In this document: piece by piece, positions 1-64,000 of the stretch | How the letters are laid out: each line of letters starts with the position of its first letter | How positions within the stretch are numbered: position 1 is the stretch's first letter | Assembly (NCBI GenBank): GCA_951406725.2 | Contig: OX597823.1 | Location: forward strand, 93,868,001 to 93,932,000 | DNA length: 64,000 nucleotides | Origin: Octopus vulgaris | Taxonomy: Eukaryota | Reading direction: 5' to 3' | Notes under the pieces: generated by a model | The model's input: only the letters and a program-made list of their open reading frames with translations | Database searches by the model: none | What the model was told of the DNA's origin: nothing | Made by a program: the position numbers and the translations under genes

Positions 1-611
1 TCATATAGAAAAATATTATTCATGTAGTTATACAATTAAGGGCTCCTAAATTAAGATGCCGAGTGCTGGGAACACAAAAAGGGGATGAATTTATCGAGAG
101 TGAAAATCAAAAACGTTTACCGATAACTTTAACAACTCGTACCGCGGTTTCTGCTTCTTTCTAGCAAAACAGAGAATATGTTTGCTAAGGCTAGCTTCAT
201 CAGCGAGTCGCCTAAATTTAATTGAGGTCTGCAGCGATGTGGGACCATGTGTTGAACCCGACTACTAGCAGATCTTAACTTTTCAAATCTCTGCGCAGAC
301 GCAAAACCTACAAGGCAGTATAGGGCATGCCGGGAAGAATTTTACGAATAAATCCATCATGTAATATGCGAATATAAACAAGAAGGGTAGTAATATTATT
401 TACTACCAGGTGCCCAGCACAAAAGACGAATTAGTCATAAGACAAAAATATTATTCATATAGAAAAATATTATTCATGTAGTTATACAATTAAGGGCTCC
501 TAAATTAAGATGCCGAGTGCTGGGAACACAAAAAGGGGATGAATTTATCGAGAGTGAAAATCAAAAACGTTTACCGATAACTTTAACAACTCGTACCGCG
601 GTTTCTGCTTC

Positions 612-613
<2 letters not shown>
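1..613 (-). mobile_element. Partial tandem (454-bp period) hammerhead-containing element, retrozyme-like or PLE pseudo-LTR array
   Basis: 1-159 is repeated essentially exactly at 455-613; the unit contains a type I HHR on the minus strand; the array ends against (TA)n at 614 and runs off the window start. Confidence 0.75.
135..208 (-). ncRNA. Type I hammerhead ribozyme motif
   Basis: Minus strand reads ACUCG-CUGAUGA-[hairpin region UAGCAAA..UUUGCUA]-GAAA-C-CGCG-GUA-CGAGU: stem I ACUCG/CGAGU, intact core, palindromic stem III ACCGCGGU, GUA cleavage triplet at 140. Confidence 0.8.
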
Positions 614-642
<29 letters not shown>

Positions 643-648
643 ATGTTT

Positions 649-739
649 GCGGCTGAAGAGAGCTTTAAACCATCTTTTATATCAATAATACACTGATGTA
701 ATAATGGATTGTTTATAAAACTTGAAACACGTGTACCGC
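649..739 (+). ncRNA. Type I hammerhead ribozyme motif in short (TA)n-flanked element
   Basis: GCGG-CUGAAGA-[~65-nt stem II region]-GAAA-C-ACGU-GUA-CCGC; stem I GCGG/CCGC, palindromic ACACGUGU stem III; TA repeats on both sides of the element. Confidence 0.75.
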
Positions 740-1363
740 GATATCCTTTGTGTTCTGTTTTTAATTTTATTTGTATATATACATATATATATATATAACT
801 AATCTAGATGGGAACCATCATTCCCCAACTCAGTAAATGAAGGACCTGTCCAAAGCTATGCTATGAGACATATACCATAAAAAATATTAATCTAAAATTT
901 TAATGATATATAATATTGAACAGTAAGATTATTCCAATCATATAATATGTAAGAGCAAATACTTTTAAAATCACATTGAATACCATATAACTAAACGGGT
1001 TCTTCATTGACTGAGTTGTGGAATAATAGTCCGTCTCTAAATCAGTTATATACATATACTATATATTATATATTACGAAAATCCGGTCTAATATTATTAT
1101 ACTGAATTTTACCTGTAAGGCTGGAATAATAATTTATTCCCTAATATTATAAATATATATATTAGTTAAGTAAGAAAATTAGACTTGATTAAGTAAAAGC
1201 CTTGCAAAAGCTCGTCCACAGTTTTTGACTGCATGATACCATCATACAATGGAAATGGCCCAGTTGTTATACGATGTAAATCAGTATTTTCCACAGAATC
1301 CATAGTGTTTATATAAAAAATATGCGATGTAAAATGGAATGAACGACATTCTTTACTTTGAAC

Positions 1364-1469
1364 ATCATTACAATTGTTTCGACACAGTTTTGCACTTTTC
1401 GTACATTCGAGAGATATTGTGTAATGGCTATCGTGTAACCAGGGTGTTACAAGCTACTCCTCAGGTGAT
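1364..1469 (-). ncRNA. Type I hammerhead motif, diverged inverted copy of 1750-1852
   Basis: Minus strand: AUCAC-CUGAGGA-...-GAAAC-AAUU-GUA-AUGAU (one stem I mismatch). Confidence 0.6.
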
Positions 1470-1749
1470 TCGTTAAATAAGTCCTTCGAGGCGTGTCATT
1501 TCCAAAAGTGTACAAATAAAACTAAACCTATAGATATAGTGACTGATAAAAACAATTATAATCAAAACACTAAATACATAATGAATCAGACAAAAGAAGA
1601 AAAACTATCAATTACCATTGTATTTTAATAGTTGGAATATTTGGAAGATATCTCTAAACAGACTGAAAAATAAAATGAAGAATAAAATTCAACTGCATCT
1701 TTCACTGAGAATAATGAGGAGCGGATCTAACGATGGTCTTATTTAAACA

Positions 1750-1852
1750 ATCACCTGAGGAGGGGCATTTTACAGCATTGATGTATGATAATGGTTACAC
1801 AACATTTCACCGACTAAAGGTGAAAAAAATGTATTGAAACAATTGTAGTGAT
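1750..1852 (+). ncRNA. Type I hammerhead ribozyme motif with long stem II
   Basis: AUCAC-CUGAGGA-[~75 nt]-GAAAC-AAUU-GUA-GUGAU; perfect 5-bp stem I, palindromic ACAAUUGU, AATAAA immediately downstream. Confidence 0.72.
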
Positions 1853-1959
1853 TTTTAAATAAAGAATGTCGCTCATCCCATTCTTTATCATTTATCTATG
1901 TAAAACTCTACGGGTACTATGGAAATCCTTCGTGTATATCCAGCAGCAGCATTTCACCA

Positions 1960-2222
1960 GTATGATGGTAACAGACGTAGCTTCGTGGTAAGAAGCTTGA
2001 TTCCCAGGCACATGGGTCTGGGATCAGCCTCACTGCATGGCGTCTTCGGTAAGTGTCTTCTACTCTAGCCGGGCCGACCAAAAGCCTTGTGAGTGGATAA
2101 GTAACGGAAACTGAAAGAAGCCTGTCGTATGTGTATGTTTTTTGTGTATGTGTGTGTGCATGAGGCTCTTTGTGTTTATGTCTCTCCCCTACAACCGCTT
2201 GACCAGTGGTGTTAGTGTCTTT
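1960..2222 (+). mobile_element. tRNA-derived SINE (family A), diverged and 3'-truncated
   Basis: Shares 'aagtgtcttctact...gaccaaagccttgtgagtgga...acggaaactgaaagaagcc' with the 4831 copy. Confidence 0.7.
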
Positions 2223-2232
2223 ATGCAAAATA

Positions 2233-3110
2233 TAAGGCTGAGTAAAAAGTAAGCAACGTTTTGAAACATGAAATTCATCATAAAATATTTCAACAACGGG
2301 TATGTTTTATTCATCAAAGTAAGTACTATTACAATCAACGCATTTTTGCAAACGCGTCACAAATTTTTTTATTTCGGTAACGTTAAAAAAATGTTCTGGA
2401 GCTTATTAACTCTTTGAATGCCTTTTCAGCATCAGATTTGATTTTTGAACGCCTTCTCTCACAGGAAACCAAACCATCAAGCTGCTTGAAAAAGTGGTAG
2501 TCGGTAGAAGAAAGTTCTGGAGAATAAGCTGGGCAGAAAGAACTTCTTGGCCAAGTTCTCCCAACCTCTGGAGCGTCATTAGTGAAACAACGTGTGGTCG
2601 AGCACTGTCATGAAGAATGATTGGCCCTCATCTGTTGACCAGTCTGGGGCGGAGAAGTAGCATGTTTTCGTTCATTTTGGCAATTTCATGGCAATATGTT
2701 TCTGCAGTAATGGTTTTTCCGGGTTTTAAGAAGTTATAGTGGATGAGTCCTGCAGTATATCACCAAACAGTCATCTTATCTTTCTTTTTGAAGCGCTCAG
2801 ATTTAGGGAAGGCTTCCGGTGCTTCATTTTGGTCCAAACACTGCGAAGAACGTTTTTATTATTGTACAAAATCCACTTTTCCTCGCAAGTTACAATACAG
2901 TGGACAAATAGATCGGTCCAGTTACAGAAAAAGCGAGCAAATTTCATATCTGCACATTTTCTGATTTTCGTTTAAATCGTGTGGTACCCATTTGTCGAGC
3001 ATTTCTGATTTTCTGATCGCATGCAAATTGTTGCAGGCAAACTTGAAGTTCTTTTGCCAGTTCTCGAGTAGTTTTGTGTGGGTCTTTCTCAATGACGGTC
3101 TTTAATTGAC
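2233..3110 (-). mobile_element. Decayed mariner (Tc1/mariner) transposon, 5'-truncated transposase pseudogene
   Basis: Minus-strand fragments: HTH 'KDPHKTTRELAKEL', 'WVPHDL', 'LHDSARPHV', 'AYSPELSSTDYHFFKQL' (WVPHEL and YSPDL signatures); TIR-like end after TA at ~2233; frameshifts present. Confidence 0.88.
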
Positions 3111-3297
3111 CGGCGTCCCTAGTACTCAACTGGTACTTATTTTATCGGTCCTAAAAGAACGGTGAAGTCAACATCGGAGGAATTTGATTTCAGAAAAATG
3201 TACACGGACGAAATGTTGCTAATACCTTTGTGTCTGGCGTACTAACTGTTCGCCTTGATATGAATGTTTGAATATAATTTTCAGTCAACGTACGTAA

Positions 3298-3358
<61 letters not shown>

Positions 3359-4031
3359 CTATCTACTTCTTTATCTATCTCTCTTCTCTCTCTCTATCTA
3401 CAGTGAAGAACAGTACACAAATATACACACACCTATACCCACACAAACACATATACGCACACAGACACGCATGAAAGCACGTTCGCATGTGGATTTCGTA
3501 CTAAGATATAATTACAAATCTACTTCGAAGCACATATTCAAGTAATTAGCAAAATACATCTGTACTGTCATTGTGGGAAATCATTATAACATGCTAGAAG
3601 CCGTAATATCTCTGCGTTATTGAATATTTAAGGAAAAATGAGGCGGCTGCGCAGTTAAATGATTGTTGCTGTCGACTCAGAAGGGAGCTCACTGGCGCTC
3701 AGTAATGTGATTACAACGTAAATACACGAATCTGCATTTATTTACGCAGATGCAAAAAAGAGGCGTTTGTTTAGATGCTACGTATATATAATATATATTG
3801 AGAGATGGAGAGATAGATAGATACATACATGGATACATGCATACATACACACAATCATACATGCATGCATGCATACATATACAGATGCATGCATATACAT
3901 GCATACACACAAACATACATACATGCGTACATAAATGCATACATACATACATTCATACATATATACATGCATGTATACATATATACATAGATGCATACAT
4001 ACATATGTACATACATGTATTCATACATACT

Positions 4032-4083
<52 letters not shown>

Positions 4084-4830
4084 CATACATACACGCATAC
4101 AGATATACATACAAGCATACATACATACATGAATATATACATACATAGATACATACAGCATACATACATGCATACATACATGCATACATACATGTATACA
4201 TACATATTCATACATACATACATAGATGCATACATACACATGCATGTATATCTCTTTTAAAATCAAAGAGAAACATATGTATAGACACCTCCTTGAATAC
4301 CACTATTTTCTATATCCAGATTATGTGTTCATATCTATACCAATAATGATTTGTATACTTTCTGTCCGTCAGTGTATATCGGTCATAGGGAAACTTCAGA
4401 CTCGGTAATGACCCCATTGTCTTGCGCCATTTCCGCTCTGTCTTTGTTCGGACTGTCTTTTCACAAAGGGCCATCCGGACGCCTGCTTTCACGTGGACCT
4501 GAATTAATCCTCTCTTTTCCTCCTTTGCGCCACATGGGCGCAACTCACCTTCTCTCTTCATCCGTCATCAACCTCACATCATCTCTTCATTTGATTCTAA
4601 CTCATCTCCACTATGCATGCTTTCGGTGCGAATGTTTTTTTTTGTTTTTTTTTATACGGTGCCACTTTTACAATCCTGTAAATAATAATAATGTTATTTT
4701 TATATAAGCTTAAAGCTTATAGCGATCACTGAGCAATGACTAAGGAAAATAGTCTAATAAACGGCATCTAAGCCTTCGAGGGATAAAAGAGGGCTTTCCT
4801 ATCCGCTTGGAATACATATATATATATATA

Positions 4831-5213
4831 CAGGAATGGCTGTGTGGTAAGTAGTTTGCTTAACAGCCACATGGTTCTGGGTTCAGTCCCACTGTGTGGC
4901 ACCTTGGGCAAGTGTCTTCTACTATAGTCTTGGGCAGACCAAACCTTGTGAGTGGATTTTGTAGACGGAAACTGAAAGAAGCCCGTCATATATATATATA
5001 TATATGTTTGTGTGTCTGTGGATGTCCCCGCACCAGCACTTGACAGTATATGTCGGTGTGTTTACGGTACCGTAACCTAGCGATTCGTCGAAGAGACCGA
5101 TAGATTAAGTACTAGACTTACAAAGAATAAGTCCTGAGGTCTATTTGTTCGCTTAAAGGTGCTCCAGCGTGGCCGTAGTCAAGTGGCTGCAACAAGTAAA
5201 AAAATAAAAGAAT

Positions 5214-5217
<4 letters not shown>
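4831..5217 (+). mobile_element. tRNA-derived SINE (family A)
   Basis: Head 'tggctgtgtggtaag' (A-box-like) and 'ggttcagtccc' (B-box-like), body 'ttgggcaagtgtcttctactatag', internal (TA)n, A-rich tail. Confidence 0.85.
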
Positions 5218-5257
<40 letters not shown>

Positions 5258-5264
5258 CTGCGGT

Positions 5265-5671
5265 CTTTTATGCTTTTACTTGTTTCAGTCAATTGACAGA
5301 GGCCATGCTGGAACACCGCCTTTAGTCGAACAAATCGACCCCAGGACTTATTCTTTGCAAGCCCAGTACTAATTTTATCGCATCTTTTGCCGAACCGCTA
5401 GGTTACGGGGACGTTAACAAACCAATTTCTGTTATCAAGTGATGGTGAGGGATGGACAAACACAGAAACAGAAAAACACAGGCACACACACACACACACT
5501 CATATGTACATATGTATATGACGGGCTTCTTTCAGTTTCCGTCTACCAGATTGACTACCAAGGCTTTAGTCGGCCCGAGGCTAGAGTAGAAAACGCTTCC
5601 CCCGTGTGGTATACAGTGTGACTGTATGTGGTTGGTAAGTAAGCTACTTACCACGCAGCCACTCCTGCACC
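5265..5671 (-). mobile_element. tRNA-derived SINE (family A), inverted relative to the 4831 copy
   Basis: Reverse complement of the same head, body and tail motifs. Confidence 0.85.
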
Positions 5672-5848
5672 TATATATATATATTTAAATATCGACGTAC
5701 TGCGTCTTTCCGTTTAAGAAACTTTTAATATTCTCTTTAACATTCCTAATTATATTTTAATCGTCTTCATAATAGTGTTATTGCAGTAATTGTAAATATA
5801 ATTCTTTAAACCCATTAATGAATTAGTTTATTTCCAATACAACTACAC

Positions 5849-6042
<194 letters not shown>

Positions 6043-6477
6043 TCATTGATACTCTTATGAATATCCTGTTTGTTTCCATTCACCCAACAATATACTTCAT
6101 TTCCTTATTCGAGGACACATCGCATTAGCTCTGAATTAGAAGCCAAGATTTTGTTTCGAGGTTCGTGTTCAATGAATTTCATGTCTGCCGTGTCGAAATT
6201 ATCCGTGGCTAATTGTCCTGTTTATTAACATAAATTGCTTACTAAATTTTAATATAAGAAATTGTGCTGCCCACACAATGAGGTTCTTAACGCGTCGGAT
6301 TGAGTATCCTGCCGTATTTCTTCTGACTTGTTGGCTGGCTGGCTGACTTGCTGGCTTGTTGTAAATCTCGTAACGGTAATGTGATAAAATATTTGATTTG
6401 GGAGGAGAAAGCAGGGCCTCTGCAACGAGAGGTGAAATGGAAATTTAGATTAGTTATATTAATACTAATTAGGAGAA

Positions 6478-6705
6478 GGCAGTGAGCTGGCAGAAACGTT
6501 AGCACGCCGGGCGAAATGCTTAACAGTATTTCGTCTCCACTTAAGTTCGGAGTTCAAATTCCGCCGAGGTCGACTTTGCCTTTCATCCTTTCGGGGTCGA
6601 TAAATAAATTACCAGTTTCGCACTGGGGTCGATGTAATCGATTTAATCCATTTGTCTGTTCGCGTTTGTCCTCTCTATGTTCAGCCCCTTGTGAACAATA
6701 AATAA
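6478..6705 (+). mobile_element. SINE (family B)
   Basis: 'gagctggcagaaacgttagcacgccgggcgaaatgc...gagttcaaattccgccgaggtcgactttgcctttcatcc', recurring many times in the window; B-box-like GTTCAAATTCC. Confidence 0.85.
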
Positions 6706-6983
6706 AAAATATATATAAATACTAATTAGGAGAGAGGGAGAAATAGAGAGCGAGAAAGATAGAAAGAGAGAGAGAGAGAGAGAGGAATATCAGGTAGTCA
6801 GCTAATGAGACATGTAGTACGGCAAACAGAGAATATGTAAAATAACTGAAGTTAATTGACATTTCTAGAATCATTTCGGAAATGGTTATGGCCAGAGATG
6901 GCGACAGGGATGATTTTTGCCATGATTACGTAACCAGAGGCGGTCTTGAGAATCATCTATAATGCGTAGGTTAAGGCATATTT

Positions 6984-7550
6984 CTTTATTCTTGTCTACT
7001 GTAGGCACAAGACCCGAACTTTGGGGAGGAGGCCAGTCGATTAGACACTGGTACTTAATTTATCGACCCCGAAAGGATGAAAGGCAAATTCGACCTCGGC
7101 GGAATTTGAACTCAGAACCTAGAGGCAGATGAAATACCTATTTCTTTACTACCCACAAGGGGCTAAACACAGAGAGGACAAACAAAGACAGACAAACGGA
7201 TTAAGTCGATTACATCGAGCCCATTGCATACCTGGTACTTATTTAATCGACCTGGAAAGGTGAAAGGCAAACTCGACCTCGGTGGAATTTGTACTCAGAA
7301 CGTAACGACAGACGAAATACCTATTTCTTTATTACCCACAAGGGGCTAAACACAGAGGGGACAAACAAGGACAGACATAGGTATTAAGTCGATTACATCG
7401 ACCCCAGTGCGTAACTGGTACTTAATTTATCGACCCCGAAAGGATGAAAGGCAAAGTCGACCTCGGCGGAATTTGAACTCACAACGTAACGCAGACGAAA
7501 TACCGCTAAGCATTTCACCTGCGTACTAACGATTCCGCCAGCTCGCCGCC
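6984..7550 (-). mobile_element. SINE family B with three tandem internal ~183-bp units
   Basis: Three iterations of 'gaaaggcaaa..cgacctcggcggaatttgaactc' spaced ~180 bp; head 'ccagctcgccgcc' at 7538-7550. Confidence 0.85.
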
Positions 7551-8113
7551 AAAGTCATTTTTTTATTATCACATAAAATAATATCGTTTTAGGTTTTGTC
7601 AATAAGACTGAGGTTTAGACAAAATATTTGATGGATGGATACCTGAGGCATATGACTCGCGTGCCACATGTGATAAAGAAGAGAAACAAAGAATTGGTTT
7701 ACATCACTATATAATGGGTAACTAGAGTGGAATGCTAGAGCATAAGATATATTGTTTTGTGGTAATTGTTCGGGATCTCTGCGCTTTGAGTTCAAATTCG
7801 GCCGAGCTCTTTCATTATTCTGGAAGTCTAAAAATACCAGTTCTATAATGGGGAAATACTCCTCTGTTTCTCATAGTCTTCGTCTGACAGTTTCCTTCTG
7901 CCAGAAATTGAAAGTGGTTAGACCTAGGGAAGGATTGTCTTTACCCAGGTGTAAAAATATCCAAGACACACCGCGTATATCACGAACACGCTACTAACTT
8001 ATTATATAGATGAGGAGTTCAGGTAAGCCAAGGCAATTGTCTTTGGGAATATAGAGGTATCGACTTGTGAGCTTAGGATGTATGTTTTCGATGTGTATAT
8101 ATCGGTGCATATG

Positions 8114-8173
<60 letters not shown>

Positions 8174-8382
8174 ATTATCATAATTGGTAAGCTCAGTTTT
8201 CTTCAAATAAATAGGAAAAACGATATGAAATTCAATACGAAGGTTGATGGGAATTTATATGAAGAATATATAATGGTAAATTTATGTGGAATATTTTTTA
8301 TAGCTAATTTTCTGTTATAATCATGATTTAACTGTCTTCTCCAAATGGCCGTCACACGTTTCCATACCCGCCTACCTACCTC

Positions 8383-8442
<60 letters not shown>

Positions 8443-8483
8443 TTATTATATAGAAGATTAAAAGTACTGTTCATACAAAGAAA

Positions 8484-8518
<35 letters not shown>

Positions 8519-8641
8519 TAATTTTACTCGTATATATATATGTGTATATATATATATATGTATGTATAGATAGATAGATAGATATATGTATATATATGTA
8601 CGTATGTATATATATAGAGAGAGAGATAGATAGATATATAC

Positions 8642-8703
<62 letters not shown>

Positions 8704-9102
8704 TGCATATATCTGTGCGCGTGTATGATTCTGGTTTTTGTATCTTATCGTCAGTGGAGTGTGTGTGTATACACATACATACACACATATACATTACTGC
8801 TTGTTCTTATGTCGAGTAATATATAAACACAGCTGAACATTAAAATGAAGGTTTATAGAAAGTTTTACTTCTGTATTTATGAACTTTCCGCAGTAAAAGT
8901 GCTTACCGTGACTTCGAATTTTAGGCTTACATTCCTGTCTCCGTGATTTCGGTGTGTGAAAACAGTCCGAAACGTTAGTCGTTGCCAACATTATCCTTGT
9001 AAATATTATTACACGCACACAGATACACAGACACAAACACACACGTACGCACACACATATATACGTTTATATATGTACCTACCTATCTGTCTATCTCAAT
9101 TC

Positions 9103-9150
<48 letters not shown>

Positions 9151-9574
9151 ATACATATATATGTATATGTAAATTTTTATTTTTTTTCGTATTTTCATTT
9201 TTATTTTTATTTTTATTTGTGATTTTATTTGTGTAAAGTAAGGTCCGGCAAACCTATTTACTCATAGGCATACTTATATGTTTAAAATATAATTTTCTGT
9301 ATCAAACTATGATAATGTTATTTAGAGGTCTGATGATTGGGGTTACATTTTAAGAAAGGTTCCTGTAAAACACGGCGTGGTTAAGGAACCGTAAAATGAA
9401 CATCAAGTCGAGATATGAGTAGTAAGTATTAAATTAAAGTTCTTTTATATGGCGGGATGAAGGGGACTACTATCTCTAAATAAAAAAATATATATATTTC
9501 CTTATTGAGAATAATTTGAACCCCTGTGATGCCGGAATTTTTATTCCCTAACGAATAAAATAAAATATACATAC

Positions 9575-9638
<64 letters not shown>

Positions 9639-9798
9639 AAATATATGTAGGTCCCGGTTGATTCGGGGTTAAATAAATAAGGTACAATTTAAACGATTAT
9701 AGAAGTTTATTTACTTAAAGCCGAAGTTTGAAGATTTCTCTTGAATGAACTCTTCTGGTATATAATAAATATATATATATATATATATATAAGATTGT

Positions 9799-10257
9799 CA
9801 ATTTAAACGTAATACTTAACCGGTTTCACTCTTTGGTAAAAGTAACATTGAATAATATGGGTTCAAAAAAGTTTTTTACATAATTGTCACATTGAATATT
9901 ATGCATTCAAAAAAGTTTTTTACATAATTGTCACATTGGATATTATGAATTCAAAAATGTTTTTTTGATACAAAATTGTCACATTACATGGATAAATATA
10001 GTGTATAAATATAGAGAAGTTCAATAGTGTGATGAGAATATTTGGAAAAATTGGCAGAAAAGGATAAAACAAATATATTATTGGAAATTTGGTTGCGTTA
10101 ATTATTGGTTGTCGCAAATTGTCACATTACATGTATATATATACAGTCTTTGGTATATATATACAATATTTTGACAGCAAACATTAAAATGGATTTTTTC
10201 TACATCTCAGAATAAGTTGAAGGCGAGAATATGTTATTACTGACCTGTTTGTTTCAG
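9799..10257 (-). repeat. 5' inverted pseudo-LTR of the PLE
   Basis: Reverse complement of 15531-16022 with few substitutions and several small indels; contains ~44-bp internal tandem subrepeats ('taattgtcacattgaatattatg'). Confidence 0.92.
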
Positions 10258-10265
10258 TCCCGAAA

Positions 10266-11612
10266 ATGCCACCCAAATCACAACAAGCAGAATCTTTAAT
10301 GAACCAAAATATCCTAAAAGAATTACAAGAAATCTCCTCGAAACTTTCAACCATAATAAACAAAGTCGAACAATCGCACTTATACCTAAATGGACTCATG
10401 GAGGCCAAAACAACCAATCAAATCCCTGACATCATCCCAACACTGCAAGACCTAATGAAATCCATAGAGACGGCAGTGCTCCCAAAGCAGGAGCAAACTA
10501 AAGACTGCTTCTCAATTAAAAGCTCTCTTAACAACACCTGGAGTAAAAATCTCAAAGCGCGTAAGTTTGCCTTCTGGAATTTCATAAAAAATAACAACAA
10601 AGCTGACATTTATGAAAAGTGGCTCAACTCCACCCCTATCATCCTACCCAGAAAACTACAAATAAAACCCATCCAAAATGAACCAGAAAACCAAAAAAAC
10701 CTCAGGGAGAAACTAGCTTTTGAAAAATTCAAAACGGAAGTAGAACTCTTGCGGCTCAGAGCCAACGCCAGTGAAGAAAAATCCAAGACCCTTGACAATG
10801 AAATGCAGATTGAAATCTCAAAACACTGTGAAGGATTACTCCTTGATGAAACCACCAAACTCTGGAGAAAAAACTGCGAGGATGAAGAACTAACATCCCT
10901 CCAGCGAATGGAAAAAAACAGCTGGTTCACCAATTATGAAACAGAGTTCACAAAGGAACACCTTTCAAGCAACCCATATTTTAAAATATCTACTTCAACT
11001 CACACCCCTCGCCAAAAACAAAGAAAACCAACCACAAAACACCGAACACACACCACCCCTAACATCAACAACAACAACAACAGAACTTACAGACAGCACT
11101 ACAATCCCATCAAAAGAACCGAGACACCCATCATCACAAGACAAAACTTTACCAGACAACGTAGACCCCAACCCACACAAGAACCGTTCCAGATTCGGAG
11201 ATCCTACCCTTCACTTAGAAACCCATCTCTGAACTATGATTGTAGATTCCAACCCAAACCGCTCCTAACTCAGAGTTCTCCCCCAACATATAGGAATTCA
11301 CTTCTAAACCATGAATATAGTTTCCAACCTACTCTAAGGAACCAACATTACACCCAGGACAAACAACCCAGACCCTGGAATAACCAAAACTCTTCCAGGA
11401 GGCCACACCAACAACCCAGACCCTGGAACAACCAAAACCTCTTCAACAGACAACATATCAACGGGGGACAGAATCACAACAACCAAAACCTCTTCAACAG
11501 ACAACATATCAACGGGGGACAGAATCACATACAGCAAAATACCGCAAACAGAAGAACCCCCAGGATTCCTTTTTTAGGCAAGGGCATCAGTTTCCACGAC
11601 ACCAGATGGTAG
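10266..11612 (+). CDS. PLE ORF1, 448 aa, unknown function (helical/coiled-coil N-half, Q/N/R/P-rich low-complexity C-half)
   Basis: Long uninterrupted non-microsatellite ORF directly upstream of RT, same A/C-rich strand bias; heptad-like segments; duplicated peptides QPRPWNNQN and NNQNLFNRQHINGGQNH. Confidence 0.8.
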   Translation: MPPKSQQAESLMNQNILKELQEISSKLSTIINKVEQSHLYLNGLMEAKTTNQIPDIIPTLQDLMKSIETAVLPKQEQTKDCFSIKSSLNNTWSKNLKARKFAFWNFIKNNNKADIYEKWLNSTPIILPRKLQIKPIQNEPENQKNLREKLAFEKFKTEVELLRLRANASEEKSKTLDNEMQIEISKHCEGLLLDETTKLWRKNCEDEELTSLQRMEKNSWFTNYETEFTKEHLSSNPYFKISTSTHTPRQKQRKPTTKHRTHTTPNINNNNNRTYRQHYNPIKRTETPIITRQNFTRQRRPQPTQEPFQIRRSYPSLRNPSLNYDCRFQPKPLLTQSSPPTYRNSLLNHEYSFQPTLRNQHYTQDKQPRPWNNQNSSRRPHQQPRPWNNQNLFNRQHINGGQNHNNQNLFNRQHINGGQNHIQQNTANRRTPRIPFLGKGISFHDTRW

Positions 11613-13417
11613 ATACCAACCCCGAAAAAACCAAAAATAGTGAATCTTTCTAACCTAAACCTGTCGACACCACAAATAAAAATCCTTTCAAGAGGACTAA
11701 AATTCACCCCAACTCCGCAATACCCTAACCTGAGGGAAATACAAGATGACATCTCACACTTTTGCAGAAAATTACGCCTCACAGAGGAATTTTTTGACAG
11801 GAAAACGAATAATAACGACGAATCAATGGTCTGTAACAAAAGCAACTATAATCCCATAAAAGGCAAAAACAAAACCTTAGACAAATTTTGCGATTACATC
11901 TCCAACTTCCCTAAACTCAAACCTAAACTCAACACCAGTAAAAGAGAATGGGAAATCATCCATACGCTACGAGACAATCATGACGTCACAATAAAGGAAG
12001 CTGATAAGGGTAGTACGGTCGTTGTTATGAATACTGAGCAATATAAAAACTCTGTATCTCTCCTTTTAGAGGATACCACATACTACGAAAGAGTAGTCGA
12101 CTACCAGCAATCCAAAACAATGACCAAACTGAAGGCACTCATTTACCAACACCGGAATGACTTGACAGCAAAGGAATGCGACTACATTACTAAATTTATT
12201 TGCAAAACCAGCACACTCTATGGGCTTCCAAAAATACACAAGTGTCAAATTATCACAGAAGCTTGCAAAATATCCACTTCAACCTGCATCACTATACCAC
12301 ATCCCACTGATCTCAAACTGAGACCAATAGTGGCAGGCCCAAGTTGTGAAACACACAGACTTAGCAACTTTATAGATATCATCTTAAAGCCAATACTGAA
12401 ACATATTCCAAGTATTGTAAGAGATGACCTGGACCTATTAAATCATCTCCCCAAACATGCCGATAAAGACACCTTAATCGTTTCTTTTGATGTTATTAAT
12501 CTTTACACCACAATCCCACATGAATATGGACTGGAAGCCATTAAATTCTGGCTGGATAAATATCCCAATGAGATCCCGGAAAGAATTAAAAAAGAATTCA
12601 TAATTGAGGGCCTCAAATTTATTCTGCAAAACAACTTCATGTATTTCCACAACAACACTTACAGACAGGTCTCAGGAACTGCAATGGGTACGAAAGTTGC
12701 ACCTACCTATGCAAACCTGGTGATGGCCTACCTGGAATCACATATCTATGAAAAATCCAAATATAAGTACGGCCAGTCTTTCCACAAATACCTGTTGGAG
12801 AACTGGAAACGCTACTTAGATGATTGCCTCATCCTATGGTCCCACACACTCGACCAACTTATAGACTTCAAAAACCTTATCAACAGTGTAAATAACAACA
12901 TTCAATTCACAATGGAATATAGTCAGGACCAACTCCCTTTTCTTGACATCCTAATCATTAAAAAAGGCGTCAACATTGAAACTGACATCCATTACAAACC
13001 CACTGACTCTAAACAATACCTTCTATTCACCTCCAATCACCCAAAACACACAAAGACAAATATCCCCTTCAACCTAGCGAGAAGAATCTGCACTATTGTC
13101 TCAAATGACACAACACGAAATAGAAGACTCCGGGAACTAAGGGCAATTCTTCTCGAAAGACATTACCCGGCATCACTAGTAGACAACGGAATAGAACGGG
13201 CCAAATCAATCAACATTCAAGACCTACGAAAACCCAAACACATCCACAGTACAGTAAATAGCCTCCCCTATCTCTCAACACAGAACCCAAGGAATGCGGA
13301 AGCTTACACTATTATATACAACAACATTCCACAACTAAATCAAGACCCACGCCTGAAAAAAATACTGGCAGCTCATAAAATAATAACAAGTAAGAGACAA
13401 CCTAAATCCCTAAAAAA
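11613..13417 (+). CDS. Penelope-like reverse transcriptase (track ORF 11640-13514; true frame leaves at the A7 run near 13411-13417)
   Basis: Motifs VNLS..LSRGLKFTP, IKEADKG, LYGLPKIHK, LRPIVAG, SFDVINLYTTIP, GTAMGTKVAPTYANL, RYLDD, LPFLDI, KPTD..YL..SNHP. Confidence 0.95.
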
Positions 13418-13869
13418 ACCTCCTCACCAACGCAAAATTACACAACACAAACCCACCGCCCACCATCAAAAAATGTGGTCGCCCCAACTGCAAGACCTGC
13501 ATCCACCTCATTGAGGGATCGTCGTACAAGTTCCACTCGGGACACACATTCATCATAAAAAATAATTTCACGTGCGCATCAAAAAATTTACTCTACGTCA
13601 TAAGGTGTGAAGGATGCCACGAAGACTACATAGGGCAAACGAGCCTTACCCTCAGAGAAAGAATGACAGTTCACCGACAACAACTGAGGGACCCCTCCAC
13701 AAGACAGATACCACTAAGTGGACACTTAGACCTTTGTGCACACAATAAGTCCCCCAAATTCTTAGTCTTCCCACTATACCAATGGTCGGACAACACCACA
13801 GACCAAACACGAATAAATAAGGAAAGTAATCTTATTCAAAAATACAGACCACAACTAAACATACTCTAA
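13418..13869 (+). CDS. Zn-finger linker + GIY-YIG endonuclease of the PLE, frameshifted relative to RT
   Basis: The shifted frame reads LLTNAKL..KCGRPNCKTC..FTCASKNLLYVIRCEGCHEDYIGQT..LRERMTVHR..GHL..KESNLIQKYRPQLNIL*; continuous with track ORF 13663-13869. Confidence 0.92.
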
Positions 13870-14019
13870 CATACCCCCTGGAAACACATCCAGAGCAAGC
13901 ACACAGGGACACGCGCACACTCACAGCATATCGTGCGGGCGGGCACATGCACGCATCGGCACGCATAGGACACACTAGCGGGCATTGACCGCACACATAC
14001 GTGGCATACACACGCATGC

Positions 14020-14302
14020 ATTATATATATGTAGGTTATGTATGTGTGTGAGTGTTGTGTGTGTGTGTGTGTGTGCACGTTGTGTGTGTGTGTGCGCGTG
14101 TGTATATATATGTGTGTGTGTGTGTGCACTGTGTGCGCGCGTTGTGTGTGTGTGTGTGTGCACGTGTGTATATATGTGTGTGTGTGTGTGCACGTGTGTA
14201 TATATGTGTGTGTGTGTGCACTGTGTGCGTGTGTGTGTGTATGTGTGTGTGTGTGTGTGAGCATTGTATACGTGTGTATGTATTTACATGTGTATTTGTT
14301 TT

Positions 14303-14333
<31 letters not shown>

Positions 14334-14529
14334 TGTGTGTGTATATGCATGGTATGTGTGTATATGTGAGTACATTGTTTGTGTGTGTGTGCGGTATGTA
14401 GAGATATATTTGAGTGTGTACGCTATAGGTTTGTAATTTGTGTGTGTGGGTGTGTGTGTGAATTTTTTATATATATATGTGTGTGTATGTGTGTGAAAAA
14501 ATATATGTATGTGCATGTATGTATGTATG

Positions 14530-14574
<45 letters not shown>

Positions 14575-15380
14575 GTGTGTATATGTATGTGTGTGTGTGT
14601 ATATTTATTTGCATGTTTATGCGTGTATAAACATGTGCATTATTTGCATGCACATTGGGTATATGTATATTGTATGTATGTGTATTGTATATGTATGTGT
14701 ACAATTAAGTGTATATATGTGTGTGTATGTGTGCATTGTATATATGTATATTGTAGGTGTGCCATATGTGCATGAATACATGTATATGCATTGCGTGTAT
14801 ATATATGTATGCATTGTGTATGTATGTTATGTGTGTGTGTGTTTATATATATTATATGTATGCGTACGTGTATGTGTATGCATTGTATGTATGTATATTG
14901 TGTGTATATGTGGTACATCTATGTATGTGTATGTAAACACTATTTATATGTATACATGTATATATGTATATGCATTGTCTATATATATATATATTATATG
15001 TATGTATTGCGTACGTATATTGCATGCATATATTGTGTATGTGTATTATATACATGCTGTATTTGTATATTGTATGTGCATATATATACTAGGTGTATTT
15101 GTGTGATATTTATATTATGTATGTATGTGTGCGTGTCTTGTGTTTGTGTGTGTGTGTGTGTTGTGTGTGTACGTGTGTTATATATATGTGTGTATATTAT
15201 ATATAAATACATGTTATATTTGTGTGTTGTGTGTATATATTATATATGTGGGTGCGTTGTGTGTGTGTGTGTGTGTTCTGTGTGTGTGTGTGTGTTGTGT
15301 GTATGTGGTGTGTGTTTGTATACTATGTGTGTGTGTGTGTGTGTGTTGTTGTGTGTGTGTGTGTGTATATATATGTGTGT
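14020..15380. repeat. Degenerate (TG)/(TA) cryptically simple tract inside the PLE 3' region
   Basis: ~1.35 kb of imperfect TG/TA dinucleotides between the endonuclease stop and the 3' pseudo-LTR. Confidence 0.9.
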
Positions 15381-15530
15381 GACAAACAGACGCTGCTTGA
15401 CCAGCAGGCACAGACACATCTATTCACACCCACATACTAACCTCCTGTTAACCCCAAAACCATTGATGCTTGAAGGGGAAGTATACACCACACTGGGTAC
15501 AACCTTTTTTCTCTCAATTCAACCTTTATG

Positions 15531-16022
15531 CTAAAACAAACAGGTCAGTAACAACATATTCTCGCCTTCAACTTAAAATATTCTGAGATGTAGAAAAAAT
15601 CCATTTTAATTTTTGCTGTCAAAAGATTGTATATATATACCAAAGACTGTATATATATACATGTAATGTGACAATTTGCGACAACCAATAATTAACGCAA
15701 CCAAATTTCCAATAATATATTTGTTTTATCCTTTTCTGCCAATTTTTCCAAATATTCTCATCACACTATTGAACTTCTCTGTTACCAAACACTATATTTA
15801 TACATGTAATGTGACAATTTTGTATAAAAAAACATTTTTGAATTCATAATATCCAATGTGACAATTATGTAAAAAACTTTTTTGAATGCATAATATTCAA
15901 TGTGACAATTATGTAAAAAATTTTTTTGAACCCATATTATTCAATGTTACTTTTAATATTACTTTTGACAATCTTTTACCAAAGAGTGAAACCGGTTAAG
16001 TAAATAAACATCGTTTAAATTG
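15531..16022 (+). repeat. 3' pseudo-LTR of the PLE
   Basis: Inverted copy of 9799-10257; ends with GAAACCGGTT..AATAAA. Confidence 0.92.
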
Positions 16023-16088
16023 CATTTTCAAACCTTTTTTCTTATATAATCCCACTCGTGCGATACCCCACAACTCAACTTTTTTATA

Positions 16089-16124
<36 letters not shown>

Positions 16125-16209
16125 CACACACACACATATATATATACATATATATTTATATATACATATATATACATACACACAGATATATATATACACA
16201 TACATATGT

Positions 16210-16257
<48 letters not shown>

Positions 16258-17315
16258 ATATATATTCTCGTGATATTCTCTTTGGTTTCCAGTCTAATTT
16301 GTGACAGACATCCCCTATAAACTTGCCGAAATTGTGAGGTATCACTCACTGCCTATCTACAGTCACACTTTACGTTTCCTGGCGCACCAGAGAGTGAATT
16401 ACTTAAATATAAAACAATCAGAGACACCTTCCGGAAATAAAAAGCGATAATTAACTTACTTCAAAAATGCTTCAGGACAGGAACTTTAAATATATTAGTA
16501 GAAATTGACAGGTGTTAAGAAACATAATTCTTATAAATTAATGATTATTGATATTTTTGATCATCCTATAATCAGGGGAGATAACTTCAGATATGTTGTA
16601 GTCCTCTTTAGCGAAACATAGCTTCTATAGTATTTGTTACTCTAGTAATATAATAAAGCAGTCGATAAATATTCAATACTATGTCCATACTCATGAAGAG
16701 AAGGAGTATTCTAAAGTGATATCAATGGATACATTGGTATTAACATACCCATGATATGGTCGTTTGGAAGGTTACCTTGAAATGAGCATAACGTGAGAAT
16801 CAATACGATATTCATCAATGTTCATTATTATTTTGTTTTTCCTTCTTTCTTCAAATTTTCTTCCGTTTCTCTCCGAGTGTTTTCCGTACACCTAGGGCAG
16901 AGAAGCTCATTGTGTGCATTCCTAGATTAGACATGCAAATTCAAGGGTAAAATATGTATTTAAAAAATGAATAAATAAATAAATTCATGGATAGATGTTG
17001 TTTTCACAGTCACAATGCTCTTCTCAGTACATGAGCCGTTCCAGTTATACGATTTTTTGCACTATTATTATTATTATTAGTCAAGACGAAGAGCGCGATT
17101 CGATTGTAAGATATTTTTTTGTTGAACGTTATTTCAACAGTAAGCCTGTCTTTGTCAAGTTCAAAATGAGAAGTGATAAAAATTCAAAATTATAGAAATT
17201 AAAAAGTAAAGTATGAACGAGAGCAACCAGCGTTCACACGTTGATGGCATGACATCATCAGTTTTTAAGCTATAATTTTGTGACAGGCGAAAAGAAAATG
17301 GCAGAAAAATTATCA

Positions 17316-17378
<63 letters not shown>

Positions 17379-18559
17379 TGGATAGGCACGGGGTAAAATT
17401 TCGGAAGTCTATATCGGTTTTGTTCAGCCCACCACGGCCATGTATAACCCTATTGCTTATGTCGTGTTGTATGTATATTGTTATGAAAATAAAGTGTCAC
17501 GTGATCGCTGCCATATCTATCACTGGCTCTAAAAAGAAATTAAACTTTCGTCTGCTAAACCTAATGTTTTTTTTTATTTTTACTTTTTTTCTTTATTCTT
17601 TTTTCTTCTTCTTCTGCTTGTTCCTTTTTGCTCTCTATTCTGATATGAATGTATTTGATTCTGCTCGTTTATTGATTCTTGGATGTAATAATAAAATATC
17701 TTCGGTATCGGTGCCTTCCATAAGATAAGTAAATAATCTTTGACAAATTACAACCGCAAAATCAAAAATAAAAGTAAAAAAAATACACACACATACAGAA
17801 ATAACATCAACGTTTTCTGCTAGAACCATAAATATCTGATAAATAGAGAGAACTCAAAGGAGAATGCAATGAAGAATAATTGTAGGAGAGCCGAAAATTC
17901 AATTATCTGAAGAGGAAAATAAGCTGTCGTTACAAAGTTGTAATTCAAAACCGAGGAAAATTTAGAAGGCAATCTTGGAAAACTCCATTAGTTATCTAAG
18001 TTTAGTGACTTAAAATGGATGAGAAGTAAAGAACGTTGAACGTTTCTATGTCAAGTTAAGTTTTGAGTTTGGAGAAAAAATACTCGAAAACTTTTAATCA
18101 CATTTTCATTCTTAGAAACCTTTTGATGACGGTAAAAGTTAGTGAAATACTAGATCACCGAAATAAATTTAGTATTTTGCAAATAAAATGTAGAAAACTA
18201 AACAAAACAGTGTTCTTCATCGGCATAAATCAGTCATTTTTCTCATTTGGATAAGTTCACTTGCAGTGGGAGGTTTGTATTTTATTTTCTCCGAACGACA
18301 TCTCTGCTATAGAAAGCATTGGTACCTTCGTCTTCTCATGACATACAAACTTATTCACGTATTCCCGTTAATAATAAATTGTTTGTCCCCTCTGTGTTTA
18401 GCCCCTTGTTGGTAGTAAAGAAATAGGTATTTCGTATGTGTGAGTTTGGATTTATTGGTATTGGTATTATTATTGGAGTGCGTCTTTATAGTAAGTGCAT
18501 ATTTCTATTGACTGTTCTTGTATTATTTCCTGTTATAATTATTTGCGTGATAGTCTTCG

Positions 18560-19230
18560 TTCGAAAACTATCCGTGTGTATTCCCATGTGGGGGAAACAT
18601 TAATTGCTTGTATCCGTACATTCGGGTTGAGAACGTTGGACAACTTCCAAAAGTCCTTGATCTGGCAATGTTACAGAGGAGCCTTGTCCGTTTCGGATAA
18701 GCTCGCAAGACATGGTAATCGTCAGTCGCCGACCTGTCCAAGATGTGGGAGAGACAGGGAAACCGTCCCTCACGCTATTGTCCAGTGTCCGGCGGTATCT
18801 GAAATGGGAATTTATATTGAATACCTGTTGTCCGGCGAAGGAAGAATACGGCTGTCGACTGAGTCAATTATAAAAATTTAACAAACGAGGGTAAGAATTG
18901 TTTTCTCATGTTTGTAGCGATAGCGAAAGAGGCAGTACGGAAGACTAGGATAAAAGGGATTAAGACAGGCAACTTTATCTCCGGCCACGATTTACGATCA
19001 TTTTTTACTTCTCATTTGAAAAGGAAGGTGTGGCTGGTTGTAGGAGAGGTGTCTATCGGAGAGTTTGTTCAAAAAGAGCTGGAAGCATGTTGCACGAGTG
19101 TTGTGCGTGCAGGGAACCGTGTGAATAGGCTATAAAAGAAAAACAAAAAAAAATGGTACCAGCGATAGATCGGGGTTTGTGGGGTCGGAGCGTGATCTGA
19201 TCACCGCTATATTTGGGTTGTCTCTGTATT
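18560..19230 (+). mobile_element. Tx1/L1-like non-LTR retrotransposon 3' fragment (zf-RVT region)
   Basis: 'LIWQCYRGALSVSDKL..TCPRCGRDRETVPHAIVQCP' matches the C-terminal CxxC..ET..H....C zinc-binding motif; broken by stops. Confidence 0.8.
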
Positions 19231-19664
19231 GTTAATTTCATTCGATTTTTTAAATATTTTATATAATTTTTATACTCATATTTTATGTAGAATCATAACG
19301 TATTACTGACTTAAGAAATTCGCTCCACAACAATGAAGTCTGAAGGGAAATTACACAGCAGGACATATTGGGTAGATATTGTCTTCTATAACGTCCACCT
19401 TATGCGTACCTGATGAGTTAAAATGGTTTTAGACAGAATTTATAGAAGCCTGTCAGGCGGATTGTACCACTAATTGAGAATTTATTACTGCATCACACCG
19501 ATTCCGTTTGAGAATTATGGTAAGGATATATGTGTATGTGGGACATTCAACTAGAGACGTTAATTCTGGACGAAGTAATTGAGTTGAGAGAACCAGTGCG
19601 GCTTCGTAGTTGAACGACGGATATCCACGACCACGAAGACTACCACGGCCACCAAGTTTTATTG

Positions 19665-20480
<816 letters not shown>

Positions 20481-21072
20481 AGATACATAGAGAGAGAGAT
20501 GATCTATATGACTGCAATCAGCCTTGAGATCTCGTTGATACACTGATCTTCCCAATGTAGAACATCATCTCTTTCCGCACAAGGTTTTACACCAAGAATC
20601 TTGCAACATGAACATATGTGCATGCGCGCGTGCGCATGTGTGTGTGTGTGTTAATGTTATATATTCACAGAAATATATACGAAACACAAATGTAGACATA
20701 AATGAAGTGAGAGGCTAAATCGAGAGAAAAAAATGAAAGACGGCCAACCGTAGAAGGACGGGGGAAGAAGACGATATTTATGATCGTCTGCCTAAGACAT
20801 TTCATAACAAGCTTTCACAAAATAGGTTTTTTTTTTTTTTCGTTTTTTTGACGAGTTCCTCAATATGAAATGTTGATTAAGAGACATTTATTTCAAAACA
20901 AACATTATTGATTTCAGTTGAAGGTTTGAGGGATCAGAAGCAACATATTTGAAGCTTCTAGCTTCGCACACCAGGCCTTTTAAACTCGTTAAAAGTTATC
21001 AGTAGGACAGCCGACAGCTTCTTTCTCTCGAAACATCAACACTGCTGTGTTTTGTATACAAACGGAAAATAA

Positions 21073-21115
<43 letters not shown>

Positions 21116-21449
21116 AGTAAAGAAACGTTCACAGCTTCTTATTGGCTAATGTGTTGATTTTTCCTTAAGAAACGTGTCGAAATAAATAAAAAAAAGAATT
21201 CAGTTGAATGGAAATGTGAAGAAGCGGGTGGGAAAATACTGCTTTATTCATATTTTGTTGAAGTCAAGAGAACAGCAACGTCCATTAAATACAAGACAGG
21301 AAGTATTCTAAAACTGATGTATACAAACGAATAGCGAAGATGTATGCATATGTCTGTATGTCTGCTTGTGTATAAGGATTGAGACATTTATATACATACA
21401 TATGTATATACAGAAGTAACTTTCTTTGACATATATATATATATGTATG

Positions 21450-21509
<60 letters not shown>

Positions 21510-21580
21510 GATAGAGATAGATAGATAGATAGATGGATGGATAGATAGATTGTTAGATAGATAGATAGATAGATAGATAT

Positions 21581-21651
<71 letters not shown>

Positions 21652-22179
21652 CGTATAAATATGTGTGTGTGTTTATGCATGTATACTTATATGTATATCG
21701 TAATTATATGTGTATAAAAAAAAAGAAACAGAAACTAGAAGATGAATCTGAAACAGGAAGTAGAGTTTAAAATTTATTTGAAAAGCAATGCTAGTAACTT
21801 CGAAGTGTGACCTGATGCAAGCTAAACGGATAGTGTTTTAAAAAAACCACCCAAGGTACGTAATATGATGAAGCAGAAAAAGAGCAGTAGTGAGCCATAT
21901 AATGAAATTAAAGCACATTTGAAGACAGGAATATTAACTGATGTACATATTACTGCTATAATTCAATACGAAGAGTTGGAGTTACGGAGAATTTTAGTAC
22001 AAATAAATAAAGGAATAAGAAAGGAGGAACTGTTTAATACATATCCTACCAGTTGTCTGGAGCATAACAAATTTGAAGTATTGTACCTGGATCTATATTA
22101 CTTAAAACAATGAGTTTTGAAGGAATATATATGATATGCTTTTTGCCATATATATACAATATACCGAACCGAATGTGGA

Positions 22180-22592
22180 TGTGCAATGGCCCAGTGATTA
22201 GAGCAGTGGACTCGCGGTCATTGGATCGCGGTTCCGATTCCCAGACCGGACGTTGTGAGTATTTATTGAGCAAAAGCACTTAAAGCTCCACGAGTCTCCG
22301 GTAGGGGTTGGTGGAGAACCCTGCTGTACTCTTTCACCACAACTTTCTTTCACTTTTCCTGTTCCTGTTGTGTATTTCAAAGGGCCAACCTTGTCACACT
22401 CTGTGTCACGCTGAATCTCCCCGAGAACTACGTTAAAGATATACGTGTCTGTGGAGTGCTCAATCCTCGTGCTTAACCCTCGTTAAAGGGTGCTCAACCC
22501 TTGTTAAAGAGTGCTCAACCCTCTTTCAAGATACACGTGTCTGTGGAGTGCTCAACTGGAACCCTCGTCGTCGTAACTGACGGAGTGCCACA
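22180..22592 (+). mobile_element. tRNA-derived SINE (family C)
   Basis: 'gcaatggcccagtgattag' (A box), 'ggttccgattccc' (B box), 'gttgtgagtatttattgagc'; small internal tandem duplications at 22457-22555. Confidence 0.85.
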
Positions 22593-23026
22593 ACGATTGA
22601 ACCGAATGACGCGCACTTCATCGCATAAGGTAGTTTGGTAGAAGTAAAATTTTCGCACTATTTTAGCAATATAGAGAATTAATTGAAGACATGAGGCATT
22701 TAACCAGATAATTGTGTTGCCAAATAAACTCATTAGCATTTTCCCATTTTTTTTATATATTTTAATCCTTTTCAATGTTATTTCAATTAAACACGAAAAT
22801 ATTGTTATCGTATCTTTTATGGTTGTTTGTAGCTCGTTTTTCTCTACACCTGTTGTTTATCGTTGTTGGAATTTCAATAAATCTTATCTCACATTATATA
22901 ATGATGATGAATTTCCAAGTAATAAAATAAAATAAACAAATTTCGTGAAAAGCCAATACTATATCCTATTTACTATATATTGTTCTAAGAGAACAATATT
23001 CGATCGACAAAATATACTTATATTTT

Positions 23027-23438
23027 GCCCAAACTTTGGCATAGAGAGTTACACAAATACTAGAACTGGGCGCCACTTCATAGTCCCAAGGACTCCAAAT
23101 CTGCCATCAAGATGTAGGACAAGATACTGCGATAGCTTGGGCTTCAGAGGTCCACAGCTCTTCAATATCCTTCCCAAGAACCTGAGAGACCTGCATGGGG
23201 TGGATGCAGATGTCTTTAAAATAAAGCTGGACCTCTTCCTGTCAAGTGTCCCAGATGAACCAACTTCACGGCAGGAGGTGCAGATGAGGGCAGCTGCATC
23301 AAACTTTCTTATGCACCAAATGTCAATTGCTAAAAAGCATTCGTGAAGTAAAATCTTGTAGCAACACTGAATGCGGTGACCCAGAATGGCCACAGCTCGT
23401 GAGCTGAAACTAGATGAAATGAAATGAAAAATGAAAAA
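23027..23438 (+). mobile_element. CR1/L2-group LINE 3' end fragment
   Basis: 'RTGRHF..SLGFRGPQLFNILPKNLR..FKIKLDLFLSSVPDEP' typical ORF2 C-terminus, short 3' UTR and (TGAAA)n tail. Confidence 0.8.
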
Positions 23439-24037
23439 CATAGTGATACTATATTAAATCCAATATCGTCTTGATCCCTCACGTCCCGATGGAGTCGTAC
23501 GGGCGTAAAATCCCCTATCGTGACAAACGATATATCTGTCATTTTAAACATAACAGAAGCCATCCGTTACCTTCTCTAACTACATCCGCTTTCCTTTAAT
23601 GCATTATCGGGTTAGTAACATCATTAAGCAAACATATCATATAATTATGAGTGTAAGTCGTTGTAATTGCACTGCATCAATATTAACAAGGTATTGCATC
23701 ATTAATGATCAAACGGCAAAGTGATTAGTGAAGCTCTGCATCAACATGACTTGAATTAATTAGTAAAGTTAATTAGAAGTGTACAGTGAACTTGCTAAGT
23801 GGAGTGGAAAATCCAACGCTTCGGAAAAATTCCTTCTTCAGGAATAAGTTGAAAGTAGAGAAATTAATGAGACGCAGCCGACGGTGCAAAGCCCTGCTGT
23901 CTCTCATTAATTACTTTCTTTTCAACGTTTTTCTGAAGAAGGATCTTGCCGGAAGCGTTCAAGTTTTCACCCCCCCCCCATCGTGAGTTCATTGCACTTA
24001 CTCCATTCATTTCATCGTATCAATAATAGTTATAGTA

Positions 24038-24260
24038 AGGTGACACGCTGGCAGAATCCTTAGTGGCATTTCGTCCGGGTTTACGTTCCAAGTGCAAATT
24101 CCACCGAGATTGACTTTACTTTTAATGCTCTCGAGGTCGATGTAATATATACCAGAAGAGCAGTGGGGTTGATGAAATTAGTACCCCACGGGCACAGAGG
24201 GTCGATGTAATAGACTAAAACCCTCCTCGCACATTCCAGCGTTTGTGCGTATAGTAGAAA
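24038..24260 (+). mobile_element. SINE family B, diverged
   Basis: 'ctggcagaatccttag..caaattccaccgagattgacttt..gaggtcgatg'. Confidence 0.7.
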
Positions 24261-24776
24261 ATATCATATATTAATACTAATTTATTTACAAGAGTATTAA
24301 AGAAAATATGTTAAAGTTATACCTGTGAGCCGAAACAAGCACAGTGGCTTTAAAGAAAAATTCTACTAAGTTTATGCTTTATATTGATCGAAAATAATAT
24401 TAGTAGATTAGATCAGCAAAATATCTTATAGTTAAATAATGATATATTATGGTTGTGGCATTAAATAAAAATACCATAGAGTTATATAATGATCTGAAAA
24501 TAGAGTTAGTGACATCAACAAACACATTTTGGGCTGCTTTCGATCAATATGTTTGTCTATAGCAGGCCACCGAGGAGACGAAACACTCTGATTTGGAAAG
24601 GTAAAAGAATAATAAAATAAAATAAAATAAGATACTTGTAAATGAAGCTTGTTGTCAGGACAAGCAGTCTAACTTGGTATTAGAGTCGCTAATAAAAAAA
24701 AAATGCAGAGAGAATAACCAGTTTAGTTTAGTCTTGTCTCGGGAAAGAAAGATAGAAAGAAAGAAAGAATGAATGA

Positions 24777-24840
<64 letters not shown>

Positions 24841-27179
24841 ATGTAAGTGACTAGATGTGTAACCTAGAAGTCACTAACCTTTCATGAAAGACCAGAGCTG
24901 AACAATAATTTATTGAACAATGAAGAGAATGTGACCAGAATTACTGTGAAAAGGTCTTTCACGTCGAACAAAATGGTTCTCATTACAACTGCAGACGAAA
25001 CTGTTCGAATCTTAACACAGCTGTTGTTGTTGTTCTTGTTCTTGTTGTCGTCGTCGTCGTCGTCGTTTGTTTTTATTGTTGTTTTAACTCTAGTTGTTGC
25101 TGTTGTTGTATGACCTCAGGTCAGTCCTGAAGGAGTAAGGCCTATGATCATTGGTGTTCTATCCGTAACCACCCAACCTTACAAGGAGGCTTACATTACC
25201 CAATGTGTCCTTAGTCGTTTTAAGACGCTGAAATAAGATTTGGAAGCAAATTTGACTGTTATTTCTGGTATATTTAGCGACAGGTATAAACTTCCTCTTC
25301 ATGTTTCGGCACCAAGAAAAGACAAGACGAGAAGCATTCAAAACTTGCCGCTCTCATTTATTTAGAAATATCTTGAATTACAATATTTAATGTAACCTTC
25401 CAATTTTTAAGCTGGTAGTATGGAATTTTACGGAAGGATTTTTGGGGTAGTTCTAACCGGAGCAGAACATTGTTTCTCATTCTGATTTGTACCAGCCCCG
25501 GAGGAGCTAAAATCTTTTCACTGAATGCTGGAAATGGTCTTGTGAAAAGAATTATATAGTTTTGATAAAATATCTGAAACCAAATAATGAATTTCGGCTG
25601 GAAAAGGCGTTCAAAGAAAGATATATACCAAGCAAACACACCGTAAATATTTTATTCACTTCAGCTGTTGCCCCCTTCGTCACCAGTCTCAGTTCTTCTA
25701 ATTTCTTTTGTGTTGCATCAATATTTCCCTTACCCCACACGAGGCACGGCTAAACATAATTCTACTTATGTACCTGTACTTGCGGCAGCATTTCAGTGGA
25801 AATACAAATTCACATGTGGTCCCCAGTCATATGCAGGCACATCTTGGGACAGCGTGATCCTTAGCAGCTCATCTTTGCCATCGAATGTCAATTGCCGCAG
25901 AGGATTTGATGACAAATTATTGGAGCACATGTAACCTTGACTTGAAGCGAGTTACAGACATATTTTAACAAAAAACTAAGATGTTGCCTGACTGGTTGTC
26001 TGGTTTCTACTCTTTCACACATCATATTTCCACTTTTAATACAATAAATTCCTTCGCCTCTCATATATATTAATCTCTCTAATAAAAATAATTATGCGCC
26101 TATTCTTTTTATAGAAAAATATACTCACCAAACATATTATATAACCATAAAGATGATTTCATTTGTAGATTTGTTTATAGAAGTAAATCCACAATGAAAG
26201 TTACCACTGATCATTGGTGTATAAGACACCAAGGTTGTCTTTCACCTCTGCATTAAGACAACCTTCACTTTTGCGAACGAGCACAATGGCGGATAGAAAT
26301 CCAACAATGTGCTACTGAAATTTAAGGCCTACGAGAGTTTTAAGAAACAGACTATGGGTGTTTGTAAGAAGCAAACATTATGTTGTTTAAGAAACAAAAT
26401 CCATTCATTTAAAACGTGGCAGACGAAATATATCGATCAAAAAGGAGGCTATCCTTCGCTTTCGAGTTTCATTTCAAATGTGGAATATTCGTAGCAAGGA
26501 GAACACCTTTATCCGTACACAGAGTCTATTGTCCTTCATACCGTACACCAAACAATGGTTGTCAGACTTTGTTCGCTTGATATGTGAGAACGAGTCTTTA
26601 AACAAGAAGTGGAAACAAGTATCTAATTCGTTATTCTTTCCAATAATGCCATGAGGGTCGAGTGGCTGAAATGAAAGAGGATGTTTTTGCCGAGAAACCA
26701 AATGAAATAAAATTACTTGTACATCACCGCAGCGTGGAAATGGATAAAACTAGTGACAGATGTAAAAGATATCAAGTGAATGTACTAGATTATTTTTGCA
26801 ATGCTCCACACAAACTACAACTGATTCGACCAAGAACTGAATTGAAGAATGGCTTTTAGTGATGCAATGAGTTACGTTAAATTTCAGCAGAACACAGCAC
26901 AAAAAAAACTTTGCATATATTAACTGAAGGAACCGGTATAACAAGATTCTAGACTTGATAACGAAAATAATTGAAAGCATTCAATGAAAATGACTTCAAA
27001 GTAGGAATTAACCCGTCCCAGAGTACTTAAATTTCTCTGAATATTACATTTGATTGAAAATAGGTTAAAATGAAAACAAAATAATTATTAAAACTCCTTT
27101 ACTTCAAGTAGAAATGGAAATACTCTGTGTCATATAAATAGAACACTGAGACAATGTAATATAGCTTATTCAATGTTTA

Positions 27180-28250
27180 CATTTAGTGTCCTATTCATAG
27201 GAGAGTAGGACTTAATGGCTTAACCTGGGTTTGTTTGGGTTTAGAAAAGATTTTTTATTAGTCTGAAGCGCGGTATGGTTCTAATACTTTAAGACGTTGT
27301 CAGACTGAAGTGAAGAATGAGTTGGTGAAGTGAACTCTTTTGCCATTCCTGTAGAAATCTTTTATAACAGAAATCTATGTGAAATTATGGGTGCAAAGTT
27401 ATCTCCCTCTAAATGGGCTTCGTTCAGGTAAGAAAGATTGAGGCAACATATTTAGTAGTGGCAGTGTACACACGTATAAATGAAGAGAAGCAGGTGAGAT
27501 GAATGAAATAAATTTCAGTTGGTGAAAGTATTGAAAAGCAATTTCAAAGGAGAAGGAGCCATTATGTTTGCAATGAGAAGAAATAGAGATATGACGGAGG
27601 TGTTGATAGTTTGGTAGTTCTGTTTAAATAAAGGCTTAGCATCGTTGACCTTTGTCAAATGTATCAAGAGGATTATTGAGAAAATTAATGCCATTCGAGT
27701 ATCATTCTCAACTTAATTAAACTGATAATGAAACAGACGACCGAATGTTGAAGGGTTAACGTGCAATCTATGGCAATATCGTTACATTATAATAACGAGA
27801 TTAAATCTTTGTTTCCTTAGCTTTGGATAAACAACACAACAGCCCAGCAATCATTACATGAAGTCAGGAGCGTCATTGTTGTTACAATAGCCCTATTAGA
27901 TTCTTGGAGTATTTAATGTACACCCAGCTGATCTATGGCTACCGAAGCCTATTCTCGAAGAACTGCATATTACAGATAAAGACGGCAAGCAATCAAGCAA
28001 TTCAATAGTGATTTCATTGAGGATTCTCTGCTAGATATCATGGCTGTTATTCTACTGATCCTAATAAAGTTGTTTCTCCAACCAGAATTTCTTTCATATG
28101 CATTATATTCATCAAAAATATTCCTTCTTTGAATGTGAATAAGTCATTTAAATATCTTAAGAACAAGTATTCCCATACATTCTTTTACGAATGTTTCACA
28201 GGGATAAACATTCAAACAATTAAGTAAATAGAAAGAAAGGAATGCATTCT
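27180..28250 (-). pseudogene. Highly decayed PLE-type RT remnant
   Basis: Correctly ordered degenerate motifs on the minus strand resembling FYPSI, MGS.DGAE, GLYRDD and FLD..L..YKP..K.N; many stops. Confidence 0.4.
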
Positions 28251-28321
28251 CTTCAACTAATTATCGCAAAAAATATACTCCGAGAATATTTAACCGCCTA
28301 ATATATGTATTGTATAAACAT

Positions 28322-28725
28322 GGGCGCAGGCATTGCTGGGCAGTAAGAAGTTTGCTTCCCAACCACGTGGTTCTGGATTCATTCTTGCTGAGTGGTATCT
28401 TGGGCAATTGTCTTCCTTCCACTATAGCTCTGGGTCCATCAAAACCAAATGAGTGGTAGACAGAAACTGAAAGAAGCCTGTCGTATATATACGTGTGTGT
28501 GTGTGTCTTATGCGTGTGTTTGCCCCCCACCACCACCACCACCACCACCACCACCGCTTGACAAGTGGTATACAAGTAGTATTGGTATGTTTACGTCCTT
28601 GCCACTTAACGGTTCAACAAAACAAGGCAATAGAATGGAGACAGGGGTCGATTCCTTTTGCTAAAGATTCTTCAAAGCGTTGCGCCAACATGACCGCAGT
28701 CAAATGATTGAAGCGAAAACTACAA
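28322..28725 (+). mobile_element. SINE family A
   Basis: 'gggcgcaggc..gtaagaagtttgcttcccaaccac..ttgggcaa..gaaactgaaagaagcc'. Confidence 0.8.
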
Positions 28726-30010
28726 TAAAGACAGATGAAACGTGATAAATGAATTCATAATTCTGAGGTCAGCATGGATAGCAATAGAAAATGGTAAAAA
28801 TGCGAAACCACTTTTAGTCAGCATCGACCGAACTCAGTTAAGAAACTTGACTAATTTGATCAAGTTTGATTTTTCCGGACAGGATATAAGCGAGGTTGAA
28901 TGTTTGCATCATATTGAATATGGCATGGATGATTCGAAATGCTGGAATAACGTGTACGAGGATTTTTGTCACACGTTGATAAGAAAATACTAAATATTAC
29001 AGCAGGTGGATCAACTGACAAAGAACAAAAATAAAATTATCTGACGAAAAACAACAACGGAAATAGTTGAGAAAGTAAGAATATTAATGACAGATATACT
29101 GACAAACTGACACTCTGCCGGTTAAGATAATGTGATCTTCTTGAAATTAGATCTTGCATGTGGCCGAGCCCTGCCCAAATATGCATACCCTCAACGTAGT
29201 TCTCAAGGAGATTTAGTGTGACACATAATGTGAGAGGGGTGGCCCTTTGAATCCTAGTTACAACTCAATATTTCTAGCTGAATGAACTGGAGCAACGGGA
29301 AATAAATTGTCTTGTCCAAGTGCATAACTCTCCACCCTGATTCCCACTCACGATCCCCAGCCGAATATCCTACCCACCAAACGACGTGCCTACACTGACG
29401 AGCAACACTAACAACAGACTCAACTTCAACACGAAAAATATCAAAACTTCCCAACTGACTTAATGGGGATTCTAGAAAGGGTCCAAGACAGGCTGATAAA
29501 ATATTGAAACACCAGAAATTTCAAAATCATTTCAGCCATTCTGATTGAGTGAAATTAAGTTAGTTTAAAGAAATTGGTTTTCGATAACTCATCATCCCGT
29601 TTAACATCAGCTATCAAGAGTGTATGACTTGTTCACGGGGACAAGAAGGAATTAACAAAGGCAACATAATGACTAATTGCCATGGAAACAACAGTTACAT
29701 CCTAATTCATTATTCGTAATTACAACGTAATAAATTACTGCTTTTTCCGTGTGCCCCATGATTAAGATTGTCAAAAGATGTATTCGTAATAGGTCAAGGT
29801 GAGCCGTAAAACTACAAGTGAGAGATCAAACTGCCTTGCGATTTAATTACTCCCCCTCCTCCAACAATTAATTAAGAAGTTCCCGTTAGTGTCATTTAAC
29901 CCCAAATCAACCCCAATCCACCTGATATACAATCAAATCAATTCCAACCATAAACATCCTATGTTTATTACCAGACATTTTTAGTTCATTAATATTTGTT
30001 GCACCCCCGA

Positions 30011-30570
30011 AGCGGTGAGCTTGCAGAATCGTCAGAGCATCGAAAGAAAATTCTTTACGCCATATCGTCCGAGTTTTTACGTCCTGAGTTCAAATTCCGC
30101 CGAGGTCGACTTTGCTTTTCATACTTTCGAAGACGATAAAATAAGTACGAGCTACGTACTGAGGAAAATATTGCTGGCCTTGTGTCAAACCCTGAACCCA
30201 TTATATACTGTAACCTAAGACGACAAGTTAGCAGAATCGATAGAGCGCCAGAAAATTCTTTGCGGTACTTCTTGCGTCAGAGTTCAAATCCCAATTTTGT
30301 CTATGTCGATAAAATAAAATATAAACATTTTAATGTTAGAAACAGTTAATGTACCCTACGGTGTGACGCTGGCAAATTCTTTAAAGCATTGAACAGAACA
30401 TCTTGCATTTTTTTCAGCTCTTTACATTTTCAGATCAATTACCACCGAGGTCATTTTTATCTTTCATCCTTCTAAGGTCGATAATATAATGTCCGAATGA
30501 ACAACTAGGAGCAAATGTATTAAGTAACATCACTCCCTTCAAATTGGCGTGCCTTGTGCCTACATGAGGA
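30011..30570 (+). mobile_element. Cluster of three diverged SINE family B copies
   Basis: Repeated 'gcagaatcg..gagttcaaat..gtcgat' heads at ~30011, ~30220 and ~30360. Confidence 0.65.
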
Positions 30571-32253
30571 ACCATTATTTAATTATCCTTTTCTTTCAAG
30601 GACACTGGTATTCAAACTAAGCGAAATGTAGGCGGTGATTTATTGCCTGGTGTTGATGTTGAGGAGTCGATCTAATTGTAATCATCTGGTGAACGCTTGA
30701 GATAAAGGATTGCATTATCCCTGCATTCTTCTTTCACTGAAGATTATAGATTGTGATTTAAGGGAGAACATATATTGTAGTTCTAACAATTACTGCAAAT
30801 CAGGTATCTTTTAGAACAGTCCATTCTTTACTGACATCATGAAAAGAACATTGAAGCCACAGTTAATTACTTAACTAATCAATTAAGTAGTAGTAATAAA
30901 AATGATAACAATAGTAATCATTTCCACTAATATCACAAGGCCTGAAATTTAAGGCGGGGAGACAAGTCGATTACATCGGCCCCCAGCTTTCCAAATCGCC
31001 ACTCATACTTTAACTTATCGTCCTCTGAAATCTATTTTTCTCGATACTTTTTTCCTGATTTCATTTCATTTCCTCTAATGGATTTCTTCAGAGCAACAAG
31101 CCACCCGTTCAATCGCTGTTGGCTTTACTCAACCGAGAAACAAGGCGTTCATCTTTATCTATTATCTGAATTAGATCAACATTACTCAATGCATTTACCT
31201 CATGTCTACACTAACGAATTTTAAAAATGCCTTCTACATCCGCTTGACAACTGGATCTGAATGAGTATGAGCGGGTTTGCGAGTGATTTTAAACTTAGTT
31301 ATCTTCCTGAAGGATGCTTCGAGAAGACAGAGGAAAAATGGTCGCTCTGTTCTGTTGAAGACATAAATGACCACAAGCCTTAAAACACCATACTGGTCTC
31401 TGTCCACTAGCAAAATATTTCTATGAGGCTTCCAGAATATCACTAAAACCTTAAGATCCCAATCTTTTCATAATGATAAAAGTTAAAAATAATAGCTTCA
31501 AATTTTGGCACAATTCCAGCCCTTTCAAGGATCGGGCGACTACAGTGACAAACTACTCGAGAGAAGGAAATCCTGGAAATACGAATAGATGAAGCGGAAT
31601 TTGAACCGAGAACGTAAAAAGACCGGAAGAAATACCGCTTCGCATTTAGACCGGCACGATAACCATTCTCCCGGCTCTCCGCTTCAGTTAAACAACAAAA
31701 AAATGATGTAAAAGAAAAAAGAAATAAATGAAAACTTCTTAGGTTATGTTTCTGTTTTAAGAATTCTTTCTTTTACTTGTAGAACTTCAAAATTTTGGTA
31801 AAAGAATTAATTCTTTTTTACAAATATTGTTATTTCCAACTCAACATTATAAGAATCAATGAAAGCGATATTGGCTTTCCGTCATGCCTTGATATCAACA
31901 TCTTGTCATATCTTTAAGAGGCAGCTGTTGTTGACTTGTTGCTAAAGAAGCTGTCTTCTAAGTTTTCCGAGTTTGTCATCAGGTAAATATAGTTGTGCTC
32001 GTAAAGAATTTAGAGATAAACGCATACACATAACTTACACACACATATATACACATGCATACATACATACATACTTGCACGCATACATACAAACCTAAGC
32101 GACACATATGTAAGTAAATAGAAAGAAGCAAGCACATTTTCATACATGCAAATACATATTTTATTGTATATATGCGTACACAGTGTTAAGAGATATACGT
32201 ATATAATTCTATACAATCCTCAAAAATTATTAGTATACTATATAAACATTATA

Positions 32254-32645
32254 GGCGCGGATGTGGATGTGTGGTGAGAAGATTATTTCTTAACTAAATG
32301 GGTTTAGGTTCAGTCTCTCTGCGCAACATCTTGGGCAAGTCTCTTCTGCTGTAGCCCGGGTCGACGAAACTCCTGTGATTGGATTTAGTAGAAGGAAACT
32401 GAAAGAAGACCGTCATATATATTTATGTATATATATCTATATATGTGTGTCTTTGTCTTTGTATTTCTTCTTAAGCAATGCTTGACACATGGTGTTGGTT
32501 TCCTTACGATCCCGTAACTTAGTGATTCAGCAAAACATACCGATAGAATAACAACCAGGGATGGGCTGGTTGATTTACTTGACTAAATACTGCAAGGCAG
32601 TCTCCTAGCGTAGCCGGAGTTTACTGACTGAAACGTATAAAAGAG
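32254..32645 (+). mobile_element. SINE family A
   Basis: 'ggcgcggatgtggatgtgtggt..ggttcagtc..ttgggcaagt..gaaactgaaagaag'. Confidence 0.8.
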
Positions 32646-32696
32646 AAAGGCACATACATATGTATACCCATGTACATATGTATGCACACTTGTGTA

Positions 32697-32777
<81 letters not shown>

Positions 32778-33034
32778 TATTATTATTATTATTTGAGGGA
32801 ATATTATTCCTAACTTACAGTGAAAAATTCAATTTAGAAATACAATATGAAATTTCACAAAATATAATATATATATATGAATTAGAAAAGCACACCTCTT
32901 ATTAATTCAAAATAAACAATTAAATTACACCATCTAGAAAATTACATATAATAGAAATATTAAAAATTAAAATAACAATAATATACTGAAGATTAAGTAA
33001 ATTGCAAAATAATAATAATAACGTATATATTTGG

Positions 33035-33085
<51 letters not shown>

Positions 33086-33322
33086 AAATATATATGTTTT
33101 TATTATTTCTTGGTGTGTTGAATTATTTCTTGAGAACAATTCTTAGTGGTGGATTCCCTTTGCGGATATATATCTAGCGTAAGAGCGTCCACATAGTGGA
33201 TTCTCTCTTATAGTTGTGTATTAATAATATTTACTGAATCTCAGTCTTTTATACGCTAGGCCACTTGGTGTTTAAATTGGTGTTATTAAATTAATATCCA
33301 ATTTTTTCACCCTTATTTTGAC

Positions 33323-33383
<61 letters not shown>

Positions 33384-34184
33384 GCTTCTTTCTGGGCATA
33401 TGGTAATTTAAACATTACATACATTGCTGAGGTTGTGACGACAAAAATTACTATTAAAATTATACGATTTAAATTTGTTTCGATGAATTATTTAAACTTC
33501 ATTCTTTATTCCGACAAACATTCCCACTTCCAGCTGCAGCAATTTCTGCAAATTTATCATATTTCCACACCTTACACCATGTACACTAGCTTTCGCTTCA
33601 TTTTATTTTAATCGCATTCTGTTTCATCCTACACCATTTTTGATTGTTCTGTTCTCTTTTTATCTTCCTCAATTATTTTCATACCTTTTATTTTATTTCT
33701 TTTTAAATTAATTCCTTTTCAAACAAATCCATCAGTAAATGTTAATGGAAATTATATTCTGTGACTCACAAAATGGGAAATACCGAATCCCACAATCGTA
33801 GGATGTGGGTTACCTTTGATCTGTTCATCTTCTCAGAGCTTCATTTCTGATATTAACGTCAACCGTCCTCTTTTTACACCATCGTCAATTTTAATGATAG
33901 CGTGTCAGTCGTAAGTCGTATTTCGAATTCTAGCCATAAATATATTGATCTCTGTCAGTAGGAAACGATTGGAACTATTGAAATACCAACATTTCTAATA
34001 AAAGGAATAGTTTATCCAAAACTCCGGCGTTGATTACTTATCCTTCCGTTTCGATAACTTACGTATATGTAAGCTATTTACATGTATGCGTGTATATGTG
34101 AGTGTGTGTAGGCGTGTTAGGTGCATACAGACAGTTAGACAAATACACAGGCGCATATGAACACACACACACTCACACAAACAG

Positions 34185-34196
34185 ACAGACAGACAT

Positions 34197-34291
<95 letters not shown>

Positions 34292-34444
34292 TATAGATAA
34301 ATAGATAGATAGATAAATAGATATATAGAGAAATAGATAGATAGATAAATAGATAGATAGATAAACAGATAGATAGATAAACAGATAGATAGACAAACAG
34401 ATAGATAGATAAACAGATAAAGAGATAGATATATAGATAGATAA

Positions 34445-34475
<31 letters not shown>

Positions 34476-34478
34476 TAC

Positions 34479-34524
<46 letters not shown>
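34185..34524. repeat. Imperfect (GATA)n microsatellite
   Basis: Directly visible. Confidence 0.95.
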
Positions 34525-34525
<1 letters not shown>

Positions 34526-34899
34526 ATTTAGATCGGTCAACTGTAAACAATCCTGGCTGAAACGCTGGTTTGGGTTTTAGCCATCTTTTGTTCCAGTTGA
34601 CCAAATTTAATAAAGTATTTCCTACACACATCTTAGTTTGTGTCACTCAAACAAGGAAAATATAAAAGAAGTTATGAATGAAGAATGGGCTGCTGGTGCA
34701 GAGTTCAGACGTAGTGTTCCGTAAACAATAGGCAAGTCTTTGCTTGGATTTGTAGCTTTTAAAATATTTTGCATTATAAAGTTTTGGTCAAGATTTTCAG
34801 ACACCATGAAATAAGTTTAGTGTCTTAGAGTACCATATGATGGCTTCTGAAATATATTTTACATATTGGTTTTATTGATTGATTGGGAGTAAGAGGCTG

Positions 34900-35300
34900 A
34901 AATGGATACTAGATATAGAGATACTGCCAGGAGTAATGCGCAAACTTCAACGTTCGATCCTCAGAAGCGTAGGAGTAGGTAAAAGAGCCAAATCGTGCTA
35001 CCTCCAAGTCCGTTTGCATATCTCCCCCTCTTGTGGTCCTGAATTTTGGGTAATGAGTAAAAGACGATGATTGTGAGTACAAGAAGTCGAAATGGGGGTC
35101 GTTCGAAGGATTTCTGGGTTAATGTTACTTGACAGGATGTGTAGCATGGAGATCGGGGAACCTCTCCAGGTTGAGCTGTTCCTTCTTCGCATTGAGAGGT
35201 CACAATTCCGCTCCTCGTGTTATGTTATTAGAATGTCAGAGGAAAGAATCGAATGACGGATCATTCAAGCCGATCCATCCGACAGGGTACCTCAGAGTAG
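34900..35300 (+). pseudogene. Decayed RTE-type LINE 3' fragment
   Basis: Degenerate 'CGPEFWV..VQEVEM..RRISG..LLDR' resembling YGxExW..QAxEMxFLRRIxG. Confidence 0.55.
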
Positions 35301-35949
35301 ACCAAAATCGAAATGATTGATAATGGGAATCTTCTCAGCTTTTAACACTCTGGAATCTAACAGGAAAGTATAATGATGCTTGTCTTATGAAATAACTCTC
35401 CCAAGAATAGGGGCGGAGAAAAGGAATGCATCGAGGGATATCAATGGAGTTATTAATAAGAGTAAATGAGTGACAGTGGTTTTCTGTTAAAAATGGACTT
35501 GAAAGTCGATGTTAAATAAAAACGGATCATAAGTTATCAGTTATAGACTGATAGAATGTACAGGAGTAGAATGTACAGGAGTCATACTTTTCGATGTAAA
35601 AATATTAGAATATTGATGAAATTCAATACCAATTCCAAAATTATACTCAAAACTCAAAATTTTAAATGCTAAAGATAAATTTTAAATTCAGAAGTTAAAA
35701 TCTTTAAATTAATTTTAAAATTTAAAATTAAAATTCTAAAAGGAACAATCTTAAAATTCAAAACGGACCACCGACGGGGATATTCGAATAGGGGCATAGC
35801 GAAAAATCGTTTAGATATGAATTATCTGAAAATTAACGAATTTGCAAAGATTATGAAAAATGTTAGTTTTTTTAATGATGTATGATTATTTCTTCAAATA
35901 AAAATCCTTATTAGAAAAAGTTTATAATATAGGTGAAAGCATATATAGT

Positions 35950-36360
35950 AGAATAAAATATTGGTTTCGAATATAGGCACGAGTCCAGCATTTTCCAAGA
36001 AGTGGGTAAATCGATTAGATCGATCCCAGGGTTCAGGTGGTACTTTTCTTATCGACCTCGAAAGGATGAAAGACAAGATCGACGACGGAGGAATTTGAAC
36101 TCAGAACGTATAGGCAAACTAAATGCCACTAAGTATTTTGTCGGTCGTGCTAACGATTCTGCCGTGGATTAAAATATCGGTATCACCATTTTATATCGGT
36201 TTTAGTTTTTTGCACAAGATGAGCAAGTTCGGATTACATCAACACCAATATTCAGCTGGTACTAATTTTATCGGCTCCGACCATAACTTATTATAATGAC
36301 AAACAATATGTCGCTAAGCATTTAACACGGCGGAATAACGATTCTGCTAGCTTGCCGCCT
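35950..36360 (-). mobile_element. Two adjacent SINE family B copies
   Basis: 'gaaaggatgaaag..ggaatttgaactcagaacg' and two 'aacgattctgc' heads. Confidence 0.7.
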
Positions 36361-36465
36361 TACGTCATAGAAAAATTTTGAATTAGAAAAATATACTTGA
36401 TGTGACAATTTGAACTTCCTTTCAATAGGTTCGGGATATAGGCGATGTAATTCAGTCTTACATTA

Positions 36466-36529
<64 letters not shown>

Positions 36530-36648
36530 AAAAGATAGAGACAGACAGACAAACAGACAGAAAGACAAACATACTCATATGCATATCTAACTCTATGTAT
36601 GTATACATCAAAATGCGAAATACATGTACTTATATATATATACATATA

Positions 36649-36704
<56 letters not shown>

Positions 36705-36978
36705 CATACATACGTATGTATGCATATACAAATATGAGTGTTCGGGGTACGAGTGTTCATTTATAAAGTTTGCGTAAAAGGAACAACTGAAGATTGAATA
36801 TCTGGGAACGACTCCAATGAAGATGCTTCCACCTCTTAGAAACAAATTATTAAGAAAAGGAAATATTAAGAAAAAAGACCAATAAAATGAGACAAATTTT
36901 TTTAACGAAGTCGTGTTTTCTGTACAACGTACTTAAAAGGGAAAACAGGAAATCTACCAAAACTTACACACACACACA

Positions 36979-37031
<53 letters not shown>

Positions 37032-39129
37032 GTTATCTCATTTATGTATAGGAAGAATATCCTCTCAGCTATTCAATCTTACTCTATATCTCGGGAACCT
37101 TTAACACAATCGTTATAAAGCAACTCTCAATCCACTCTTCAGATTTGATACAAAAAACATACATATGTATACATGTGTGTGTGTGTGACTGTGTACATAC
37201 GTATATACATACATACATATACACACACACACGCATATATATATGCCCCTCTTTTCTTTCACCTTTCTTATTTTCTTTTTACGAGATGCAAATTCTATTT
37301 TCTACACCTTCGAATAATTTGCATTTATCCCTTTTTACATACATTTTATTCGTTGATTTCGTTTTTGTTTTGTGTTTCAGTCAATTTTATTCAGTTGAAC
37401 TCTTTTCTGGCATTCCCATCAGATTGAATGATGGAGTAGAAAATATGCATTTATAAATATTTCATCATTATCTTTCATATTAAGTTCACACAAAAATTTA
37501 ATAAAATATAGTAAAAGAACAGAAAAGAGCCAAAGATCTTTATTTATCCTCCCCTCCTCTACATAGATGCCACCGAATTAACCAAATTTTTTTTCTCATT
37601 CCCTTTGAATATTCTATATTTTCTACTGCACCAGAATCAAACGAAGAAAGTATTGAGAAAAAAAAATTACTGCAGAAACTTAACAGTAATAACTATGGTT
37701 TAAACCCGTCGAGATTTGAAATCAAAACTTAATGAGTTCTTTTATTATTTTTCTTGGGTCCTGAAACTTATATGGACAGTTTCCCGGTTTCCATGTCGAA
37801 CTACTGTCCAAGATCACAACCTGTCTCTGAACGGGACGCAGGTCCGATGCGGGGTTCAAAGTCATTAGTTTTGAAAAGAGGGGACAAGTCAACCACATTG
37901 ACCACAGTGCTGGACGTGTACTTCATTCTATCGACTCTAGATGGGTTGAAAGGCAAAGCTGAACTCGGTGGGATCTGAACTGGGGATGAAAAGAGTCGAA
38001 ACAAATACCGGTAAGCACTCTATCGGACGTTGCCAATAAACCTGCAATCTCGCAGCCTTACGTACTAAACTCTATTACTATAAAAAAATAAATGCGTTTT
38101 CAATTTCGACGGGTTTTCCTCACTATCTTTCATACAATAAATGTCTAGGTTAGTAAATTAGCGGAGAAATTCTCATGCAGTAATTCTTTCGGCTTTTCCT
38201 TAGTGTGATTATCTCTGACAAACCGATTCAAAGCCACCACATACATGTGTGTGTGTTTGCAGAGACTCACAGAACATATATAAATCTACATTTCACGACT
38301 ATGAAAGATTATCAGTAATGCATTGACCAATTTCTTAGAAATTGTTAGAATTTCTTAGAACGCCAATCACAAATGTTCTGTGGAATATTTCTGAGATTTC
38401 TTTTTACATTTCAGGTTCAATCCACTCTGACATCTAATTGATAAAACTGAAATAATTTTCACTCCGATAACGCGGTTTGATATAATCGATTATACCTTAC
38501 ACCGCATAAAAAAGTATGTTTGTGCCTCGGTAAAAAGTAAGAGTTGCCCCGTGTCCTAAAACTCAAGGGGCCAGTTTTCCCGTTTTCATGAATGACAAAA
38601 ATCCCAACATTGTCTATGAACGTGATGCCAGTCCGTCGCAGAGAAGCGTGAAATGAAGTGTTTCGCTCAAGAACATTATGCCCCGCCCGGTCCGGCAATC
38701 GAAACCGTGAGCTGTGATCGTGAGTACTACAGCCTAACCACAAGGTCATACACCTTCACTGAGCCTCGGAAAGAAGTCAATATTCATCAAATATGAATTC
38801 AACTGGTGCAAATATGGTCTTGATGTCACACAAATGGCTGAAATAGGTTATGTGGAATTTCAGTAGATCTTAAGCCAAAAGCCCCTTTAATCTACTTTCA
38901 TCTTCATGTTATCTTTAATCTTTGACCTTTTCCTCTAATCGCTCATTAGACTATGGCCACACTGGAACACCGCTTTGAAAAATTTTTAGTCGAACGAATC
39001 TTCTGCAGTAAGGTATTTTAGCCAGGTAATTAATAAATATTTTAGTCGAGTAATTAATCAATAATTTTCTTTTGCCGAAACTCAACGTTACGGAGACGTA
39101 AATTCATCAACACTGATTGTGTATATGGA

Positions 39130-41765
39130 TAATGATGATGATCATCATCATCATCATTATGATGATCATGATCATGATCATGATGATTTCTTCACCTTGA
39201 CAGATGACAGCCGTCCCATCAACACACACACCACACCCCATCACACGGCACAATCCCTCGGTTGATGAACTCTCAGATGACATTTAAGACCAACTGCTGA
39301 CTGACGGTTTTAAAACAGAACTGACAAATATTATTCAAGTTTCTTCTATATCCTTGCCCTCTGGAATCTATTTCTGAAGGATTGCTCTTGCGAACTAGCA
39401 TATGTCTTTTAAGTCCAGATATTGTTGTGCACCTCTCCCCTTGTTCCGATCTAGAGCATCATTTTCCCAACCACTTTTGGTCATATCTAGTTTCTTCAAA
39501 TTTTCCTTCACACAGCCTTTATACCTTTTCCTCAGCTTATACTGTGGTCGCTCGCCAGAGTTGAGGTCACCATAAAGAAAGATACTTTGGCAAACGCTCA
39601 TCTTTTATTCTAACAACGTGGCCAGTCTACCTCAATTTAGCGAAGATAACATGTTCAATTGAGCTGTAACGTACCATGTGCAATACCTCTGTATTTGGTA
39701 TGAATCGTTCCCACTTGACTCCTAAGATACGCCTGAGGCACATTTGATGAAATCGTTCCAGCATTTTTATATGACGCTTGTAAGTAGTTCATGTTTCACT
39801 TGAATAACAATACTCACGCTATATAGACTCTGACTTTTGTCTTCAAGGAAATACCTCTATTCGCCCATACTCGCTTTTCGAGCTTTCCAAATGCAACACT
39901 TCCCTTCATTATTTGATAGTCTATCTCTGCATCACGACTGCCATCTCTTGACAGTGTGCTTCCAAGGTAAACAAAGGCGTCAACGACTTCTAATCTTGCT
40001 TCATTTACAAAGCTGTTTGTCCTGGCACGGGAGTAAACATTACTTTGGTTTTCCCCAAACTAATTGTGAGTTCAAAATGTACACATGAAGTGGAAAATCC
40101 GTCCACTAAACATTGCATGCCCCGCTCTGAATGTGCCAACAAACCAGCATCATCAGCATAAAGTAATTCTCTTTCAAGTATTTTGAAAGCCTTTGCTTCG
40201 AAGTTAAACTGGTCAATTTAAAAATACGACGAAGTGTCCGAAATCGGATTCCGATTTCTATGTTGCAATGCTTGAAAGCATACCAAAGCAATACAGCAAA
40301 ATAAACAGAGAAAAATGTAGGAGCAGGAATATTTCCATGTTTGGCTCTGTTGTCCACCGAAAGTTCATGAGATATCTCACCATTAAAGACTACCTGAGCT
40401 TTCATGTTTCTGTGTAGTTCTTTAAAAATGTGTTGGGCAACCAGGTTTACACAAAACAATCCACAGCGCCTTCCTATTTACCATGTCAAATGCCTTAGTT
40501 ACATTTATGAAGACCTGGTATAGTGGCATTTGTTGCTCTAAGTATTTCTCCTGAACCTGCCTCACAGAAAATATTACGTACATTGTTACTCGTTCAGGTC
40601 TGAAACCACACTGTTCTTCAGGAATCACATGTGGACGCACATTCTCAACGGGATGATCTAACATGATCCTTGAAAGTATCTTCCCAGTATGTGCCAGAAG
40701 CGTTATCCCTCTAGAATTACCACACACTGCTTTCGGGCCCTTACCCTTATATACAGAGATCAGAATGACATTTATCCATTCTTGACACAGAAGAGATTCA
40801 TTCCAAACTCGAGTTATCAGGTTATGAAATTCAGATTAAATATGGTCCCCACCTGCTTTCAGAATTTCAACTGGAATACCATCCAATCCAGGAGCTTTAC
40901 CTGATCTCACTTTGCATAATGCCAGATTAACTTCTTCAATGGAAAATGTATCATCCTTGTGTTGCAAAATCTCTCTTTGCGGAACGTTGTTTATGTTATG
41001 CATGTTCACTACAGGCGGATTGTGGAAGAGATCTGCAAAGTGTTATCCCCATCTATTCATTATTCCAAGAGGATCTTTAATAACCTCATTTTCATCTTTC
41101 GACTCTAAGAAAACATATGATAATGAAAATTGCGGTCCAAAAGCTTGCCGCAATAAACTATAGAATCTTTTAATGTCTTTCCTCTCATAGGCTGCCTATA
41201 CTTCATCAGACAAATTTCTCCACCAAATGTCTTTAAGTCTCCTGAGTTCTTTTTGCAAGTATGCTTTTTGAGACTTGTACAACTTTTCTTAGCTCAAAAA
41301 GGTTTTCATGAGGGGACCTCTTTGTTGCTAAAAGCTCATTTATCACTGTATCATTGGAATCGAACCAGTCCCGGTGTCGTCTCCTCTTAAAACCTAACGC
41401 TTCTGATTCCATTTTTTATATTCCATCCCGTAAAGATTGCCATGAACCTTCAAAATGAATACTGCTGGCTGCATCACTTCTGAAACTGCTGCAAAACTTG
41501 TGGTTGTTTTAGCTGCTCTGCGTCAATTTTCTTTGGTACTCGTACACCTGCACTACCAATCTTCTTCCGGACCCTGAACTTCAACTTGGCCCTAACCATT
41601 TGGTGATCAGTATCACAATCAACACCTCGCAATACTCTGAGACGCAAAAATCTTGTATGTCAGCTTTCAGAGTTAATACAAAATCAATCATGTGACCTTC
41701 CTTTGATCTTGGTAACTTTATGTTTCATCTGATGATGAAAGAAAGCATCACCAATAATGAAACGT
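39130..41765 (-). mobile_element. Decayed RTE (BovB-like) LINE, endonuclease C-terminus + RT + C-terminal zinc finger, ATC/ATG tail
   Basis: 'CGNSRGITLLAHTGKILSRI..IPEEQCGFRPER..IFSVRQVQEK..KAFDMVNR', DCDTDH-like endonuclease end near 41610, 'GLKCHLRVH' finger, trinucleotide tail 39131-39187. Confidence 0.9.
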
Positions 41766-41809
41766 TTGCTTCATAACCGCGTGGCACATATATATATATA
41801 TATATATAT

Positions 41810-41952
41810 ATTACTCACAGGTTTTTCGTCGATCCGAGGCTTTAGTGGAAAATAATTGCCCAAGGTGCCACGCAGTGGAACTGAACTCGGAACCACGCGG
41901 TTATGAAGCGGTTATAAAGCAAGCGTCTTACCACACAGCCACGCTTGCACCT
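41810..41952 (-). mobile_element. Head of a SINE family A copy (tail at ~38940-39120)
   Basis: 'tgcccaaggtgccacgcagtggaactgaactc..ttaccacacagccac'. Confidence 0.75.
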
Positions 41953-42884
41953 GGTTGAAGATATTTCAGAATCTCAACCTTTTGACGGGAAGTCAATTGT
42001 CTTCTCGTGAATTCTCTTTCTTCCGTCCTGTTCTGTAATTTAGCCATTGTTAAAAAGAAGCGACAGACATCGATAAAAAAGAACGTTCTACTCTAGGGAA
42101 AAAGGAAATAAATAACAAAAACAACATGAAGATAGATAAGTTCGAGAAGACGTTCATTTAAACTTAACGTCGCTTTGGGAAAACAAATATAAGCTATAAA
42201 ATGAAAGAAACGCGTAAGAAGAAAAGATAGAAACAATGAAAGAAAGCAGGAAAGAAAGAAAGACGTTAACGGAGCAATGACAAAGAAAGTGGGATAAAAA
42301 GATATCCGTCATTCTTATTATAAGCTAATTTTAATTGATGATCTGTTGTTTACAAACTCTCTGGAAATGTGTAGTTGTTTGCTATATACATGTCTGTTAA
42401 GTTACCTATTATGTTTTATGTATAGTTTTTATCTGTTGCTGTGTATATTATATACTTGGCCATTGATCAATCACATGAATGGATAAATAAATGTAAGAAT
42501 AATTATATAAATAAAGGGGAAAAAATGAAATAAATATATATAGAGCTATTTAGAAATCTGGAATTTTCAAATAAAAAATGGCGCGCGAACATATGTAAAT
42601 GTGAAGTTTCATTTCCGGTATTTCTGGTAGGTTATTTCATTCGCCATCTTTAACATCGGAAACAGCTATGTGGATTAATGACAGAAATCCGGCGTATGTA
42701 GATTTATGTATAGAGGGAAATATATCCGGTTTATAGAGAGAAATAAATGTTGATACCTGTGTTTGATACCCTTAAAGCGACTTAGTGAATAGAATTATTT
42801 CATGAATATGTTTTCATCCCCGGTATACTGCTGCTACAACGATTACTGCTACTACTATCACTACAGCTAATAACAATGAGAAGA

Positions 42885-42974
42885 AGAAAGAGAAGAGGAA
42901 GAAGAAGAAGAAGAAGAAGAAGAAGAAGAAGAAGAAGAAGAAGAAGAAGAAGAAGAAGAAGAAGAAGAAGAAGA
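42885..42974. repeat. (AAG)n microsatellite
   Basis: Directly visible. Confidence 0.95.
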
Positions 42975-43351
42975 ATGTTGATGATGAATTCATATATTTG
43001 CCACAAGGGCATCGTTTGAAAGGAACATTACAAGGACAGTTTACAATTTATGCTGGAGTTTACATGAAGACGAGGTGAAAGAATAGAATGAGATAGAGTA
43101 TGAAGTGGGCATGTGAATGAGGCTGTCCTCCTGACACAAGATAACTTTCAACTGGGGCCAATGAAGGAACCCCGCAGATCTAAAACCACTCTGACCGCCA
43201 AATCTCACGTCTCCTCGCCCAAATGTTGCTCTCAAATCTACAGGCGCAAGCTTAGAATCGGTCTATTCACAAGACATATTTTTGTTTCAGCCACCCAGCG
43301 GAATTACACTTTTCCCTCCAACCTCATGTTCCTTCCCAAGTAAAACTTTAA

Positions 43352-43573
43352 TCCCTTAGCATTCACAATACTCTGTCTAATGTAATGATTATTGATTCAC
43401 ATTGTTTGGAATTAATCATAGAATTATCTCACAGCTTTGATATTTCGATGTTACGGCTGTTTATGTTTAGAAGGACATCTTACGGTAGGTGTGAAAGTGT
43501 GGAACTCAACAGTTTGAATGTGAAATAGGTAGAATACTTGGCCAGAATATAGCCAGTATAGATGCTAAGGGGA
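43352..43573. mobile_element. MITE with CCCTTAGCAT terminal inverted repeats (piggyBac-like ends)
   Basis: TTAA-tcccttagcat ... atgctaagggga; right target duplication degenerate. Confidence 0.55.
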
Positions 43574-43822
43574 AATCAATAAGGGCTTGACCAAAGGCTT
43601 CTAGAGTGGTGTTTTAACATCAGGAAATACAGGGTCCTGTCTGCATTTGATTGTCCAAGTCAATTGACTTTACAATTCACCTTCGTAATATTAAATACTA
43701 AGGTGCTCATTCTTATTTACAACTACAACTCATGTATTGGGATTTTAGCTCCAGTGCATATGATGCCAAACTGTAAATTTTATTCAACCATTGCATGCAG
43801 CATATTACATACACGATTTATA

Positions 43823-44214
43823 TCTCTATATATATAAAGCTGAAGTTTTCTGTGTATAGAGGGTTTGGCAGCCTTCAACTAACACTATCTCCTCCGAGAC
43901 CCTTCGGTGCAAGTTGACCAAAATTGAGATTGTGATAGACAAAGGCTTGCTCTTCCTTCCGTGGAAGAGAAAATTCAAATTGGACCATGTTAACACCAGA
44001 AATTATTTACATCAAAAAGCTGCTTTATTTCTATGAAAATCCCTATTTTTTACGATGTTTTGACTGCTATATCGCCATTTTTCGGTGTATTTCAACCAGA
44101 AAAATGTTCACTTAAAGAGAATAACAAGCTACATAATGCAAGCTTTTTACTTTTCAAAACTTCCAATTCTAAGGGGTCGAAACCAACCCGAACAACGCCG
44201 GGTGATACTGCTAG
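43823..44214 (+). mobile_element. Non-autonomous Helitron
   Basis: A|TC 5' end followed by TATATATAAAG, subterminal hairpin ACCCG..CGGGT (44186-44203), CTAG|T 3' end. Confidence 0.75.
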
Positions 44215-44949
44215 TATATATATATTTTTATATTTGACTGACTAGATCACCACGTGTTTCTGATAATGTAGTTGATACTGCGTGTGTGTAAAATCAGCTT
44301 TTACGAAAATCATTTATTCGTACTCACACTAATTTTGTGAGTATATTTCCTAAAGTAATCTATTTGTAGTTTATAGATTTCATACTTAATATACTTCCCT
44401 GACGGACGTTTAATGATACATTGCCTACACAACTGCTATTACCAATATATATATATATATATATAATACAGAAAAGAGATATTCAGTAACCATTCTTTAA
44501 AGTAAAGGCCAACATAATGTGGCCGTCTTGGAAGGGATGACTGTTAGTGTTTAACCTCAGGAACCAACAGTGTTGCATGGGGAAAAACAACAGTACCAAG
44601 CGTCCCTTCCAGGACAGCCACATTATGTTGGCTCGGTTAGTGAAATATCCCTTTTGTTAAGAGAATTATAAATAATAATGTTTCTATTTTATTGGATTAG
44701 TGATTGTGCGTCACTATATATTTTCGAACGGTGAATTCAGCAACGCCATCTAGCCAAGCAGCTACCTTCTGTCGACAAAGTACAATAACCCAGAAAACGA
44801 CCCACTGATGTTGCTTCGTGCTGGATGGAAGGACACAGATACCGTGTCATGCAGCCAACTGGAAACGATGTTTACTGGGGCTAAAACAACAGTAACAATC
44901 GTCCTCCAGGGCAGCCACATTATGTCGGCAAATAGCCTTTGCATTATAT

Positions 44950-45268
44950 ATACTCTTTTACCATTTCAGTCATTTGACTGTGGCCATGCTGAAGCACCAC
45001 CTTTAGTAGAGCAAATCGACCCCAGGACTTATTCTTTGTAAGCCTATCACTTATTCTATCGGTATCTTTCGCCGAACCGCTAAGTTATGGGGACGTAAAC
45101 ACACCAGCATCAGTTGTTACGTGATGTTGGGGGGGGGGACAAACAAAGACACACAAACATATATACACACATACATACATATATATATATATATATACGA
45201 CGGGCTTCTTTCAGTTTCCGTCTACCAAATTAACTCACAAGGCTTTGGTCGGCCCGAGGCTATAGTAG
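44950..45268 (-). mobile_element. SINE family A, head truncated
   Basis: Close match to 5265-5590. Confidence 0.85.
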
Positions 45269-45559
45269 TACCGTCTGGAAGAACTCCTGTCATAGTTTAC
45301 TGTTACTAGTTGGAGCTTCCGTTCCATAAAACAATTGTGTATAACACAAGAAAACAATGGTTGATGCCACTCAGTGAGTGATACCCCGATAAACATAACT
45401 ACTAAATTACTCATAATTCACACACCATTGTATTATAAGATACAATGCTATGTAGAATTAATAAACTCATAAGAGCTCATATAGGTATAGAATAGACAAA
45501 GTTAAGCATGTAGAAGCATTTTCTCAGACCTCGGCAAGTCTACGCTTACATGCAGAGGC

Positions 45560-46780
45560 GGTAAACCTCGAGGGACGGAGGTCCTACATTTTCGCATTTA
45601 TCTCTCTTCTAATTATTAATCTAATCCATCTGTAATATTCGTTCCTTGCTTTTACTCTGTTCTTGTTCTTCATTACTTTCCTCTGCTGAAGATTATATTG
45701 CTTCCTTTTTGCCAATCAGAATTACATACCCCTAGGAAATCAATACATTGAGAGCTGCGATCTTTCTAATTGTTTAAGTGTGTGTTTCATGTATAAATGT
45801 AGTTTGCTACTGTTGGTGTAGATTGAGATGTTTAATATGAAATAGCGAATTACTGTACTTCTATACCATTTACATCCGGCTCCTGTCTTCTGTTACATAT
45901 TGTTTAAAATTATAAGCGCCAATCGGAAAGGTATGGTGAGGGGTAATCCACCGGAATTTCCTCCTCAAATATTGGTGTTATTCTTTTTTTATTATTGTTT
46001 TTGGCAGTGAAATCGTCTGCCATCATTCATCATATATTTTGTTTGCTTCTTATTGTTTCTGCATCCAAGATAGAAGTCTAAGGACTTCTGCAAATAACAT
46101 CGTCTGCTGTTCAATCCACGGGAAGCTCTAAACCCTGTGCTTCTATCTACATTCGCCATCTATGTCTTTATTTATCAATATTTTATGTCTTTACCGCCAC
46201 ATATCCCTTTGCAATGTCCCTTACTTTTGAAATCAGTTGGGGTTTTTCTTTCAGATTTTTGTATGTCTTCAGTAATTTAAAGTTATTTTTACTGCAGTTA
46301 CGATTTTATAATCTATAAAATAGGTTATGCGTCTCTATGTTCTACTGTTTAATGTTCCTTTAATCTCTCCGTGTATTTTCCCTATGCAATACAGTTAAAT
46401 GTTCTCCCCGTTGATTTTCAGTATTTTATTAACGGTTTCTAGTAACACCTTCTGTATATCGGCGAGGCCACAAATTTTTACATCTTATCATTTCCCCGTT
46501 GCCCTCCAGTCATTGGTTCCTCGTATGTTTTCTGTGTCTGGTTTATATTTTGTGTTAATATGGTCTCATGTCTTTCTTTTTAAGCTATTGTATTTGTTGT
46601 TTTCAATTATTTCCTCCGTCAGGCTTCCTTTGATGTTCATAGCCCGACCCGGAATTCTTCTCTCGTTAACGCTGCATTAATTTTTATTTCATTTTCGCAG
46701 TGTTCTTAGTAAAATTGTTTTGCGTTGACGCTAAACGTTTGTTTTGTTCAAAGATTCATTGTTGAGTTTCGAATTTTCGT
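45560..46780 (-). pseudogene. Decayed PLE remnant (RT and GIY-YIG traces)
   Basis: Degenerate QGL..P.G and xDDF motifs and a C-terminal LxxRxEI..KC-like end, in the correct order on the minus strand. Confidence 0.4.
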
Positions 46781-47109
46781 ACCAGCAGAATATTTGTCGA
46801 CGTGTTCTTTAGTATTTGATTTCGAGTTGTCCCTTTTACTAATTAACTAATAAAATATTAAGGCGCTGAAGTGGAAGACCTTTTAGCACTGCCGGAAAGA
46901 TGCTTAGCGGCATTTCGCTTTTGAGTTCAAATGTTGCCAAGGTCGATGCTGTCTTTCGTCCTAGTTGGGCACTAGGATTGTTACATCGACTAACACGCCC
47001 CCTACACACACACATATAACTACTTTGGGCCTTGTACCTATAGCAGAATGGATTAATTAACTAAACCGTTACCCGTCATATGAAAAGTATCTTTTGAAAG
47101 TATAATCTT

Positions 47110-47620
47110 GTTACTGTGGGTTTATCGTAACCCACTTCGGTCATGATTGACCATGGGATTGCACCTAGAAAGTTACCCTCCGAGGCACAAGACTGGGCAA
47201 GGTTGTTTATGGGAGACCAGCAGTCACCCATGCATACCGGCCTCTCCTCTCCACGCCACCAGTGTTATCCAAGGGAAAGGCAAAAGCCGATACAGCTTGG
47301 CACCAGTAACGTCGTAGTTCAATTAAAGTGCAAGTGGCTGGGTACACCACAGACACATGTACCCTTAACGTAGTCTTCGGGGAGATTCAGCGGGACACAG
47401 AATCTGACATGGCTGGTCCCTTTGAAATACAGGTATAACAGAAACAAGAAGAAAGAGTGAGAGAAAGTTATGGTGAAAGCGTACAGCAGGGTTCGCCACC
47501 ACCTCGTTGAACTTTAGGTATTTTCGCTCAATAAATACTCACAATGCCCGGTCTGGGAAACAAAACCGCGATCCTACGACCGCGGGTGAGCTGCCTTAAT
47601 CACTGGGCCATTACGCCTCC
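47110..47620 (-). mobile_element. SINE family C head joined to a 3' segment also seen at 63640-63850
   Basis: Reverse complement of family C head at 47520-47620; 'gccgatacagcttggcac' segment shared with ~63805. Confidence 0.75.
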
Positions 47621-47794
47621 GCTACCGTAAATAGTATTAAAAAAATGAGATATTCATAAATTTAGTTTTTATCAACTCACTTGGAGCTTATTTAAAATGA
47701 TGAAACGGATACTAATTAACAAAGAAAACACCTGTATATTACCTTGAGATATAATGAAATAAAAGAAATTTCTCATTTGTATATTTGCATTTTT

Positions 47795-48020
47795 TTCTTT
47801 ACTACCCACAAGGGGGCTAAACACAGAGAGAACAAACAAGGACAGACAAACGGATTAAGTCGCTTACATCGACCCCAGTACTTAACTGGTACTTAATTTA
47901 TCGACCCCGAAAGGATGAAAAGCAAAGTCAACCTCGCCGGAATTTGAACATAACGGCAGACGAAATACGGATACGCATTTCGCCCGACGTGCTAATGTTT
48001 CTGCCTGCTCGACGCCTTTC
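47795..48020 (-). mobile_element. SINE family B
   Basis: Matches 7140-7550. Confidence 0.85.
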
Positions 48021-48640
48021 CTCATTTGTATATTTGCATTTTATTAACATAACCATAAGCTCTTCCTTTAAAAATCAATCTTTGCAAAATTTCATTAAAA
48101 ATGTCTATTTTTCAGAAAATATTTCATTGCTTGTCACCAAACCTCACATGTGCACACATCCTGCATCTCTTACGATATATATATAATTAAATAAGGGTAG
48201 AAATTGATATTAATCAATTAAAACCAGTGGCCTAGCATATTTTTAAAAAACCCGAAGATTAAAATTTGTTTACATACAAAATTTAGAGGACTGACCACTA
48301 AAATTCGACCACTTTTAGTGGTCAGTCCTCTAAATTCTGTATGTAAAAAAATAGCTCTCTTTCAACATGCCATTCTGTTGTTCTATATTTAGTCTACTTC
48401 ATTTTTGTATCTGGTTTGCAACATTCTTTATGTTCATTCCCGTGTTGAAATATATTTTCTTGTGTCTAGGGAGAGTCATTATGCCAAAATTATTAACACA
48501 CGCACTGGTTCAATTCCATTCCTTTACTATTGGTCGGTTGTTAAATAGTAGGTGGTCAAGTTGGTAAATATGTAGTTTCGTAGGTAGGTAGGTAGGTAGG
48601 TAGGTAGGTAGGTAGGTAGATCGAGGGAGAGAGAGAGAAT

Positions 48641-48699
<59 letters not shown>

Positions 48700-49989
48700 G
48701 GGTAGATAGATAGACAGATAGATAGATGGGTAGATAGATAGATGGGTAGATAGGTAGGTAGGTAGGTAGGTAGGTAGTCCGAACGGGTACATGCTCGCGA
48801 AACATACACAAAAGAGACAGAAACACACGACCATACACGCACATTCCACACACGCATACACACAGACATATACAGGCGCATATGCATACACACAAACTCG
48901 TGCGCTTATACACACTCAAGCACGCACGCACAATGAAATAGAAGTACATATATAAACACAAACACACATGCGTGCACACACATACTCAAACGCACAAGCA
49001 CACACATACAGATACATGAATGCACAGAGGAATACATATAGATACACATAGACATACATACATACATACATACATACATACATACACACACACACATACA
49101 TACATACATACATACATACACACACATATATACACACATAGACACATACATACATACATACACACATAGATACATACATACCTACCTACATACATACATA
49201 GACAGATACATACATACATACATACATACATACATACATACATACATACGCAAGCACACGCACACACCGGCAGGCACACAGACACGCGTGCGACAAGGTC
49301 TCAAATAGACAAATACGGCCTCCGCATCGGTCTGTGTCAAAAGCAATAAGAAATCTTGCATTTAGCAAAGAGGGAGCTTTGAAAAACAAAACCAAAGCAA
49401 ATCACTTAGTTTTTAACCAAATTAAACGAAGAATGGATTAGTTAGTTTGATATTTAACCAATTTACTAATGACAAAGAAGTGGAGTTGAACCAGTGCGTG
49501 TGTCATTAGTACTGACATAATGACTCTCCCTAGACACAACAAAACATTTTCAAAGTGATTGTATGTTGTCAAGTTAATGTGACAGTCCCATGAAAGGGAA
49601 GAATGCTACTGTTATTTAGCCCTAGGAAACACCGTTTCCTGTTAGACTTGACACATTTCCTGTGTCCTCGTGTTTTCAAAGTGGACACAAGCACCTCCAC
49701 CCAGCAAAGCTAGCTTTCAAAGACTAGTTTCAGAGTCATTGCTCATCATCAAGTCCAACAGGAAACGGTGTTTCCTAGATCTAAATAACAGTAGCATTCT
49801 TCCCTTTCATGGGACTATCACATTCAGTTGACAACACACCATCAATTTATTGTGCTGCTACTGCATAAATCTCTCTGAGAGGTTTAGAAATGTATTATTT
49901 CCCTTTTTAAAACGTTTAATTTAGTATTATGTAATTTTCTTTTACAGTTCTCTCTGCACATAATTGTTTGCTTTCGGAGCCAATGATTG

Positions 49990-51133
49990 GTTGATTCGTA
50001 TTTATCGGTTTTCTTGAAAACTGAAAGCAGCAGTTGATTTGTTAGATTGAACTCGGTAGAGCCCGGGCTTTCTCTTGTACTTATATGGCCTCCTCTCATA
50101 CCTTCATAGTTGTAAACAGACCCCTCGGGAGTGGTTCGTTAACTATACACTTCCTCGCATTTCCAATATTTTTTCTTCAGCTGGTCCTTAGAGATCTCGA
50201 ATTTCTCCATTCTTTCTAAAATCATTTCCCAGCAGAGTTAGAACACTTTCCGTTGAAAGAATAGACATCGCGTTTCCATGACAAGCATTTATTTGCAATT
50301 TTTCATTTGGAATCCTTCATTTCGGGCGTTCTTTCCTTTTCACATCATTCGTATTCCGTTGTATTATATCTCGTATTTTATCTTTTTGCCGTTTTTTTAG
50401 GCTATATTCTGGAGGTATGCCTTTCTGATATTCATTTCACCAATGATTGAAAGATAGTTTCTTTTTCTCTCTCTTTTTGTACGTCTTCCATATCGTATTA
50501 GTCATACATAAACTACTGATGTGCTGCCAGGTCCAATTTGGCAGAGGTTTTATGAGATAATAACTAACACATTTTAAAAACAGATCGTGAACATCGTCAA
50601 TAAACAGATGCGGGAACCCAAAGAAGAGAAAAACCTTCCTAGGAGAAATCAAATGATTTCATAAAAATATTAATTGGTCAATTAAAATCTTTCGTCCAGT
50701 GGCACCCACAATCAAGAGAAATAAGCATAGTCGGGTTGAAAATATCATCAGCAAAACTGCTTAAGAGCTTACAGCAGCAACCTAAGGATTGTAAAGAAAG
50801 ATTGGGTGATTTCGAAAATCAAACACAACCGAAAAATGATGGCCATAATCGCCCACCAGCTGATGAACAGGGCCTTATAATTAATTCAGACGGCGATGTG
50901 AAGATGCAGGAGATTATGGTCAAACTCTGACTGGAAAGAATTACTGTTGTAATGCCATGTGTGGCAGCAGGATTAGGTGAAATCCCGTGAACTGGCAATT
51001 TCAGCGGCCGTAAGCAGGTCTTTCTCCTCTGTGAACGATATAATAACGACTGCTTTTTATGCATAACGAGTCTATTTGAGAGATCTTCCCAGGGTAAATA
51101 ATGCACTATTCTTTGTTCTAACGCAAACCTCAT
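49990..51133 (-). pseudogene. Decayed PLE-like remnant
   Basis: Minus strand, in order: N-terminal 'LRPLKLP'-type motif, 'LFIDDV', then thumb-like 'WKTYKK..IPPE' traces. Confidence 0.35.
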
Positions 51134-51668
51134 GTTATCTCGGTGATCAAGATTATATTTTGGAATTAAATCTCCTGTTTTTGTTAATCATAGTTTCTTT
51201 TTAAATATAAATGCATATCTACATATGTATATTTATTAATCCAAACACCGTCCAGCTGCCTGTTTTTTATCTTTAACATTCTTTGTCTCTTAATTACATC
51301 CCTCAACGGATTAATTACAATCCTTAATTACATCCCTCAACGGATTAGGTTTCTATTCTTCCTGTCAATGGATTCACACAGACAATTATTACACGGATGA
51401 GGAGGCTAAAGCACAGGCTTATTTCTCGCGAGAAGCAAGTTGGAACTCGATCAATCACAGCTGAGACAACTGAGCGAAACTAGCTTCATGGCGAGAAACG
51501 AGGAACACTCTGCGACCCACGGATATCACAGATGATGAATCCGCAGATAGGGAATGTGTATACGCGCTTGCACAAAATATATATGTGTGTGTGTATGAGT
51601 ATATATACAGACATTTATGTATAGTAGCTAGGGTATACACAAACACACACACACATACACAAACACAC

Positions 51669-51714
<46 letters not shown>

Positions 51715-51789
51715 TCGCACACAGATAAATATATATACATATAGATAGATTGAGATACATGTAGGTACATATATACATATATATGTGTG

Positions 51790-51972
51790 TATCGTTGGCG
51801 ATTTTCTTTCTCCGTCTTCCCTTCTTTAAACTTTTTCTATCTTTCTGACGAAGAGTCCTGCTCGAAGCGTGCAATCCTCTTTCTTTTCTTTCCTTTCCTT
51901 AGCGTCCAATAACACAGTACTTATTCCACGTCCTCGCGTTGTTCTTTTTTCTTGCTTATTCCTGTTTGGATT

Positions 51973-51975
<3 letters not shown>
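51790..51975 (+). mobile_element. ~190-bp (TA)n-embedded element with degenerate minimal HHR (copy 1)
   Basis: CTGACGA-AGAG..GCTC-GAAG at 51845-51867; homologous to the 56240 and 58490 copies. Confidence 0.7.
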
Positions 51976-52036
<61 letters not shown>

Positions 52037-52041
52037 TTGTG

Positions 52042-52084
<43 letters not shown>

Positions 52085-52089
52085 TGTGT

Positions 52090-52398
52090 GGAGGCGCAAT
52101 GACCCAGTGGTTAGGGCAGTGGACTCGCGGTAGTAGGATCGCGGTTTCGATTCCCAGGCCGGGCGTTGTGAGTGTTTATTGAGCGAAAACACCTAAACTT
52201 CCACGAGGCTCCGGCAGGGGGTGGTGGCAATCCCTGTGTACTCTTTCGCCACAACTTTCTCGCACTCTTTCTTCTGTTGGCCTGCTCGCTTAGCCAGCGG
52301 GGTGGCGCCATTTGAAGGCTAAAAGAATGCGAAGCGCATAGTGACCAGCGATGTTTGGCAACATCTATTAGCCTGGTCGGTCACGGTGATCACGGTGA
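52090..52398 (+). mobile_element. tRNA-derived SINE (family C), well preserved
   Basis: GGAGGCGCAATGACCCAGTGGTTAG (A box), GGTTTCGATTCCC (B box), tail (ATCACGGTG)x2. Confidence 0.88.
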
Positions 52399-52400
52399 TA

Positions 52401-52445
<45 letters not shown>

Positions 52446-52505
52446 CTATAAATAATATATAAATATATGCATATATACATACATATATGTATGTATATAT
52501 ATATA

Positions 52506-52534
<29 letters not shown>

Positions 52535-52536
<2 letters not shown>

Positions 52537-53974
52537 ATAATAAATGGCAAGTTTGTGTGTTTGTGAATTTGTTTAACTTCTCCGAGACTATGCAACAGAC
52601 CTTGATAAAACTTGACACGTGAATGGGGTTTATGCCCGTGCGGTCACTTACGCAATCGGAATTTAAAACGAAATCGATTTTTAATCATCATTCATTTTTC
52701 AAAAATCGTAAAATTTCAGCATTTTTTAACTAGACACCGTGACATCAATTTGACGAAAAATGCCGAAATTTGACGAAAAGCCTTTTATGGGTACAAGCAG
52801 ACAGCTTATTAACGGTAATCTACTTAGCATTTCCTATTTCTTCATTTCAATGCGAATTGTTTTTGATTTGCTAAAACTTATTATTTCAATTCGTTGTTTC
52901 AATTCCCCAGTGTTTCGGGTTTTGATTAGGTAAGAGCATTTTATTTCTCAAGCAAAATTTAGGCATTTTGGGCACTAGCCCTCGTGACATCAATTTGACG
53001 AAATCTGCCCCAAAGAGCAAAATTTCGCCATTTTACACACATGCACAGAAAAGATGACGACACGAGTTCGCTACCAGACTCTGCTCATTTTTTCATCAAA
53101 TCTTTTTCATCAAATTTTTGAAAACTGTCGAGATTTGACGAAAAATGTTTCATGGCCATAAACAGAAATCTTATTAAAGGTAATTTATTTACCATTGTTT
53201 TATTTTTGATTTGCAGAAACTTATTTTAATTCGTTGTTTTAATTCCCAAGCGTTTCAGATTTTAAATAGGGAACTGCATTTTATTTGTCAAGCATTTTCT
53301 ATTCAGCATTTCATGCATAACCATAGATATACTTACTGATAATCAAACTACATTTATACAGATATATATTTATACTTATATACAAGATTTAATTTATCAG
53401 TAAACCTCCTCTTAAGTTGCGGATAATTTGGAGTTCAGATTTGCGTTAAGTTATGACATGAACATTAACTATTATAGAAGGATCGGGATCTTATATCAGT
53501 CTTTTAAAACAGGGAATATTCCCATGCGAGCCCCAATTTACTTAAAAAGTCAGGACTTATTATCCACCATATCACTCAGGCAAAAGGGATTTTAGTCCTC
53601 GGATTGGATAACGCGTAGTAATTTGACAAAGCACGAAACATGTAGTTTAGCACCCTAACTTGAGTGGATTATGTACATGGAAACTGAAAGAAGACTATTT
53701 TATGTATGTGTATATTCCTGTGTGTATGTGTCTGTGTTTGTAGCCCCACCATTGCTTGACAACCGATGTTACTGTGTTTACGTTCCCATAACTTAGCGGT
53801 TCCACAAAAGACACTGATAGAAGAAGTACTAGGCTTACAAAGAATAAATCATGTGGTCGGTTTGTTCGACCAACGGTGGTGCCCCAGCATGGCTACAGTC
53901 ACATGACAGAAACAAGTAAAACAATAAAAACTATGCCATTTTAATCCCGAGCAAGGCCAGATATCTCTCTGATA

Positions 53975-53975
<1 letters not shown>
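52535..53975 (+). mobile_element. Decayed non-autonomous Helitron-like element with internal tandem duplication and nested family A SINE (53630-53930)
   Basis: 3' end 'cccgagcaaggccagatatc..gatag' resembles the 44186-44214 end; duplicated blocks start 'cgtgacatcaatttgacgaaa' at 52738 and 52983. Confidence 0.5.
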
Positions 53976-54032
<57 letters not shown>

Positions 54033-54400
54033 CAATATTCACGTGTGTTTAATAAATGGTTTCTGGCAAGTATATGCTTAAACCCTTAAGAGCAAATTAC
54101 TCTAACATAGCTATAAATATTCTTTATGCTTTCATTTCACAAGTTTACAAGTTCCCATATTTCCATACTTCCGCTCAACACAGCATCCCATGAGGTTAGT
54201 CGATTTTATTGAAAAAGTATTTTTTTTACTATATATATATATATATATATAATTTAATTTGTTTATGCATTCTACTTTATTAATACACATTATAGCTTCC
54301 ATTGCCTGTTTTTGAGGTGAACATGACATACATATATATATATATATGAATGTATAAGCACGCACATGCACTATCAATAAATAAATGGATAGAAATGTAC

Positions 54401-54470
<70 letters not shown>

Positions 54471-54591
54471 AGAGAGAAAGAAAGAAAGGAAGATAGAATG
54501 ATAGATACTTAACAGATTGTTGATTGATATTGTTGTATACATATACAAGCTTATATATATACTGACTTGTATCGATATATTCATATATACA

Positions 54592-54660
<69 letters not shown>

Positions 54661-54699
54661 ACCCTTTCCATATACACCCACGCCCATTTCTACACTAAA

Positions 54700-54751
<52 letters not shown>

Positions 54752-54944
54752 GTGTGTCTGTATGTTTGTATATAAACACCTACCTATATTTCTGTATGGG
54801 TTTGGCTGTTTTGTTGTTAATGTTGTTGCAGTTTTTGCCAGCAAGAAAAAAATTCTTGCTTGCCATATTTGATTGTTTTAAATCGCCTCCCGAGTAACCT
54901 CACCTAAGCATTATGCATCTCATAATAATTCATTCATCCTTGAT

Positions 54945-55140
54945 TTCTAATTTTGGCACAAGGCCACGAATTTCAGAGAGAAGGTGTAAGTCGATTTTTT
55001 CGAACCCACTGCTTGACTGATACCTATTTAATCAATTCCGAAAGAATAAATTGTAAAGTCGACCTCGACGGAAGTTAGAAGCAGAATGAAAATACAGATG
55101 AAATACCGCGTAGCTAATGGTTCAGCCACCTCGCTGCCAT
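54945..55140 (-). mobile_element. SINE family B, diverged
   Basis: 'aaagtcgacctcgacggaa..acctcgctgcc'. Confidence 0.7.
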
Positions 55141-55167
55141 ACCATGTGGTCATATTCCTAACGATAA

Positions 55168-55750
55168 GACGGCGAGCTGGCAGAATGGTTAGCATGCCGG
55201 GCGAAATGCGTAGCTGTATGTCGTCTGCCGTTACGTTCTTTGTTCAAATTCCGCCGAGGTCGACTTTGCCTCTCATACTTTCGGGGTCGACAAATTAAGT
55301 ACCAGTTACGCACTGGGGTTGATATAATCGACTTCATCTGTTTGTCTATCCTTGTTTATCCTCTCTGTGTTTAGCTCCTTGTGGGTAGTAAAGAATAGGT
55401 ATTTCGTCTGCCGCTACGTTCTGAGTTCAAATTCCGCCGAGGTCGACTTTACCTTTCATCATTTCGGGGTCGATGAAATAAATACCAGTTATGCACTGGG
55501 GTCGATGTAATCGACTTAATCCGTTTGTCTGTCCTTGTATGACCTCTCTTTGTTTAGCCCCTTGTGGGTAGTAAAGAAATAGGTATTTTATCTATCTTTA
55601 CGTTCTGAGTTCAAATTCCACTTAGGTTGACTTTGCCTTTCATTCTTTCGTGGTGGATAAATTTAGTATCAGTTGCGTACTGGGGTCGATCTAATCGACT
55701 GGCCCTCTCCTCCAAAAACGTCGGTCCTTGTGCCTTGAGTAGAAAAGAAT
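55168..55750 (+). mobile_element. SINE family B with three tandem internal units
   Basis: GTTCAAATTCC at 55242, 55425 and 55609 (183-184-bp period). Confidence 0.88.
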
Positions 55751-56099
55751 ATTTCTACACAATGTATGAAGCTGTCTCTTTGTATTCTTAAGCACTAACA
55801 AAAGGTACCCTTATCGGTTGAAGATGTATTGTTGTCCAGTGTGACCCAAAGGGTAGACTTGAGATTCTAGTGTCCACAACGTTTTTATATATTTAATTAT
55901 TTAAAAAATTTTCTTGTCCTCGTATTTTTTTATTATTTTGTTCTTACGTGTCTCAAGTCGGACAGATGTGATCAAGACTGGATTAAATGTTATTCCAGTC
56001 TTGATTATGTATGCATCTCTGTATATATAAATATCAATCAAACAACAAACTATTACGTATCTAACAATATATCAACCTATCTTTCGTTCTTTCTTCCCG

Positions 56100-56144
<45 letters not shown>

Positions 56145-56196
56145 TGTGTGTGTGTATGTATATTCCTATTCATTTATTTATGGCACGCGTGCGCGC

Positions 56197-56229
<33 letters not shown>

Positions 56230-56231
<2 letters not shown>

Positions 56232-56440
56232 ACCTCGTGTGCACCGTTGGCAATTTTTTTTCCTCTGTCTTCCCTTCTCGGGATCTTTCCTTCTCCTAGG
56301 TTTCCGACGAAAATCTCCGCTCGAAACGTTAAACCCTCCTTCTTCCCTTCTTTCATGAGCGTCCAATAATACTATATTTGTTCCACGTTCTCGCGTTGTT
56401 GTGTTTTTTTGTGTTTTCTTGTTTGGTTTAACTTTAACTA
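56230..56440 (+). mobile_element. ~200-bp (TA)n-embedded element with degenerate minimal HHR (copy 2)
   Basis: GGTTT-CCGACGA..GCTC-GAAA-CG-TT-AAACC at 56299-56335. Confidence 0.7.
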
Positions 56441-57164
56441 TATATATATACATTGTCTGGGAGACTTTTCTTATAGTAGAGGAAATAGCTAAAATTTTTT
56501 GGCTGCTATTTCTAAAAGTTCGGTGTGTGGTAAAGTAAAGTATTTTACTGAACCCTAATTATATAACGTATGTTTTAAATATACCGTAAATGGTCTTTTT
56601 ACATACTGAACACTACTTGGTAAAATTATTAATTAATAATTAATTAATTTTACCATTTTATTATTGACTATATATATATATAACATCTAACGGGATATAA
56701 ATACTACTTGATGTGCGCAGTAGGAAGATGAGAGCTACCAATTGTTTCTCGATGTGAACTCACATAATTCTTGAGCAAAAGACTATATTAGTAGCACTTA
56801 TCTTTATTGTGTGTAGATTAAATTATACACACACACATATTTATTCATTTATTTATTAAGTAATTTATTTATTTATTCATTTATTCACACATCAAGCTTC
56901 TTCTCCCGATCAAAACCTTCACCCACAAGGTATCGGCTGCTCCGAGTCTATAACTGAAGGCACTAACTCAAGGTTCTTTGCAGTGGGAATGAACCCGATA
57001 TCAAGTGGTTGCAAAGGAAACCCCTTAACCACAGGCTATGTCTCTTAATATATACATGTTTCAGTAGCGATAATAATTGAGTTCCCCTTCTCATTGCTAC
57101 ATATGTTTCAGCATTTTTAGAGCAGAACATATTTAATTTGACATTTGTAATACGGACAAATAAG

Positions 57165-57583
57165 TCAGCCATTGACATCTTCTCTGCAATGTGTTATTAT
57201 CACTGTTTTTGTTGTTGTCATTGCTGTTTGTTTGTTTGTTGAGCGAAGCGGAAGAAGTCCCGAAACGTGGTCCTTTGCTATTCGTAAGACCCGCAGAAGA
57301 AAAAGCAGGTCAACCCCCGACACCGAGAGCATCGACGGATGGATGGATGCGCATCCAGGCTCAGTGGTTGCGTAGGAAGTCGGGGACAAGAAACAGGAAG
57401 AAAGAGTGAGAGAAAGTTGGAGCGAATGAGTACAACAGGGGTCGCCATCACCCTCTGTCGGAGCCTCGGGGAGCTTTAGATGTTTTCGTTCAATAAACAC
57501 ACACAACGCCCGGTCTGGGATTCGAAACCGCGATCATCTGACTGCGAGTCTGCTGCCCTAACGACTGGGCCATTGCGCCTCCA
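57165..57583 (-). mobile_element. SINE family C
   Basis: Reverse complement head 'gggccattgcgcctcc' at ~57567-57582. Confidence 0.85.
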
Positions 57584-58489
57584 CTGTTGTTGCTGCTGTT
57601 GGTTTTATTGATTAGCCTTAGGTCAGTACGGACTAAACCTATGTATTCCATCTACGATTGCTTGTCCTCGTTTTCTAAACGGAACCCTTCCAAAATCACG
57701 TTATCCAGTTTGACGCCTTTTTAGGGTGGCATGGCCTGTTTTGCGGCTAATTTAGCTCGTATTTCCAGCAGACAAAATACTCCTCCATGCAGCTTTTTCC
57801 ATTACCTCATGTCACTTTGTTGCTAATGGGAGCCGTTATATTTTTGCTATTGCTGTTCTTGTTGTTGCTAACGCCACCTCCTTCATCTTCATCGTCGTCG
57901 TTGCTAACTCCATCTCCTTCATCTTCGTCGTCGTCGTCACCCTGGTCGTTGTTGATTAATAGTGTTGTGAGAAAACAAATAGTTTTTCATTCGGATTTGT
58001 TTTGGGTTTTTTTTACTTCGTAGGAGATATATCGGAATTCAGTTGTCTTCCTGAATTCTATTTAATGTAGATTAATTACTCACTCCCCCCTCTAGCCATT
58101 CACCTGCAGATAATACTGCAGGCTAATGTTCTTTAAGCTACCTCAATCTAGCATTATACATATACAACGAAAACACTGGAATATCTACTTGAACTGATTC
58201 CATAACCAAAAGCATAGCTTTCTTCTACAACTCGAAACAGTTAGGTTTGGATATATTTAGGTGCAGGCATGGCTGTGTGGCTTAGTATCTAGGTTTACAA
58301 CCAAATCATTTCGGGTTCAGTCCTACTGTGCCTCAGGTTGGGCAAGTGTCTTCTACTGTAGCACCAGGCAGGCGAATGGATTCGAAACTGTGTGAAGCGT
58401 GTCCTATATATATGTGATTGTATATGTGTGTGTATATATATATGTGTGGTGTATATGTGTTTATGTATATACATATATATATATATATA

Positions 58490-58685
58490 TAAAGTTAATC
58501 CAAACATGAAAACACAAAGAGAAAACACAACAACGCGAGGATGTGGAACAAATATAGTATTATTGGATGCTCAGGAAGGAAGGGAAGAAGGAGGGTTTAA
58601 AGTTTCGACCAGAGCTCTTCGTCAGAAACATAGGAAAAGGAAAGATCCAGTGAAGGGAAGACGGAGGAAAAAAAATCGCCAACAC
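58490..58685 (-). mobile_element. ~200-bp (TA)n-embedded element with degenerate minimal HHR (copy 3)
   Basis: Minus strand GTTT-CTGACGA-AGAGCTCTGGTC-GAAACTTT-AAACC at 58594-58629. Confidence 0.7.
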
Positions 58686-58704
58686 ACAGGGTACACATAT
58701 ACAT

Positions 58705-58800
58705 ATACAAAGATATACATATACAAAGGTATACATATACAAAGATATACATATACAAAGGTATACATATACAAAGATATACATATACAAAGGTATACAT
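58705..58800. repeat. 16-bp minisatellite x6 with alternating A/G variants
   Basis: ATACAAAG[A/G]TATACAT repeated six times. Confidence 0.9.
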
Positions 58801-61243
58801 ATACATATATACATACTTTACTGCGTCCCAAGTTATCAATGTTTATACTGATCCGTAATCATGTGTGTTACTGCCATTAATATCCGCTGTCTAATTTGTT
58901 CGCTTTTATGACCGTAGAATGCGAACTTCAGCCAATGAGGTAACTACATTTGTATGTTCTAGAAACAACGTGGAGGCTCATTACTAGATGCCATATTGAT
59001 TAAATATATCGTTAAGGAAAGCTATTCAAGTATAAACCATCGTCTTTTGTTTGTTTATATGTGGCCGCAGAGGGTAAATAATTTCTATTTTGTTTATCAT
59101 TTTCGAGTGTGATTTGAACGCTTTTAGCTGCTATTTCTAGCACGATGTGTGATGGCTTTAGGCTCTAAAATTAGCCCCTATTATTATTGGTGTTGCTGTT
59201 GTAATTGTTTCTGTGTGATTTTTGTACTGATGATGTTTCTGCCTCTGATGTTGCTGTTGATTTTGTTATTGCTGCTGTTTATGTCGTTGTTGTTATTGTC
59301 ACAAACGCTGCTGTTGCTGTTGCAGATATCGCTGCTGTTGTCCTGTTATTGCCGCTGCACTTGCCAACGTTACAGTCAATGCAATAACTAGCAGCGCTTT
59401 CATCTTTTATTGTTGCAGATGATGGTATTCATGTTGTTATTGTCACTGCTGTTGCTAGAATAAGTCCCCTTTGAAAAATCCCCCACATCATCAGGTCCTA
59501 CCCCAATTGCCAAACATTAATAATGAGAAGCTAAGCTTCATATATGTCGGTGCTGCCATCTGGAACAAGTTTATCATGGTGTGTCGTCTCCCTTGGCTCT
59601 CTATATGATCAACTGAAATTTTAAAATGGAGATCAAACGACGTTACACATCTCTCTATTTCGCTTTACATCACTGTAGCACTTTCGCTTCTGTTATATGT
59701 CTATCCAGTTAAGTAGTATGCTCATACGTACATATATGTATATAAACCTATATATATATTTATATATACATATATTGATATGTATATATACATACACACA
59801 CAGACACACACATAGCCACTTATATATATATATATATATATTTATGCATGCATAAATACATATATGTACATACATATGTATGTATGTATATACACACGCA
59901 TACATGGGCACAGGACACCACAGAACGTAAACAACATGAATTACGAAAGCAACATGAAATACGAAAACATGGAATACGAACTATTTTTCGGGAACAACGA
60001 AAGAAACAAGTGGAAAACAAGACGAGCAGCACAAAAAACGACCCTTCATCAGGTGTTGGGTGTTTTTACTTCGTATTTCGAGCAATTCACGGCAAGTTAC
60101 GTTTTCGACAAAACAGTTGCTCCCGCAAACCAAATTTAATAAAATTAGGGATTTTGCAGAGGGTCATACACACACATATAAAATTTTGAATACACATACA
60201 GACACATACACACATACACACACACACACACGCACATATATATATATATATATATATATGTATGATTATATACACATAGATAATAATAAAGATCTACATA
60301 CATATATACGTACGTACATAAATAAATAGATACATACATACATACATACATACATACATACATACATACATACATACATACATACATACATACATACATA
60401 CAAGTTGCTAAGATCTGCTTCTCCAAACCAGATTTGACAAAATTTCTGAGAAAAAACAGTAGCTATTTATATCAAATAGTATTTGAAATGTAGGAAGATT
60501 GCGTTAGCATTATCATCTAACAAACCTATTAGATGGCAATTGCAAGACAAATACAAGCCACATACGTACTACAGTAGAAGAGCGTCCTCAATAACCACGG
60601 CTTTCCAAACCAAGACGTAAATAGTTGCGTTCATTTAATCTGCCTGAAACCACAAGGAAATTACCAAAATACTCATTCCAGTAATAGAAATTATAGCAAA
60701 AAGTATTAGACTGTTGCTTGATAAACATAATTAAATTCAAAGAATAAACTTTTGTTGACAATATTTCTGTATTAGTGGCTACAAAGACGGAATAGGTAAA
60801 ACAGAAAACGCAGAAACCAACTAAATTACAATAAACGTTAACGAAAATTAGGAACTATAATTACGCAACCTTGTGACACACGAATCGCATTAAAAAACGT
60901 AACTAGCGTAGTGATTGGGTTAAATTTATGTGGGAGAAAAAAAGCTTGGGAAATTACTACGAGAAAAGAATTTATAAACAGAAACATTTCAAAATGTGTT
61001 TAGTACACGATACTAAATAACAGGAATAAACACAAATAGACTATTATATAGCAAAATTATATCGAAACGATTTCTACAGCAGAATTAAATAAAAACAATG
61101 AAGACCCTAATTTAGAACTAATTAAACAATAAACCAAATAATATTGCAAAGAACGTAAAGGAAAATCACCCACCTCCGATACGTGTATACATACATACAT
61201 ACATACATACATACGCATTCATGCGCACAAGCACACACAACAC

Positions 61244-61855
<612 letters not shown>

Positions 61856-62224
61856 TTATTGAAACATCGAGTCACGAAACGAAATTTCGGTTTCAGTTGC
61901 AAAGGAAAAAAATCATCTTCGCTATGCAACATGCATTCAGCAGTCTTCTCTCTGACATAAAACAACACACACATGCAAAAACACATATATACACATGAAC
62001 ACACACACGTACAAACACACATATATACAGAGCGTGAGACAGATAGACAGACAGACAGGCAGACAGAGAAGGAGAGATAGAGAATACAGGTGTATCAAAT
62101 AACATACAACATGAATTCTTGGTTTATGAAAATTACCTCCTCTACTAAGGAATGTGTCATGTTTACCAAATCCCAGCAAAAACCAGCTCCTCTTGAGAAA
62201 GGGAGACAATCTCATGTGTCAAGT

Positions 62225-62815
62225 ATTCTTATTTCTTTACTACCCTCAAGGGGCTACACACAGAGGGGACAAACAAGGACAGACAAACGGATTAAGTCGA
62301 TTATATCGATCCAAGTGTTTAAATAGTACTAATTTAATCGATCCAGAAAGGATGAAAGGCAAAGCCGACCTCGGTGGAATTTGAACTCAGAACGTAGCGG
62401 CAGACGAAATATCTATTTCTTTACTACCGACAAAGGGATAAACACTTAGAGGACAAACAAGGACACCAAACGGATTAAGTCGATTATATCGACCCCAGTG
62501 CGTAACTGGTACTTAATTTATCGACCCCAAGAGGATGAAAGTCAAAGTCGACCTCGGCGGAATTTGAACTCAGAACGTAACGGCAGACGAAATACCTATT
62601 TCTTTACTACCCACAAGGGGCTAAACACAGACGGGACAAACAAGGACAGACAAACGGATTAAGTCGATTATATCGACACCAGTCCGTAACTAGTACTTAA
62701 TTTATCGACCCCGAAAGGATGAAAGGCAAAGTCGACCTCGGCGGAATTTGAACTCAGAACATAGCAGCATACGAAGTACCGCTAAACATTTCACCCGGTG
62801 TGCTAACGTTTCTAC
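62225..62815 (-). mobile_element. SINE family B with three tandem internal units
   Basis: Three copies of 'acaaacaaggac..acggattaagtcgattatatcga..ggaatttgaactcagaac'. Confidence 0.88.
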
Positions 62816-63328
62816 CTAGAGTAGAAAAGAATCGTTTAATTCGCAAGCATAAACTATTTTTAAGTCCATATTACAATATGACAATACAGTATGGAATTTA
62901 ATAAACCACTTGTTTTCTATATATTATTGGTTTCAAATGTTGGGTGAAGGCCAGCAGTTTCGGGGAACGGGGTGTGAGTTGACACCAGTGCTCAAATGGT
63001 ACTTATTTAATCGAACCCGAGAAGATGAAAGGCAAAGTCGGGCAGGGCGAATTTTGAACTCATGTCGATTATACAATATTACTGAACAAGAGAGTTATCC
63101 GTCATATGACACGTAACTCTGAAGGTTTAGTTTTACCAACATGGGGTAACATCAGGAAATCTGGAACCAATCGACTGCAGTGATTCTGCTCTAAGCCAGG
63201 TACTTATTTTATCGGTCTGTTTTACCGAACCACTAAGTTATGGAGACGTAACACACCAACAACAGTTGTTGAGTTGTGGTCGGGGACAAAAACATACATA
63301 AAGTGACCTACATTCACACACACACGAG

Positions 63329-63405
<77 letters not shown>

Positions 63406-63426
63406 GTATGTATATATATATGTATG

Positions 63427-63478
<52 letters not shown>

Positions 63479-63538
63479 AGTATGTATATATATACATATA
63501 TGTATATGTATGTATATATATGTATATATGTATGTATG

Positions 63539-63581
<43 letters not shown>

Positions 63582-63637
63582 GCATGTATGTATATATGTG
63601 TGTGTGTATGTATGTATGTATATATATATATATATAA

Positions 63638-63930
63638 AGGGTAAAGATTCCTTTGGTCATGAATGGCCATAGTATTGCACGTAGAAGATTCCCCTCCCAG
63701 GCACAAATCCAGGAAAGGTTGCTTATGGAACACCAGCAGCCGCCCATGTATAACAGCCCTGCCTCTGAACGTCACCAATGTTATCTGAGGGGAAGGCAAA
63801 GGGGCCGATACAGCTTGGCACTAGTGACGTCGCAACTCATTTGTACAGCTGAGTGAACTTGAGCAACGTGAAATATAGACATAAAGTGTCTTGTTCAAGA
63901 ACACAGCACAACAGACCGGGCCGGAAATCA
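63638..63930 (-). mobile_element. SINE-like repeat
   Basis: Homologous to 47110-47330; 'gtgtcttgttcaagaacac' body motif. Confidence 0.6.
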
Positions 63931-64000
63931 TGTGTGGTCATTTCTATAACCCCCATAATTTATAACTATCATTTACTATCTCTCTTTTTCCTCCTCTCTC

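Follow-up and report, generated by a model that had tools for sequence, protein, structure and literature searches.

The 64,000-nucleotide stretch of DNA analysed here (the window) contains a Penelope-like element (PLE) at about positions 10256-16090, in which an ORF1 is followed by a reverse transcriptase (RT) frame and then by a GIY-YIG endonuclease (EN) frame, all on the + strand. ORF1 (10266..11612, 448 aa) has a predicted all-helical N-terminal domain (about residues 1-240) and a low-complexity N/Q/R/P tail that ends with PFLGKGISFHDTRW immediately before the TAG stop codon (11610..11612). Within the tail, and in the phase of ORF1, is a potential slippery heptamer, T_TTT_TTA (11570..11576); the next base is G (11577), which with the last base of the heptamer also gives an AG. 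An ATG (11606..11608) overlaps the Arg-Trp codons of ORF1 in the -1 frame, which is the RT frame of the family. ORF2, encoding the RT, a linker Zn finger and the GIY-YIG domain, occupies this -1 frame (11570..13869) and is broken in the window copy. The run of six A at 11625..11630 is a private insertion, the run having five bases in all 46 other copies, and a second private extra A, in the A-run at 13412..13418, splits the RT from the endonuclease. Matches to RVT_1 and to GIY-YIG (PF01541) in the window element are above cut-off; in sister copies the two domains share one ORF, and the intact sister L032 has the GLKF, DKG and YLDD motifs. Between RT and EN the linker Zn finger (CX2-5CxxC) is present as CGRPNCKTC and together with the endonuclease covers 13414..13869. 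The (TG)n-rich 3' untranslated region and the terminal repeat (pLTR), which ends in a (TA)n tract, extend from 13870 to 16090, and the 5' end adjoins a partial, inverted copy of the pLTR (9838..10254, - strand). The window's family shows pLTRs, ends in tandem or inverted arrangement, and (TA)n targets. Its nearest named RT homologs come from Octopus, Argonauta and bivalves, and the host is probably an octopus.

Several features of the element ends were also examined. An acceptor-like sequence, TGTTTGTTTCAG, just 5' to the ORF1 ATG was rejected as a candidate, as it is the inverted pLTR/5'-end junction of the window copy alone and is absent from 10 full-length sisters. On its antisense strand (window 10228-10258; the inverted source lies near 15535-15560, - strand) the pLTR has CTGAC, which resembles a branch point, together with a pyrimidine tract and an AG. 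It is at this AG that the inverted pLTR of the window copy meets the 5' end, with the ORF1 ATG 8 nt further on. At the pLTR end of L032 (positions 2939 and 2955; window about 16045-16060), contigs of run X7 have loose ends with adapter-like letters, which we take to resemble a template-switch adapter; this suggests RNA 5' ends running antisense from the pLTR end. No Rfam hammerhead was found among 6 loci, in a type of scan that minimal variants escape; the hammerhead core pattern is absent from the element in L032 and occurs near the element ends in L199 and L152. Searching the element against Rfam gave only repeat-driven matches, all under threshold, and a scan of viral contigs detected no relatives of the element.

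The original prediction described the ORF1/RT junction from the window copy, and much of that description can be read directly from the sequence: ORF1 reads CCT TTT TTA GGC AAG across the heptamer, the heptamer lies 33 nt upstream of the TAG, and no stop interrupts the -1 frame across the A-runs. The heptamer is also, as had been stated, that of the HIV-1 gag-pol shift site, U_UUU_UUA (PMC5009743). Taken on its own, the heptamer of the window copy is not beyond chance; ORF1 there has five in-phase X_XXY_YYZ heptamers, four of which are A-runs. It is significant because it is conserved, among families and among ORF1 homologs, and not by its presence in a single copy.

Copies of the window's family (c0) were compared at the junction. 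Of the first 30 loci, 24 have an RT in the -1 frame, and six A at 11625-11630 occur in the window copy only. Removal of duplicates by coordinate gave 47 distinct copies, of which 37 have T6-AG at the family spacing; one more has a three-base deletion that keeps the frame, so that 38 of the 47 have a -1 frame RT. Five T instead of six are found in 7/47 copies, across several sub-lineages, and a one-base insertion downstream of the heptamer in two (the window copy and L011); a seventh T occurs in none of the 47. A sense codon at 11610-11612 in sister copies, together with an unconserved heptamer, had been named beforehand as the result that would speak against recoding; the TAG is kept in all 47 copies and the heptamer is conserved. 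Intact sisters have ORF1 plus one 776-codon RT-EN frame (ORF2) that starts 7 codons 5' to the heptamer. Measured against L032, the window copy carries one additional A in each of two A-runs (11625 and 13412), is 15 bases shorter near 11912-11930, and differs by 41 substitutions over 3,643 bases. The sixth A at 11625-11630, present in 1/47 copies, is thus a mutation or assembly error that creates an apparent in-frame UAG: the placement of the RT in the ORF1 frame past a single TAG holds for the window copy but not for the family. The earlier suspicion of one A too many was correct, but the joined product proposed, TKIVNLS, was not; sisters read PKIVNLS because the extra base sits in the first A-run. 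The statement that the RT has no nearby ATG has to be withdrawn, since the ATG at 11606-11608 (agATGgTAG) is in the -1 frame, which reads MVDTNPEKPKIVNLS in sisters. The junction feature is real at the level of the family, not of the copy.

Further families were collected by searches with two homologs and from additional stretches of sequence. This gave four more families from the element's own genome (c1-c4), which, with c0, are 48-67% identical to one another in RT and 26-45% in ORF1. The T-run is found at the family spacing in 18/20 loci of c1, 20/20 of c2, 2/2 of c3 and 16/21 of c4. Scans of MAG and metagenome contigs yielded 122 loci, and the six with both an ORF1 homolog and an RT N-terminus were used; the PLE loci on MAG contigs presumably represent host DNA in bacterial bins. 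PLE RT proteins and DNA are present in bacterial MAGs and symbiont genomes, presumably likewise as host contamination. The count of 11 families used below consists of the five own-genome families and these six loci. Not counted were c5 (L126, which lacks an upstream ORF1), c6 (L135, a single decayed copy whose run is five T), L233 (an in-phase TTTTTTG, no ORF1 match and a long branch), L239 (with just 80 nt of upstream sequence), and the 116 of 122 external loci that have no ORF1 homolog or no RT N-terminus.

All 11 families have two overlapping ORFs, and in every one the overlap contains an in-phase T_TTT_TT(A/T/G): TTTTTTA in nine, TTTTTTT and TTTTTTG in one each. The background of in-frame T_TTT_TT is 6 in 10,855 other codons. 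These families are related by descent, and the family counts are therefore not independent trials. From the heptamer to the I-x-N-L-S motif of the RT the -1 frame is open in 11/11 families, over distances of 8-47 codons, and in 10/11 it closes at 0-12 codons on the upstream side; the ORF1 stop follows 3-25 codons past the heptamer in all 11. Since the -1 frame is closed just upstream, and the distance from heptamer to RT is variable yet always open, entry into the RT frame must be at the site. In 9/11 families the first in-frame AUG is beyond the I-x-N-L-S motif (for example at +133, +105 and +112 codons) or missing; one of these nine is a young family in which most copies still have an ORF2 of 775 codons. 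An AUG ahead of the RT N-terminal motif is found in only 2/11 families.

A quick RT tree (with L205 and L208 left out) grouped nine families together (SH-aLRT 100) and separated them from a sister group that has no ORF1 of the window type; as it contains no named Neptune or Nematis references, this tree shows only that the frameshift families form a single clade. Some other features of these relatives deserve mention. Family c4 in G000 is very young: of the 150 matches scored, most are identical in score and have an ORF2 of 775 codons. In L124, L098 and G000:C1:197484215, one-base changes in A-runs near the junction produce long single frames (1,199 and 984 codons), the 1,199-codon frame being seen in 2 of the 150 matches scored. 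A sister PLE clade with a GLNFCPTPG motif (L216, L223, L225, L227 and L228) has AT-rich, intron-like DNA ending TTTCAG/TTTTACAG, six codons 5' to IVNLS, and no ORF1 match was found in these five loci; this clade possibly has a conserved intron at the place of the shift site. In the more distant PLE L158, a long upstream ORF (1808-2896) overlaps the RT ORF (2701-4797) in the -1 frame; the overlap contains in-phase G_GGT_TTT and C_CCA_AAC, and there is no match to ORF1 of the window type.

A profile search with ORF1 detected 1,197 clusters at 50% identity. None of the best 150 of these is a full ORF1-RT fusion protein, and a separate look for longer, fused ORF1 homologs gave none either, which is a weak test. 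The tails examined were those of at least 80 aa among representatives of the 50%-identity clusters (103 of the 149 new matches listed). F[LF] occurs within the last 45 aa of 86/103 homologs, versus 6/96 in the preceding window. The residue before it is H, S, R, P, N, D, Y, L, F, I or G and never K, E, Q, M or W, five residues that lack a codon ending in T and account for 19.8% of ORF1 tail residues. At the level of protein, this is the trace that a T_TTT_TTN constraint on the DNA would be expected to leave. The residue after F[LF] is G-starting in 60/86 homologs versus 19% expected, a bias that would fit a preferred 3' context and a splice acceptor alike. Many tails also have a Trp (DTRW, DHNW) 7-11 codons past FL, which yields ATG or CTG in the -1 frame (window 11577-11612) and may be a protein or RNA motif. 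For a 9-sequence alignment AlphaFold2 predicted an all-helical 250-residue ORF1 domain (mean pLDDT 81, pTM 0.61). No Pfam family is common to the members, and no significant match was found among PDB sequences, PDB folds or viral folds beyond generic coiled coils; Pfam, PDB sequence and fold comparisons detected no similarity to Gag. By analogy with Gag and LINE ORF1p, ORF1 may be an RNA-packaging or chaperone protein.

The RNA around the site was then compared with shuffled sequences. Over the 80 nt 3' to the heptamer, none of the five own-genome families folds better than its shuffles (z -0.33 to +1.63), and the same holds for 9/11 families overall; hairpins are predicted only in L200 and L203 (z -3.6 and -3.2). 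The 181 nt around the site gave z -0.08, and a scan of the junction for the pseudoknot that might have been expected there found nothing above shuffles. Contigs bridge the junction unspliced for c0 in 4/4 runs and for c4 in 3/4, run X10 having no cover at the c4 junction; the status of these runs as RNA is a guess. In the same contigs, which can drop rare forms, no joint is listed at either candidate acceptor, and no T insertion is present at the T-run in the runs examined. In one contig (run X9 record 22), the 5' region of family c4 (L148:11-540) shows clustered A>G differences in a pattern like that of ADAR editing.

Taken together, these observations make it likely that tandem -1 slippage at U_UUU_UUA yields a minor ORF1-RT-EN fusion beside an abundant ORF1 protein. 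This was one of the two routes originally proposed, -1 frameshifting with one extra A in the window copy, and it is supported by the frames of the sister copies and by the conservation of the heptamer. Of the features that define a gag-pol-type -1 frameshift, a conserved zero-frame X_XXY_YYZ and an open -1 ORF with an early zero-frame stop are present, and a 3' stimulatory hairpin or pseudoknot was not found in the five own-genome families.

An alternative, which we consider unlikely, is that TTTTTTAG is a 3' splice site at which an upstream exon is spliced on to give an RT-endonuclease mRNA; foamy-virus pol is made from a spliced mRNA of this kind. An acceptor would explain the G right after the heptamer, which forms an AG after the T-run in 9/11 families and counts against frameshifting, as well as the G-starting residue in 60/86 homologs. 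However, the corresponding residue is not G-starting in the other 26, 14 of which have Y, F or W, and one contig (run X5 record 12) has that G changed to A with T6A kept. The AG is missing in c4 and L152, although in both the first AG past the T-run is in the same RT-frame phase. Spliceosomal introns are known in PLEs (PMC4209133, in part), and acceptor-like ends lie directly 5' to IVNLS in the sister clade. In contrast, no strong donor of the needed phase was found within ORF1 in 5/5 families using four donor patterns, the T-run holds exact codon phase in ORF1, and the site is bridged by unspliced contigs, with the proviso on rare forms given above.

A start codon belonging to ORF2 itself, the AUG at 11606 (CUG or AUA there in other families), could also be used, through termination-reinitiation or from a shorter mRNA; as a general explanation this is distinctly unlikely. 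The AUG of c0 is well placed, overlapping the ORF1 stop (AUGgUAG) in 47/47 copies, which again counts against frameshifting. The same position is CTG, ATA, ATG and ATG in c1, c2, c3 and c6, respectively, and for several homologous RT proteins the start that has been called is a Met some 10 residues ahead of V/IINLS. Nevertheless, 9/11 families have no AUG there, c4, L203 and L205 are without any such codon, and the NTG arises from the conserved Trp codon of ORF1. TGGGA, the TURBS motif, is absent upstream, and conservation of the heptamer would be left unexplained. In c0 the AUG at 11606 may serve as a side route, giving a second way to the RT.

It is very unlikely that slippage on the T-run by a polymerase, either RNA polymerase II or the RT of the element, adds a base and so produces a fusion mRNA. 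The run is unstable, as the 7/47 copies with five T in several sub-lineages attest, and RT slippage at the HIV U6A has been reported (PMC5737442, in part). But a six-base run is short, slippage of this type would not depend on the X_XXY_YYZ phase, which is fixed in 11/11 families, and no T7 copy among the 47 and no T insertion in the contigs examined were found. Readthrough of the UAG, the other route originally proposed to join ORF1 and RT, was rejected, because it takes up a reading frame private to the window copy (the RT is in frame behind the TAG in 2/47 copies only, by two different single-base insertions) where sister copies place the RT in the -1 frame, and because the position and codon of the ORF1 stop vary among families.

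On the frameshift reading, most ribosomes would reach the stop 3-25 codons past the heptamer and make the ORF1 protein. In a minority, tRNA-Phe and tRNA-Leu would slip in tandem and about 770 more codons would be read, giving ORF1-RT-GIY-YIG. Such minor slippage would maintain a high ratio of ORF1 to enzyme. Given that the five own-genome families have no predicted local structure on the 3' side, slippage would occur at a low level, and either the heptamer itself or an undetected stimulator would drive it.

More tentatively, we suggest that these elements may make up a large unrecognised EN+ Penelope clade, abundant in molluscs, with its own Gag-like ORF1 family (the 1,197 clusters at 50% identity, of no known fold) and with -1 frameshifting at U_UUU_UUA that needs no downstream RNA structure. 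There would then be hundreds of natural structure-free sites in animal genomes, possibly with a new kind of stimulator, such as the G context 3' to the heptamer, the ORF1 stop close by or the ORF1 protein itself. EN+ Penelope elements have so far been described without a packaging protein, and a conserved ORF1 with a gag-pol-like frameshift would change the picture of their expression and RNP assembly. Annotated RT proteins of the frameshift clade would lack their real N-terminus, and the ORF1-RT-EN layout would be the correct construct for reconstituting transposition. The families also form a broad natural series, one shift site with widely varying flanks, in which structure-free frameshifting is directly testable.

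The window's family has in common with EN+ PLEs of the Neptune/Nematis type an RT with GxKF and DKG, the linker Zn finger and a GIY-YIG at the C-terminus, as well as pLTRs with inverted and tandem structures and (TA)n targets (PMC8557442, in part). Canonical EN+ PLEs are described in that source as single-ORF (Craig et al. 2021, PMC8557442), whereas the frameshift clade has a separate ORF1 of 350-470 aa and the RT-EN in the -1 frame. The single-ORF description fails where the other EN+ features are present, and we therefore treat the clade as a variant, without assigning it to any named clade. Its likeness to Neptune/Nematis is one of features, the tree being without named sequences of either. 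The Fundulus Neptune element repeat.CL27 is an EN+ PLE with an unknown ORF1 before the RT ORF; as compared by its description, that ORF1 is 420 nt and non-overlapping, and no frameshift is proposed in the part of the source available (PMC12602865). In the literature searched, with figures, supplements and Repbase/Dfam outside its scope, we met with no account of programmed frameshifting in EN+ PLEs.

The EN- Athena/Coprina elements are defined by the absence of the endonuclease, and here a GIY-YIG is present. A frameshift with a pseudoknot behind ORF1 is the layout of the EN- Athena/Terminon PLEs. The legend to Fig. 1 of PMC8557442 speaks of a PLE ORF1 'separated by a frameshift with a pseudoknot' and may mean EN+ elements with ORF1 and frameshift too. 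Like the PLEs of that legend, the frameshift clade has a helical ORF1 upstream of a PLE RT and joined to it by a frameshift; unlike them, it is endonuclease-bearing and dispersed, and no pseudoknot was found at its junction. The available part of PMC5009743, which deals with HIV-1 gag-pol, makes no mention of Penelope. Compared with gag-pol, the clade has no 3' stem-loop in most families, is not an LTR element and has an ORF1 without detectable similarity to Gag. It has in common with gag-pol the U_UUU_UUA heptamer, the -1 overlap, and a structural ORF placed ahead of the enzyme ORF (PMC5009743).
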